Source: Eledone cirrhosa (Eukaryota). From it: a DNA stretch of 64,000 bases. The notes under the pieces were generated by a model. That model saw only the letters and a program-made list of their open reading frames with translations, was not told the DNA's origin and searched no databases. Numbering within the stretch: position 1 is the first letter of the stretch; every line of letters starts with the position of its first letter. A program made the translations under genes and the position numbers. Below, piece after piece: positions 1-64,000 of this stretch. The stretch spans positions 299,584,001-299,648,000 of the forward strand of contig OZ024740.1 of NCBI GenBank assembly GCA_964016885.1, in the 5' to 3' direction.

Positions 1-141
1 GGTCATTAAATGCTATCAATGTTTTCCTAGCCGATAATATAATATGCATTTCATTGCTAGTTAGGTCTGTATGTTTGAATGCGTAATTTAGTGCCTTATT
101 TAGTAGATTAGGGGTAATAGAAGAATAATAGTTAATAATAG

Positions 142-906
142 TTAATAATTATTATTATTGTTATATTTAATTTGCTTAAACCACTCAACAACCTCTCCAG
201 TTCCCTTCCACAAGCTCTGGTTAGGTAAACAATCCAAGTTCTTAATTTGCTGTATCACCCTGTCAAGAATGTTTTTGCTTAATTTGCCCAGGTCCGATTT
301 TGATGGTGCGATCAATCTAACTGGCAAGTCATTTTCAAAATTGCTCTTGTGATCTTTCATATTGATCTTCGGTTTCCTGGGCACGAAAGGTTGTGTTCTG
401 TTCTCAATTTCCAACTCGTGCATTATACAAGATGCTTCGACATTCATTTTCTCAAGCTCGGCCTTATCTGCTACCTTGTACTTTTTCCTCAATTCCTTCA
501 GTATGAGGCCATTATACATGTCTTTCTGCACTCCATAGAGGTTGTTGGTCTTGTCAGATTTCACCAAGATCTTCTCAGTTTTCTCTAAGCTCTCAATATT
601 ATCCTTAATGCCTTTCAGGTATTCCTGGCCTTTGAAGTTTCTTTTGAATTTGACCCCTTGTATGATAGAAATTATATCGTTTTCAAAGTCAGATAACAGT
701 TTGTTAGGGGGTGGATTTCTTTTAGATTTGAAAACTTTGTTTAAGTCCGAGACATTTTCATTTATATTAGATTTATCAAAGTGGAATGCTCGCCACCTGA
801 TTCTCCTTATAAAAGAGTCAGATTTATCTATTAATTGTTTTATAAAGTCTTTGTTTCTAGGTAGAGGTATGTCTTTTAAAGAGGAAGTAATCTTAAAGAA
901 TTCCAT
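142..906 (-). pseudogene. N-terminal half of a Penelope-like (Naiad-type) reverse transcriptase ORF; disrupted at RT motif A and continuing off the left edge of the window
   Basis: The translation has PLE N-terminal motifs FIRRIRWRAFHF, KSDKTNNLY (DKT variant of DKG), PKINMKDHK and PVRLIAP. It stops in an AAT/TAT slippage tract. The reading resumes in another frame as IINYYSSITPNLLNKALNYAFKH (about 138 down to 1) without the motif-A Asp. Confidence 0.85.
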
Positions 907-1084
907 TTTTTCAGTTATAATATAAAGCGCTCAACAGTATTGGAGCAAGATACATGGAAAGTTATATTTAAATTGTTGGGTTACAACTAGTAAATATTTA
1001 TAACTGATATAAAAGCACTCGACAAGTATTTGGAGTATATTTACGATATTAAATAAATGGAAACTATATTTATAAAACCATATT

Positions 1085-1150
1085 TATTTCATTATATATA
1101 TTTCAGGGATATCATATTAACAATATGCTATGCCTTCCTCAGACAAAATA
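1085..1150 (-). ncRNA. Type I hammerhead ribozyme in the PLE 5' pLTR
   Basis: Exact reverse complement of the 4032-4097 motif. Confidence 0.8.
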
Positions 1151-1290
1151 CAATATAGACAGTTTTATAGATAAATAGATTTGACATACCGTTTAACATC
1201 GACTTGTATTTGAAAAGTTGATTTGGCAGTGAAAAAAATTGTAAACAGAAAGAAAGAAAGAGAGAAAAAAGGAAAGAAAGAAAAGAAAAA

Positions 1291-2709
1291 AATCTACTAA
1301 ATAAGGCACTAAATTACGCATTCAAACATACAGACCTAACTAGCAATGAAATGCATATTATATTATCGGCTAGGAAAACATTGATAGAATTTAATGACCA
1401 ACTATGGACCAGAGCAGATAGAGATAGCAATTTTGACATTACTATGGGATCATCCGACTCAGCTCAGGTAACTGACCTTGTGGGCTTATTTTTAATCAAT
1501 TCGCTACATAGGAAAATACCTGGTACTACCGGAGGTTTATATAGAGATGACATGCTTTTACTTATTGATAATAATAACTCTGAACTAAATAGAAAATGTA
1601 AACAAATTACACAATTTTTTAATTACTTTAATCTTAAAATAGAAATTGAGAACAACCATAGAATAGTCAATTTCCTAGATATAACATTAAATCTCAACAC
1701 ATGTCTTCACTATCCTTTTCACAAGTTGAATGAAAACTTAAACTATGTCAGCTTTAACTCTAACCACCCCAGATCTGTCAAAAACACTATAGTAAACTCT
1801 GTACAAAAACGTATCTCTAGAATCTCATCCAATAGAAAGATTTTCGACGAAAAAGCCCAGTACTACAATGAAGCGTTAGCTAGACCAGGATATAGTGATA
1901 AGATTATGTACATAGATAATGATAGACAAACTAAACAAAATAACAACTATTTTAATTACGGCAACAACCTTAACAACTATAATAGAAAGCATTACAATAA
2001 TTCCAAAAGCCAAAAAAGAAATAGAACTAGGAACATAATTTGGTTTGCCCCCCCCCCCCCCCCTTTCTCACTAAACATTAAAACCCACATCGCTAAACTA
2101 TTTTTTAAAGCTCTTGATAATCGCTTCCCCAGAACACATAGGTATCACTCAATTTTCAATAGACATACTATAAAATTAACCTACTCATCCACCAAAAATT
2201 TAGCACAAAATATTAATAGAATAAATAATAGGAACTTAAAACCTAGTGATAATAGCATAAATAATATACAAGTTAACAAATGTAACTGTAGAGATAGATC
2301 TAAATGTCCGTTAAATAACAACTGCTTAGTTAAAAATATAATATACAATTGTAATGTTAAAACTGACTCTAATTCCTTTAACTACGTCGGTTCCACATCG
2401 ACGGAATTTAAACTTCGCTATAATAACCACAAGAATTATTTCACAGATCCAAGCAAAAAATCTTCAACAGCACTATCAGGCGTACTCTGGCAACTTAAGC
2501 TAGATAACGTTAGATATTCGACGGCTTGGAATATAGTCTCAAGAGGGATTCCTTTTAATTCATCCTCTGAGACATGTGACCTCTGCGCAGAGGAGATATT
2601 CTTTATACTAAAATCTAAAAATTCCCTTAATCTACGGACAAATTTATTCAGTTGCTGCAAACATAGATTAAACTCAACTTTTAAATATAAATTTAAATTT
2701 AAAATGTAG
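1291..2709 (+). CDS. 5'-truncated Penelope-like (Naiad-type) RT C-terminal half + Cys linker + GIY-YIG endonuclease
   Basis: Open frame from 1291 (first ATG at 1351) with ITMGS, GGLYRDD, VNFLDITL, SNHP, IIWFxPP, a CxCx5Cx5C linker (CNCRDRSKCPLNNNC), NIIY...YVGST..FKLRYNNH, CDLC..E and CKH. 1291-1399 is the near-exact reverse complement of window 1-109. Confidence 0.92.
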   Translation, partial: NLLNKALNYAFKHTDLTSNEMHIILSARKTLIEFNDQLWTRADRDSNFDITMGSSDSAQVTDLVGLFLINSLHRKIPGTTGGLYRDDMLLLIDNNNSELNRKCKQITQFFNYFNLKIEIENNHRIVNFLDITLNLNTCLHYPFHKLNENLNYVSFNSNHPRSVKNTIVNSVQKRISRISSNRKIFDEKAQYYNEALARPGYSDKIMYIDNDRQTKQNNNYFNYGNNLNNYNRKHYNNSKSQKRNRTRNIIWFAPPPPPFSLNIKTHIAKLFFKALDNRFPRTHRYHSIFNRHTIKLTYSSTKNLAQNINRINNRNLKPSDNSINNIQVNKCNCRDRSKCPLNNNCLVKNIIYNCNVKTDSNSFNYVGSTSTEFKLRYNNHKNYFTDPSKKSSTALSGVLWQLKLDNVRYSTAWNIVSRGIPFNSSSETCDLCAEEIFFILKSKNSLNLRTNLFSCCKHRLNSTFKYKFKFKM

Positions 2710-4031
2710 TATATTTAGTTTGATTTATAATTATTTGGGAAACTAGCCGATAAATCTTTCGATTTCTTCTTTTTATTCTTCTTTTTATTTTTATTTTTAT
2801 TTAAACATTCTTCATGAAAAATTAAACTACCTTAAAAGTTGATGCTCCAAATATTTCGAATAAACGTTACACTAGATAAACTTCTATATTAAATATAAGA
2901 ACACATGTAGACCAAATGGGCATCCTAAACTTTTTAAAATGATTTTTGCTAGACGCGATTTGATAAATAATTTTTAGCTTTATCTGTTTTCGACTCTGAT
3001 GCTTATAATGAACTTGACAATATATTGTCAATTAATTTTGAAGGGTTGATCTTTGTGGTTTGTTTTTATTATTGTAGTATTTTCTAATATTTTTATTTTT
3101 AATATGTAATATTTTTAATATGTAATATTTTTTCGTAATATTTTTTAGTTTTCTATTTTATTATTATTTATTATTATTATTATTATTATTTTTTTTTTTG
3201 GTTTTTGTTTCTGATATTTTTTATTAATATATTGAAATCTGTTCTCTATTTCTGCTTGATAGATAATCACGCAGAGTAAAGACAAGATTAGTAGTAATAT
3301 AGACTCTATATATATGTGTATATATATACACATATATGTATACTTAAATTTTTATAGCACAATGAGAATGTTCTCCGTGGAAAATTGGGGTTTGCAGAGT
3401 AAATTCACATCGATGTTTGTAGTTATCATATAAACATATGAATTTTTAAAACTAAACATAAGATCATTACTTTTCACACATTATGGATACGTGTCTCATT
3501 CAGGAATACTGATATTTTCATTAGAGTGCCTGGTTTCTATACATACTAATACTTCTACATTAAAACATAGGTTTTTATGCCTCGCCTATGTCTGGTTACT
3601 TTTCATTTTTCTCTCTATATAACAGCTGGTTTCTCTACTAACCACATATATCTCCCTTACATTAATACTAGAACTAAATAAATAAATAAATAAATAAATG
3701 TATCATTGATACGTTTATTCAACGGATGTCCAACCCCCTACTTTTCTCTATATATCTATCTCTATCTATCTCCTCTCTCTATATATATCTCTGTTTCTTT
3801 ACATGAAGTTCTTCTCTTTATCTATCTTTCCATCTCTCTATTTTGTTCCATGCATTTCTTCTTTTTCTTCTTTTTCTTCGTTTTCTTTCTTTCTTTCTTT
3901 TCTTTCTTTCCTTTTTTCTCTCTTTCTTTCTTTCTGTTTACAATTTTTTTCACTGCCAAATCAACTTTTCAAATACAAGTCGATGTTGAACGGTATGTCA
4001 AATCTATTTATCTATAAAACTGTCTATATTG

Positions 4032-4097
4032 TATTTTGTCTGAGGAAGGCATAGCATATTGTTAATATGATATCCCTGAAATATATATAATGAAATA
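4032..4097 (+). ncRNA. Type I hammerhead ribozyme in the PLE 3' pLTR
   Basis: Stem I TATTTTGT/ATGAAATA; core CTGAGGA; long stem II AGGCATAGCATATT/AATATGATATCCCT (2 mismatches); GAAA; palindromic ATATAT stem III; AUA cleavage triplet. Confidence 0.8.
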
Positions 4098-4137
4098 AAT
4101 ATGGTTTTATAAATATAGTTTCCATTTATTTAATATC

Positions 4138-6590
<2,453 letters not shown>

Positions 6591-6917
6591 GTTATTCTAT
6601 ATCATTCAATATTACAATTACTTGAAAATTACCACGTTTTGAATAGGTGCTGGCTTTTTAACATGCAACAGTAACTGGCTGAATGTATAAGGTATTGAGT
6701 TATCTTCTCTTGAATAAGCGATTATCATTTCCGATAGCGTTTGTGGATGCCAAAACATTTGAAGAAAGGCATTTTATTATATTAATTCATATAACACATT
6801 TATGAAAAATATAATTGTTTCTATATAATAGATGTTCTACAATACCAAGCTATGAATTAGCATCGTATTCAGGTGAAGATTCCAAATACTCCAAATACTA
6901 CAAAAATCTTTCTAATA

Positions 6918-7340
6918 GCTGTTTCTACTTCAGGCACAAGGGTAGCAATTTAAAAGGGAGGGGAAAATCGATTAAATCGACCACAGCGTATTACTAGTGC
7001 TTTATTTAATCGACCCCGTAAGGATGAAACGCAAAGGAAACCTCAGCGGGATTTGAACTCAGAACGTAAAGGCCCGTAACTCTATGCCACGAAGCATGTT
7101 GTCCGACGCTATACCGCTACTGCTAATCCGCTACCCTAAAGCCCCTTTTAATAATTGTTTCTACTTTTGGCACAAGGCCAGCAAATACCCAGTACATTAC
7201 TGGTACTTTATTTTATCGATCCCGTAAGGATGAAAGGCAAAGTTAACCTCGGCGGGATTTGAAATCAGAATGACAAGGGCCGTAACTCCATGCATCAAAG
7301 CATGGCGTCCGACCCTCTACCGATACTGCCAATCCATCTA
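6918..7340 (-). mobile_element. Tandem dimer of tRNA-derived SINE family A
   Basis: Two reverse-complement copies of the unit: A-box TGGCAGTATCGG, B-box GAGTTCAAATCC, core TTTGCCTTTCATCCTTACGGGGTCGATAAAATAAAGTACCAG, tail GGCCTTGTGCCAAAAGTAGAAAC-ATTAT. Confidence 0.85.
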
Positions 7341-7589
7341 ATAATGTTAAGTTGTTTTCCGAAAAAGATTTACTTTTGTATCAGGGAATCTCATCAGAGA
7401 CAGGCTATATTTTGTAATCCGAGACCAGACACTATGGAAGAATTATATTTGTCCCACTTACGTTTAAGCTGAATATGTTAGCCAATGATTAAATATTTGA
7501 TGAGTACTTAATAAGATTTTAATTTTCGGGCTTATTAACCTCATCATTGCAGTGCATATTGACATTTACAATGTTTATATTTTCAAAGC

Positions 7590-7760
7590 ATGGCAATCGT
7601 GAGGTTGTGATTTCGAATCCTAGACCGGGTGATGCGTTATGTCCTTGAGGAAGACACTCTATTTTACGTTGCTCCTTCTTCCAGGACAGGAGTTGCGACC
7701 GACAGATAGTATTAGCAATTGGAAAGACCAATGGAAACATTGTTTCTTCGGTCCGATTTG
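7590..7760 (+). mobile_element. CORE-like tRNA SINE fragment (family C)
   Basis: B-box-like GATTTCGAATCC followed by the CORE-like TGTCCTTGAGGAAGACACT. A second copy lies at 18235-18380. Confidence 0.6.
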
Positions 7761-8019
7761 ACTAGGTTCCCCCCACTAGTTAAGCGAATGAAGTCTGCGA
7801 TCTTGTCGATCGACTATCAATATATACAAAATGCTTCGATCAGTTTTTTTATTGAAATGTCGTTAGGTATCATATTCCGGCAAATTTTTATGGTCGCAGA
7901 TAGAACGAAAAACGGGTATGGGGAGTTTATTTCTACACTTCTTCTTATCGTATGATATATGCACATTAGCTAGAGAGGCAGGTCAAGACCAGTGAGCCTG
8001 ACCAAGGCGTAATTTGCAG

Positions 8020-8200
8020 CATTAGGCAGTATCGGTAGAGGGTCGGACTCCATGATTTGCTGCATAGAATAACGGCCCATTACGCTCTGAGTTCAAATCC
8101 CACCCAGGTTAACTTTGCCTTTCATCCTTACGGGGTCGATAAAATAAAGTACCAGTAATGCACTGGGGTAATTGCTGGCCTTGTGCCAAAAGTAGAAACA
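8020..8200 (+). mobile_element. SINE family A copy, inverted relative to 7150-7340
   Basis: A box, B box, core and tail as above. Confidence 0.85.
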
Positions 8201-9229
8201 CTTATGTACAGCCTCCAAGCCGCCTGGAAAACCTCTGAGGGGGAAATCCTGAACAACATGCAGTACTGTATGGTCAGGGTCGCCACAACTATGTGGTGGA
8301 CTGTCTTTGATTTTCCATTGATGGAGATGATTGGCTGTATTGGCCTGTGTTGTGCAGATTTTCTACACTAATAAGAGTGATATCCTTGCACTTTAGAATA
8401 CGCATATAATTACTCCTCGTTTTAGAATAAAAGAAGAAATGATCACCTTTCATAGCGAGTTTATTCATAGCATATCACCTAGAGCCTGGTTCACCTGGTA
8501 CAACAAGCGACAAGGCAAACGACAAAAGAAACGGAATGTTGTTACAACTTAGAAGTCTTATCTGCCAACTGTATAGAAACATTATAGACAACTTATGACA
8601 GTGTTCTTAGACTAACATTTAAAAACTCGAGGCCTAGACACTCTCGCATGAGAGACAATGTAGATTCAAATAGAGGTTTATATATATGCAGATATATTGA
8701 AAAATCAGACAAGATAACGGGAATTGAAATGGGCAAATTTAATCAAGTATGTACGCTATCAACAAAAGAAGGCAACACCCGAAGTTAAATGTTAGTAGAA
8801 TACAGCAACTAATGTCATTGATTGAATGGCATGAAACATTTTATAGCGAATCAAATTACCGCATGCTAGAGACACTTCAAATATAAATGCAAGATATATA
8901 CCATGGCATGTATCGTCGGATAAATAAAAATGTAAATTAAGAAAATGTGAAGAGAACATATCAAATGCTTATAATAGAAATGTTCCAGAATTACGTTATT
9001 TCCTTTCTAAAATAGGTCTTATATCACTACTAATAAAACTATTGAATCAGAGAATATATTACTACATTTGTAATGAAGAGCCGGGAAATTATGCCATGAA
9101 GATGGATACCTAGAAACTGTAAGTAACAAATGATATTCAACAAATGGCTATACTTTCAAGTTGTGCCTAGATCCAGTTTAACATTCGCTTGATGATGAAT
9201 GTGAAGTGTGTACTAAATTCACTCTATAT

Positions 9230-9420
9230 CACCATCATCATCATCATGTTCCCTTACCCCTTTCCAGGGTAGTTGGGACACTGCTGCTTCGAATGCTGCA
9301 CCAACTGCCCCATCTCTAACGGTTATGTGCGAGTGCTTGGGTCGTGGCAAATGTTCATTCAGTTATGTTTTCTGTCCGCCGCATCCTCTGTTTGCTCCCC
9401 CGTCCTCTTTCCCGAACTCT
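9230..9420 (-). mobile_element. RTE-clade LINE 3' end remnant with (GAT)n tail
   Basis: The minus strand translates RGRGSKQRMRRTENITE*T...QALAHNR*RW, resembling the RTE C-terminal GRxRxRW..I..W..A.DR..W, and ends in (GAT)n. Confidence 0.55.
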
Positions 9421-10468
9421 CTATATACACATGACTAAAACAAGCCTCATCAGTATAAAGGCTGGAACCCAAATAATTACATCAATAACAAATATATAAT
9501 AACATCATGGAAAATAGAATTTAGTCATTTAAAAACATAGAACCTTTATATGCACTCTTAATTTATTTCGTGATTGAAAAAGAGTAATAATAATGATTTT
9601 CTACGGGCTAAATGACTATTGTATGGTGTAATTGCTTTAGTTTCCATAAATAGTTTCAGAACAAGTCACTTACAAATTAAGTACAACCTTTAATTGCACA
9701 GTAACACTTGTACTAAATGAATGTGATACACCACATTTCCATTTGGGGAAGCGTTAAAAACATAAAAAAGACAAAAAAAGATATCAATAAAAGAAGAACT
9801 AAATTAACAAAAACAAACAATATACTTTGTATAAACACAATTGCCAGTCCACTAGTAAGTCGTAGTTTCAATAGAACCGTTTAGAAATTAAGGGAAATAA
9901 CAAGCCTAGACATAAATATAAGGAAACAGTATAGGATTTAAATCAGATATTCTAAATCTGATGGCGACTATGATGCACTTTCATGTCAACTCCCTTTTTT
10001 TCGTTCACTCTAGCGGTCACCCATTAAGTAGATGTAGTAGATGCATTAACACCTGCTCCTAACTAATCACCCACTCATTAATGCACTCCTTTTCTCTCCC
10101 CTTCCACATTACCAATAATTAATTCATTTATCCATTTTCTTTCTCGCTCTTTCCTCTTCTCCCCTTATTTCTCCCTCACACATACGTACACTCAAATTAT
10201 ACACTCAGTCATAATCTATCTCATTCCTAACTCACATCATTACCTCCCTTTCTTAATCACTCATTAACTCGATTCTCAATTATCTTCTAATATCATGTCT
10301 TGCTTGAATTTCGATTTTCCCCATAACTCCTCCTTTCATTTTAACAACTTTCTAATTCTATTTGTTTCTTGCTCCATTTTCTTATTTTTTTCCTTAATAC
10401 TTTTTCTGTTTTTTTCTATCCATTTCTCAAAATTTATTTTTATTCATTTTCCTTTTAGTTTTTCCTTT

Positions 10469-10544
<76 letters not shown>

Positions 10545-10874
10545 GCTATCTATCTATCTATCTATCTATCTCTCTTTCTGTCTGACGCGGTAAGACATCG
10601 CCGGTAATATTTTTTGTAAATTTATATACAAAAAACAGAATAAATTGTTTGAAAAAACATTATTTTGTAGATTAACCCCCAAGCTGAATTGTCAGCTGGG
10701 TGTTAATCCAATTTTTCTCCCCTTGGGGGGCGAACATTTTATTTAAAAAATTGTTTTAAAATATCAAATTTTGCCAACTATATAACTTGAACAACATATA
10801 TATAATGTAACTAATTAAAACCAATAAGACCGTCATTTAAATTAGAATTATATATGTATGTATTATTATTTGAT

Positions 10875-11285
10875 AGGTGGATTGGCAGTATCGGTAGAGG
10901 GTCGGACGCTATGCTTTGACGCATAGAGTTACGGCCCTTGCCATTCTGAGTTCGAATCCCACCGAGGTTAACTTTGCCTTTCATCCTTACGAGGTCGATA
11001 AAATAAAGTACCAGTAATGCATTGGGTAATTGCTGGCCTTGTGCCAAAAAGTAGAAACAATTATTTGATACAAAGACGGTTAATTACTAGAATTGTTAAA
11101 GCATAGGACTGATACAACCCGGTTTCTTTATACATTCTGAGTTCAAAATCAGCCGAGGTGAACTTTAACTTTCACCCTTACTGGGTCGATAAAATAAAGT
11201 ACTAATTAAATACTGGAGTTAATATATCAATTTTCCCCTTCCCAAAATTGCTGACATTGTGCCAATTGTAGAACCCATTATTATA
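10875..11285 (+). mobile_element. SINE family A full copy (TSD ATTATTTGATA) plus a partial downstream copy
   Basis: Full unit at 10875-11065 flanked by ATTATTTGATA on both sides; partial unit at ~11130-11285. Confidence 0.85.
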
Positions 11286-13159
11286 AGGCATGTATCTCAT
11301 ACGTTTATGGTTAAACGATATTTAAATGCAGTAGTTGAGGGTAGAATTGTAGTTTCTTTTGGCTAACCGTTGTCAAGATTGTTTTATAGGTGTTTAAGTG
11401 GTTCATATATTATGTATGTTGATCTCACATTAAACCTTTGACTGTCTGTGTGTCTGTTCTGGCTATTGGAGATAGGTCTGGTGTCAGTATATTTTTACTT
11501 TTTATTCAGCAGTCGTCAAAACCTGTAAACACATGATGTACAAAACATTCTTCATCCACAAACCTGTACAAAACCCCGTAGGCTAAGATATTTTGTAACC
11601 ATTATGCGCATTCATTCACAGCATACCTAAAACACCACCTAAAATCTATAACCTACCCCTGTTAACAGACATACATACACACACACATACACGTGCACAC
11701 ACTAATTCAATGCACCAATCAAACCCCCATACGTGCATGACACCAAAGCGAAAGTTACCTCCAAGATAGTAAAGAATGCGTGTACACCTACATAACAATA
11801 CAACAATACACCAGTTATAATATTATCACAGATAGTAACAACTACTGCAACAAATAAATGCGGTAGTATTACTTTATATACATACTCACAAATAGCTAGT
11901 GCACTAGAGGTATGTCGACCAAAAACTTGTCATATATACCATCAATTCTCACTAACAGCGACATTTGTTGCACGGTACACATTAACATTAATTTCCACCA
12001 GGCCTTGCACAAAGAAAGCCACCAACAAGCAGTAACACCACAAGATAAAAACAACACAACATAAATACATTGATATATGTAGTTGTATGCATTCCCACTT
12101 CTATTGATCCTCATGTTTACTTTCTAACCCTATAATAGACTAACAATTAACCCTTAATAAAATCAGAATTCGGTCGTTACACAACTTAGGATGATAAACA
12201 GGTTAAGCCTTCAATCTTTATAGATACACGCTCTTCCCTTCCATCACGTTATTTTCTAGTGTCCTTATATTTATAACCTGAGAGAGCATATTTATAATTA
12301 AGCTATCTATATAAATGTTATATGTGTTCATCTTTCCATTTCGAAACCCCATTTAATAAATTTGATATATTAGTATCATATATGAATTCTGATTTTTAAC
12401 GTATAAAGCAAATTAATTGTCACAGGTATGCAACCATTTATAATAAAATTTCGCCGGAAATAGATTAGTAAAATTTAATAAGCGGGGGTTGGTGGAACAT
12501 ATGAGAAAAAAGTAATAAGCGGGAAGGCGTGGACGATTGTTCGTGACCAGAGAGCAAGTAACTTATTTATAATGCAGTTTCGTCCGTGGGCGCATCCCAC
12601 ACATCACCAGGCTCTAGTCCTCTTCCTCTCCCTTTCTTCTGTGACCCAAGAGCCGGTGCTTTTTCAACCCTTTCTCTCTCATTTATGGCATTTATAGTCC
12701 TTTCCTCTAATTTCCTATACAGTCAGATCTGCCTTTCTTAACTCCCTCCATTCTTATTACTTAATTTTGTTTTTATCTTTCATTTTCATAATTACATCAT
12801 TTTCTAACTTCTTTTTCATTTGTAATGTTTTTTTTGTTCTTTTATATATGCTCTAAGATATTGTAAAACTAATATGAATGGAAATTAACCGATTGGATTA
12901 AAATCCTGTATTTATAGGATCACAGAAGACAGTGCCATTCGTTAGAAGGAATAAGACATAAGTAGGTTTTATCATTAAAATAAATTGACAATTTTATAGT
13001 TCTAGTATTTTATCTTGAAGGTCACTCATTTATTACCTACAATACTATCTTCTTTCTACAGATACAATATTTCTGTTAAGGGCAAGGTGAAAACCACAAG
13101 TTTATCAATCATATCTAGGATCAATTAATTTCATTTGCAATTTGTAGCTATATGATGCA

Positions 13160-13502
13160 TGCATCCATGGTCCCGTAGTTCCTGAGGGAATCGCATGGGG
13201 ACCGTATTAACATATGGTGTTTCCAGGTCATTTTAAAACCTGACCGTGCTAAATTCTCTCCATGTTTGAATACAGCAGATTTCTTCCAGAGAAGGAAAGA
13301 GAGAGTGAGGAAATGGAAGTAAGAAAGAGATATAGAAGAAGAATTGACCCCAGTACTAGACTGGTACTGTTCATTATCGACCGCGAATGGATGAAAGGCA
13401 AAGTTGACCTAGGTGCGATTTGCACTCAGAGAGCAGAGAGTCGAAACGAATACTGCAAATCATTCTATCTAACGTTCTAACGACTCTGCTAATTCACCGC
13501 CT
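13160..13502 (-). mobile_element. SINE family B: same head and core as family A but a different, longer 3' tail
   Basis: Shares the GCCTTTCATCC..GTCGATAA..GTACCAG core. The tail is pyrimidine-rich, then AGAAATCTGCTG...CTACGGGACC. Related copies at ~13893-14205(-), ~27405-27670(-) and ~30800-31105(+). Confidence 0.7.
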
Positions 13503-14769
13503 AGGTATGTGATATTATATTTATAATTCCTACATCCAACTGTATTCCTCATATTTGCTCTAATTATTCATACGTTCTCCTTCTCTAACTACCTTCTTAG
13601 ATAGATATACACTGCTGAATTTCCGCCACTCTCATCGTAATTTAAATTCCATTTTATATATCTTAATTAATTATTTGTAGAATTTAACTTCCTGCACTTC
13701 GTGACACAAACATAATTATTTCTAACATGTTTATAGATAATTATATGTTATAATGACACATATATAATTAAAAGCGGTTAAGGAAAACTTTAATAAAAAT
13801 ACATAATAGTGAATTTTAGCTTTGTGTAATTAAAACAACATTCATAAATATTAGTAAACGTGAAATATATTTTCCTCTCTTTAAACTCGTAATTACTCGT
13901 GGAATCTTAGGGGCACTGTAGAGACATACGGCGTTTCTTGGGCATTTCCTTTAATGTGGCGCAACCCATCTCCTCTACAGATCTGAACACAGCCATTTTT
14001 TTCCAGAGAAGAAGAAACTGATAGAAAGGTAATGCGACAGAGATATGAAGGAAGAATAAGTACATGGCTGGTACTTTTTTTTATCGATCTCGAAGGATGA
14101 AAAGCAAAGTTGACCCCCGCGGAATTTGATCTCAGAGTACAGGATTGGAACAAATATGACAAAGCATTCTGTCCAATGTTCTAACGGCTCAGCCACTTCA
14201 CCACCGGAATATATATTATAGGCAACCCATCAAAATTTGTTATTCGCTTGATTTTCTTCTCATATACCCTTTTTCTCAGTTACTCCGAGAATTTGCCTTT
14301 GTTTAATTAATACCATAATATATAACACCAATTACCGTACACATGAAACAATTTTCATCTTGAAATTAAAATTAAAGCAAATAACATAATTGGTTCTCTT
14401 CTCCTGTCTGTAAATATACACATGGATATCAAAATATATTTTTAATTATCTTATTTTTAATTATCTTAAATCAGCTTCAGCCAAATCTAGAAACTCTTCT
14501 GATATCATGAGTTGCATGTCACTTCTATTTCAAATATAGTAGTATAATTAATTGTCTTTGAAACATACCACTTGCACGTCATGTTTAATCAATAATAAAC
14601 AAGAATTATTGAACTTTAATCCGTATGTCTCCCTTCTCCAGATAAACCAAAACAAAATATCCCATTTGTAAACAACAGACTTGTCAACTCTACCGGTCCG
14701 ACGGGGAGATCTCCTACACACTTTGAGGAGGGTGAGATATGTCATCGCTTGTGCAAATGGTTATAGCGT

Positions 14770-14960
14770 TCGGTGGATAGGCATTATCGGTAGAGGGTCG
14801 GATTCAATGCTCTGTAGCACAGAACTACCTCCCTTTACGGACTGAGTTCAAATTCCGCCGAGGTTAACTTTGCCATTCATCCTTACGGGATCAATAGAAT
14901 AAAGTACTAGTAATGTATTGGGTAATTGCTGGCCTTGTGCCCAAAAGTAGAAACAATTAT
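14770..14960 (+). mobile_element. SINE family A copy
   Basis: A box, B box, core and tail present. Confidence 0.85.
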
Positions 14961-15595
14961 GTAAACTGTTGCCATTTTGCTTCATTTCTCCCCATTTTAG
15001 GGCACGTTTTTTATGATACTCCCCGTTTGGGTTTTTAGAGGTTAGCAGGCCTGAAACACTGATATATAATCCCTCCTTATATGGTATTACAATCAACGCT
15101 TTGAAGATTATTTTTTGCTATTTTATCATGATTGAAATGATAATAAATAAGCTTCCTTTTCAGAAGATTATTAAAAATATTAATAAATCAGATTTTCTTC
15201 ATATAGTTAAGAGTTTCCCGCTTTAACTTTCTTGTACACTTCTCCAACTTCCTATATATTTGGCAAACTTACTTTCACTTCATATTACTCCGGTGATACG
15301 TAAAGCAAGAAAACGAGTTCCTTCAGAACACCTAGCCATACATCATCTAATTAGATAAATCTGAACTTATCCAACTTCCTTTTCTAATAAAAATGAAACC
15401 ATTTCTTTGAGAAAAAAATGTTCGATACACACGCTCACACGTTAAAACACCAACATACACAACAAACTACTAACATATAAACTACCCCCTCTCCCCCCAT
15501 AAACACAAATACACACAAAATCAAAGTAACACGAGTAGACCATAGGCGCCCTTCACATTTCTGCATGAAACACATTCATTATATATAAATCCTCC

Positions 15596-15807
15596 GGTGG
15601 ATTGGCAGTATCTGTAGACGGTGGGACGACCTGCTTAGTAGCAAAGAGTTACGGCCCTTTATTGTCTGAGTTCAAATCCCGCCGAGGTTAACTTTGCCTT
15701 TGATCCTTACGGGGTCGATAAAATAAAGTACCAGTCACGCACTGGGGTCGATTTTATCGACTTTCCCTTCCACACAAAATTGCTGGCCTTGTGCCTATAT
15801 AAGAAAC
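15596..15807 (+). mobile_element. SINE family A copy with 19-bp TSD
   Basis: Flanked by CATTATATATAAATCCTCC (15577-15595) and CATTATATATAGATCCTCC (15808-15826). Confidence 0.88.
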
Positions 15808-16298
15808 CATTATATATAGATCCTCCAGCTTTTAAAATCTCACAATATTCAAATTCCCAACTCGGATGAAAATATTAGTCACTGTGGAACCTTGAACTTG
15901 CTGATAACTACTATAAGTGTTTTTACTGCATTAGTACGCTATTCCTCAAAGGTTGTCCAACGAAGTAAACTATCAGTGCTCCTTCTTTTTCTCTTTCTCA
16001 CAATCCTCTCAGAGTCGTCTCTCTTTCTCCTTTCTCTCTCTCTCTCTCCCTCTCTCTATCTCTCTCTATCTATCTATATATATATGGGCAGGGTTATAAA
16101 ATAAACATGGGATGCACACATAAAGCCGAGCCTCTTCTTTATTATATTGACACTCACCATGATACCTAATGGCTAAGAGCTAATGTAAGCCACATCGTCG
16201 GTCAATTAATTGATCAACCAACGTTCCTTTACTTGAATATATATATTATATATATATATTTGTGTGTGTGTGTTTATCACTGATGAAGGACAAACTTT

Positions 16299-16330
<32 letters not shown>

Positions 16331-16371
16331 CGTTTCTGAATTTGTTTAGCAACATGACCCTCCCAAAGTAT

Positions 16372-16465
<94 letters not shown>

Positions 16466-16479
16466 GTGTGTGTGTGTAT

Positions 16480-16528
<49 letters not shown>

Positions 16529-16579
16529 ATATGTATATATGTGTGTGTGTGTATATATATATATGTATATATATATATA

Positions 16580-17320
16580 TTGTTTGTTTACCCTCGTGAT
16601 CCCTTTATTTACGTGTCCCAACGACTTTTTTTAGCCGTTGTTCGCACCAACCGAAGGTATATGGTCTTTAAAGCGATGAAATGCCTATGATGGTTGGAAG
16701 ATTACTGATGAAGGACAAACTTTTTTCATATGTAACCCATTTGCAACGCTGCAGCTCCATTATTTTCATATATACACATATCATTTTTCCTCTGCTGCTA
16801 CCCGTCTCTTTCGTTCTATGTATCTTTACCCTTTCTAGCAGTCTCTCTGTTAGCCTCTTCCTCACCCTTCACTCACTCTTTCTCTGTCACTACCTCTCCT
16901 CCCCTTTCTTCCCGTTTGACCTGTGTGTAATTCTTTTTCTTCCGCACGCTGGCCAAGCTGGTATGAATTTTTTTTCTCTCTCGTCTGCGATTTCACAGAA
17001 CTTATGTTTACCGAATTCGCAGACTAGACCTCTTCTTCCTCCCGTTAGACCTGTGCGAAATTCCTTCCTTGCTCACATTTCAACCAGGTTTGATGGTCTT
17101 TATTCTCTCGTTCACGATTTCACCGAACTTAAATTCATAGAAATCTGGGACTTGTCTTTTCCTTCCTCACTTTCTGTTGCTTAACCATTTTGTTTGTTTA
17201 CCCTCGCGTCCCCTTTATTTACGTCTCCCAACGACTTTTTTTAGCCGTTGTTCGCATGTTTAGCGATGAAAAGCCTATGATGGTTGGAAGATCACTGATG
17301 AAGGACAAACTTTTTTCATA
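16580..17320 (+). repeat. Local direct duplication (~140 bp at 16580-16730 and 17190-17320) between (TA)n tracts
   Basis: TTGTTTGTTTACCCTCG...CTGATGAAGGACAAACTTTTTTCATAT occurs twice; its 3' end also occurs at ~16277-16305. Confidence 0.75.
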
Positions 17321-17347
17321 TATATATATATTTGTGTGTGTGTGTAT

Positions 17348-17428
<81 letters not shown>

Positions 17429-17449
17429 ATATGTGTGTGTGTGTATATA

Positions 17450-17560
<111 letters not shown>

Positions 17561-17581
17561 AAAATTTTCTTATTTTACGTC

Positions 17582-17627
<46 letters not shown>

Positions 17628-17946
17628 GGAAAAAATGAAACGATATTTCATTTCCCACTCTTAGTGTGCATGTATGTATATATATATATACATGTATGTA
17701 TATATATACATGTATGTATATATACATACTACTGTACGTCGGTATACATATATGTATGTACGTGTACATACTTATATTTAAGTAACAGCCGTACTAAGAG
17801 TGGGAAATGAAATATCGTTTCATTTTTTCCGTTTATCGTTTTCGGTGCACCCGGCCGATTAACCCACTCGATATGCATATTGGGCTACTCGGCCGTCAAT
17901 ATGCATAAGGTAAGTATATACGTTCAACAATCTGGCAGGAAGGTAT

Positions 17947-17989
17947 ACGTTGCTGACGATAGCTAACAAGCTTGAAACTAGTACAGCGT
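17947..17989 (+). ncRNA. Minimal type I hammerhead ribozyme
   Basis: Stem I ACGTTG/CAGCGT; CTGACGA; stem II AGCT/AGCT; GAAAC; palindromic ACTAGT stem III; GUA cleavage triplet. Confidence 0.8.
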
Positions 17990-18192
17990 TCCTTTGTCAG
18001 TGTTGAACAAACGAGCAACGGTGGTTGCTAGACACTACGGCTTAATACGGGATGTTTGTTTACAAACACACCGAGCATTATAATAAATGTTCGGTGAATC
18101 CATACGTGCATATATATATGTGTGCATGTATGTATATATATATATACATACTACTGTACGTCGGTATACATATATGTATGTACGTGTACATA

Positions 18193-18237
<45 letters not shown>

Positions 18238-18378
18238 AGATTCCCAGACCGGGTGATGCATTATGCTCTTGAGCAAGACACTTTATTTTACGTTGCTCCT
18301 TCTACCTGGAGTTGCGACTGATAGATAGTATTAGCAATTGGAAAGACAAATGGAAACATTGTGTCCTCGGTCGACTGT

Positions 18379-18444
<66 letters not shown>

Positions 18445-18611
18445 GTCATGGCAGAAATGTGTGTTACTAGAATTAAGAGCGGTTCGTTGGATAAAGCAGT
18501 CAATGTTCTAACGTGGAGGGTTTATACTCCAGTGTACTCCGGCTGTAACTTGCAGTGTAAATAGAAATAGGCAGGAATGAAATCAAAGTTTCACTATAAA
18601 TTAACTTTATT

Positions 18612-18853
18612 GCATATGGCAATTGTTTCGATATCAATCAGCTCAGATCGATTATGATGTTCGGGGACCGAGTTTTCAACGACAACTCATGAGATACGCA
18701 TTCGTAGGTGCAGAACACATTCTAACTTTCTGAAGAAAATGACTAACTGCACAGGGATTTCGAGAAGAGAAATAGGTAGTGGCTTAACCACTAAAATGCT
18801 AGTCGAAACATCGATCTGCATCAATCAGTCGACCTTCTGAAACGATCGTAAAA
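18612..18853. ncRNA. Two degenerate, divergently oriented hammerhead motifs
   Basis: Minus 18612-18699: GCGTAT-CTCATGA...GAAAC-AATT-GCC-ATATGC (core and triplet mutated, stem I intact). Plus 18727-18853: CTGAAGA...GAAAC-GATC-GTA with a weak stem I. Confidence 0.5.
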
Positions 18854-18918
18854 CAATGAACTAACTAACAACGTACGACTGACTTCTGTTTTTTCTTTAT
18901 TGATTTATGACAACCACG

Positions 18919-18978
<60 letters not shown>

Positions 18979-19849
18979 CACACACACATATATGTGTATA
19001 TATGTATGTATCTATATCAGTTTGTGTGTTTATGTGTGTGAAACTATTTACAGATTTGTCTTGTCTTGGTTTAATTCTGTTATCGTTTAACTTAAGTGTT
19101 AATTTTAAATGTAGATTTCTTTGCTAATCTATTCAGTGATTAGTTTTGTTTTTGGTGCAATTTAGATTGAAGTTTTTATGTTTTTTATACATAATGGTTT
19201 TATTGAATCTCGTTTTCTATGGGATTGGCTAGTCGTTAACCATTAAGTATAATTTTTGCAAGTCTGTTATACTGAAGTTAGTATAATTAAGTATTTACCG
19301 CACTGTAGATAATATGATAATATCTGGTTGCCGCAATTACATAGAAACGAGATCATGAAGACGACGACCGCGTTATGAATAGTGTGTAGGTTTTAGATTT
19401 TATTACATTCTATGGTAATAGGATATAATTTATATTTTGTGGTTAGTGTTTTAACTTTTAACTTTAGTTAAATATGATTTGGTGTCTTTTGTTTATAAGC
19501 TATGAAATATTTGAAATATTTGATGTGTGATGTTGGATTCTTTATAGAATTCCAGTAATAATCAGAGATTTGTCAGCTATCTCCCTTTGTTTGTTGAAAA
19601 AAGAAGTAAGTGACATAGTCACTACTTTAAAACAATAGAGTAAGGTCTTCAAAATGCTTTTAATTAAGCATACAGTGTATTGCAAAATACACTATATATA
19701 CATTCATATATCTATCGCTATTTCAGAGCACCAATCCTAATTTTCAATTTTTGCTGGACCGGCAACCGCTCTGTATAATCAGTTCCTGATTATTACTGGA
19801 ATTCTATAAGAATCCAACATTCATAATTTTCAACAGACAAGATGAGTGC

Positions 19850-19897
19850 TAAGCTCTGAGGAATACCAACAGTATGAAACAGAGATCTGTCAGCTTA
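19850..19897 (+). ncRNA. Canonical type I hammerhead ribozyme
   Basis: TAAGCT-CTGAGGA-ATAC(caaca)GTAT-GAAACAGA(ga)TCT-GTC-AGCTTA: all three stems pair fully, with a GUC triplet. Confidence 0.88.
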
Positions 19898-20021
19898 TCT
19901 CCCTTTGTTTGTTGAAAAAAGAAATAATGACATAGTCACTACTCTAAAACAAGAGCGTAAGGTCTTCAAAATGCTTTTAATTAAGCATACAGTGTATTGA
20001 AAAATACACTTTATATACATT

Positions 20022-20059
<38 letters not shown>

Positions 20060-20060
<1 letters not shown>

Positions 20061-20342
20061 AGGAAAATGTTCAAGACCCCGACGGCAGAGCTCAAGCCGT
20101 TTCTACGGCTATTTGTGGACTAAATTAGAATTTGTATCGTGGTAATAAATAGGTTGGGAGTGAAAAAAGCTATTTATTACCACGCTAAACATTCTAATTT
20201 AGCCCAGAAATAGCCGTCGAAACGGCTTGAGCTCTGGCGTTGGGGTCATGAACATTTTGCTATTACCCACTCTACTACCCTCAGTATTGAGTACTCTGGT
20301 GCGTTATGGTCCATCTGGTTCCTTACCACATTTCCTTCGTTA
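20060..20342 (+). mobile_element. Foldback PLE-pLTR fragment (~95-bp inverted arms + tail); same family as 63020-63222
   Basis: Arms at ~20060-20152 and ~20170-20262. They contain the 3' half of a hammerhead (GAAACGGCT...). The tail CCCACTCTACTACCC..TATTGAGTACT..GGTTCCTTAC matches the reverse complement of 63020-63108. Both sides are (TA)n. Confidence 0.75.
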
Positions 20343-20507
20343 TATATATATATATGTAAATATATATATATGAAGTATTTCCGTAGAAAGGGAAATTTTC
20401 CCATTGTTTTAGTTCATATATATTTTTCTAATTATTCTATTTCAGCTTCGCTTTCAGTTGTAATAGCCTTTGTTTTTAATTTCTTATTTTACATACATAT
20501 TACAATT

Positions 20508-20578
20508 TTCATTCTGATGAACTATTTCAGACGTCTCTGTTGAGCTCCCTTGTCTTCGTGAAACATTTGGTAAATGGA
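20508..20578 (+). ncRNA. Hammerhead motif with a degenerate stem II
   Basis: TTCATT-CTGATGA...GAAAC-ATTTG-GTA-AATGGA; stem I pairs over 6 bp, with a GUA triplet. Confidence 0.6.
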
Positions 20579-20611
20579 ATAATTGCATTGTGTTGTTTAT
20601 TACATAATTAT

Positions 20612-20664
<53 letters not shown>

Positions 20665-20848
20665 GATAAATGTACCAAAATGAACGGTAGTGTCCAATCC
20701 GTATGAAGAACTCAATGTAATCCAAATATAGAAGATATCATGAAAAGATAAAATGCATTTAAAATTTAACGATAAAAATCATAGGAAAAACAGAGTCAAA
20801 ATAAATTAATAAAAACAAAGAACAGGGTCCTCATATTTAAAAAATCAT

Positions 20849-20983
20849 CATTTTACGATCGTTTCTGGGATATATATGTGTATGTTGGTATGTATATCAT
20901 ATTAAAGATCTATGTAAAAAAATATTACAAATTATCAGAGGAGATATACATACCTTCACTTATATATGCCATCTTCAGAAATG
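20849..20983 (-). ncRNA. Type I hammerhead with a greatly extended stem II region
   Basis: The minus strand reads CATTT-CTGAAGA-TGGCATATATA...(~85 nt)...TATATATCCCA-GAAAC-GATC-GTA-AAATG, with a palindromic ACGATCGT stem III. Confidence 0.72.
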
Positions 20984-21704
20984 ATGAAGTATGTGTATTG
21001 AAAGAAAGTATTAATTCAAAAAGTCTGTTTGGGAACAGGTTTTGAATTGACCAATAGAAAAGTCTTAGAAGTGAAGTTGATAGAATAACAGTAGTAGAAA
21101 CTTTATGCTAGGTATGGAGGAATGTAAGTTTATGCTTTGAATGAAAAGAATGGGGAGGAGAAAGGTAGGGGTTAAAATGAGGTCAAGTTAATGAGATAGT
21201 GAAGGATCCCCCCATAAAATTGAAGTTATTAAAGAATGTTGTTAAAAGTATAGGGAAAACAATTTTTTGTGGGATGAGAGTGTTAGTGAGAAATAATACT
21301 CCTGTTTAAATTTTAAGGAACCTAGATACATAAAGGGAAATTAAATTAATTGATAGGTATACTTACAGAGTTAAAATTATATTAATTCTTATGGATGTCA
21401 TAAATAAAGAAGTAAAAAATATATATATATATATAGAAAGACTGAAATAGATGAAATTTTATAAAAATTAGTGTATCTATCTAAACAACCATAATATTAA
21501 AGATATTAATTATATTTACTAAGGTATTGAGTGTGAAATATAGGGGATACTGTTAAAAGAAGTAGTAAGGTTAACGATAACTTTAGGTAAATATGTGTGT
21601 GTGTCTATTTTTAACTCCCATCCTATTACCTTCAACATGTCCAATCTCAAATCTTTTCTCCGCCAGCTCCATTCCACATGAATGGACCTCTTATTTTGAT
21701 CTAA

Positions 21705-21881
21705 AGACATTTTTTCCAATTCCACCCCGCCCGTCCCTTCAATCTATATTATTTCTCATTCTTTCTTCTGATGAAGGACTAGCGCCCGAAACGTTAAGGC
21801 CCTTTTCCTGCTATTTCAAGCGTTAACCTAATATATCCCTTCCATATACTGTACCTATTGTGTTGTTATTTCTGTTTTCCC

Positions 21882-21886
<5 letters not shown>
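21705..21886 (+). mobile_element. PLE-pLTR-like element carrying a minimal hammerhead (21764-21799)
   Basis: TCTT-CTGATGA-aGGAC(tagc)GCCC-GAAACGTT-AAGG. The ~180 bp match 43205-43382. It ends at (CA)n/(TA)n. Confidence 0.75.
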
Positions 21887-21969
<83 letters not shown>

Positions 21970-22297
21970 TTTTTTTATTTTCTGTGTGTGTATGTGACCG
22001 TGTGTGCTTGTGTCTCGGTATGTAGATGTGCTTGAGGATCTGTTTTATTCTTTTAAACTCTCTCGCTCTGTACATCCAATATTTTCTAACTCCACCCCCA
22101 CAACCCCTATTTAGTTCCTCATTTCTCATGCAAAAAAAGAAATACAAATATTTTCGCCACAATAAATAATCTCTTTTACTCGACTCTCTCTAAATCACCT
22201 TTTGCTCTCCAAATTCTAACACCAGTAAACACTTCCTTCCTTCATCCTTACTTTCCTTCTTTCTTACTCAGCCTTTCAATTCTCTCTCCCTTCTTAC

Positions 22298-22387
<90 letters not shown>

Positions 22388-23284
22388 TATATATATATAT
22401 ACATATTGGGATGCAGATGCTTGTAAATACACACTTATTTATACACACACACATATATACACACACACACATATATACATGATTTTATACATATATAATT
22501 ATATATATACACACACACACACATACACATATATATAAATATATATATAATTATTTTCTTTCCTTATCACATTACATTCCGCTTACTTTCAAATTATGTT
22601 TCTTCTATACATCGCTCATATCTCACTAACTCACCTTCTCTCATTTTCTAATCACTCCACGATTTTACCTCTCTACACCCTCTAGCAAATAGTTCGCCAT
22701 CCTTTCTACACATCTCACTTCTCTTCTGTTTTCGAATACGATGACTTCATATTTTTTTTCATTTCGTTCCTATCCTCTCAGTCACCCTCTTTGTGTCTCT
22801 TCATTCTGTCTCTACTTGATTTTAAACATTTCTCTCTCAAATATTCTGTGTCTCTCTTCTTTTCTTACTGTCATTCTCCTTTCACTGTTTCTTTCTTTCA
22901 ATCTTTCTCTCATTTTCTCACTTTCACTCTCTTCGTAGATATTTCTTAGAAAAGATTTACATAGATTTCTTACAGGCGTCACAGATCGATATTTCTTAAA
23001 TCAATCAACTCCAAATGAAATTGATTCGAATTCCACTAAAAGAAAGGACAAAAATGTAAATAACAAGAAAAAATAAAATATCGTATTTTCGCAGATATAC
23101 GTCATGGCTGAGTTCTAACCTTTTTGTAGGTCAGATTTTGATGATAACTAAAGCTTCCATTCTATTGGCTATAAAACTTGTCAGCACTTCAATTTTCGAT
23201 GTTTTTAATGAAGAACTAGACAGTTATATCGTTTCATTTACATCCAAATGCTGTTAGCTGCGGTGAAATAAACGTAAAATAATA

Positions 23285-24120
23285 TTTTTTCTAGTTTTGG
23301 TACAAGGCCAGCAATTTAAAAGAACGTGAAAAGTTGATTAAACTGACCCTAATGCATTACTGGTAATTTATGTGATCAACCCCGTAAAGATTAAAGGCAA
23401 AGGTAATTTCGACGGGATTTGATCTCAGAGAGTATGGGCCGTAATTATATGCTGCAAAACCTGTTGTGCGACGATCTAGCGACGATCTGATACTACTGTC
23501 ACTCGACCACCCTCAAACGTAAAATAATTGTTTCTACTTTTGGCACAAGGCAAGCAATTACCCTATTGTATTATTTTATCGACACTGTAAGGATGAAAGG
23601 CAAAGTTAAACACGGCGGGATTTGTACTCATAACGTAAAGGGCCTTAACTCTATGCTGCAAACCATGGTGCCTGGCGCTTTACCATTATTGCCAATTCAC
23701 CGCCCAATCCCCCAGCTCAAATGTAAAATAATGGTTTCTCATTTAGGCCCAAGACCAACAATTTTTCAAGGAGGGGAAAGTCGATTAATCCACCCCTGTT
23801 CATTACTGGTACTTTATTTTACCAACAACGTAAGGATGAAAGACAAATCTAGCCTTGAGGGGATTTAAAATCAGAAAATAAAGGGCCGTACTTCGATGCC
23901 ACGAAGCATGGGGTTCGAGGTTCTACCGATCAATCGATCACACTAAAACCTAAAATAATAATAATATTAACAATAACAGCAACAACAATAAAATATTAAT
24001 AATAATTGTTTCTAAAAGGCCAGCAATTTAGTGTATGGAAAAATGATTGTAGCGACCACTAGCCCTGTCCTTGACTGGTAATTTATGTAAAGTTTTGATC
24101 GACGGAATTTGAAATCAAAG
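23285..24120 (-). mobile_element. Tandem array of 3-4 SINE family A copies
   Basis: Successive reverse-complement units at ~23285-23515, 23525-23705, 23730-23935 and a partial unit at 24000-24120. Confidence 0.8.
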
Positions 24121-26224
24121 TAAAATTGAGTCGATAAAAAAAAACTGTCGAATTGCGTCGAGTAGATAGCGGATATAGGTATCGGTGAGTGGAATCAGCG
24201 AATGTTGTATTACTGTGTATTTGAAGCAGCTTTGACATTTTGAATGTGCATTATTCCTGTCCAGAATGTGAAATATACAAGTTTATTTCTTTGATGTGTA
24301 GTGATTGTGTGTTAATGTTTCTGAAAGTAACCAGGTTTGATGTTAATGCTTTACAGTAAAACACCAGTTATGGGGTTAGTCATAATTGTTTCTACTTTTG
24401 GCACAAGGCCAGCAATTATGCCAGTGCATTACTGGTACTTCGTGACGTATTGTGTTGTTAAGGTAAATAAAATAGAGTGAAATAAAACAGCAATATCAAT
24501 GATTCCACACTGAGCTCTCTCATTAGAGAATTAGTGGTGTGTTCCTCATGTCCAACGAAATAATAGAATATGAAGGAGACAAAATTTAATCTGGTATAAT
24601 TTAGTGACGCCAAATGTATGATATATCAGAATAAATACATTTAGGAAATACAACGATACATTTTTTTTCTTCTAAAATTCAAATAATTAAGCAGGCAGGA
24701 TTATAGATTATTTTTGAAGTTTTTTCCAACTAAAAGCTTTGTATGAATGAATTGAAATCTCTGAAGGCGAACACGTACTCTGTGTTCTACCACAAAGTAA
24801 CACAATTCGAGATATAAGTCTTAAGAATGAATATTGCTAACAAAATGAAAAGAAAATGTCGGAAGTACTCACCAGAGCATATTCATGAAAAGACCAAAGA
24901 CATTTTGAAAGGAAAGTTTAAGTTTTAATCATTGATTCATTAATGTGTTCTTAGACTAGTTGTTTTGTTCTTATTTTTGTTTATCTATCATTGACATTTC
25001 CCCAAGTAATAGAGAAGCAATTATTCTCTCTAACGGTAGATGTTTGCTAACCTATGCATGGAACGAAATCATATTGATTTTATTGTCTAACATACCTCTC
25101 TACTCCTCCGAACAGAAATCGAGTTAAATGTAGATTCGATAAATGTTTTAAAAGCGGGTTTTATATGCCCGAAAGTCTTAATTACTCAGTAAAATTTGGA
25201 TGCGGTCGAAGATGAAAAGATTCACTCATGTGGCACTCTGCGAAAGCATTCGGAACGTCTTTATGCAGAGGAATTTAACAAAAATGTGTGAATAAAGGCA
25301 ATAACGTCAACAACAATGGTAATAGCAACAACATAAATAAGTACAGCTTTCTACGTTCATTGACTGGAACAGTAATTGCTGGAATGCAATTTCAGGACAC
25401 AAATATCCAAACCTCTAAATGATAGAATTGTTTGAAGGAAAGTTTTATCAGTCGATGTTTTCGGTAAAATTTTATTAGCAAATTCTCTCTTGTGAAACTT
25501 TATTAGCAAATGCTCAAGCTTAAACTGAATTGTTGACAATTAAATAAAATGGACTAAAGTGGGGAGAAGGTATTAAATATAAAACAGGCACTAATAACTC
25601 CTACCTCAAGAGAGTTTCCATGAACGTGAGAAGCAAGAAAAATTAAGACGAACATAAGTGAATAAAAATATACGACATAGATCCTCTGCTAGAGAAATTC
25701 ATTTAGGTGCAGCTTAATCTAATAACTAAAGATGACACAGGGGAACATCTGTGTAGAAGAAGAGATCGGAAGAAGCTCTAGGAAGAATAGGAGAAATATA
25801 ACCGGAAAGCAGGATGTAAGAGTATTTGAAAAAAATAAATATAAATATTAGAGAGGGAGGTCTGAATTGAAATTATTGCTTAGAAATGTCACTAAATCAG
25901 TTCTTTCTACTTCTTGTTGTTTCTATACCATTTTATTTCGTTCTGCATGTCGTCAAGCAGATCCAAAAGTAAATAACATTTTTGATCCTTTTTTTCCTGA
26001 ACTAACTTTAATTTCTTTAGAATTGCTTTCTTATTAGTCTTTTATTTTTCTGGCAACTATCCATTCTTAACAATTGAATTTATTCACTAAACATTTTAAG
26101 CCCATTGAATTGTCTTTATACTTTCTATTTTACGGTAAATAAAAGGCATGTGGACATACTTATATAGGTACTAGTGATCATAAATATCCTTTCTTGTATA
26201 TATATATTAAAGAAAGAATATCTA

Positions 26225-26447
26225 TAGTTGAGAAACCAACAAGTAGGAGACCCAAGGGTAAACCCCGAGCAAGATGGTTGGATAAAATCCATGAGTTTGA
26301 CTGATCACGCTTGGGAATCAAGTAGGATCAGTTGGAGACGGTTGCTTCTGACAGGACCTACTGGAGGGAATCTTTGAAGACTCTGCCCTCCACAACCCTC
26401 TCAGGAATAATGGGAGAAGAAGAAGAAGAAGAAGAAGAAGAAGAAGA
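26225..26447 (+). mobile_element. RTE-clade (Expander/Rex3-like) LINE 3' end with (GAA)n tail
   Basis: Translates SRRPKGKPRARWLDKI...LGI..DQLETVASDRTYWRESLKTLP, followed by (GAA)n. Confidence 0.75.
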
Positions 26448-28022
26448 GAAATTGCGGTTTGACTTGGTTGTCTCTGCTACAAGTATAGATAAATCATCCA
26501 CCAGTAAATTATAGGAATCTAATGTAATATATGTGAAAAATAATATAAATATCAAAATAGTTTGGATTTTATATTCTTTATAATAATTATGATGTGATAT
26601 TTAAGATGGAAGAATCTGACAAGAGAGTAAACACTGCATCCTATAGATTCATAAGTAATGGGATGATGCAAGCAGGATTCTTAAAATCTAACAAAATTTA
26701 TCAAGGACTACTTCGTATAGTAATTTCTTACAGAGTGGGTGACTGGCCATTGTCCGCGGAAATGTATTTGGTACTTTATCAACGGACTGTAGCCGAAACA
26801 TCACTCTGATCTCGGTTTAGAGTCTGTCACCCTCTCCCCCTCCCCCTTTCTTGTTTCTACTAGTCCTTGACCCCACTCACATTTATCGCATTTATAGTCC
26901 TTTCCAATACTGATTTATTTCTCTGTATATTTGTTACATAAACTACAAAATGTTTGGTTTCTATGAAACACAAGGAATGTGAGATTCAAGCGTTGAGAAA
27001 ATATTTTATGGTAAAATTAATTGAAATGGAAATCGAAATGTAGGTGTTGCCATACCATTCTAGGTATGAAGCAGTATTATAAAACACCCTCATTAATCTA
27101 CACTATTGACCTATAGAAGACATGAATACTTCCCTGTCGTAAGTTCCATTTACTTGTCTTCAATAGTTAATAGGTGAAAATTTAACGAAATATTCCTGTC
27201 ATATTACATTAATTATATTTATTGTATCGTAAGCGAAATTTTTAATTGCTAGCATTATGTTAAATCGGAAATAACTGTATAAGTTCAATGATAAACCAAA
27301 ATAAATAAAATACTCAAAAATGAAACTCTCAACAAACCACAGTCTCATAATTAAAGAGATTGTAAAGATTTACATTAAATATTAAAATGTCTTATTAAAA
27401 TATGCATGCATGGTCCCGTAACTCCCGAAAGAGATGTACGTATGCCGTATTGACATATGGCGCCTCTAGGGCATTATAAAACCTGACCGAGCCCAATTCT
27501 CTCCAAGTCTGAATGCAGCAGATTTCTTCTAGAGAGAGATAGAGAGAATGTGAGAATGGAAGTGAGAAAGAGATATAGAGGAAGAATCGACCACAGGACT
27601 AGACTCGTACTATTTTCATCAAACTTGACTGATGAATGGCAAAGTTGACCTCCGTGGGATTTGACCTCAAAGATGGATTAGTTGTTGTTATTTTCGACAA
27701 TCACATGGCTTAAAAAATATAATTTAAAAAGGCTTTCTGGAACAAAAATCCGAATTAGAGGTAGATTGCAGGGTGTATTCGATAATATTGATCATAGTAT
27801 TTGAATGATTTATTTGATAGGTTCGGAAGTGTGATCGGTGAAAGCTAGCTTAGATGAAATTATTCTTTTAAAGTAAAGAGAGCTACTAAATATAGCAAAA
27901 TAATAATTTGTTGATCTACCGATTACTTCTGCTACCCTTCATTCAAATCAGCGAATCGTGGTCACTTCGCCTACTAAACACAGCTTCTTCTTCTTCTTGT
28001 CATTCATAAGTAATTCTAACTA

Positions 28023-28175
28023 AAGGGTAGCCACTGAAAGACTGAATGATATAAAACAAAAATAACTTTTACAAATACATGGTTTTATAATTTAAAAAAA
28101 TTTTAAGCAATTAATTTTTCCCAGTGTTATGTGTGAAAAACAAGGGATGTTCTATAACCTGTTAAAATAAATAGA

Positions 28176-28206
<31 letters not shown>

Positions 28207-28247
28207 AAAAAGATTGAAAACGAACAAATTTTTCAGTGGCCACCCTG
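28023..28247. mobile_element. Tc1/mariner-type MITE
   Basis: TIRs AAGGGTAGCCACTGAAA and TTTCAGTGGCCACCCTG (2 mismatches), each flanked by TA. Confidence 0.7.
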
Positions 28248-30544
28248 TATAACAATAACATTCTTAATACGATATTTTGCAATATAATTAACTATCGAGT
28301 GAAAATGATGCCCGCGGTAAATACACTATACATGATTTGTTGAAAATGCAATGGTTTGTTATTTACCAATATTCATAATCCAGTGACAAAACAACACAGG
28401 TTGATTAGGGAACTCTATTCCGGTACAGGAATGGCTTCGGAAGATTTACAGACAAAAGAGATTCGGTAATGAACAAGATAGCAATATTAGAGTGTTCTAC
28501 TCCTCGCAGCAGTAACATAGCAGCTAGACTGATATATAGGTCGAGTTGAGTGTTAGGTGTTTTGATGAGAGTTTTGGTACAGTAGCAATGGTTGACAGTA
28601 TAAATTTGAAACTGGCCATTGTATTAGATCCATTAAGCCCTTAGCAGCAGTTTGTTTTCTGATAAAAGGGCCACATATACTCACAATAAGGTTTAGAGTT
28701 ACATAACCATTAAAATTAGATATGTGAGTGATGTACTACATGCTCATAAACTGACATATCAACTTGATAGCAATATATGAGTGAGGAGGGATGTAGGCCG
28801 GGGCCCAAGAATCCCGGAAGGCCCCACTGTTACAAGGTCTTCTACAAACCAATCAGAGACCGGTAGATATTTGGACTGTTTGCCCTCTTTGGTCTGGCGG
28901 ACAACAGAATCTGGGCTGGTAGCAGAACGGACCTGGTTGCCACTAGAGGTGTCACAGTAGGTAACATTCCAGATGAGTGACCTACACCCACGGAACGGGA
29001 AGATTGACAAGCTGTCTGATATTTTGGCTTCCCCTCGGTCCCATTCCGCTAGCTCGAGCTGGAAAGGGAAGCCTGTTTTGTCCAGGCTATGCTTTATGAT
29101 CTGATCTGTTATTTAAACACAGACGAGCCCTGATTGACTAATCAAACCCATAGCAAGCGTTCTAATAGTAACCATCTCGTTTCATTTTCAGATGTGAAGA
29201 TGTATGTTTACAAAATTCCAATTGACTATTCTTTGGGGGAGTTTGAAACGCTATTTCTTACAGGTTGAGTGAGTAATATAGCCATTTTACTACTGTTCAA
29301 GTAACTTTGCTCTACATATCTTGGCTTAGTCTTTAGTGTTAAATGAGCAACTACTTGTAATGTCTTTGTGTCTTATCGAGAAAGAGAATTACCTCACATC
29401 ATAACGCTTTAGGAACCAGATATAAGAAACAATCGTCTAAGAATTGTTCTTTTAGTAGATATACTGTTTCTATAATGATAAAAATACTAATAGATATTAT
29501 GTTTCACTTCTATCTTTTTCTATTCAACAAACACGTCTCAATTGCTTCAAAGTCTCAAAATTTCCTAAGTTAGAACACTATCTTTAAAATGATTTATTCC
29601 AAGTATTTGCAAGTCATTTTGCATTATACGGATCAAAGGAAACATTCCGATAAGTAAGTATTACACCAGAGTAAAATGTCTTTCTAAATATGTTCGCTAA
29701 TATATATATATATATCAATGGCATAATTTGCTCTCGCTTTAATATTGTTCTCATTTTAAAAGATTATACTTATCCATAATATAACCGTTGTGCATTAAAG
29801 AATTCTTACTTAGGCATTAAATAGCACACATTTTATAAGGGGGAAATATGATGTGAGCATTACATCGTTTCTTTATTACTTTGTCAAGGACATTAGCAAA
29901 GTATAGGAAATGAAATTGTTTTGACTGGAAATAGTAACCAAGTCATGTAAGCTTAACATTTTTCATATTATAAAACAAAGTACCAGCTTATATGCAATAA
30001 GTGATGCGCTCGGTATTTTAGGGTAAGAGGAAAATGAGTGTATAACACCTTTGCCATTTGCAAAGCTATTATCTAAACAACTGAAGTGAAGTATTTTCAA
30101 CATAAAATTGATACCACAGAAATCTACGTTGCCCAGTAGCGTAAATTCTGTTCAATGGCATTTACAAAATTATGCCAGTGGAATGCCTCAATTTAGGTAA
30201 AGTCATGAATGGGATTTGATTCTTTTCTGTAGATGTTTAGCATTTCTTAGCATCTTCTTAATACTTTATTTTGAGTTCAAACCTCAGCTGATTCGTTTTA
30301 CTTTTGATATATTCAACCCAATATCGTGAGTAATTAGTACCAGTTATATTAGCTACAAATTTATAGATTTGTAACAACTAATAAAACAACATAATTTCTA
30401 ACACTATATAGTGGCAGAAATAGTACGGACCCAGATTTATATTTTTATGTAATTCATAAGGAATCCTTATAAATATATTGTATGACGTTTCTGGTAGGTG
30501 GGACTAATGTGAATAATACTTAGTTTGAAATCTACGCCAATCAC

Positions 30545-30780
30545 TGTTGCGTTGTGGTAACGATGTTGGATCTACGATCATAAAGTGTTGTGTTCTTGAA
30601 CAGAACATTTGATTTTATGTTACTCCAGTATATTCAGCTGAGAATGAGTAGCAGTAATTGCTCAGAGTTTAACTCTGTGATGGACTGGCACCTTGTCCAG
30701 GGAGAAGTCATGTACTCTCAGTCGCCTTACACCATGAAACCGAGATAAGCACCGGCCTGACGAGCCACGTGGCTTGAGAC
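30545..30780 (+). mobile_element. Old CORE-like tRNA SINE
   Basis: Degenerate tRNA-like head, CORE-like TGTGTTCTTGAACAGAACA, and a 3' part CTGTGATGGACTGGCACCTTGTCCAGGG...GAAACCGAGATAAGCACCGG of the kind seen in aquatic-animal SINEs. Confidence 0.55.
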
Positions 30781-32386
30781 TTTTAGCTATAAAAGGGTAG
30801 GCGGTAAATTGGGAAAGTCGTTAGAACGTCGGATCTCTGCTTTCTGTGTTGAAATCCAGTGGAGGTCAACTTTATTTTTCATCCTTTCGAGGTTGATAAA
30901 GAAGTATCAATCTAGTACTGGGGTTGATTCTTCCTCTATATCTCTTTCTCACGTCCTCTCTCTCACTTTCTACCCTTCTCTGTAAGAAATCTGCTATGTT
31001 CAGACTTGGAAAGAAATAGGCTCCGCCAGGCTTTAAAAATTGTCTAAAAAACGTTGCATGCTACTATGGTGCTACTGTGTTTCCACTAGTAGTTACGGGC
31101 CCAAAACTATATAAAAGTTTACAGGTGAATGACATGAAGCGAGGAGGTAGGTATCATGAAGCTGTAGAGTTCAGAAGAGTAGGAAACGATGTAGTTGAGG
31201 TAGAAGAAAAGAGATGGATGTTTGCGCATCGGTAGACTACTAGTTGCAGTGTGTTAATGAGGGAAACGTTGCCAATCAAATGGTATAGCTGATTTTAAGT
31301 TGCAGATTCTATAATGTTTGTGTGTCTACTTATTGTATATTAAGATATATGATCTGTAGTGCAATGTTGTTCACAGATAACTTGCTGGGGTGCAATCTTG
31401 TTGTAGTTTCTGGAGCTGAAGAGGAATCCTAACCTTTTTAGTACAGTTTGCTTGATATTGACGGCATGTACTTGAAGTGAAAAGTCATGAGTGGTTGTAG
31501 AGAGTCTCAGTTTTTTACGTGAAATGTTTATGAGAAATTTAGGATTTCCTTTACATGCGTAGTGATTTTTACTTCATGCATAGCAGTAAAAACAGTAACT
31601 AATCTCCTCCTTTCAAATTTCGTGTTAAAATCTTGCTAGGTCGATAAAATCTGCATACTGTTCGATTAAAGCTTCTCCAAGAAATGTATGTATGTCCTGT
31701 GCCATATGAATAAAATCATTATAATTTGAAATAGTTTAAAAAAAAAAAAATGTAGTATGAGAAACACAAGAACAAATTGCTTGAATACTTTGCAGTATTT
31801 AATTTTGTATCTCAGTATACCACTAAGGTCGATTTAACTTTCATCTGGGTCGATAAACCAAAAAAAAGCAAACCAGGCATGTACTTGGGTCGATGCAATC
31901 GATTATTGTCTTCCCCAACAAATCTCAGATCTTATTCCAGTATGAGAAATCAATATTGTGTAATTGTTTGCGGTGAGGGTTAGATTGATAGTGGTGGTTG
32001 TAATATTAGCTAAAATTCCAAATGCCGTTGATTAAAGTATTGGTATTAGTAATTACAATATTTAGTGTTATTGTTTTTACAGTTAGTAGCAGGGGTGATA
32101 GTGTGAGAATATGTGACTGTAGCAATGTTTATTGTGGAATCAGTATGAGTTGCTGAAGACAGTATTATTGATTTATTCACTCTAGTCAGAAATCTACCAA
32201 TTTCTAGGAGAATGTTGTGATGTTTAGTCGATTATTTATATCGACCTTAGTATATTACAGATATGTAGTTTATAAGCCATAACAAGATTTTAACTTAGGG
32301 CAGATATTGTACCATAAAATAATTCGTGGCATCTTTCGAAATATACGAATAGAGATCTTATATAATTTTGGGGAACCATAAATAAT

Positions 32387-32611
32387 GGTTCCTTACATAG
32401 GCAAAGGCCAATCATTTTTTTTGGGGGGGGGGGGGGAGTCGATCACATCGATCCCAGTGAGTGACTGGTACTTTATTTTATCGACCCCGTAAGGATGAAA
32501 AGCAAAGTTAACCTCGGCAGGATTTGAGCTCAGATCATAATGGACCGTGACTCTATGCTGCAAAGCATGTTGTCCGACGCTCTACCGATACTGCCTATAC
32601 GATACCTTTGA
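32387..32611 (-). mobile_element. SINE family A copy with 15-bp TSD
   Basis: GGAACCATAAATAAT at 32372-32386 and at 32612-32626. Confidence 0.85.
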
Positions 32612-33249
32612 GGAACCATAAATAATATAAAGATAACATTTAATTCAAATACGTTTAAAATAACATGATATAAAGAAAGAGACAAAACGAAGGACAAGAT
32701 GGCGAAATCTTTGTCGAGAAAAAGAATCAGCGATAAATGCTACATCAGCAATTTTATATCGTGGGGGCACTTATCTCAGACATAATGACGCCGTGACATT
32801 CCAGATATAGGATTCACACGGTGGTCGAGGTCCTGAGGCTTCTGGTGTGACAGGAAACCGGCTGAGTTGAAGCTCCACGTAATGATGACATTAACAGCGA
32901 TGAACCGAGGAAAACGTTCGTTGCTTCAAGGGAATGGGTATAATCAAATCTTGTCTTTTAATTTATCGAAAAGCAAGGTCGGCCCTCGGTGGGATTTGAA
33001 CTTCAAACGTCAATGAAAATAACTAAATACAACGACTTTCTACGGACACTGCATCAAACCTTGATATTGATATGTAATATTGATGATATTTTCTGGAATT
33101 AGTATGGATCAGAAATGTCTATTTTCTATGGTGTTGGAGTTAATCGATCAAATAGGTTCCGAAATTTGGCTGGTAAATTTCTTTATTGAACACCGAAGGA
33201 AAAAAGAAAATCAACTTTGGCTGGATTCTACCGAGTAACGTCATAATAA

Positions 33250-34610
33250 TATTGGTTTCTAATTGTACCACAAAGCCGGCAAATTTGTAGGAAGTGCAAA
33301 GTTGATTAAATCAACCTCAGTACATGACTGGCACTTTAGTTCATCGACACCAGAAGGATGAAAGGAAAAGTTGACCTCGGCGGGATTTGAAATAAGGATG
33401 TAAAGAACCAGAAAAATACCGCAATTGCATTATATCCGATACAATGCAAGTTAGCGTCGTAATAATTGTTTCTACTTTTGGCACAAAGCCAGAAATTACC
33501 CCAATGCGTTATTGATACTTTATTTTATCGACACCGTAAGGATGAAAGGCAAAGTTAACCTCAGCTGGATTTGAACAAAGTACGTAAATGGCCATAACTC
33601 TATACTGTGAAGCATGATGTCTGACGCTCTACCGATACTGCCAATATTGCAGAGAACAATGTTTAAAGAAATTATTATTATTATTTAATATCGGAAGAGA
33701 ATCGGACGCCATGTTTTCCACCATAGAGTTACATCCCTTTACGGACTGAGTTCAAAACACGCCGAGGTTAACTTTGCCTCTCATCCTTACGGGGTCGATA
33801 AAATAAAGTACCAGTAATGTACTGTTAATTGCTGGCCTTGTGCCAAAAGTAGAAACATTATTATTATTATTAGTTACGTCCCTTTACGTTCTGATTTCAA
33901 ATCCCACTGAGGTTAGATTTGCCTTTGATCCTTGCTGGGTCGATAGAATAAAGCACCAAAAAATGCACTGACGTCAATCTAATCGACTTACCTCTACGCC
34001 AAAATTTCTGGCCTTGTGCCTAAATCAGAATCCATTATTAAAGCAGCATGGGTAGAGCGTCAGACACCATGTTTTGCAGCATAGATTAACCACCCTTTAC
34101 GTTCTGAGTTCAAATCCCGGTGAGGTTAGCTTTGCCTTTCATCCTTACGGGGTCGATAAAATACCAGTAACAAATTGGGTTCTATGTAATCGACTTGCCC
34201 CTATCCCTAAATTTATGGCCTTGTGCCAAACCATTACTATTATTATTAGTTATGTCTCTCAACGTTCTGATTTCAAATACCGCCGTGGTTAGCTTTGCCC
34301 TTCATCCTTACGGGTTCGATAAAATAAAGTACTAATAATGCACTGGGTTAAATTTCATAGATTTCTCCCTCCCCCAAAATTGTTGTTTGTGTGCCTAAAT
34401 CAGAATCCATTATTATTCGGTGGATTGGCAGTATCGGTAGAGGGTCGGACGTCATGCTTTGACGCATAGAATTACGGCCCTTTCCATTATGAGTTCAAAT
34501 CCCACCGAGGTCAACTTTGCCTTTCATCCTTACGGGGTCGATAAAATAAAGTACCAGTAATGTACTGGGTAATTGCTGGCCTTGTGCCAAAAGTAGAAAC
34601 AATTATTATT
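33250..34610. mobile_element. Bidirectional SINE family A array: 2 minus copies followed by 5 plus copies
   Basis: Minus units at ~33250-33440 and 33462-33645. Plus units at ~33700-33860, 33872-34040, 34050-34240, 34250-34412 and 34418-34610. Units are separated by (ATT)n. One more plus unit lies at 36190-36355. Confidence 0.85.
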
Positions 34611-34618
34611 AATTACGT

Positions 34619-36178
34619 AGCTAGGTGGCACTCTTAAGGAATATCAAGCGGCGATAGGAGCAAAGATAAACCAGGAAAAATCGGTGGGATTGATCGGCAC
34701 TTGAAGAGGCAACTCAACGCGGTCTGACAGCGTCATCGGGCGCGGGACAGATTGACCGGTTAAATTGCTCTGGCTCTGGTTTGTTCCGGACCACCAGGTG
34801 GGGAAAACCTGGAGCGAGGTGACGAGTTGTGTGGCTTCTCTCACCCAGTAATAAGTCGGGAGGAAGCTGTCCCTGAAAGGTCGAGCGGAGGTGGTAAATG
34901 CGTATATTGTATCCGTCATCTACCGTGTTACCGTTGTGCTTTGCTCCAGCTCAACTCTGACAAAAATGGAGCGCCACCTCTTTCGCCTGTTGTTTGAGGG
35001 ACGCGTTCCAATGGTCAGACAATCCATCTGCAGTCAGTACTCGTTATGTGGAGGACTGGGCATGTCATGGCTTGTGATGCGCAAACATGCACTGAAGCTA
35101 CGACATCTTCAGTGCCTCCTTGTCGGTGAATAAGTGTGCTCACCGTTCGCCAAACACGTTTTTACCCAGCTCTTCTCCACGATGGATCTGCAGAACTTGG
35201 TCGCGAAAAGACCGAGAGGCAGCGCTGGAACTGCAATGTCTTCAGGCGCTCACTGCCCTTTACCAACTGGGCGCTAGGATCGGTGGGACATTTTCTTTGG
35301 AGTTTTATAGAGAACTAGTGTGTGTGTGTGGAGGGGGGGAGGGGGCGACATTCTCAGGGAGACCCTGGGCGTCGAAGACAGTCAGCTGTTCGTTTTCTTC
35401 TGGAGAACTTTCAGCCCGTGACCTATGGACAATTTCCAGAAATCTCTGGATAAGCTCTACAAACATGGAAGTGCTGTCAGTCGTGCCTGTCTGAGGTGTG
35501 CGCATTGCGATGAAAACGTCGTGCCTGCACTCGTTCAGAGCCTGTGAATTGCTGACCTGTAGGGCTGTCAGCGTTGCTGTAGCGAGTTGGACGGCTCCGG
35601 CTATCAATTGAGTCCTTTGTGAAGATATCCCCACCGTTTTCATTTAATCAAGAAGAGCAGGCAGTTTTTATCAAGGGCCCATGTCGACGAAACAGGTTGT
35701 GTGGTGGACACGACTGGAAAGTTTGAAGACGGACACTTCCTCTTCGGTGAATCCTTAAGTAACTTTTTCAAGTTTCACTCAAGGAGGTAAATTAGGGTTG
35801 AGAGTCAAAGGCTGTTTTCTAGGACGTTTGTTAAAAAGTGGATGAAAGTGGCGAGTCTAGTCCGAATATATACACTCTGAGTATGCGCTTGTAGACTGAG
35901 AGATGGAAGGACTAAGAGAGGGCGCTTGTCCTAGTTGTCAGAGTAGCCGTGGTTTTTGTGAGCTTTTCACCAGGACTGACCTTTGGAGGTTTCCCCCTTA
36001 TTCAGGAATATTTTGTTGTTTAAGTTTTATTATTGTGCGTTGTTCTACATGATATTAGTTTTATTTTAATGTTGGATTTTTCTACACGTCCCAAACCCAC
36101 ATCGTACCATCCTGTACCGTCATGTGACGTCTCTAATGTTTTTCTTAATGTGAGCCCCTGTGGCTAATTAAAGAAAAC
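34619..36178 (+). mobile_element. 5'-truncated, degenerate Tx1/L1-clade LINE (ORF2 C-terminus + 3' UTR) with 17-bp TSD
   Basis: Frames give YQAAIGAKINQEKSVGL, TWSEVT, RKLSLKGRAEVVNAYIVSVIY, LFRLLF and GGLGM. TSD ATTATTATTAATTACGT (34602-34618) and ATTATTATTAGTTACGT (36179-36195). Confidence 0.85.
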
Positions 36179-36359
36179 ATTATTATTAGTTACGTCCTTA
36201 TACTTTCTGAGTTCAAATCCTGACGAAGTTAGGTTTGCCTTTCACCCTTACGGGGTCGATAAAATAAAGCACCAGTAATGCACTGGTGTCGATTTAATCG
36301 ACTTTCCCATCCCCTCTAAAATGCTGTCCTTGTGCTCATAGTATAGAAATCATTATTAT

Positions 36360-36429
36360 TAGTAGTAGTATTGCGGCAGCAGCAGTAATAATACTACTAC
36401 TAGAACTAGTAATAGTAGAAATAGTAATA

Positions 36430-36472
<43 letters not shown>

Positions 36473-37800
36473 TGTAGTAGTAGTAGTAGTAGTGATGGTA
36501 GTACCAGTTGAAAGCGAAGTGATATAGGTGGTGGTAGCAGTGGTGGTGAGAGTGGGAGTGGTTACAGTAGCGGTGGCCGTTGTAATAAGGAGTGTTGTGG
36601 TAGCAGGGACCTAATGAAGGTTATATCAGTTGTATTCAGTTGTTCTTGCGATGGGGGTAGTGGAGATAGTAATAGAGGTGGTAGTAGTAAAGATAGTGTA
36701 ATCATGGTGAGGATGGTGTTTGATTTTGGGCTTGTAAGGGGTATATTTGTGGGGGTTGTTTTAAGTATTAGTAATAGTAGCGGTGGCATTGTTGTTAGCT
36801 GTAGTGAATGTAATAATTGCACAGTAGTTAATATGTTGCATTAATGGTAGTAGAAATGACTCAAGTGTTGGTAATAGTTGTTGTTATTGTTGTTTAGCCG
36901 CAGGGTTAACTCTTATTGAACAAACTTAAGATCAAATATATTCCACGATCACCTTATATCACGTGTTATATTTTTAAAGACGGGTGGGTGAAGTTTGAGG
37001 GAAATTTAGCTGCTATTTCTTGCACGTCGAGTGACACCATAAAGGCTGTTTTACTGACAAGATGTTAGTAGGAGTGTTAAAAAGTGGTGCTGATGTTGGG
37101 AGTGGTTGGTGAAGCTGGAATCGATGGTAGTGGTGGATTGTTGAAGTTGGTTGTGGTAATGGTGGTATAATGGTTATGGTGATTGTGGTCGTGACTAGAA
37201 GTAGCGGTGATAGTGGCAGTGGCAAAGTTGTGGCAGGAATTATGGTTGTGGAAGTAGGGGGTAGTTTGTAGTGGAAGTAGCCTTCGCGGTTGTAATTAGT
37301 GGTCAAATGATTGCGGAAATATGTAGGGTAGAATAGAAATGCAATGTGGACAGTGTAATGAAAAGAAGGCGGGGTTTTGCAGTGGAAGTTTGAAATGGAA
37401 GATTGCAGTAAAAGATTGCAGCAGTAGGTTTTGACAACTGCATATATTAGCAGACTAGCTGATGACGTCATCGGTCTACGTCAGTATGGATCCTTGGCAG
37501 CGACGTTGATGGAGGACGCCGATATTTTGCACGTGACTTTCATTCTATATGTCTGTATGTCAGTCTGCCTGTTTGTATGCGTGTATATGTGCATGCGCAA
37601 ACACGCTTATCCGTGTGTTTATGTGCACCTATATGTGTTTGTTTCTGTATATAGAGGGAGAGAGTGATCTTTATTTTATCTACCTGCCTGCCTTAGTGTG
37701 TGTGTTGGGCTGTTGTGATTTTGTACACGTTATTTTGCCTGTATGTTAGTGGAGGAATGAAATGAGAGGTAGATAGATAGATAGATAGATAGATAGATAT

Positions 37801-37851
<51 letters not shown>

Positions 37852-37961
37852 GATTGATAGATAGGAGTTGTGATATAGACGCGTGAAGGAAGTAAAGAAG
37901 GGGCAAATGAGATAAGGAGGATATAGAATGATATATATATTTATATAAAGAGAGAGAGAAT

Positions 37962-38041
<80 letters not shown>

Positions 38042-38171
38042 CATAGAAGAATAAAGAGAATGAGAAAGAAGGGGGGAAGCGACAAAATGAAAAAGACGGG
38101 AATTTATTTCTAATGATGGGAATGGGAGTAGAAAGAGAGAAAAGTACGTGGTAATAGGAAGCGGGATACAG

Positions 38172-38229
<58 letters not shown>

Positions 38230-38588
38230 GAGTTGGGGAGGGAGAGAAACAGAGAGAGAGAATATGTAAGGAGATAGGGAGTAAGAGAAAAAGAATAGGT
38301 AGGGAGAGAGAGGGAGTGAGAGAGGCGGGGGGGGGGAGAATAAGTACGGAGAGACAGATGATGTGCTAGTAGTGGTACGCATGATGTAAACAGGAAGAAG
38401 AGGGAGAAAAGGAAGGAGAGGAAGGAGAGGAAGGGGAGGGTGAGAGAGGGAGAGAGAGGGAGAGAGGAGGGAACCTAAGTAAGGTGTGAGTGTGTATGTG
38501 TGTATGTGTGTATGTTCGTAATACAAATGTCTGTATATATAAGTATGTTTACCAATGTGTGTGTATATACAAGTATATTTGAGTGTCT

Positions 38589-38620
<32 letters not shown>

Positions 38621-38624
38621 GGGG

Positions 38625-38664
<40 letters not shown>

Positions 38665-38982
38665 ACAATGTAGTGAGAGGTTGAAAAACAGAGTAAAAGA
38701 CAGATAGTTAGATAGATAGAGAGATGAAGAAAGGAGTGGAAGAAATAAAGAAGAGAAACAAAGTGTGTGTATATACGTCTTGTGTGCGTGTGCGCGTGTG
38801 TGTGTGTTAAGATTTCGGGGAACCTCAGCTCTTATGTATAATCCTTTCAGCATCTGTATGTGTGCGCAAGCATGTATGTATGTATGTATGTATGTATGTA
38901 TGTATGTATGTATGTATGTATGTATGTATGTATGTATGTGTGTATATATGTATATGTGTATGAGTGAGTGTATTTTCATGTA

Positions 38983-39029
<47 letters not shown>

Positions 39030-39503
39030 TAATTTTTTTTATGGGCGTATGCATGTATTTTAATGTTGCATGTATGTATGTGTATATATATATATATGTA
39101 TGTATGTCTGTATGTATGCATGGCTGTATGTATGTATGGCTGTATGTATGTATGGCTGTATGTGTGTATGGCTGTATGCGTGTGTATCTATCTATGTATG
39201 TATGTATGTCTGTCTGTATGTATCTATGGCTGTATGTTTGTATGTATCTATGTATATATGGCTGTATGTTTGTATGTATCTCTGTATGTATGTATGTATG
39301 TATGTGTGTATGTATGTATGTATGGTTGCATGTATGGATGTGTTGTGTGCGTGAGAAATAATCATGGAAGAGGAAGGTAAATGAGAGGTAGAGGGAGATG
39401 CAGAGAGAGAGGGGGGGGGAGACACGGAATGAGAGAAAGCATCAGGTGCTATATACATGAACAGAAAAGCGAGTGAAATAGAAAGGTAGTGGCGGAGTGA
39501 TGA

Positions 39504-39534
<31 letters not shown>

Positions 39535-39549
39535 AGGGTCAGAGAGAGA

Positions 39550-39599
<50 letters not shown>

Positions 39600-39712
39600 A
39601 TGACTGAGAGAGGAGTGACGGAGTGAGAAAGTGGGAGAGAGGAGGAGTGACGTAGGAGGAGAGTGTGACGGAGAGAGGAGGTGAGTGACTGAGAGAGGCG
39701 GAGAGTGATAGA

Positions 39713-39775
<63 letters not shown>

Positions 39776-39780
39776 GGAGT
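36360..39780. repeat. Low-complexity and microsatellite block: (TAG)n, (GGT)n, (GATA)n, (GA)n, (TATG)n
   Basis: Directly visible; it explains the spurious long ORFs at 37013-39458. Confidence 0.92.
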
Positions 39781-40782
39781 GGTGTAGAGGGAAATTGTAA
39801 GAGAAACTGTGAGAACGGTCTGTAGTGAAGTAGAAATGCGGAATTGGAATTAGTAAGGAAAGAAAATTATATGCATATGAGTAACAATGTAATGAGTGTA
39901 GGATTTATAGAGTGTATGTGTGTTTGTATGTGTGTGTGTGTTTGTGTGTGTGTGTTTATATAAGGAGAATGTTATAGTGGATAGAGAAAGATGGTGAGTA
40001 AGACATACACATACAAGCGACAAGGAGAGAACGATAAAAAGACAAGACATATTTTGTGTGTGAGGTGGAAGGACTGGCGTAAAAATAACAGCTAGCAGAT
40101 GCGATTGAAGGTATGTCCGGCCTCCTTCTTCGTCTATGATCTTCTTAGGTTTAGAATCATCTGTAAAAATTCATATTTTGCTGTGTTTTCATTAATGTAA
40201 AATATCAAGAGTTGTGGATCTATCACAGTGGGCCTAACACAATGTCACACTGGGACACTTCAAATACTTTTGCTGAGTCTCATTGTACTCTTTCACTCTC
40301 ACCCTGCTGGATTTTCTTCACATGATACCACTAAATCCATCGTAGTAGTTTCTCACAAATTCCAATGCTGCATTATTACTTCAACAGGGTGCTGTGATGA
40401 CCCTATCAAGATATATATGTGTGTTCGAGCTCTCTCCCAAAGACTTAAGTATCTCATCATGGTTATGTTAATCAGTCTCTGAATTCCCGAAAATCACGCT
40501 GGCTGGATTTGAAGTACGTTATTTGTAATTGCACTACCCTTACGACAAACTCTATAATATGGTGGGTAAGTGAGATGGATCAGTAATTCACTGAAAGCCT
40601 CTTGTTTATTGCGCTGAGATATTGGTATAGGAAATGTTTTGACATACAGATTTGACATACAAACTGTTTGCAGTGATTTACTCTACACACCGAGAGAATA
40701 TACGTAAGTTGATGTCAACACTCCTTCAAGACACTAGCGGGCAATCCGCCCGGACCTTCAGCTGATTTGATTTAAATTATGT

Positions 40783-40879
40783 TCATGCCGCTCTGATATC
40801 CAGGTCATTAAATGTTAAGTCAGATAGGGCGGGTTGGTGGCTTCCTTCACTTGGACTGTCCAGATCTATATCAATATTA
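40783..40879 (-). CDS. Possible terminal coding exon of an unidentified host gene
   Basis: Acceptor CTGTTTTCAG, then 1 nt + NIDIDLDSPSEGSHQPALSDLTFNDLDIRAA*. Non-repetitive with higher GC; no homology recognised. Confidence 0.3.
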
Positions 40880-42502
40880 CTGAAAACAGAGTAGTATAGT
40901 TTTTGCAGAATCACCCCCTTATTTTTAGCATCATTATTCAAAATGTTGGTTTCATCAATTAAAGGTCTAACAGGTGAAAAAGGTGAAATAGTGATTTATG
41001 TCTTTTGGCAAATGACAATAACATTTTCAGATTAGGTTTAATTTCCTCAATGATCCACTTCAACTCCAATGTTTTAGTTTTATTATTGATGATAGTCTTC
41101 ATGCATTGTAAATGATTACAGTTTTTGATTTCGTGCAAAGTGGCAAATGAGGCTGTTGCTGCGGGTAATATTTTAATTGGTTGATTTCTGTTAAGTCTTT
41201 GTATTTTTAGACTAAGAAATTATTTTACTATCGGCAAACTTCTGCACTTAGGATTGTTCACGGATCATGATATAGTGTGGTTTGAGGAAATAACTACAAC
41301 GTTGTGTATAAATGTTTGTCAGGATGTTTTGATGTTTGTGAAAGGGAGTGTGTGCCTGAAGGACCGATCAACGAGTGAAATATTATGAACAATTGTATTA
41401 TAAAGATCCACATTATCAATGAGTGTGACGGATTGAATTCGTTGGGTTTAAGTTTAGATGCTGGAAACTCCGACTACAGAGAACCATGTCACAATCTGTC
41501 ATTTTATATGGATATTGTTAGTAGGGTAGAGTCAATTTCAAAAAGTTAAAAATACTTTTTGAAATTGACTCTATTGCTCTTGTCTGGGGATGAAATGCAC
41601 ATAGCTGTTTGTAAAATGTGTAGAGCAGTCAACGGCGAGCGGTCGAAATCAGACATTATAATATATTACCAGAGTGGCACTGCTGGATAAAACGTTAAAT
41701 GTTGCAGAGGCACAATTTGAAGTACATTAGATATACCTCGGGTGGGAAGTATGACCCAATTATGAGTATATTTTTGTCTTTGTTGTGCAGAGACATGGGT
41801 TCGCAATAGCCGTAAGAGAAGAAATCTTTATATCTGCTGTAAATAAAGCATGCAAGAAAATTACACTTCCTCCCTTTCTTCTGACAAAGCAGTTAGCCTG
41901 AATCGTTTGTAAATTACTCCCACTTCGGTTTTCAAATGGGAACTGTTGAGATGAGTTTTGTTTAGGATGTGCATTGAATGATGAGCAGAAATGTATATGC
42001 ATGGATGTGTGTAAATATATGTATTTATCGTTCTCTCTCTCTCCCTAACCCGCTCACCCCCCTCTCTCTCTCTCTGTCATATATATTGTAGTTCCTGTCT
42101 GTTTGTTTGTTTGTTCATGAACTCCGCCTATGGTTTTGGAGATAGACTCCCATAACCATATCTATTCTGAAACTACATTACCCAGGGTACTTGGATAAGT
42201 ATATTTCATTTTATCCAAAGGGGCCCCCGGGGGAACAAACCCCCACTAAAACCCCCGCTAAAAATCTTTTCCCTTCGATTAATATTAAATTTAAACCATA
42301 GGTGAATGACAATATATGATGGCTATTCAGCAAATTTAAATAATATTAAGACACCCTAAAAATGGAAGCCCAAATAAAATAATGCTTTACACACAGATGA
42401 AATGATCAAGTTTTGAATTGACATTTTGAAAAAAATTATTTACAAGAAACAAAATAAGAATAAGATTTAATAATGTCATTTTTATTTGATATGTTACACA
42501 AA

Positions 42503-42692
42503 ATAATTGTTTCTACGTTTGGCACAAGGCCAGCAATTACCCAGTGCATTACTGGTACTTTATTTTATCGACCCCGTAAGGATGAAAGGCAAAGTTAACT
42601 TCAGCGGGATTTGAACTCAGAATGGCAAGGGCCATAACTCTATACGTCAAAGCATGGCGTCCGACCCTCTACCGATACTGCCAATCCACTGC
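42503..42692 (-). mobile_element. SINE family A copy, near consensus
   Basis: Complete reverse-complement unit. Confidence 0.88.
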
Positions 42693-42976
42693 CCTTAAAG
42701 ATTAAATTTCTCGAGTGATTCCTGACTGAGATTGAACCCCAGACCAGCCCCTCTACTGTCTCCACACCTACTACTACGGCCACAGAGACAGATATTACAA
42801 AAAATAATGTTTTCCAATTTTTCATGCATTACATTTTACATTGAGTAATACAGAGTATTGCAGAGTTTTTCTCCATAAATTATATCAGGGATTTAAAACT
42901 ATTCATCATTTTCTTACAAAAAAGAAAAAAATGTGTGAAACGCAGCAAGGCGCGGGTAATTCGGCTAGTGTATGTG

Positions 42977-43007
<31 letters not shown>

Positions 43008-43204
43008 TATCACACACACACAAGCACATGCTTACGACGTGCTCAAGTATAGCTCTTTTTTTACAAAACGATTTTTTTTTTCCATTTCAGGTAAATGCGC
43101 TACATTATCCACTTTTCTAAAAAATAAATCATACACAAAACGCTGGCATCAACAGTTTTGCAAAAGATGTCAACATGAATTGACCTTTTTTTTTATTATG
43201 TAAA

Positions 43205-43382
43205 GGCATTTTTTCCAATTCCATCCCGCCCGTGTCCTCAATCTATCTATTTCTCACTCTTTCTTCTGATGAAGGACTAGCGTCCGAAACGTTAAGACTC
43301 TCTTCCTGCTACATCAAGCATTAACCTAATATACCCCTTCTATATACTGTACCGATTGTGTTGTTATTTCTGTTTACCTTAT
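43205..43382 (+). mobile_element. PLE-pLTR-like element with a minimal hammerhead (43262-43297)
   Basis: TCTT-CTGATGA-aGGAC(tagc)GTCC-GAAAC-GTT-AAGA, with a palindromic AACGTT stem III. Followed by (CA)n/(TA)n. Confidence 0.8.
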
Positions 43383-43427
43383 ACACACATATATATATAT
43401 AAACACACACACACACATACACACCCC

Positions 43428-43521
<94 letters not shown>

Positions 43522-43530
43522 TAAAGATAT

Positions 43531-43644
<114 letters not shown>

Positions 43645-43654
43645 GTACACACAC

Positions 43655-43687
<33 letters not shown>

Positions 43688-43689
43688 TA

Positions 43690-43980
43690 AACAGAGGTGT
43701 GTCGGACGGAGAGTAGCTGATGGCCAGTATGGAAGCAGATATTGACCAGAATTTATGATGACGTAGAAAAACAACAGCCAATGGCAAGACAGGAGAGGAG
43801 ATGTTTTTTGAAGCTAACACCCCAGTGAGAAAATTTGCTCCGAAAGCATTATATGTGTCCGAAGAAACTGCAGATCTAGAATCAGACAGATCCATACAAT
43901 GATCCTGTCTCAAGCTACCTGCAGGCGAAACAATTGTAACACAATAAACTGAGTGCAGATGCATCACTGATTTTTCGTTT
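43690..43980 (+). mobile_element. Probable degenerate PLE 3' fragment between (TA)n tracts
   Basis: Hammerhead 3' half GAAAC-AATT-GTA at ~43927 followed by CTGAGTGC. The same GAAACAATTGTA occurs at ~47285 in another TA-flanked insert. Confidence 0.45.
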
Positions 43981-46199
43981 TATATTATATATAAACATAT
44001 ATATATATATAAACATATATACATATATATAAACATATATACATATACATTTACATATACATTATGTGTGTGTGTGTGTGTGTATGTGTGTGTGGGTCCG
44101 TGGGTGCTTGTGGGTGTTTGGGTGTGTGTGTGTATTCCCGAGAACCAATAGATATTAATTTATGTTTTAATACTATTAAACTCATTTTTTACACACAGTA
44201 AAATTAAACAATCAACTGAAGCCAATTCTCTCTGAGATGCGATTATTTTGACTACTGAATAATGCATCTCTTTCAAAACTATATTTATTGTGCGAAAGTA
44301 TTTACAGCTAATAATTCAGTTTTTATCGGTTTGGATGAAATAAATTTTGTGGTAATATATAAATGTACAATCAGAAATTCTGGAAGATGTTTTGATAACA
44401 TTTTATTGAAGTACACCGAATCTTTGAAATATAGCAATCTCAAAAACTACATAAAATATTTGGAGTTATTAAATCATATCAAATATTGGTAATATGGTTG
44501 TAATGCGTGAAAATTGTTGTAATGTTTACATTTCCGAAAAATGAATAAATTTACCATTAGATTGTATTTTATATACTGGTTTAAATCGAATCTGCTTTTC
44601 TTGTCCTAAATCGAAGGTTTTTTTGAAATATTTTTTAAATACCTAACATCTGAATGCAGGATAACCTGTGGATATTTTCTTTTCTATTTTTACTTGTAAA
44701 ACGATTTTCTCAGTGACTAATGATATACATTTAGCTAAAAATATTAGCTGACATTAATCCGTTATGACGCTGAATTTAAAAATTCTGATATCTAAGACGT
44801 GTGACTGATTCCATGAAAATGTATATCTATGATGTGCAGTACGTTGTACAAACCTATCATGAAATTTTATATACTTAATCTAAGTGCTTATGTAATATAA
44901 TTCTCGTCATAGTTTAAAAGCTCTTTAATAAAGTATACACTTCTTAATATTCCACGCTACTATTTAGATAATTAATAACAATAACAGCATACAATATGGC
45001 TAATAACAACGAGATGAAGTGCGCATGGATATGTGTGTATCATGGCATACACAACGTTCAACGATTCAAATAGAAAACGTAATTATTTACTTTGAATTAT
45101 CCGCCATGATATTTTCTCATTAAGATACTTAATAAAATATGATGAAATTTAAGTGCAGGCCATGCGTTAAAAGCCATCCTAGAATCTTAATGTGTTTCAT
45201 ACAGTCAATATGAGCATTTTTTATTAGATTAATTGTGACGAATTTTATTTAAATTAAATGTTCATATTCATCATGTTTGATTTTGGCGTTAGTTATTAAA
45301 CGGTTGAAAGGTGGGATTAAAATACACATTGCTGAGTATTTTCCAAATATTTGTAATAATTTTTGACTACATTACAATTGAATGAGTACCTAGTACACTT
45401 GAACGATATTATTAGAATAATTATTGCTGAAAACATTTGCAATGTATATTACTGTCCTTCTGTTTGTCTGACTGATTCATACACCAGTGTCTGTCTCTCT
45501 TTCGCTATTTCTACATCTCTAAGATATTCACTCTGGTATTGTTTCACCTTTCTATCATAATCTCTTTCTCTTTCACTCACTCTCACCCTTTCTCTATCTT
45601 CTTTTGTTTCTCTTCTTTTATTTCTCTCTCTTCTATTCTCTTTCTTATCTCTCTATCACATCCCCTCTCTCTGTGTATGTATATATCAACACAAATATAA
45701 CACATACGCACACTTACATACTCTGGGTTCTCAAATAATCGCCCACCACCCACATATTGATTTTTCAGATCCTTTCCAATGCCCCGCTTTATTACCCCAC
45801 CCACCCCACCCACGCATATTAAATTTTGCTGATCTGACACCGGCGAAATTTTATTTTAAGTGGTAGCATTCTTGCAAATATGAATTTTCCTAATACATAA
45901 AAACATTATATATGACAAAAAACAAAAACAAACAAACAAAAAAAAAAAACAACAACAACAAAGAAATCCCATACGTTATAAAACAAATAGCACGGGTTGG
46001 GGTCTCAATATGTAAAACTAAACAACTAATTCTGGTTTTTAAAAGACAGCCTAGAAACATTTCCGACCCCGCCCCCTCTATCCCTATACCGCTTAGTTCG
46101 AGCTCCCTATTGTTTGGGACTCCATAGTATGTAGCGTTCTGATCAAAGAATATTGTGTCTCTTCTACACACTCCCACACATATATATATGTATAGATAC

Positions 46200-46248
<49 letters not shown>

Positions 46249-46284
46249 TAGATACATACATACATACATACATACATACATACA

Positions 46285-46735
<451 letters not shown>

Positions 46736-47025
46736 AAAACTCATTCTTTGACATACTCATTGAATATTGTTTAACACTTTAATATATATATATATAAAAG
46801 AAAATTTTGCTCTACATGGCTGAATACAATAAATGTAATCTAAGTTTTTCAAATATTAATAATAATATTCGATACGTTTGCCCTTTTCCAAACAAGCCTC
46901 AATTTTATAGCCATGTCAGTAGAATGAACACTTCATTCTACTGACATGGCTTTAAAATTGAGCCTTGTTTGCAAAAGTGCAAACGAATCGAATGTTATTA
47001 TTAACATTCTAAAAACTCAGATTAC

Positions 47026-47066
<41 letters not shown>

Positions 47067-47372
47067 GCAACCGTTCACGATATGATATATTGCTCTATAT
47101 ATTGCGATATGATATATTGCTCTATATACCTATGGGTATCTGCCATAGGCAGATCTCACACAATGCAGCCTCGACAGAAGAATACTGCTCGATTATGGCA
47201 GACAATTGATACACCCAGGACACCATAGTGAAATACCAATATATGAAACTTTACATTTATGTAACATTCTTTATATGGAGTAGCGAAACAATTGTAAACG
47301 GACATTATTAATATTAATATTATTATTATTATTCTCTACATTCCTTACATCAAACTAAAATATGTTGACAAT

Positions 47373-47441
<69 letters not shown>

Positions 47442-48996
47442 AGTTAGATAGATTGATAGATAGATAGAAAGATAGATAGATAGAAAGATAGATAGATATA
47501 GATAGCTAGATAGATAGATACACATAGAGATACATACATCTATACAAGCATACACAAACATGTACATATACATACGCAGTTACACACATACATACTTGCA
47601 AACACTTTTCTTTTGAAGACTTTTAGCGTAGCTTAATTCTATTGCTATATTACACTAACAGAAACAATTCTATGCCAGCAATGAACAATTATTAATGAAA
47701 ACAAAATAGTAATTATTGGGAATTATTCGCAACCATTATTGCCATTGACTAAACTAAATAACTAATTCTACTATTTAGTATTCTGGGATTTCAAATACTA
47801 AGCACACCGTAAAATGTGTGTAGGATTGTGTATGCGTGTGTGTGTGTGTGTGTCTGCACGTGTTTGGTGGTGGTGGTGGTTGTGGTGGCGGTGTGTATAT
47901 ATGTGTGACTCCTTACTGTTTTTAGTTGTTGAATCCATATTAGCTCGACGTTTTTTTAAGTTGTCAGTACAATGATACCTAATGAACAAGTGAAGTAAAT
48001 ATATGAGTGTAGTAGAGAGAAAAGCCAACTCATTGGTGCCTTTTATTATACTCTCCTAACTTGGTGGTAGATCTTTATGATAGTTATCAGAATATACAAT
48101 AAAAAGTAGCATTAAAATACGTTAGACTTGAATTCAGCACGTAAAGCGACGTAACTCATTGCTACTCAATGCTACCCCACTGCCTGTATATTTGATAATA
48201 TTAGCGAAATGAGAATGCCAGGCAAAATGCCTTGGGTTAGGTGTTCGGCTTCTTTATTGCCTTTGATTCTACGGAAGGGATGACATAAAGTACCAATCAA
48301 ATACTTAGGTTGATATAATTGACTGATCTCATCATGTGTCTCTGACTTTTTACCTGCTTTAGAAAATAGATTTAGTTACATGCCTTCTTTGTTGTGATTT
48401 CGAATCCCTTGAAGGTCTTTTGACTTTCCTCCTTTGGGGTTCGAGAAATTTTATACACCAGGAAAATATACTGCGGTGGATATAACCTTCATTAAACATT
48501 CGACAGTTTCTGCCTGTTTTAGAAATCAATAGTGATTTCATTCATAAAGATCAGAAATTGTGAATTTTAACGTTCACACATATCGAGTTAACAGCGTAAG
48601 GTAATGGAAATTATTGTCTAACTATTGATATAAAAAATAAAGACGTTAGATTCGATACACCGCCTGCTTACTTGTGATTTACGGCGTTGGGAGAGTTTCG
48701 TTAATAATATAGTTTGATCAAAGTTGTTAGAGTAGCACAAATGGTAACATGAAAACGATTCGTCTCGCCCGTCAGCATTCTGAATTCAAAATCAGTTGAG
48801 CTTGACTCGGATTTTATGCAGTCGCGAGTCAATAAAATATGTACCGATGAAGTAATGATCGATTCAATCGATCAACATCCTCTATTAAAAATTCGTGACC
48901 TTTTGGAAATGTATAAGATCAATATTATGCCGTGATACCTGTTAGATAATTCATGACAATATATTTAAATTATTTTAAGAAAGAAGCAATTTGTCT

Positions 48997-49074
<78 letters not shown>

Positions 49075-51898
49075 CAAGTAGAGAGAGAGAGAGAGAAGTA
49101 GAGATAGAGAGCAGTAGATAGAGAGAGAGAGGAGAGATAGAGAAGAGAAAGGGGAGGAATAGAGAGAGAGAGAAGAGAATGAGGGTAAGAGAAAGGAAAA
49201 GAAAATGGAGGAAATAGAGAGAGAAATTGCGATAGTTTAGAATGGATCGCAAAGAATAAAGGAAATTTTGCTGAAATTAAAAGTGACAGCAAGACAAGTG
49301 TGTTCGATGATTAGTTAAATCTGAGAAGGTTTTGTGATAAATTCATGTTTTACTCAAATGTCTAGCTGTTTCGTGAAAGCTTTTAACATAATATAAAAAT
49401 TATATATATAGAAGCAAAGTTCTAAGGATTGACTTATTTTAACAATACAAATAATCATTTTCTGAAGATGAAATGTCCAGTATATATTATTACCTTATAG
49501 AAGAGAGTTTCATTATTTAAACAAGATAATCATAGCAAAAGTGCTGCGGCTCAATCGTCGTAGTTCAATATAAAATCACAATACAGTTCAATACAAGTGA
49601 AATTATATATTTATGTTGGTTGTAAATCACAAAGTTACAGCTAGTATGTTCTTTATGTTATTGCATCAATTCTATATATAATTTTGTTACTTTAGTTTAA
49701 AATATACTGCTTACAACTGAATCGCCATTTCTTTATGGTTGGAGAATTGAAGCATTTCTATTTTTGTTTATGCGTTTCATATTTATAATCGTGTTGTTTC
49801 TTTGTAATATTTATTTGAATTACATTAAGTCGCTGACAAATATCTGTTTGTTCAAAACTTCAAACATACGAATACACACATATGAACATAACCCATTACA
49901 CATGTGCACATATTGACACATTTAAGAGATCTACATATTCTAACAGAAAAACAGCTACAGTTTCAGTATATATGACATATTTTTATAACGATCTTTGAAG
50001 AACTTTTAAAGTGCGTTATTGACGAACATAATTTTATTTGTGGAAAATATTTAACTATTGTAAACAAAATAGTTAGTGTTTTGTTTAAATACAATAACAA
50101 CATTGAAAAATTATACGTAAATATATATAAATATCAAATGGCTTTAACGCAGGATTAAATATACATTACAGATAATTTTTATATATATATAGATTTCAAA
50201 TATATACCTTTTACATATACATATTTCTATTCTATGAATTCTGAATTCACAAGAATTGTTATTTCTATGTTTCGCGTTTGTTTTTCTAATCCCTCCTCCA
50301 TTTCTCCGTTTCTTTTGTTTCTGTCTCTCCATCTCTTATCATTTTCTCTCATATCTCTCACTTTTCAGAATATATGACGCAATTCTTTTTCCAAAAGTTT
50401 ACTAAAGTTAGTCGTTTCATTAAACAACCTGAATAACTTCAATTCTCAAAGAAAACACGTTATATATCCAGGAGTAAAAAAAGAGGTTTGCAGCTTTAAT
50501 AAGAAATATCTGTATACAAGTATACAATTTTCTCAGCCCTTATAAATATAAATTACTAAGCATAGAGGTGCAGTTTATAAATTTCGAAAGTGCAAATATA
50601 TCCCCAAGCAATTAAAAGTTAATGGAGAACGTTTCCGCAGAAATTGTGACTGCATTTCTTCATATGCCTATATCGTTAATAATATCACACAATTATTAAA
50701 TAAAAAAAAAATCCGAAGTGAATATATGTGATAATCCAGTTTCCAATAACATCTGGCATCTATATCAAGGCAATACATTTTGAGCTTTCACCTAACGGCA
50801 TTTATGTAATTGTTATAGATTTTATCTGATTGGTTAGAACACTTGACGCTGCTTAAACACAAGATAGAATATTCGTATTTTTAATCAAACAAAATCTAAC
50901 GTTAGCTTATGATGCTTGCTTGCACTTACTGGAATGCTTGCAGAAAATTAAGGTATGAGATTGTGCCAAAAAATTCATTCGCATAGTTTTCTGCGATGCG
51001 GCAATGGTAAAATGAATATGACGGTATTCCAAAAACAAATTTAAAACGAAAACAATATATTCGTTACTCTGTATTTTAGAATATAGTTTATATGGAATTA
51101 CAACGTAATTCTACGTGGTGTTGCAATGATATCATACGTTCACATGTAAGTTTAATTCAAAATATTAAATCTAGGAAGTCATACAATAACGTATAAACAC
51201 ATAAGCAATTTCAGAACGAGTCGACAAAGTGTCTTAAGTTGAATATATCATAATATAAAGTTTTGTGCACCTAAGATTAACCTATGCCATTGCCAAAATG
51301 TAATCAAAGCTTTACACACGTATTGCTGTTTATTTTCATCAACTTTCACAATGCTGTGTTCGGGCCTTCCTTATTGATTAGGCAAAAGAAAGTCCGTCAA
51401 ATGAATCTCTTTTCTGAGATGGTTTGGGGATCGCTACAACTGCAACAGGGGTATGAGTCGATAGGAAACAGTGATTCACAAAATACCGCCTCATTGATAA
51501 ACTGTAGAAAGTGTTGTAAATCAGACCATAAAGTCAAAACAGAGGTAGATACAAGTGTCAGACAGTTTTGCTTTTATTTTAATTTTTTTCCCGAAAAATA
51601 AAGCTACAAAGGTTTGGTGTTACCATTATTTACGTTACTCCTCGGTAAAAGAATGATGCATGTACGCTGGCGCTCACATTTACAAAAGTAGTAATCAAAT
51701 CGCCCTTAATTTACAAACTGCTGACTTAAAAAAAAAAAAAAACAGATTTAATATAATGCACTGCAAGGTAAATTGTGTTTTTGAAATAAAAGACTGGATG
51801 TGATTAGCTGGAAAAGCTTTGATCATAGGCGTTAAAGGACTAACGGGGGATTAAAATATCAAACTGCAAAAAGAAAAATAATTACCGAGTATATCAGC

Positions 51899-52413
51899 CT
51901 GGGCTGGATTTAGAATTGTGGAATCCAGGGCACTTCAGGTTTGGGAGGGCCTCTCATACAGAAAAAAAAAAAAAAAAAAAAAGAATAAACAGCAAAACCC
52001 CCAATTTTATATATCAAAGTCGGCTTGGCGCAAGTAATAGGAGTTATAAAGTTATACATCCAGGTATAACAAAAAAATACTAACCATCCTCATTTTACTT
52101 CCACTTTCCAAACTGGCATGATTAGGACGGGTTGTTATAGTGCGAGACCAATCATATCGGAGCGACCTCATCTTGCTTATATATTACATATTTGGCGTGG
52201 TTTCTAAATATGATGAATTTTGCTACAGTAAGAACATTTAATACTTTTTGTTAAAAATATGGTTCTCGTTGTCAAAGAGATAAAACTAAAGAGACCAGCA
52301 GAAAGCGCAAATGAATTACTACGGCCGTCACTGGTGACCCCCCCCCCCTCCCTGCTGCAGAGGATACGGGGCAATTGTCTCCTTTGAACCCCCCCCCATT
52401 AAATCCGGCCCTG
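51899..52413. mobile_element. hAT-type MITE
   Basis: TIRs CTGGGCTGGATTTA and TAAATCCGGCCCTG. 8-bp flanks ATATCAGC and GGATCAGC (6/8 match) are consistent with a hAT TSD. Confidence 0.65.
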
Positions 52414-55400
52414 GGATCAGCCATATGCAAGATATATTTGTTAATTTAAAAAGTATTTTCTATTAGGAACCTCATAATTGCCGTTTAGCAACGGATTTCT
52501 CATTTCAGGAAAAATAGTTTTATGCTCGTGAAATTCATGTCTGTCTGAATAGGAGGGAGAATGCATTTGCATTGAAATATTAGGTTTTTTTACAGTAAAA
52601 CAAAATTTGGATTTGCAGACCATGTGTGTATTTAGTTGGTTAGTTGTGAGCTGACCTTGATTCAGCGTTCCACTAATGAAACTTTCCACCATGAAATTTT
52701 AGACATCAAATGTCGCCGTGAATATCATCTCTGAATCTTAGATGAAACAGTTTGGTTGCATTTATGGGGCATCTGGCTGCAATTTCCGTGAGATGAGTTA
52801 CCACGTAGTGTCTCCTGTAGGCTTTCCATACCAACAGGGGATAGTTTTCTTGCCTTTTTATAATCCTTCCGGAAGAAGGAAGATTATAATAGGCAACTTG
52901 TAACGGGAATTAGGTTAATTTAGGACTTTCTGCTGAGCAGCCCCGATATGAAAGAAGCGCAAATGTCTTAATATTAACCAGAAACCTCAGCCAAGGGTAT
53001 TTCATCATCTTAAAATTGTACTGTTTATAGGGTTAAACTAAAGATATAAAGTAAAATATATAACAAGATAGCATACATTATCTTAAATATATTGATATAT
53101 AACACATACCTATATAACAATTACAATCTACAATACACGAATGTACACACACACATATATATATATATATAAATTCAATACGGTAATGAAAAGTAAACCA
53201 GCCAACAGACGAACTGTCCAACCATTCAAAACAACGATTGTGAACATTAACTTTTGTATTATGTTAATAATTATAGAACAGAAGTAAAAAAAAAAGGAAA
53301 GAAATTGACATATGTGGCATAGGCTATTGGGAAAGTGGGTGTGTGAAGTAAAGATAGAGATACACTTCACCTTGGTTTTAGTTATTATCACTCTGAATAT
53401 TTCCCCGTACGTATGTACGTTAATATCATTTATTTGATGGCGGACTATACACCATCAAATTGATTGCAGTCCCTAGTGGATAGTGTTGATTATTTCTCAT
53501 CAAACGCAGACACAACATCAATAGAATTAACACGCCTCTATAACAATATCATTAGAACAGCGTGAGGAGTTTAGAAGGTGTAGGCAGAGAAGAGATATTT
53601 TGGAAATTACTCTTTTGGTTTCCTCGTTTAATGAGATTGACCTACAGTTTAAAACAGACCGGGTGTGGGGTTAGGCGTTACAACACCACCAAACGCTGTG
53701 AAAATAAAACACAACACAAATGACGTCATAATACTGGGTTAGTGTTTGATTTTATTCTATAGCTGATACCTGACTACATAATATAAGGATTTATATGATG
53801 GGAGCAAGCCCTCTATGATATCAAACTTAGTATATGATTGGTATATATTCGGCCGCTTACAGTAGAAAACGTAAAGTTGTACCACACCGCATTATGAATC
53901 GAGAACGAAATTCCGCATTATATTTCTGCTTTTCGTTCTAACGTTTCCATTGCCCTCCTGTGTATTTATCATAATGTTAAGAACCTTGCATACTTCTCAG
54001 TATACGAAACACAGCTTTGTACAGTCCATTGTAAATTAATAATCTCCCGAATCAACATAAGACATCGGGAATATATTCTTTTCTGTTTGTGCATCTTTAT
54101 ATATACGAATGACAAATGGTCCCCCTACAGGAGGAGCTTGTTCATTATGAAGAAGGTTTCAGTCTGAGGAATCTAACATGGCAGGAGAAATTATAAAATG
54201 AAATCACTTGATAGTTCTACAAAACTGGTGCTTCTTCAGGTAATACAATATACGAGATTGAAAGAGCATTTAAGCGTTCATTTAATCTCCCCACACCCAC
54301 ACCAAAGAAAATAGCTGCTAAATTTCATCGTACACACTCAAAAATGGGAAGGGACTCATCGGGTAATGTAGTCATAGGTAGAGTATGTTTGAAGATAAGC
54401 TGATATGATCACGGGTAGATGTTCTTTGGTCATTGGTCTGTAGGATTAGGACTGATATGGAAAAATGGAAGGGTCACTACTTAAATGCCTTTGATTATAA
54501 ATTTTGTCTGTCAACGATTTGCGGTGAAGCAAAATAGTTAAGCTAGATGAAAATGCTAATAGTGCTGTATATCTTTATATTCAGAGGTGAGAGCTGTTTA
54601 GGGAATCGGAGAGTACTCTAATGTTTAAGATGAATTTTGCGGGTAAACCCTTATCTTCACCACAATTTTGATATCACAAATATTCAAACATGCACCTATT
54701 CCCCAAACATTTATAAGTATAAGATAACGTTGATTATTTTACTGTAGAACAGGAATGTAAAGATTAATTAATTGATTAAAAATAATTAATTAACATTTCC
54801 CACCAGATCCTAGCATATGTTCTAAGAATAAAGAGTAATCTTTTCTGTATAATGAAAATAACAAAAGAACATAAAGTGTAATTTAGGACTGTTTGATTAC
54901 TCTATTCGTTACCATGTGTATTTATGAAGACAAATAAACATGGCACAAAAAGAATATAGTGCAACTAAAATAGATTTCTGCTCTGTGATGATGTGAAGAC
55001 GTGAATGAAGTCTATCAGATAATGAACTGATACCAGAGCCACAATAACACCCAGTATCTACAAATACCTCATTTAACAATCACTAATGTATACCGTCTAG
55101 AGACAAATTTACTTCATGCTGACAAAAATATCAATTACTATAAATTTCAATATTGATTCAACATTATTGGAAAATAGCATTCTCCTCAAGATATGATGCG
55201 TTGAGGAAAAATCGTGCTATCAAACAATGAAGTCATATCCCCGATGAAATGATTTTAAGTAACGACAAACACCCCATATAAAAACAGTTATGATATAATA
55301 ACTACAACCGCATACATCATACCAATCCAATTAAAGGACCTGCACGGTTGCTCATCTACTCGAATAGAAGCCGAAATTCTCTTATATCCATCCTGCAGTA

Positions 55401-56740
55401 ATTTAACTGGAAGATCACATTGCATAATATAGTTATAGATGTACTGTTTATGTAAAATATGGTATGATCAGGGTAAGAAATGCATTATACTATAACACAA
55501 CTCAGCTAGCAATAGACTTTGGGAAAACAATAACTTTGAGTGCCCTCTAACTAATACCCGGCTAACCGAATAACAAAATAGTGGGGTTGAACGGGTGATT
55601 TCAAAATATTTTGTTCTACAATATATAAGAGTGGTATAATAACCGAATCAGAAGAGCGTCTGACAAAGGTCTTGTGGTATTTCTTCTGGCACTTTATGTT
55701 CCAAGCTGAAATACCTACGAGAACAAATATGCATTTCATCTCTCCAGGATCGATAAAATGAAGCACCACTCAAGTATTGGGTTCAATCTTATGAACTAAT
55801 GCTTCCGTGAATACGTTCTCGCTTTGTACCTCCGCTAGAAATTATTTTTTACCATGCTTTAGAATAAATGCCTAATCGTTTGAGAATCGTTAAGAACTAC
55901 ATTGCTTTGTTTATTTACTAAATCTGTTTTTACTACAGATTAAAGTCGTAGATGACAGAATTTGTAGAGCATCGGACGAAATGATTTGATGTATTTTGTT
56001 CAAATAAAGCCGAGGCCACTTTGTTTTCATTCTTTCATTTTTGACAAAATATATACAGCATATATTCTACCCTAAATTTTAAACATTACGTTTCCAAGCT
56101 CCTCTGGATAGGCACCATTCTACACAGGGTCCACTCGTTAATTTTATGAACACCTAAACAAATGAGCATGTTTGTTTCCAATAGCCATCCTATTCCACCA
56201 CACATAAACAATGCTGTCAATAGGTACAAACCAGATACAAAATCTACTCTCCGAATTTGTCAATAGTCCTATGATAGATATAAAACGTCGGCTCCATTAC
56301 AAATTACTAATTAAATATTTACGTTTTCAGTGCTAAATTCATAATATTATATATGGGTTTCGCGCCTACATATGTACATATTGTGTATAATTTGTGCTTA
56401 AAGATACCAGAATAAAGTAGAACTACAACTTGGGTTCATTAAGCTCTGCAAGTTATTACACCCATTTCTAAGTGTACTTCTCGTCACTTTCTCTGATTTT
56501 GCATACTATTACACCAGAGTTAGACCTCTTGATATCCTTTGACAACTCTCAGTTCCAGTTCTTGTTACCAAAAACACTCACATACCTCAACTCCAGTAAA
56601 ACATACTCTAACCTTTCTACAGCAATCCGTACAAATAAACTGTAAACCCGTCATCATTAATAGAATGCAAAATCGCTATCAAAATAGGTGACGTTTTAGT
56701 TTTAGTTATATTTTTCATACGCACACATAAAATTCTCTCA

Positions 56741-56815
<75 letters not shown>

Positions 56816-56824
56816 TCTCTCCCC

Positions 56825-56866
<42 letters not shown>

Positions 56867-56919
56867 TACGCACATATATATATATATGTAAATACGTTCG
56901 AAGGTCATTATTAATTCCC

Positions 56920-57308
56920 GAGGCCGGTGAATTGGCAGTATCGGTAGGGGGTTGGACGCCATGCTTTCTAGCATAGTTACGTCCCTTTACAGTCTGAGTT
57001 CAAATCCCGCCGAGGTTGACTTTGCCTTTCATCCGTACCGGGTCGATAAAATAAAGTTCCAGTAATGCACTGGTAATTTGCTGGCCTTGTGCCTAAAGTA
57101 GAAACAATTATTAATTCCGTAGGGCGGTGGATTGGCAGTATCGGTAGAGAGTCGGACGCCATGGTTTGCAGCAAAGAGTTACGGCCCTTTTTGATCTGAG
57201 TTCAAATCCCGCCGAGGTTAACTTTGCCTTTCATCCTTATGGGGTCGATAAAATAAAGTACCAGTAATACCCTGGAATAATTGCTGGCCTTGTGCCAAAA
57301 TTAGAAAC
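56920..57308 (+). mobile_element. Tandem dimer of SINE family A
   Basis: Two full units. ATTATTAATTCC occurs before, between and after them (~56907, ~57107, ~57310). Confidence 0.88.
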
Positions 57309-57768
57309 AATTATTAATTCCGTGTCTGTGCAATAGTTAAGGATCTGATAAGAGTATCTATTATTCTATTACTGTATTACGTGGTCCAGCGGACAGTTTG
57401 AGGCCATGCTGGGGTACCGCCATTCACTATGTATAAAAACCGTGTGAATCACCAATTCCAAACAAATAAATCAACTAAAAGCATATATGTTTCTTTGTGC
57501 GTGCATGTGCTCATCCTAAACGGACGCTAGTTCGTTTAGTAATATTGTTGTGGTCGTGTTTTCGTTGGCAACCGTCTGTTTACGACAGTACAGCGCGGCT
57601 CTACTTTAGTTAACTGAGATAAAACTTATATGAGCATGAACAGTAGATCATTACGCATCTTTTGGCTTAAAAATCTTGAAATTTGGTCCAGGTGGAAAAA
57701 GTTTATAATCAAAGTTTGCTGATAAATCTTGTGTTCAAGTGAGTGAGTAGTAAGCATGACGCTAGGGG

Positions 57769-57891
57769 AGGTAATCCAGAAATGACGAATTTTTTTCGGC
57801 GGAACTCTTGTGATTGTGATTACGTTAGTCAAATGTAGTCAAATCGCCGAATCCCCTCCTCCTAATTGACTACGTCATTTCTGAACGGCCT
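57769..57891. mobile_element. Small degenerate MITE (possibly PIF/Harbinger-like ends)
   Basis: Left AGGTAATCCAGAAATGACG versus the reverse complement of the right end, AGGCCGTTCAGAAATGACG. Confidence 0.45.
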
Positions 57892-58040
57892 ACTTGTGAA
57901 ACATTACTTCACTTTTCACTGGTAAAATGCTTTTTAAATACTTCGTTAAAAATTTATGTTTATTATCAAAGCTATTTTTTGTACCAATCTATCAATAGTT
58001 TGCGAAAATATAGGTAAACATGTGAGTTAAATTTTTTTTA

Positions 58041-58410
58041 GTCGCATCGATCGCTTTGTCGCATCGACTGTGACACTGTCTGACTGTCTGTCTGACTGAC
58101 ACCTTTGTCGGACCGACACCTTTGTTCAAGCGGACAACTTTGTGTCACTGACACCTTTGTTCGTGCCGGCATCTCTGCGAAACACCGATGACAACAACCA
58201 GACCAAAATTTCACTTAATTCTTCATTCTTCTTCAAGACCGATCGCCGACCGATCGCATCGGTTGCTCTTCATATACCAGGTATTCAACAGATAGTTTGC
58301 ACTTCTAGTATTATTAACAGTCGTGCGATTTTTTGTACCGATAGGTGCGAATAGTGCGCTATATTTTTGTACCGATAGATGCGAATAGTGCGATAGGTGC
58401 GAATAGTGTA
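58041..58410. repeat. GC-richer short tandem/dispersed repeats upstream of the SGNH gene
   Basis: GTCGCATCGA x2, GACACCTTTGT x3 plus one variant, and GATAG(G/A)TGCGAATAGTG x3. Confidence 0.75.
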
Positions 58411-58455
58411 CAATATTTTCTGAGATTTGCATCCACTAATTTCGCTTAATTAAAG

Positions 58456-59251
58456 ATGATGTTTCGCGGCTTTTTGATCGGCTTATTCATTTTTTCCATG
58501 GCACGGAAATGGAGTATTTCCATTTCGAATCAAAACTTTTCACTAAAATCGGGCAATTGGACTGATCAAATTCACATTCATGCCAGTTTTTACAAATCCA
58601 TAATTAGAAATGTGGCGAAATCGAATGACCAGAAGGTATAAAAATATTAATTCAAATGTATTTACTTATCATACCAACAAAAATACTTAGATATTTTGTA
58701 TACCTGGGGCCCGTCAGGGCCAGGTAATGTTAATCGCCAACATTGTTATCTGTTGTCCTTTTGTGAAAGTATTGGTGGTTCATGTCGGCTCTAATGATAT
58801 GAATCCTCGTCGCACTGTTGGCACTACAAAGCTGTGCAAAGTAATACAATAATTTTTGCCCAAGTATTTTTTATTAATCATTTATTTGTAAATTAAGGAC
58901 AAAGTGCCCATTCGAGGCACAAAACCGGAAAAACAGGGGAAGAGTCTCTTTGCAAGGCTACAGAATATAGCGGAAAAGCACCACTGTACACCCATTTTCT
59001 ACAGTGGTCTCATTCCACGTCCACAAAGTGTAATTGAAAATAAAAATGACTTGGGCAAGAGAAATTCTCGTTTGGAAAAGTTTAATAACTGGATGAAAGA
59101 AATGATTCAAAAATTGAACTTGCCCAATCTTCACAACATTGAAAATTGGTCAAAATTTCACAAATCTGACTTCAAACCAGATATGATTCATTTGAACAAT
59201 GTTAGAAATCTTAAATTGACACAAATTTTTGCCAATGTTTTTGCCACCTGA
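58456..59251 (+). CDS. Three-exon SGNH/GDSL hydrolase (esterase) gene, ~227 aa; exons 58456-58635, 58691-58840, 58898-59251
   Basis: Two GT-AG introns (55 and 57 bp), both phase 0, give one open frame of 684 nt. SGNH blocks occur in order: SIIRNV (block I, GD not conserved), IFCIPGA (II), VLVVHVGSND (III), YSGLIPR..FNNWM, and PDMIHLN (V, DxxH). AATAAA at 59289. Confidence 0.8.
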
Positions 59252-59431
59252 TCCTTGTTCTATGGCTGACTGACTAATTTTGTGACTTAATAAAATGTCA
59301 TCATACTAGTAATGCACAATGGTCATTTTTAAATTTAAATTTTATTAAATAGTTGTTGCTTGCATTGCATTAAAATAGTAACAAGAATGTACACATACTT
59401 TTTAAAAATACATCATTATCAGTCAAATCAG

Positions 59432-59891
59432 TCAAATGTCACTAAAAGCCAGGTGGTCGATAACAACTTCTATAAGATTAGTTACATGCTCACACATAGG
59501 ATCACCTCTCATCAATGGCATTGGGTGTCTAAGATAATCGTGGAGATAACTGATGAAGTCACAAATGAAGTGTTGGTCTTCCAGTGTGAACAACTCCCTA
59601 TATCCATTGATATATGTGATGGCTTCCGATTTATAGGTGCATTTTATGAGGAATTCCATGCATCCGATTTTCAGTGATTCAATGGGCATTTTATTAGAGA
59701 TGATAAGGTATTTGATCACGTTTTGCTTTGTAAGTAAATTGGAGAGAATCACTGCAGTCAAAGTCATTTCTTGCATGGGTTTTTGTCCATTCTAAAAAGT
59801 TAAAATGATAAAGTATTACTACTATATAACTTACATCTATTGTTGTAACACCATTGAAATGCACAAGTTTCACCAATTCACTATTATGCAC
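59432..59891 (-). CDS. Two-exon gene encoding a stand-alone BACK/SPOP-C-terminal-like helical domain; exons ~59891-59835 and 59791-59432; 5' start uncertain
   Basis: A 43-bp GTAAGT...TTTTTAG phase-0 intron (59834-59792) joins the two track ORFs in frame. LSNLLTKQNVIKYLIISNKMPIESLKIGCMEFLI...INGYREL resembles the post-BTB BACK helices. AATAAA on the minus strand at 59346-59341. Confidence 0.6.
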
Positions 59892-60063
59892 TAATCATCT
59901 CAAATGCATTCATGATTTACTAGCTTTGTCATTAAGCCAGTTGCCTCAACTAGATTGCAATTATACTCAAAACAACTTTAAAATGTCAATCACTTGTCAG
60001 TAATTCACTATGATCATTTAATTATTAGATAGTTGTTGCTTGCATTGTCTTAAAAAATAGTAG

Positions 60064-61127
60064 ACCAGATAGAAAAATGCGTACAGCAAAAAAAAGTAAT
60101 ATTGTTGGAATATAAACCTTTAAAAATACAGGACAAGAAACTAAAATAAAACTTTAAAAGAATAGGACAAGAAACTAAGATAAAACTTTAAAGTATTGGA
60201 CAAGAAATAAAAAAATTTACAATAATATTAGTGGCAACATTTTTTTATTCGTTTTCTGTGCTATGCCCCAGTATCTTCTTGATTAGTGCATAATAATTGT
60301 CATGCTCTCATTGTGCGTTGCCCCTGAGCGGTTGGTTCTGGTTGGGGTTGGTTGGCTGAGCAGTTCTGCTCCGTCAGAATGACCATTGCAAGAAGAATTG
60401 GCCGATGCAGCTGCAGGTCTCCTCCAACAATGCACTTCTGGTCCCGCAACACCAGACGAAGATGGAGAAGACGACCGGGACAAGATGTCGACTCTGACCA
60501 CCGACTACGGCACCTCCCTCAACCACCGGTCCTCCCTCCCTCCCTCTGTCCCGTCATCCCTCCAGTCCTCCTGCTCCCCCTTCCTGTACCAGAAAGCTGT
60601 GGCACGCATTCATCTGGACTGCCGGACTTGAACTCAAGGACAAGATGCAAGGAGAAGATGGACGGGTTGGTCAAGATCAAGGATGAGCGGGACGACAAGA
60701 CCGTCCGCTGCTGCTCAAGATCTGTTCTCATGGGCCCATGGGTCCATTCACATTATGCATGACACATGAGGCGTGTCGCCGAATGATGAAATAGGGGTAT
60801 GGTTATGGCCCAATTGGTGTTCAAACCAGGTTCAAATGATCCCCCGGTCTGACGACGACCTCTGAATGTGGAACCCAGAGCCTATGAATGTGGAACTGGA
60901 TTTTTTACCAATAAAACTTTTGCCACTAATATTATTGTAAACTTTTTTATTTCTTGTCCAATTCTTTAAAGTTTTATCTTAGTTTCTTGTCCTATTCTTT
61001 TAAAGTTTTATCTTAGTTTCTTGTCCTATTCTTTTAAAGTTTTATTTTAGTTTCTTGTCCTGTATTTTTAAAGGTTTATATTCCAACAATATTACTTTAT
61101 TTTGCTGTACGCATTTTTCTATCTGGT
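60064..61127. mobile_element. Foldback unit: long inverted repeats (60064-~60237 and ~60920-61127) enclosing a GC-rich degenerate coding segment
   Basis: The arms are near-identical reverse complements with internal ~33-bp tandem units (GGACAAGAAACTAAGATAAAACTTTAAAAGAATA; one more unit on the right). No TSD is evident. Confidence 0.75.
60352..60900 (+). pseudogene. GC-rich frameshifted ORF remnant of unknown function
   Basis: Overlapping open stretches in all three frames (e.g. ELADAAAGLLQQ..DEDGEDD, RKLWHAFIWTAGLELKDKM, EKMDGLVKIKDERDDK, PLLLKICSHGPMGPFTLCMTHEACRRMMK). AATAAA at ~60910. Confidence 0.35.
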
Positions 61128-62239
61128 ATATTTATGTATAAATACATACGCTCACAAACGTGCACACGCATGTACACGTTGGCTTACACACATGTGCATA
61201 TAGTTATGTATGATTACATACACACACAAGCGTGCACTCTCACTCGCACAAACACATGCAATCGTTCGCACACACATATATGTATATATATATATGATTG
61301 TTGGTGTATGTAAATGTAGAAATATTTACATATACTTATGTATGATTACATAAACTCAAAAACATGCACGCACACACACGCATTCCCACTTTGGCGAACA
61401 CACATATATATATATATATATACATATATGGTTGTAGATCTATGTGAATGTATAAATATGTTCATATACACTCACAAGCGTACACACACACACACACACT
61501 CATGAACTCGTTGTCTCACACATATATGTAAACACATATATGTTTGTAGATGTATGTAGATGTAGAAATATGTATATATGTTATAATACGTAGTATTTAC
61601 ATCCATACATGTATGTACATATCACTGTTTATAGAGGTACCGAGAAACGCTTGCTATTTATGGCACTAAGCCGATTGTCCTTGTATTTGTTGTTACATTT
61701 AGCGTAGAAATATTTCTATACTGGTAAAAAATATTAATTTATTTTCATTGTATGAGTTAGAGGGAAGACAAATGATGAATTCATTCAATGCGTATTCAGA
61801 GAAAAAGAAACGTTGTTTGATGAGTGGGGATTCTGGTAACATTTCTTACATAATGTTTTCAAAATAAACGGAAATTGAAGTCTGAAAGACGACTAAATTT
61901 ATCTATCCATGTTCATAACGTGGGAAATTATTTATGTACCACTATCTATCTATCTATTTGTCAATCTGGATATTTATCAAGCTCTCTCTTTCTTTCTCTC
62001 TCACTACCCCTCTCTCTTTCCCTATATATATATACATCTATGAAATGTATGCATGTATGTATGTGTGTGTTTGTATTTGTGTGTATGTGCGTTTTTGTTT
62101 GTGCGTGTATGCAAACATATATAAGCATTTATAACTCTGTATATTTATGTAATCTAAATCTAAATTTAAAAACGAAAGAAGACTAAATTTCTCTGTCCGT
62201 GTTCCCGAGAATATTTATGAATTCATATCAATCTATTTC

Positions 62240-62336
<97 letters not shown>

Positions 62337-62377
62337 CTTTCTTTATATATATACACAAAATTGTGCACAAACACACA

Positions 62378-62431
<54 letters not shown>

Positions 62432-62847
62432 TGTAATGTATATATATATGTATATTTATATGTATATATATATGTATATATATTTGTATGTACATAACTA
62501 TGTATATTTATTTAATCTAAATCTTTGCGCATTTGTATATGGGAGGCTAGGACAGATTTAGCTTAAGATAGAGAAAGGTGGTGGAAAGAGCAAAGTAAAA
62601 TAGAAAGAAGGAGAGAGAGAGTGAGGGATAGAGAGACTGAGAAGAAGAGAGGGTGAGAGAAAGATAGGGAGGGAACATCAGAAGGAATGAGAGAGTAATA
62701 GCTGAACAGCAAAAATCATATTGTAAGTAAACATGGTTTTCACTGTTTTTCTGTGAGTAATATCATATACTTGCCTCCCCCCAATCGTCTTTTAATCCTA
62801 CAGTGTGTGTGTATGTGTGTGTATGTGATATATATATATATATATAA

Positions 62848-62996
62848 GTTTATCCCGGGTTCAATCGGGGGTAATCACAGTAATTAAGGTACTCAATACA
62901 AAGCAGAGTATAAATATTTAATATAGAAAAGGCTTCCACGGGACAAGAACTGATGATTTCTCCCGAATGAAACAGTTCTAGTCCTGTAGAAGCCTT
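62848..62996. mobile_element. TA-flanked foldback pLTR fragment with a hammerhead core
   Basis: The hairpin GGCTTC..GGACAAGAACTG/CAGTTCTAGTCC..GAAGCC encloses CTGATGA..GAAAC..GTC. The minus-strand tail has TATTGAGTAC. Confidence 0.6.
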
Positions 62997-63019
62997 ATAT
63001 ATATATATATATATATATA

Positions 63020-63222
63020 TAACGAGGGAAATGTTGTAAGGAACCAGATGGACCATAACGCACCAAAGTACTCAATACTTAGATACTTAGGGTAGTAGAG
63101 TGGGTAATAGGAACGAGTAAGACCCTGACGGCTGAGCTCAAGCCGTTTCGACGGCTAATTGTGGACTAAATTAGCAGTCGAAACGGCTTGAGCTCAGCCG
63201 TCGGGGTCCTACTCGTTCCTAT
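63020..63222 (-). mobile_element. Foldback pLTR fragment, same family as 20060-20342
   Basis: Inverted arms at ~63108-63160 and ~63170-63222 contain GAA-ACGGCT(tgagctc)AGCCGT-C, i.e. a 6-bp stem III with GUC. Flanked by (TA)n. Confidence 0.75.
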
Positions 63223-63759
63223 ATATATATATAGAGAGAGAGAGAGAAAGAGAAAGAGAGAGAGAGGGGAGCGGGGAGAGAGTGGGTGGGTGTGAGATAG
63301 ATACATACATCCATAGATAGATTTATAGATAGATAGAGAGAGAATTACGGAGGGAGAGAGAACGAGAGAGCGACAATGAGGGAGAGAGAAAGAGAGAGAT
63401 AGCGAGACAGACGGAGATAGAAGGAAGGAGAGGTAGGTAGTGGGAAATAGAATAAGAGGGAAAGACTAAAGGAAGACGGAAGGAAAAATATGGTAATGTT
63501 CTAATTTAAAACAGAAAATGCTACATATTGTCATTTCAGAATATGAAAATGATAAATTTTCTCTTAATTAGAATTTTTTTACTTTCTCTATATTCGGTCA
63601 AGTATTCTCGCTATTTACTGCGGAAGATAACTGGAGTTCTTTTCCTTCATAAATTATGACTGGCTGAAGCTGTTTCTATTCGATATTTCGTGAAGTTTCG
63701 TTGAAGTCGTTGTTTTGGTTTGAGAAATAGACATATGTCGCTTCCAATACAGACGATTA

Positions 63760-64000
63760 CTTAATAAGAGGAAAAGAAGTAGGTGTAAAAGCCAAACTTG
63801 TTATCTTCAATTTGGTATTTGTGCCAACCCTTATGAATATTGGTTAATGACCGAAAGAAAGTGGCCACGAATACATGCGGCCGGAGTGGAGTTTCTTCGA
63901 AGGGTCTTTGAAGTAATTAGAGTAACGTTACTTGATGTAGTGTGTAGCTGGGAGATCAGAGAGTCACTCCAGGTAGAGCCGCTACTTCTCCAAATTGAGA
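63760..64000 (+). mobile_element. RTE-clade (Expander-like) LINE RT fragment running off the window
   Basis: KAKLVIFNLVFVPTL / LMTERKWPRIHAAGVEFLRRV / SWEIRESLQVEPLLLQIE. Confidence 0.8.

What the first reader, a model, noticed from the sequence alone, without database searches (positions are those of the whole stretch)
57970..61127. Compact foreign-looking gene island: micro-intron SGNH esterase + convergent BACK-only gene + foldback cassette
Seen: within ~3 kb of an otherwise repeat-filled window lie a repeat-rich upstream region, a spliced SGNH hydrolase gene (+) and a convergent spliced BACK-like gene (-). Their poly(A) signals are ~50 bp apart. A GC-rich ORF remnant in long inverted repeats follows, and host-type (CA)/(TA) DNA resumes right at 61128. 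All three introns are 43-57 bp and phase 0. Known: SGNH esterases occur in ORF1 of some CR1/L2/RTE-group LINEs, where they are intronless; BACK domains normally follow BTB in cullin-3 adaptors. Inference: this is a fragment of a large cargo-carrying DNA element or endogenous virus, or a horizontally acquired segment. I do not recognise the gene combination. No transposase or polymerase is in the window.
Basis: partly seen in the sequence, partly recalled or inferred. Interest (0 to 1): 0.85.

Follow-up and report, generated by a model that had tools for sequence, protein, structure and literature searches.

The report
Gene-carrying rolling-circle transposon copy
This 3.6-kb stretch is one copy of a repeated mobile element, likely a non-autonomous Helitron-type (rolling-circle) transposon with an unusual end layout, that carries a likely truncated esterase gene with tiny predicted introns and a second small gene of unproven family.

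Summary
The island is real, but larger than reported and one unit rather than three. It runs 57514-61126/7. Three contigs from other runs stop matching the window at exactly 57513; the two whose flanks can be compared are unrelated. Three joints show internally deleted versions, so it is a multi-copy family, seen in three organism labels at about 98-99% identity. Its ends read A|TC...CTGG|T with no target duplication, a 5' stem-loop, and a perfect 13-bp subterminal inverted repeat (0 of 2000 shuffles). That is the layout of HLE2-type Helitrons of the FoHeli3-5/proto-Helentron kind. No transposase is present, so the family call rests on the ends. The 'foldback cassette' is an inverted inner copy of the 3' end, not a separate insertion. 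The SGNH esterase and its two 55/57-bp introns are supported by motif and frame, not by RNA. Its 5' end is probably replaced by other repeat DNA. The BACK label is unconfirmed, and the phase-0 third intron is not shared by other copies. Helitrons carrying SGNH genes are known from fish (texim). Verdict: a new variant of a known kind, not a virus.

The parts
57514..61126 (+). Whole element, 3613 bp (3614 if the T at 61127 belongs to it): non-autonomous Helitron-like copy, A|TC ... CTGG|T, no target-site duplication
   Evidence: contigs start matching at 57513; depth falls after the 61002-61137 bin; junctions, TSD test, purine-pyrimidine tract on both sides
57516..57539 (+). 5' stem-loop, 10-bp stem
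   Evidence: -6.7 kcal/mol on +, 2 of 500 shuffles as stable; -5.0 on minus, 12 of 500
57538..57550 (+). Left 13-bp subterminal inverted repeat
   Evidence: exact reverse complement at 61084-61096; 0 of 2000 shuffles reach 13; only 3 occurrences in the 64-kb window
57514..57787 (+). Constant left module kept by all three deletion forms
   Evidence: table 5: joints 57785>59653, 57787>59921, 57788>59069
57895..58450 (.). Non-coding repeat-rich segment with a short GTCT/CTGA microsatellite (58075-58100) and 17-, 18- and 34-bp repeats
   Evidence: present in X1, X4 and X5 contigs
58490..58600 (.). Segment shared with another repeat; likely replaced the 5' end of the esterase gene
   Evidence: X4 record 11 matches 58490-58600 with 17 other letters and 3 gaps, then runs on unlike the window
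58598..58635 (+). Esterase exon remnant with the block I serine (SIIRNV)
58636..58690 (+). Predicted intron 1, 55 bp, GT-AG, phase 0
   Evidence: 18% GC, stops, restores frame
58691..58840 (+). Esterase exon with blocks II and III (PGA, VVHVGSND)
58841..58897 (+). Predicted intron 2, 57 bp, GT-AG, phase 0, two in-frame stops
58898..59251 (+). Last esterase exon with the block V D-x-x-H motif and stop
59289..59346 (.). Convergent AATAAA signals (+ 59289-59294, - 59341-59346)
59432..59791 (-). Open frame of 119 codons, predicted all-helical; BTB/BACK-like only by an Atlas lead and a recalled motif
   Evidence: no hit
59792..59834 (-). 43-bp GT-AG segment, more likely a 5'-UTR intron than a phase-0 coding intron
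   Evidence: (indel at 59770)
60064..60244 (-). Inner inverted copy of the element's right end, including the 13-mer (60095-60107) and a 34-bp array
   Evidence: joined to its left flank in X4, X5 and X7 contigs
60245..60912 (.). GC-rich core (52%), no family found
   Evidence: X4 record 16 spans 60239-60932
60913..61127 (+). Right end: 34-bp tandem array (60950-61079, 3.9 copies), right 13-bp repeat (61084-61096), weak palindrome, CTGG|T

Best explanation
The stretch 57514-61126 is one slightly diverged copy of a multi-copy mobile element, likely a non-autonomous HLE2-type Helitron that would be copied by a rolling-circle transposase encoded elsewhere, and it carries a likely 5'-truncated SGNH esterase gene with predicted micro-introns plus a small helical-protein frame. 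Shown: multiple copies, a shared left end at 57513/4, deletion forms, the 13-bp asymmetric inverted repeat, the 5' stem-loop, A|TC...CTGG|T ends and no target duplication. Inferred from Helitron biology: a RepHel protein binds the subterminal repeats, nicks at the 5' TC, peels off the + strand, stops at CTGG and joins the copy into an A|T site. Inferred: the cargo descends from a longer relative by internal deletion and by recombination with another repeat at about 58600. The inner arm likely arose by self-insertion in the opposite orientation or by a template switch. This copy is likely decaying.
For:: two X4 contigs with unrelated flanks (agreement 0.63) and one X5 contig (23 unmatched letters) all begin to match at 57513. 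Three of 5 listed joints delete cargo from 57785-57788. X1 contig depth steps from about 560-650 (esterase) to about 1250-1310 (second gene) to about 4300 (core), against 190 and 60 in the two right-flank bins; X4 and X7 give 0 there (depth is not a copy number); 13-bp repeat, 0 of 2000 shuffles; stem-loop, 2 of 500; right repeat ends 31 bp from the end; no TSD of 2-14 bp; alternating purine-pyrimidine DNA 62% just left, 72% just right, 2% inside. The layout matches FoHeli3-5 (5' hairpin, 13-16-bp repeat, 3' repeat 20-40 bp from the end, no 3' hairpin) and proto-Helentron (A|T, 3' CTAG, 5' stem-loop). A GTCT microsatellite, then a tandem array, then the subterminal repeat within 48 bp of the end matches oyster HINEs. 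Multiple and inverted termini by self-insertion are proposed for FoHeli. SGNH genes ride fish Helitrons. 10 of 12 listed coding differences between window and contigs are non-synonymous.
Against: No RepHel is present and no genome was held, so the defining protein is untested. The right boundary rests on the arm pair, the depth drop and the flank character; no listed contig spans 61127/61128 (tables were cut). Terminal motifs are short and were picked after the ends were set. Stem-loops as stable occur inside the element (at least 15 of 715 windows). The base before the inner arm's end is G, and the shared deletion point at 57785-57788 is unexplained. The ends also fit a minus-strand, T|T Helentron reading, so the nicked strand is not settled.
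Confidence: 0.72

Rival explanations
1. It is a canonical Helitron (HLE1) derivative that starts at TC, ends at CTRR and inserts in A|T; the 13-bp repeat is a by-product.
For: Exact A|TC and CTGG|T ends; X5 loose ends at 60070/60074 show related ends with CTAG; the HLE1 definition is.
Against: The 3' hairpin is only a 3-bp stem (53 of 500 shuffles as stable). HLE1 lacks terminal inverted repeats, yet a significant 13-bp pair is present.
Confidence: 0.12
2. It is a composite cut-and-paste unit: a foldback/MITE element (60064-61127) that moves by its long inverted arms and sometimes carries the DNA to its left.
For: Arms 97% alike with internal 34-bp arrays; the highest depth lies on the arms.
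Against: No target duplication around the whole element. The DNA left of the inner arm is joined to it in X4, X5 and X7 contigs at a depth equal to or above the core. The left end has only the 13-mer and a hairpin, not an arm.
Confidence: 0.08
3. It is a piece of an endogenous DNA virus, a Polinton or a horizontally acquired genome segment with compact genes.
For: Short AT-rich introns and tightly packed convergent genes; no close protein relatives found.
Against: No relatives in viral or metagenome contigs. Both ends are present in 3.6 kb, with a Helitron-type layout. The esterase's nearest leads are a LINE ORF1 esterase and animal clusters.
Confidence: 0.05
4. It is a Penelope-like or other retroelement remnant with an inverted terminal repeat and a GDSL esterase, as in Terminons.
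For: Terminons carry GDSL esterases; the inverted copy of one end recalls inverted pseudo-LTRs (recalled).
Against: No hammerhead match (Rfam; core-motif scan printed none); a fixed left end shared by copies rather than random truncation.
Confidence: 0.02
5. It is an assembly chimera with contaminant DNA.
For: No listed contig bridges this locus's host junctions.
Against: The family is present in runs of three organism labels and three studies, with different flanks; the insertion splits one host-type tract.
Confidence: 0.01

Closest known systems
FoHeli3-5 ('HLE2-reverse', Fusarium) and proto-Helentron (Phytophthora); PMC5148889, PMC4067079, PMC11417382
   Same: 5' stem-loop ahead of the left short inverted repeat; 13-bp asymmetric repeat with the right copy about 30 bp inside the end; no good 3' hairpin; A|T site and CTRR end as in proto-Helentron; no TSD; extra internal termini.
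   Different: Animal host; no transposase in this copy; a 181-bp inverted inner copy of the right end with a 34-bp array; spliced cargo genes.
HINE/DINE-1 non-autonomous Helentrons (oyster Cg_HINE, mite HINE); PMC7492417, PMC4067079
   Same: Subterminal repeats, a GTCY-type microsatellite, a tandem array followed within about 50 bp by the 3' repeat, no TSD.
   Different: The strong stem-loop is at the opposite end on the + reading; the left repeat is 24 nt from the end rather than 2-4; the target is A|T unless the element is read on the minus strand; coding cargo.
texim SGNH hydrolase genes on fish Helitrons; PMC4021074
   Same: Intron-containing SGNH gene related to CR1/L2 esterases, mobilised by a Helitron.
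   Different: teximYa and teximYb have 15 exons and a nearby Helitron coding region; here a compact, likely truncated gene with 55-57-bp introns in a non-autonomous copy. Kinship to texim was not tested.
LINE ORF1 esterase (PDB 4c1b; known from recall as zebrafish ZfL2-1)
   Same: Blocks II, III and V align.
   Different: Weak score (E 0.11), interrupted by introns, no RT, block I reads YKS.

Membership tests
HLE2 (Helentron/Helitron2) | Short (11-17 nt) asymmetric subterminal inverted repeat | tested here: met
   13 bp exact, 0 of 2000 shuffles; definition
HLE2 (Helentron/Helitron2) | Terminal stem-loop next to a subterminal repeat | tested here: met
   57516-57539, 2 of 500 shuffles on +
HLE2 (Helentron/Helitron2) | No target-site duplication | tested here: met
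   No match for k = 2-14; one copy only
HLE2 (Helentron/Helitron2) | Insertion in T|T | tested here: inconclusive
   T|T on the minus strand if base 61127 belongs to the element, otherwise A|T; proto-Helentron uses A|T
HLE2 (Helentron/Helitron2) | Partner RepHel of the HLE2 clade | not testable with these tools
   No transposase in the element; no host genome held
Transposable element family | Several copies with a shared sharp boundary and unrelated flanks | tested here: met
   Left end: 3 contigs at 57513. Right end only by depth drop and arm pair
HLE1 (canonical Helitron) | 5' TC, 3' CTRR, A|T site | tested here: met
HLE1 (canonical Helitron) | Hairpin 10-12 nt before CTRR and no terminal inverted repeats | tested here: not met
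   3-bp stem, 53 of 500 shuffles; 13-bp repeat present
SGNH/GDSL hydrolase | Block II Gly, block III Asn, block V Asp/His | tested here: met
   Alignment to 4c1b; Pfam PF13472 E 0.0066, 17.4 bits against a cut-off of 32.9; Atlas 0.91-0.96
SGNH/GDSL hydrolase | Block I G-D-S nucleophile motif | tested here: inconclusive
   Ser present but preceded by Y-K at a junction with other repeat DNA
SGNH/GDSL hydrolase | SGNH fold | tested here: inconclusive
   Single-sequence model pLDDT 37.5; best Z 3.1
BACK domain (BTB-associated) | Profile or fold match to BACK/BTB | tested here: inconclusive
   No Pfam or PDB hit; model pLDDT 41.5, no informative fold match; Atlas rows at 0.86-0.89, low recognition score, top row an unnamed cluster
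Foldback/MITE (cut-and-paste) for 60064-61127 | Own target duplication and independent insertion | tested here: not met
   Flanks beside the two arm ends differ (alignment); the left flank is joined to the arm in contigs of X4, X5 and X7
Penelope-like/Terminon | Hammerhead ribozyme in the terminal repeat | tested here: not met
   None among 8 Rfam rows; core-motif scan empty
Endogenous virus/Polinton | PolB, capsid, integrase or ATPase genes | tested here: inconclusive
   None seen within the element; no viral relatives; longer copies could not be examined

The most novel reading that the evidence does not exclude
The family descends from a large autonomous animal Helitron lineage with reverse-type (proto-Helentron-like) ends, a layout my searches found described only in Fusarium and Phytophthora. 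Its esterase and BTB/BACK-like genes with 43-57-bp introns are its own long-resident accessory genes, not recent host captures. The LINE-type esterase would then have moved into a DNA element, gained micro-introns and been kept independently of fish texim, pointing to a shared use in transposon spread; a BACK-only protein could act as a cullin-3 decoy. Near-identity across three organism labels could reflect recent spread between species.
Probability: 0.3. Interest if true: 0.72.

Novelty: new variant of a known kind. Interest (0 to 1): 0.48.

Why it matters
It turns an unexplained gene island into a defined, young transposon family with findable ends, so the autonomous parent can be looked for directly. 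If confirmed, it extends the reverse-type HLE2 end layout to an animal and gives a second case of an SGNH esterase on a Helitron. That bears on the open question of why LINEs, Terminons and Helitrons repeatedly carry this enzyme. It also warns that such copies can be annotated as host genes or as MITEs.

Tried and rejected
Whole-genome search: none held. Homolog searches, 3 of 3 empty: second frame at near length (3 candidates) and longer (56 candidates); esterase read-through (21 candidates). HMMER over 1.84 billion representatives gave 1 hit, a repetitive pyrin/FIIND protein (E 7e-7), rejected as a repeat-boosted chance match. Viral contigs: protein and DNA scans empty. Metagenomes: both scans empty. 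Both AlphaFold models were single-sequence with pLDDT about 40, and three fold searches were uninformative. Rfam: 8 rows, all below gathering score. No RNA holder listed, so splicing is untested; none of the 5 listed joints matches an intron, in runs of unknown or presumed DNA kind. X7 covers only 9 of 30 bins, which shows no absence. An ATGCACTAATCA motif idea was dropped: the apparent third copy was a consensus of two unrelated flanks. A 16-nt left/right match (57612-57627) was set aside as likely chance on a rough hand estimate. The minus-strand Helentron reading was my second idea; it was ranked lower because the hairpin is more stable on + and the microsatellite/array order fits +. Four look-ups of earlier findings returned nothing.
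Full report
Observation. The window is microsatellite- and repeat-rich animal DNA; from recalled repeat types it looks octopus-like, which no call tested. The reported features are mostly present. Three GT-AG segments of 55, 57 and 43 bp have 18-19% GC against 36-44% in the flanking exons, and the first two hold in-frame stops. Removing them in a script joins SIIRNV, IFCIPGAR, VVHVGSND and KPDMIH in one frame. Read through intron 2, the protein's best PDB row of 3 is the ORF1 esterase 4c1b (E 0.11), with blocks II, III and V aligned. Pfam gives Lipase_GDSL_2 at E 0.0066, below cut-off. The Atlas places the last exon with unnamed animal clusters (0.92-0.96) and GDSL clusters. The convergent poly(A) signals are 46 bp apart, and the inverted arms match at 176 of 181 positions.

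Corrections to the genes. Block I reads YKS. An X4 contig matches 58490-58600 (17 other letters, 3 gaps) and then runs on unlike the window right after the serine codon, so the upstream 'exon 1' likely derives from another repeat. Its 47 open codons have about a 5% chance at that composition, so a recruited exon is not excluded. The junction is a family trait: contigs of X1, X4 and X5 cross it. For the minus-strand frame, X1 and X4 contigs differ from the window by a 1-base indel at 59770. In their phase the upstream frame stops just before the donor, and in the window's phase the upstream 20 codons have no start. The 43-bp segment is therefore more likely a 5'-UTR intron. The BACK label has only an Atlas lead (rows at 0.86-0.89, low recognition) and a recalled resemblance to the helices after BTB; Pfam, PDB, two homolog searches and fold searches gave nothing. 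No RNA holder was listed, so splicing is predicted, not shown.

It is a multi-copy element. Eleven runs from 7 studies and 8 organism labels hold words of it; I laid 4. Pieces are about 98-99% identical to the window in organisms A and B, and the three longest in-family pieces in D are too (382 bp with 2 differences). Three of 5 listed joints delete cargo from one point: 57785>59653 (X4), 57787>59921 (X1, X5), 57788>59069 (X1). X1 contig depth steps accordingly: about 560-650 over the esterase, 1250-1310 over the second frame, 2324 on the left module, about 4300 on the core and 5243 just left of the inner arm, against 190 and 60 in the right-flank bins; X4 and X7 have 0 there. The tool states that depth is no copy number, so I give none. 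The inner arm is joined to its left flank in X4, X5 and X7, so the 'foldback cassette' is not a separate insertion. Of 12 listed coding differences between window and contigs, 10 are non-synonymous (47 rows of that table were not shown), as expected for decay or assembly error in this copy.

The ends. They read A|TC...CTGG|T, with no duplication of 2-14 bp. Alternating purine-pyrimidine DNA covers 62% of the 40 bp to the left and 72% of the 80 bp to the right, but 2% inside, as if one host tract had been split. A 13-mer at 57538-57550 has its exact reverse complement at 61084-61096; 0 of 2000 shuffles reach that length, and its only other occurrence in 64 kb is in the inner arm. A 10-bp stem-loop at 57516-57539 is more stable on + (-6.7 kcal/mol, 2 of 500 shuffles) than on minus (12 of 500); the 3' palindrome is weak (53 of 500). 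Against over-reading: at least 15 of 715 internal windows fold as stably, and no listed contig spans the right junction.

Mechanism. HLE1 elements have TC/CTRR ends, a 3' hairpin and A|T sites; HLE2 elements have short inverted repeats and usually T|T sites (PMC11417382, passages; PMC4778049, passages). FoHeli3-5 have a 5' hairpin, a 13-16-bp repeat whose 3' copy lies 20-40 bp inside the end, and no 3' hairpin (PMC5148889, passages and section 6). Proto-Helentron ends in CTAG and inserts in A|T (PMC4067079, passages and section 11); both are HLE2 with a 5' stem-loop (PMC11417382 section 24). This copy fits that layout. Its order of GTCT microsatellite, tandem array and subterminal repeat within 48 bp of the end fits oyster HINEs (PMC7492417, passages). 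I infer a non-autonomous element copied in trans by RepHel from the + strand; a minus-strand, T|T reading remains possible because base 61127 is ambiguous. The inner inverted end is best explained by the self-insertion model proposed for FoHeli or by a template switch; neither is shown. The common deletion point lies at the inner edge of an 11-bp inverted pair (57777/57873) and is unexplained, as is a 74% repeat of the inter-gene 3' region at 59979-60062.

Comparison and novelty. Intron-bearing SGNH genes related to CR1 esterases are carried by fish Helitrons (texim; PMC4021074, parts 1-3 of 5 read), and Terminons carry GDSL esterases (PMC6431247, passages). The HELIANO section on captured domains names neither SGNH nor BTB/BACK among those it lists (section 22); its Table S11 I did not read, and it may bear on this. 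An Octopus vulgaris annotation lists 8 recently active Helitron families with 178 insertions over 765,802 bp (PMC13282606, passages and one supplement search) and gives no sequences in what I saw, so this family may already sit in a repeat library. Eight literature searches (listings only unless named above) showed no Helitron with this gene pair and no reverse-type ends in an animal; subscription journals and Repbase were not covered.

Verdict. A real, young, non-autonomous Helitron-like family (0.84 for any Helitron, 0.72 for the HLE2 type) with unusual ends and compact cargo. Membership of HLE2 proper stays open until the transposase is found. New variant of a known kind; interest 0.48.

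Noticed in passing
window 142-930 (-) and 1222-2709 (+): Two long frames (262 and 495 aa) in opposite orientation that look, from recalled motifs, like the two halves of a Penelope-like RT/GIY-YIG ORF; no Pfam hit.
   Followed up: partly
window 56907-57323: Tandem of 2.1 copies of a 202-bp SINE-like unit just left of the element; 57367-57424 is a further short high-copy repeat piece with many unrelated flanks.
   Followed up: no
window 57757-57895: Imperfect inverted pair (11-bp cores at 57777 and 57873) inside the element; all three cargo-deleting joints start at 57785-57788.
   Followed up: partly
window 59291-59380 and 59979-60062: 74% direct repeat over 95 nt: the region after the minus-strand frame is repeated ahead of it, as if from an earlier tandem gene or duplication.
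   Followed up: partly
window 60070-60107 and 61051-61084 (X5 loose ends): Organism B holds related end sequences that finish in CTAG variants, so sister families share this terminus.
   Followed up: no
window about 63108-63222: Near-perfect hairpin with a stem of about 45 bp and a 24-nt loop, read by eye.
   Followed up: no
window 35001-36000: Most GC-rich bin of the window (49%) with overlapping frames of 132 and 112 aa.
   Followed up: no
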